From positions 41,850,001 through 41,914,000 of the forward strand of contig OZ024756.1 in NCBI GenBank assembly GCA_964016885.1: 64,000 nucleotides of DNA. Direction: 5' to 3'. Below are positions 1-64,000 of this stretch, piece after piece. The notes under the pieces were generated by a model. That model saw only the letters and a program-made list of their open reading frames with translations. It was not told the origin of the DNA and did no database searches. Position 1 is the stretch's first letter, and each line of letters opens with the position of its first letter. Origin of the DNA: Eledone cirrhosa. Its lineage: Eukaryota. A program made the position numbers and the translations under genes.

Positions 1-315
1 AAAATAAAGTACCAGTAATGTACTGAGTAATTGCTGACCTTGTGCCTAAAATAGAAACAATTAATTGTATTACTGTATGGGCTCATAACTTCTGGTAGAG
101 TCGTAGGACACCGAATTCGGTAGTTTTTAAATCCGGCGGAGCTATTCCCTTCTCCAGGTCTAAACACAGCCGATTTCTCCTAGGGAAAGAAAGAGTACTG
201 GACTTTTTTATCGACCCGGAACGGATTAAAATAAAGTTGACCTTGGCAGTATTTAAACTGAGAGCTTAGAGAGCCGTAAAGAATACTGCAAAGCATTCTA
301 TCTGACGTTCTAACG

Positions 316-480
316 CAAGCATGGGCAACCTTTTTCAAGCAATGGACCGCAGAGCTTGTGGCTCATCATAAGGCGGACTGCACTACCAAAATATTCAAGG
401 CAATTTTGAAATTAGGCGTCCCACTTCAGAAAGCCAAACGGGCCGCATGCGGCTCGCGGGCTGCAGTTTGCCCATGACTA
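316..480. mobile_element. hAT/Charlie-type MITE inserted in a SINE
   Basis: TIRs caagcatgggcaa / ttgcccatgacta; 8-bp TSD ttctaacg (308-315) / ttctaatg (481-488). Confidence 0.75.
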
Positions 481-879
481 TTCTAATGTCTCTGTCAATT
501 CGCTGCCTTCCATATATAAATACATATAACGAGGCATTCGAATAATGTTTTCTAATTTAGGCGTAGGGCCAGCAAATTTGTAGGGATGGGAAAGTTGACG
601 AAATTGACCTCATTAGTTAACTGGTAATTTAATTTATTGACCTCGGGAAGATGAAAAGAAAAGATGACATCGGCGATATTTGTACTCAGAGTGAAAAGAA
701 TCCGTAAATGTAAATACTGAGAAGCGTTTTGTCCTATGCTCCAACTATTCTGTCGATCTACCATCTTTACTAATAACCAAATACGTAACTGTGTCTTAAA
801 CAATCAAGATAAATAGTTATACAATTTAATAGTTATACAATTTCTGCTACTCCGCAGTTTCGTAGTCCTCAGCTTGTCA

Positions 880-937
880 ATGGCGGTGTTGTTAATTCGT
901 TCTCTCCGAACTGGATTTTCTTTAAGAATTATTTTAG
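880..937 (+). CDS. COQ9: COQ9 exon 1 (MAVLLIRSLRTGFSLRIIL-G), putative mitochondrial targeting peptide; candidate first exon shared with GLMN
   Basis: ATG at 880 in context TCAATGG; donor AG|GTAGGT at 937/938; phase 1 matches the exon 2 acceptor at 7994. Confidence 0.78.
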
Positions 938-3900
938 GTAGGTTAAATATCTTTTAATTAATAATTAATTAACTAATCATCCTTGCTTTTAGAAAAAATA
1001 CTTATAAAAATATTTTCGCATTTAATATCTGTAGAAGCCGTAAAAACTCTCAGTATTGCTTCAAGGTCTTGTGTGTTTCTTGTGGTTGTCAGAAATATTT
1101 CACTAACATTTACCGGCTATCTCACATATCTAGATATTTAGTAATCGAATCATTGCTGTTTTATTTCTTAAGTTATTTTTTCTAACTGCTGTACTTATGA
1201 CGTGACGAAAATAACCTAACTGTAACCGTACTAAATTGCTGTAGTTATATAATTAAAGAGCATTTTTAATCTTCAAGGTTTCCCTGTTTACACACATGCA
1301 TACATGTATTATATATATATGTGTATGTAAAAGGTAAACAGAAATAACAACACAATCAGTACAGTATATGGAAGGGATATATTAGGTTAACGCTTGATAT
1401 AGCCGGAAGAGGGTCTGTTTTCATTTACAGAATACTTTCAATTTGTGTCTCGAAGCTATACAGTACTAATATAAGGTGGGGGAAAAGGGGGTGTAAGATC
1501 CACACGCCACAAGGGCGCTGGAGTTTCCCCTTTAATAATATTTTAGACAAGACAGACTCACAACATTGCTGCAGGTGATAGCGAGGCTGCGACACTGGAA
1601 TAACTAAGCACCACTCGCGGACATCACCTGTTACCTTGGTAAGATGAGTCACCAACAAGGACAACTTAATAGCTAGCGACCCGGCTCTCCCCAAACGACT
1701 CTAACGCCACAAGCTGGACAAAATTATATATATATATATATATATATTAAAATAACAGATTAAAGTTTAAGCAAAGAATCGCTGCTTTCACCCTTAACGG
1801 GATCTTCTAGGGTTCTTATATATTTATCCTTATCGAACCCTCTTTTGATTTTACTCTTCACATTTATTATTATTACTATATATATAAATATAAAATAACT
1901 CTACGTATAATGTACGTGTATGCTGAACACTTATTTTTACCTGGATTTAAGATTATTTTTATTTACTTTTAAAATATATTATTTTAAAAAATCAACAATT
2001 TGCAAGGAGAAAGTTAAGAAAGGGAAAAAAGAAAGCAACAAACAGAATACAATAAAGTGTAGAAGGAAGAGCACTGTGTTAGACCTTTTCTTAGTCTCGT
2101 AGACCAAGGGTTTAAAACATAACTAAATGAATTATCGATGTCTCTATCTTTTCCAGCGTCCCTTGGAAGTATTAATGGTAAATTTACAGAACATCTCTCC
2201 CCCGTTCGGTGGGAATTTTTTCCTGTTTTTTTTTTTATTTTTCCCTCCTGTTTTCAACGAATCTGACCTCTAAATACGTTAGAATCGACTCTCTTATTTT
2301 ATTATTATTTTTATTTATTATTTTTTAGAAAACGGAGATTGGTCGACTCTCAGTTTTGCAAAAAAAAAAATGTATTTAATTCTCACCAAACGAGAAAAAA
2401 GTGTGGTTCTGTAAATTTCACATTAATAATTTTATTTTCTCTTCACAAACGAAAGTATTCAATAATGAAAGTAAAGTAAATATATGACACCATATTGCTA
2501 GTTAGATACGATAAATCTCGGTCAGAATTATATTCGCTGAAATGGACTCTAGTTTTTCATTGGTACTTTATTTTATCAACCTCAAGTCTGAAGATTCATT
2601 AAACCAGTGCTTATCCTGGTTCACTTTAGCATTAAGCAACTAAGATATGTAACTCATCCCTAGACAGGATGCCAGACAATCACAGAGTTACCCCCCCCCC
2701 CCTTCCTCCAGTTATTACTGGTATTCATTTTATGTTGAGTATACTGTAGCAATGTAAAATGAAGTGGTTTGGCTCAAGAACACAACACAGCTTGGTACAA
2801 GAATCAAACCAATTTAATAACATTTTCTTTTTCTTTTCTTTTTTTAATGTAATTCTTTTAATTTATTTCTCCAGGACTATTCCATCTCTAGAACTGTTTC
2901 TATATGTTATGACACTGACTTGATTAGCCTGCTTCAATGGATGTGCAGTGTTGATGTGTGTAGACGAGAAAGTATGGATGTGCAGTGTTAATGTGTGTAG
3001 ACGAGAAAGTATGGATGAACTGGGAGAAAAACTGGGTATCAGAGGAATCAGAGGTAGTGTGCAAGAAAGGAGACTGTGCTTGTATGGACATGTGGTGTGC
3101 ATGGATGATGATCTTTGGGTGAAAAAGTGGCAGGAAATCCCAGTGGAAGGAAGCCAGAGTAGAGGAAGACCTGGGTGGGGGTGGTGAGAACTGATCTAAG
3201 ATTACTGAAGCTCATAGAGGAGATGGTTTGTTAAAAAGGAATTGTCTAACCCATGCAAGCATGGAAAAGCAGACATAAACTTGATGTTAAGCAACTAACA
3301 TAAAAGCTCCTTCATATGCCCATATTTCGTGTTATGTGGTCCATATTGTGCTGTTCCCTCAGTAAAACTTTATTAGTTAGCATCCATGTTCAGTTGAGTA
3401 AATGTTTTATTAATTAGATGTGAATTGGAAAAAAGTCATGTTGGATCCATTGTTTCTTTTGTAATACATATTTCTACTTATCAACAATTTAAGGATGAAA
3501 TTTGTTAATTATGTAATGAAATATTGATTTTAAGGGGTGAAACACTTGCTTGGGTGGGGTCACTGAAGACTTTCTACTATATTACATATCCAATTTATTC
3601 TATGTATTACATATTCAAACATAATGGATCCAGTTTGATGCTTTCCTTTTGTATTTCAGATATTCACTAAAGCTGTCCAGTTGGTACCAACATTGTGAAT
3701 TGTTTTCTCTCAAGATGGATTCCTCACATGAAACTCCTGTCAAAATAGATTGTCTTAGTTCATTATATGACCAAATTAAAGAATGCCTCTCTTATTGCGA
3801 TGCCAAGGGACTTGCTACTTATGTGCTAGATGAAGATCTTTCAGAACAGGCTTTATTTTTTGACTTAACAAGTGATATTGTTCATTGTCTGACACAGAAA

Positions 3901-6900
3901 AACCTTGAACAGAATCCTGAATTCTTTAAAACATGTGAAAATTGTCTCGCTCATTTCATTAAGAAAGGCAAACCACGTGTCTTATTACTTGCAATCTTAG
4001 AGAACTGGGGAGATCTCAAAGATGACACACAGTTCAAATCGGTCCTTCAACCCATTTGTGACTGCCTCTTAAAATTTCCAAAACCTTGTATGTCCTCTTT
4101 AGAAAACAGTTTACAAGCAATATATCGGTATATCTCTTCCCTGGAACTTCCTGACAATAATGCATTAGAAGAAGAGGAAAAGAAGTTGTTTGAAAATGAT
4201 CTTGTTGTTCGGAGACTTACAGATGTTGTCCTTGCAACTCTTGATTTCACGAAACCTTTTGTTGAAGCCGTTTCTATAAAGAACAGAAATAACCAGCAGG
4301 CATATCAACCATTACAGGCAAACCTTCTCAATTGGTATCTGTTGGCATTACTTAATAAACCTCTACTTTTTCTCCATTTAGCTTCCCCAGCTAATGAGAA
4401 GTCAGCTAAATCAGAAAGTTACTTATGTGCTGAAAAACTCTTTTCCCAACTAGCGTGTCTTCATCACGATTTTCTCCAGATTGCCGAAGACTCTCTTTTT
4501 TACAATCGCACCTTAAAATTAAATAAAGGAAAATTAGATAAAGGAAAACTGAGAGATAAAGATGATGATGATGATGATACAAAAACTGAGGAACTTGAGA
4601 AAGGTTTAACTGAGGATGGAAACACAAAAGAAGTTGGTGAGGAAGAAGATTCCAAAGCTCCAATTCCAGAATTATCCATAAGCTGTTTACTGTATTTAGT
4701 TTTCTCAGAAAATCTAAATATTGACAGTATACGCTGTGTCTATTCTCCAAGATATATATTTGAATATAATATACCATTTATTCTTCAGCTTCTTGAGTCT
4801 TCTCAGTCTCTTGTCTTGTATAAAGGTTTGCATTTAACCAACAGCTTTTTGCAAAAAATTGAATCTTATACACTGCTACCAGTATTTTTTGAAAATGATT
4901 GTTACCTCCAACTGCTGACCAGTTTAACCAAAGTGATGTTGCACTGTTCCCTCCAAACTTTCCGTAAACTCTCTGTCAATATTTTCACAGATGTTATTCG
5001 CCTGTTTCAGTCAGCAGGTCGTTATCGAGCCTACAATTCTTTGTTAGCAAGTTGTGAAAATCCTGGTGTTCTCGGTTATTGTATCCAGTTAATTAAAGAT
5101 GAGGTCGATGTCTGTTTAAAGGAAGATCCGATACAGGATCACACTTTCCTTGGTGAGAACTTACTGAAGCTGCTTCGAGTTATTATTCACCTACCAGAAG
5201 CTGAAACAACAGATATACTCCAACATTCCGATCAAATCTTTTCCTCAATGAACTTCATACGCTATCTTATATTGAGAGATCCCCGTTCTAAAAATATCTC
5301 TGGGTTTTGGAGTTTGGAGAATAAATTAAGGACACAATTCCTTTCCCCTCTTCAGATGGCTTTAGATATGTCTAGAGCTCACTATAAACTTGAATTAAAT
5401 AATGTCCTGCATGGAGAAGATTTAAAGAAGGATAAACCAGAGATGACAGTGAACGTTGGGAACCAGGTGTTACCTAACCTTCCACCTGATCAGTTAGTTC
5501 AAGTATTCAACAATGCTTTGAATACATTTGATATGATGGGTTGTGTGTTGTGTCGTATTAATGAACTTCTAGATCAACAAACCTCTGCTACTGCCATAAC
5601 ATCAAACAGTTGACAAGCTAGATCAAACCAATCTCCACAGTCATAACATCTGTTACCTTAAACAGTTGACAAGCTAGATTAAACCAATCTCCACAGTCAT
5701 AACATCTGTTACCTTAAACAGTTAAGCTAGATTAAACCAACCTCCATCACAATCATAACATCTGTTACCTTAAACAGTTGACAAGCTAGATTAAACCAAC
5801 TTCCACCACAGTCTGGACATCTGTTAAGTGAAATAGTTGACAATTTAAAATGAACACAACAAAATATTCTTCCATTATCTGCTTCAAAATATTGAAAATA
5901 AAATTTCTATTTAACCAAAAGTCATTTGTTTTTCTTTTCTAATTTGTTTCCAATCACTACTAATCATAATATTTCTTGATATCATCATCATCACCGTTTG
6001 ATGTCTATTTTTCATGCTTGAATGAGTTAGGTGGGTTGTCATGTTTTGAGGATTGACTACCCAGGTGACCATGTCTTGCTTATATGTCCCATTTTGGGGT
6101 TGGTTTCTACAGCTGGTGACACTGCATATGTTTATCCTCATGTCTTAGAGGTTCAATATGTAATGACCAGTACCTTACATATAAAAACAAGTGTTAGTGT
6201 CAGGAGGGGCCTCTGGGCTCTACAATACTACCTCAGAAAGTTTCATCTGACCCATGCTGCTTGGAAAAGCAGGCATAAAATTAAATATGGTGATGATGAT
6301 ATTCCTACAACTTTGAGCATTATTTTTGGTGCTAATTATGATAGGGCATGAATGAAAAGCTGGGTGTAAGAAGAATCAGATGTGTACAGGAAACTACAGT
6401 AGAGGATGACCAGGGCAGAGTGAAAAACTGGGTATAGTATGATAGGAATCAGATGTAGTTTGTAGGAGAGAAGACTGCACTGGTATGGACATGTAGTGTG
6501 TAGGAGAGAAGACTGCACTGGTATGGACATGTAGTTTGTAGGAGAGAAGACTGCACTGGTATGGACATGTAGTGTGTAGGAGAGAAGACTGCACTGGTAT
6601 GGACATGTGATGTGTAGGAGAGAAGACTGCACTGGTATGGACATGTGATGTGTAGGAGAGAAGACTGCACTGGTATGGACATGTGATGTGTAGGAGAGAA
6701 GACTGCACTGGTATGGACATGTAGTTTGTAGGAGAGAAGACTGCACTGGTATGGACATGTAGTTTGTAGGAGAGAAGACTGCACTGGTATGGACATGTAG
6801 TGTGTAGGAGAGAAGACTGCACTGGTATGGACATGTGATGTGTGGATGATGATTGATGGGTGGAGAAGTGCCAAGGAATCCCCATGAAAGGAAGCTGCAG

Positions 6901-9900
6901 TAGAGGAGGACCCCGGCAGAGGTTATGAAAGCTGATCCCAAATCATTAAAGGCTCATTGTGGAGGTGATGAGTAGAGAGATGCTGTCCTGAAAACGACAC
7001 ATCCAACCCATGCAAGCATAGAAAAGCAATCATAAAATGATTATTATGATGGAGAAATTGCACATGTTTTTGTACATGAATTTATCGATTTTCGTATTTC
7101 ATTATATTAAAAAGGTAAAAGTAAAAGGGCCCTTAACTGCTGGTAGTCTTAGGGACACCGTCCTGAAATGTGGCACATCTTGAACATTTTAAAATCTGTT
7201 TAATGATGAAAGCATTAAAATATGCTGATAGCAATATCTGAAAACTAAATTTTTCAGTGAGTAACCAATCACCTCAGCTTTCTCAGCCACTGTGACTTTT
7301 AGGATGGTATTTTACTACCCAGCCTTAACTCTTAAAGTCCTACACCACATGAAGCTTCATTAGCAAGACATTTTTAAAATGTAACAAAAAAAAACAAAAA
7401 ACAGCACAATAGCTGCATCACATTAAATATTAAAGTCTTTATTCTAGATCTACACATTTCCACAGAAATCTGTACAGTAATAAAGATATTATAAACATTT
7501 GAATTAAACCCCCTACTTTGCATTTTTAAAGATATTATCTGTTAAATCATTACAAGATGTTAAAAGTTTTAAACTAAAAAAAATACCTACCAAACTATAA
7601 ACAAGATATTTCAGTACATGGAAACTACAAAAATATTCAATGACAGAAACAAACATTACCAGTCTGAGAGGAGATCTTGAAACTGGTGGTTATAAAACTA
7701 CCAATATTAGAGATACAATATACTGTTAAAGATCTACCAATACCTGGAGGCCATGATAATAGTCAACAACAGAAACATTTAACTGTTTTGTATCTGTCCT
7801 TGTTTTTCTTATTTTTACTTCTTTTACCTTCATTTTCCCTTTTCTTTCTCTTGTTTTTTTAATTTTTTTTATTGTAAATGGATGTTAGATATTTCTCCTA
7901 ATCCATCATGGCTGACTAACTCTAAACGGACATACAAATTAATGAAATATATACAGTAAATAAATAGATAAGTAGGATCTTGTTTTATTGCAGGTCGATC
8001 TCCAGGAGGATTAGTTAAATGCCAAGGTACAAGGGCTCTTAGTACAGATGATGAACACACAAAGGAGCAAGCTGCAGCCCCTAATGCGTAAGTACCAAAA
8101 CCTCTTCTCTTGCTTGTATGTGTGTGTATGCCTATGTATCTGAAATGGTAGTGCTGGTGCCACAAAAATGCTCCCAGTCTATGCTGTAAAGTGGTTGGCA
8201 CCAGTGACATCGCAACTCATTTCTATAGCTGAGTAAACTGGAGCATCTTGAAATAAAGTGTCTTGCTCAACACCCTAACAACACAAAACATGACAAATCT
8301 TATCCTTAAGCCTTTAGCATTTAAACCAGACATATAGGGCCAGAATTCTCTCACCTCTTTCTGTTCAAACCGGCCATAACTGGCCACTCATACTGACGTT
8401 AAGATATTGTTCTCAAAATAAATAACATCAAAATCTCATAAATTCAATATTATATGAGGTAAACCCTTCACTGTGAAAATACAATAGTAAATATAGAGTA
8501 ATGTAAATGTTAAAGGGTTAAAACAAAATGATTGTTTTGTCTATCATTTGCAGTCCTGTGTCAAATGACAGCCACGACAATGGAAACCAATCTGATGAAG
8601 ACATTAAACAGAAAATATTAGCAGCATCACTGCAGTTTGTCCCAGTGCATGGATTTTCAAAAAAAGCTCTTATAGAAGGTAAAATTCTTTCTTTTTATAT
8701 TTCAGTGTTTAGAATTTTCCAGAAAGTCATATTAGTAACTAAGTAATTTAATTGTAAGTAGCAAATTGGCAAAATTGTTAGGACATCGGATAAAATCCTT
8801 TGTGATATTTGTTTCTGTTATGTTCCCTAAATACTCCGTTGTATTTCAAAGTGCTGAAATTGTGGGATATCCAGGTGTTAGCCCTGTTATGTTTCCTAAA
8901 TACTCCCTGTTGTATTTCATGGTGCTGAAGTTGTGGGTTAGCCCTGTTATGTTTCCTAAATACTCCCTGTTGTATTTCATGGTGCTGAAGTTGTGGGTTA
9001 GCCCTGTTATGTTTCCTAAATACTCCCTGTTGTATTTCATGGTGCTGAAGTTGTGGGTTAGCCCTGTTATGTTTCCTAAATACTCCCTGTTGTATTTCAT
9101 GGTGCTGAAGTTGTGGGTTAGCCCTGTTATGTTTCCTAAATACTCCCTGTTGTATTTCATGGTGCTGAAGTTGTGGGTTAGCCCTGTTATGTTTCCTAAA
9201 TACTCCCTGTTGTATTTCATGGTGCTGAAGTTGTGGGTTAGCCCTGTTATGTTTCCTAAATACTCCCTGTTGTATTTCATGGTGCTAAAGTTGTGGGTTA
9301 GCCCTGTTATGTTCCCTAAATACTCCCTGTTGTATTTCAAGGTGCTGAAGTTGTGGGATATCCAGGAGTTAGCCATGGTATGTTCCCTAAAGGAGGTGCT
9401 GACCTTGTGAATTATTTCTACCAAGACTGCAACAAGAAACTGGCTGAAAACCTAGAAAAGAAATGTCAAGATATGGATGAAAGGTAACAACTATCATTTC
9501 ACCTTTTTTAGATCTTCATTAAACCCCTTCATTATATTTAACACCTGGGGTGCCACTAAACTGGAGATAATGCCTGATACACTACTACAGCTTTTGTAAA
9601 ACAGTATTACAGCCAGATGCCCTTCCTGACACCAACCCTTTTAGTAGCCTTTTACACAAGGATACTGTCTACCTAGTCTTAAAATGGGGCTACATGTGAT
9701 TTTGTGGTAACAGAGATAAAACAGTGATGACCACATGGCCACTTATACACCTCATTTCTTCATTTATTGTTAACCATTCATCATCTAAAGTCTGTCTCAA
9801 GCCCAGAATCTCCTCAGGCCGGTACTTATCCCAGTTTCTGTGGCATGAAGCAACTGAGAGTACAAGACTCCCACTGGACAGGACACCAGTCCACCACAGA

Positions 9901-64000: not shown

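What the first reader, a model, noticed from the sequence alone, without database searches (positions are those of the whole stretch)
880..7993. One promoter, two unrelated genes: intronless GLMN nested in COQ9 intron 1 as an alternative terminal exon
Seen: a complete 632-aa glomulin ORF lies on the same strand inside the 7-kb COQ9 intron 1. It has a strong acceptor (ctttccttttgtatttcag, AG 3658-3659) 55 nt before its ATG and its own AATAAA (5897). The only clear upstream exon/donor I can find is COQ9 exon 1. Splicing 937 to 3660 gives MAVLLIRSLRTGFSLRIIL-D-I-H-stop (TAA 3668-3670), a 22-codon uORF ending 44 nt before the strong-context GLMN ATG. Known: COQ9 is a mitochondrial ubiquinone-pathway lipid-binding protein; GLMN binds RBX1 and inhibits cullin-RING ligases; vertebrate GLMN is a separate multi-exon gene. 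Inference: each transcript makes either COQ9 or GLMN by 3' splice-site and poly(A) choice, linking CoQ synthesis to ubiquitin-ligase control, with GLMN translated by reinitiation or leaky scanning.
Basis: partly seen in the sequence, partly recalled or inferred. Interest (0 to 1): 0.88.

Follow-up and report, generated by a model that had tools for sequence, protein, structure and literature searches.

The report
Glomulin gene borrowing COQ9's first exon
An intron-free gene for the ubiquitin-ligase inhibitor glomulin sits inside the first intron of the mitochondrial gene COQ9 and is spliced onto COQ9's first exon, and the same nested layout occurs in distant animals, so the two unrelated genes have likely shared one promoter since before molluscs and insects split.

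Summary
Confirmed and extended. An intact 632-aa glomulin ORF (3715-5613) lies in intron 1 of a nine-exon COQ9. One RNA-like run shows exon 1 joined to 3660 (GLMN) and to 7994 (COQ9 exon 2); three DNA-like runs are unspliced there. In GLMN mRNA, COQ9's targeting-peptide exon becomes a 22-codon uORF ending 44 nt before the GLMN ATG.

The layout is old, not an octopus oddity. O. sinensis GLMN and COQ9 are named isoforms X1 and X2 with consecutive accessions. Five insect gene models fuse GLMN to COQ9. In 4 of 9 metagenome loci, COQ9 exons follow an intron-free GLMN; three loci have a phase-1 exon-1 candidate upstream, and the uORF frame stops earliest in 7 of 7 loci examined.

Not shown: start site, 3' end, translation mode, any functional CoQ-ubiquitin link. 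Shared first exons are a known kind (unc-17/cha-1, NUP62/IL4I1, FlyBase pairs), and this scan met the layout before with other gene pairs in arthropods. This pair appeared in none of my paper searches.

The parts
880..937 (+). Shared exon 1, coding part (58 nt, phase 1): first 19 residues of COQ9's predicted mitochondrial targeting peptide; most of a uORF in GLMN mRNA. Its 5' end is not mapped.
   Evidence: 15 of 21 residues match the N-terminus of Octopus COQ9 P0026; 3 Arg, no acidic residue; joined to 3660 and to 7994 in X4; one copy in the genome
938..7993 (+). COQ9 intron 1 (7056 nt), holding the GLMN exon
   Evidence: GT..AG; junction 937^7994 read from the loose end
3640..3659 (+). Pyrimidine tract and 3' splice site of the GLMN terminal exon
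   Evidence: joint in X4; no X4 cover at 3538-3657
3660..3714 (+). GLMN leader: last uORF codons, stop TAA 3668-3670, then 44 nt without ATG
   Evidence: the uORF is out of frame with GLMN (113 nt from ATG to ATG)
3715..5613 (+). Intron-free glomulin ORF, 632 aa, start with A at -3 and G at +4
   Evidence: covered by one X4 contig 3658-5654; the only GLMN found in the genome
5604..5843 (+). 56-bp tandem repeat (4.2 copies) at the start of the GLMN 3' UTR, with ATTAAA at 5678, 5731 and 5790
5897..5950 (+). Candidate GLMN poly(A) signal AATAAA with a T-rich stretch downstream; use not shown
   Evidence: sequence; X4 depth already low here
7994..12539 (+). COQ9 exons 2-9: 7994-8087, 8554-8678, 9342-9483, 10137-10224, 10661-10765, 11556-11711, 12326-12379, 12501-12539 (stop)

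Best explanation
COQ9 exon 1 is spliced either to an intron-free glomulin exon inside intron 1 or to COQ9 exon 2, so that what is likely one promoter yields two unrelated mRNAs, in a layout likely inherited from the common ancestor of molluscs and insects. Shown (one run): both junctions. Read from the sequence: on the COQ9 path exon 1 starts the targeting peptide; on the GLMN path it runs into a stop four codons past the junction. Inferred: the GLMN path ends at an intronic poly(A) site near 5810-5920; ribosomes reach the GLMN ATG by reinitiating after the 22-codon uORF or by scanning past the exon-1 ATG (T at -3 here, a purine at -3 in L006, L008 and L011, which favours reinitiation as the general route); the early stop is kept because it avoids a mitochondria-targeted or overlapping product and leaves 44-68 nt before the GLMN start. 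The pair most likely persists because GLMN has no promoter of its own and both genes are needed broadly, not because the two proteins work together.
For: Both junctions in X4; its GLMN contig enters only through exon 1, with no cover at 3538-3657. DNA-like X1-X3 have unbroken pieces across 937/938 (600-1339, 600-1336) and 3251-5600. One copy each of exon 1 and GLMN in the genome. 4 of the 150 best COQ9 cluster representatives carry GLMN in front of COQ9: Epargyreus, Anticarsia, Glossina fuscipes, Molorchus, plus a G. palpalis cluster member; the Anticarsia and Epargyreus models lack the first 8-10 residues of a stand-alone COQ9 relative. 4 of 9 metagenome loci (L006, L007, L010, L011) have an intron-free GLMN followed on the same strand by an in-frame, phase-1 COQ9 exon 2; L006, L008 and L011 have an ATG-led phase-1 exon of 58, 58 and 40 nt upstream of GLMN. 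The phase-1 frame stops earlier than both other frames in 7 of 7 loci; the chance is about 0.3 per locus in shuffles, so about 0.009 for four lineages or 0.003 for five.
Against: One RNA-like run, kind not on record; contigs drop rare variants, so a minor GLMN-only promoter is not excluded. The short side of the joint is 28(+2) letters and the tool marks 'between: not known'. No contig upstream of 908, so a start between 883 and 907 that removes the uORF is possible. Exon 1 and acceptors in the metagenome loci are predictions without RNA; I picked them by eye, and the scoring rule that re-picked all seven was written afterwards (margin 10.2 against 10.0 in L006 and L008). L006/L008 leaders hold an extra ATG. 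5 of 9 loci show no COQ9: L008, L009, L012 and L013 end within about 1 kb of GLMN, and L014 is a multi-exon GLMN with none in about 8 kb downstream. In L009 I saw no ATG in the 198 bases before the one upstream donor that I noticed. The fly genes CG30493 and CG30496 are absent from the 11 searchable supplement files of FlyBase's 2015 catalogue of shared-exon and dicistronic genes. The insect fusions are gene models and show order and strand only.
Confidence: 0.8

Rival explanations
1. GLMN has its own promoter in intron 1 that makes most of its mRNA, and the splice from COQ9 exon 1 is a side product.
For: Only one run was seen; contigs drop rare forms; scattered X4 intron cover of depth 2-3.5 at 2928-3095 and 3387-3537; the fly pair is not in FlyBase's 2015 shared-exon list.
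Against: The X4 contig over the whole ORF begins with exon-1 letters and has no second entry at 3660; no cover at 3538-3657; NCBI names O. sinensis GLMN and COQ9 isoforms X1 and X2; the exon-1 frame stops early in 7 of 7 loci.
Confidence: 0.1
2. The pairing is a regulatory switch: splice choice and uORF-dependent initiation set the ratio of COQ9 to GLMN by tissue or stress, coupling CoQ synthesis to cullin-RING ligase activity.
For: Layout kept between octopods and insects; early stop and 44-68 nt spacing kept in 7 loci; NUP62/IL4I1 shows that such a locus can be regulated by cell type (PMC1198218).
Against: No tissue or condition data; no paper held both terms; human GLMN is a 19-exon gene (PMC12907513) and lies apart from COQ9 (recalled); the scan reports the same layout for other unrelated housekeeping pairs (unchecked), as expected of lock-in.
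Confidence: 0.2
3. GLMN is a cephalopod-era retrocopy that captured COQ9's promoter and replaced its parent.
For: Intron-free ORF, single copy, no parent found; human GLMN has 19 exons.
Against: The same nesting with an intron-free GLMN in insect-like and other animal loci and fused models in three insect orders; no A-tail remnant and no flanking repeat over 8 bases in the stretches compared. An old retroposition remains possible.
Confidence: 0.03
4. The junction is an assembly artefact or comes from a processed DNA copy.
For: Run kind not on record; short side under 31 letters; the joint tables were cut (121 rows not shown).
Against: The joint falls exactly on the predicted GT..AG pair; a 30-letter overlap is what a branch in a 31-letter word graph leaves (inference); DNA-like runs are continuous; exon 1 has one genomic match.
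Confidence: 0.03

Closest known systems
Cholinergic gene locus, unc-17/cha-1 (VAChT/ChAT); PMC3875643, passages read
   Same: [quoted passage not shown]
   Different: There the shared exon is untranslated and the two products act in one pathway. Here the exon codes for the host's targeting peptide and becomes a uORF for the guest, and no shared pathway is known.
NUP62/IL4I1 in mammals; PMC1198218, abstract and first part of the Discussion read
   Same: Two unrelated proteins from one promoter through shared 5' exons; the nested gene has its whole ORF in one terminal exon; retroposition proposed.
   Different: Described for eutherian mammals; IL4I1 has a second promoter and the shared form is limited to testis and brain; a likely remnant of the parent exists. 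Here no parent was found and the layout spans phyla.
FlyBase shared-exon pairs, e.g. Su(var)3-9/eIF-2gamma, Ada2a/Rpb4; PMC4528330, passages and rows of File S2 read
   Same: [quoted passage not shown]
   Different: The coding-overlap pairs keep the shared residues in frame in both proteins, and several are marked as not conserved outside insects or Drosophila. Here the shared codons are discarded by a stop, and octopods and insects share the layout. CG30493/CG30496 is not listed (file 1 not searchable).
UTP14b in ACSL3 intron 1 and UTP14C in ALG11; PMC5750009, passages read
   Same: Single-ORF gene inside a host gene; UTP14C shares a splice junction with its host.
   Different: Lineage-limited, testis-expressed retrocopies whose parent survives.
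Retrogene replacement, amphioxus SYCP1; PMC5803294, abstract read
   Same: A single-exon ORF is the only copy and takes its promoter from a neighbour.
   Different: SYCP1 uses a bidirectional promoter and a new 5' UTR, not a host's coding exon.

Membership tests
Glomulin (GLMN/Alf4/YAP, PF08568) | Family profile match and full-length likeness to named glomulins | tested here: met
   PF08568 82.8 bits, cut-off 25; 83-84% identical to Octopus glomulins; 4f52_E at E 1.7e-72
Glomulin (GLMN/Alf4/YAP, PF08568) | RBX1-binding surface kept | tested here: inconclusive
   Human K425, N476, L567, R574 are recalled as contacts (the structure paper is not held). Window K461 and N513 are invariant in A2 and align with the first two; Met stands for L567; the Arg is kept. 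Binding was not tested.
COQ9 | COQ9_N and COQ9 domains in an intact multi-exon frame | tested here: met
Shared-first-exon nested locus (cholinergic type) | Guest gene inside host intron 1, same strand | tested here: met
Shared-first-exon nested locus (cholinergic type) | Both mRNAs carry the same first exon | tested here: met
   one run
Shared-first-exon nested locus (cholinergic type) | Shared exon is untranslated | tested here: not met
   It encodes the conserved COQ9 N-terminus
Shared-first-exon nested locus (cholinergic type) | One transcription start serves both | not testable with these tools
   Contigs show no starts; nothing laid upstream of 908 at 98%
Shared-first-exon nested locus (cholinergic type) | Products act in one pathway | not testable with these tools
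   No paper with both terms
Retrogene with promoter capture (NUP62 or SYCP1 type) | Intron-free ORF where other species have introns | tested here: met
   L014 is multi-exon
Retrogene with promoter capture (NUP62 or SYCP1 type) | A-tail remnant or target-site duplication | tested here: not met
   not expected to survive in an old insertion
Retrogene with promoter capture (NUP62 or SYCP1 type) | A multi-exon parent is ancestral | not tested
   No outgroup gene structures were available; direction of change is open
Dicistronic mRNA | Both full ORFs on one mature mRNA | tested here: not met
   The COQ9 junction skips GLMN, and X4 depth falls to about 2 after 5819 and 0 at 6213-6400; weak, as contigs show presence, not absence
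uORF-controlled mRNA | Short upstream ORF ending before the main ATG, no ATG between | tested here: met
uORF-controlled mRNA | uORF is translated and changes main-ORF output | not testable with these tools
   needs ribosome profiling or reporters

The most novel reading that the evidence does not exclude
An operon-like splice switch older than the mollusc-insect split, in which one mitochondrial targeting exon serves as COQ9's presequence on one path and as a regulatory uORF for glomulin on the other, so that cells trade coenzyme Q assembly against cullin-RING ligase inhibition by 3' splice-site choice and by the state of translation initiation.
Probability: 0.15. Interest if true: 0.82.

Novelty: new variant of a known kind. 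Interest (0 to 1): 0.6.

Why it matters
It is a shared-exon gene pair kept between phyla, whereas several catalogued fly pairs with coding overlap are marked as limited to insects, and the shared exon does two jobs: targeting peptide for the host and uORF for the guest. It offers a test of why such pairs last (lock-in or co-regulation), possibly in Drosophila, where one P insertion is an allele of both COQ9/CG30493 and CG30496 (PMC4978919; CG30496 as glomulin is recalled, not verified). In practice, knock-outs or promoter edits of COQ9 exon 1 in these animals would also hit GLMN, and gene predictors fuse the two into false proteins.

Tried and rejected
No RNA holder was listed for the stretch; X4 was judged RNA-like from its joints and empty intron bins. 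Two word-based protein searches with GLMN gave only 4 clusters, at 49-80% identity, so GLMN gene structure in bivalves, gastropods and Nautilus was not reached. P0002 (53% identical) lies on a 214,640-base contig, but its introns could not be checked. The first metagenome scan confirmed 0 of 323 stretches; the second, with insect sequences in the alignment, 9 of 283. A second GLMN copy: none; the one extra match (E 0.44, with a stop) was dismissed; searches used a stricter first look and are floors. An in-frame exon 1-GLMN fusion was rejected for the window (out of frame by both the 3660 acceptor and the AG just before the ATG). The GLMN tree could not name L007, L009, L010 or L011, and named COQ9 hits gave no margin. 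A back-calculation from bin means puts the COQ9-junction contig near depth 80 against 21.2 for GLMN; it assumes nothing else lies in those bins and the tool warns against ranking by depth, so it is not used as evidence. Paper searches with no hit: glomulin+COQ9, glomulin+intronless (35), octopus nested/shared exon (58), glomulin+Drosophila+synteny (77). The glomulin structure paper is not held. Rules on reinitiation are recalled, not read. The Atlas search only returned the family. No complex was predicted, as no binding is claimed. Earlier scan notes had nothing by sequence for either protein.
Full report
Observation. The window holds a 632-aa ORF at 3715-5613 that matches the glomulin family (PF08568, E 2.6e-23) and is 83-84% identical to named Octopus glomulins; a profile of nine cephalopod-like sequences finds one solved chain, human glomulin. 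Around it lies COQ9 in nine exons from 880 to 12539, all introns GT..AG, 286 aa, 232 of 286 identical to Octopus COQ9. Exon 1 (880-937) matches the N-terminus of that protein at 15 of 21 residues and has the make-up of a mitochondrial presequence (3 Arg, no acidic residue; the role is predicted). Joining 937 to 3660 gives a 22-codon ORF ending at 3670, out of frame with GLMN, with no ATG in the 44 nt that follow. The genome gave one match each for GLMN, a COQ9 exon and exon 1; two of these searches were floors.

Splicing. Four runs from one study hold the stretch, none on record as RNA. X1-X3 cover intron and exons alike, with unbroken pieces across 937/938 and across 3251-5600, as DNA does (its joint table was cut). 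X4 differs. At 98% likeness it shows two joints; one is 935>3658, GT..AG with the cut two bases right, which is 937^3660, in a 2025-letter contig of depth 21.2 that runs to 5654. A loose end behind 939 reads window 7996-8025, which is 937^7994. Nothing covers 3538-3657. So in this sample the GLMN contig is entered only from exon 1. The short side is 28(+2) letters, below the tool's 31 for a bridging record; I read the 30 letters as the overlap left at a branch point of the assembly graph (inference). No contig was laid upstream of 908, so the start site is unknown. The 3' end is unresolved: depth drops after about 5820, before AATAAA 5897, in a tandem repeat that carries three ATTAAA.

Other octopuses. 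I infer that NCBI merged the O. sinensis pair as one gene; I did not see the gene records.

Age. Among the 150 best of 3242 COQ9 representatives, 4 carry GLMN sequence in front of COQ9. They are gene models from two lepidopterans, a tsetse fly and a beetle, with a second tsetse model in the same cluster. These are most likely prediction fusions, but they need GLMN just 5' of the COQ9 body on the same strand; the two lepidopteran models start COQ9 at residue 9-11 of a stand-alone relative, as if a short first exon lay elsewhere. A metagenome scan then gave nine GLMN loci. Six have one long ORF (572-662 aa). In L006, L007, L010 and L011, COQ9 exons follow on the same strand, beginning with an acceptor and an open phase-1 frame. 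L006, L008 and L011 have upstream an ATG-led exon candidate of 58, 58 and 40 nt that ends in phase 1; L006 and L011 thus show the whole layout. L008 and L009 end too soon to show COQ9. L012 and L013 have a split GLMN on short contigs, and L014 a multi-exon GLMN with no COQ9 in about 8 kb downstream. On a midpoint-rooted tree L006/L008 fall with the insects (92/93), L007 and L009 with the cephalopod-like set (97/96), and L010/L011 apart; long branches make this unsure and the organisms are unnamed. Two independent insertions into the same intron are unlikely, so the layout probably predates the mollusc-insect split (inference). In the fly, one P insertion is listed as an allele of both CG30493 and CG30496 (PMC4978919, one table row); CG30493 is COQ9 (PMC5455201, passage); that CG30496 is glomulin is recalled. 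Against this, neither name occurs in the 11 searchable supplement files of FlyBase's 2015 catalogue.

The uORF. After the candidate GLMN acceptor, the frame set by a phase-1 exon stops at codon 4 (window), 12, 12, 3, 3, 4 and 2, always earlier than the other two frames, and 44-68 nt before the GLMN ATG (L012-L014 were left out because no single-ORF start was defined). In L006 and L011 this frame is the GLMN frame, so only the stop prevents a presequence-GLMN fusion. Shuffled leaders put phase 1 first about 3 times in 10, giving about 0.009 for four lineages or 0.003 for five. Only the window's acceptor has RNA support; a pyrimidine rule re-picked all seven but was written after I had chosen them.

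Mechanism. Transcription most likely starts upstream of 880. The exon-1 donor pairs either with 3660, making GLMN a terminal exon cleaved in the intron, or with 7994, removing GLMN with the intron. GLMN is then made by reinitiation after a short uORF or by leaky scanning; the weak context at 880 (T at -3) allows scanning here, while the purine at -3 in three other loci favours reinitiation (rules recalled). Glomulin's role as an inhibitor that masks RBX1 comes from PMC6730887 (passages); nothing here ties it to CoQ. Lock-in is the simpler reason for the pair's survival; co-regulation is the bolder one.

Comparison. The kind is known: unc-17/cha-1, NUP62/IL4I1, UTP14 retrogenes, 130 fly genes with shared 5' non-coding exons and 10 pairs plus a triplet with shared N-terminal codons; a mammalian catalogue finds same-strand nesting about as common as opposite-strand (PMC11694760, passages). 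Earlier notes of this scan describe the layout for COP1/LAP3, ALG6/BolA2, NAA38-APC10/XPG and ITFG1/GTF3C4 in arthropods (unchecked). What differs here is a shared exon that codes for the host and is discarded as a uORF by the guest, kept across phyla. No paper with this pair turned up; subscription journals were not searched. Verdict: real, a new variant of a known kind, interest 0.6.

Noticed in passing
window 8877-9357: A 60-bp unit, 8 copies, repeats the 3' splice site and first bases of COQ9 exon 4. Seven copies have TG where the last, used copy has AG at 9340-9341.
   Followed up: partly
window 3700-3714: A second pyrimidine-rich AG sits directly before the GLMN ATG; splicing exon 1 to it would also be out of frame. 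X4 shows no use of it.
   Followed up: partly
window 5604-5843: The 56-bp tandem repeat starts in the last GLMN codons and supplies three ATTAAA hexamers that could move the 3' end upstream of AATAAA 5897.
   Followed up: partly
window 1310-1416 and 1779-1885: Two short stretches of a very abundant dispersed repeat (summed contig depth over 500,000 in X1-X3), in opposite orientation, inside intron 1; related pieces seem to lie near 16850 and 17550.
   Followed up: no
window 318-478: Short element with inverted ends that looks like a miniature DNA transposon (by eye).
   Followed up: no
L006 6186-6260 and L008 2890-2967: The candidate GLMN leader holds a second ATG three bases after the acceptor, opening a further short ORF.
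   Followed up: no
P0124 and P0058: Other predicted proteins join COQ9 to a SWIRM/JAB protein or to an RNA-polymerase Rpb3-type subunit on its C-terminal side; probably fused neighbours in gene models.
   Followed up: no
window 41600-41810: A run of N (assembly gap) inside a long simple repeat; the rest of the window is mostly microsatellite.
   Followed up: no
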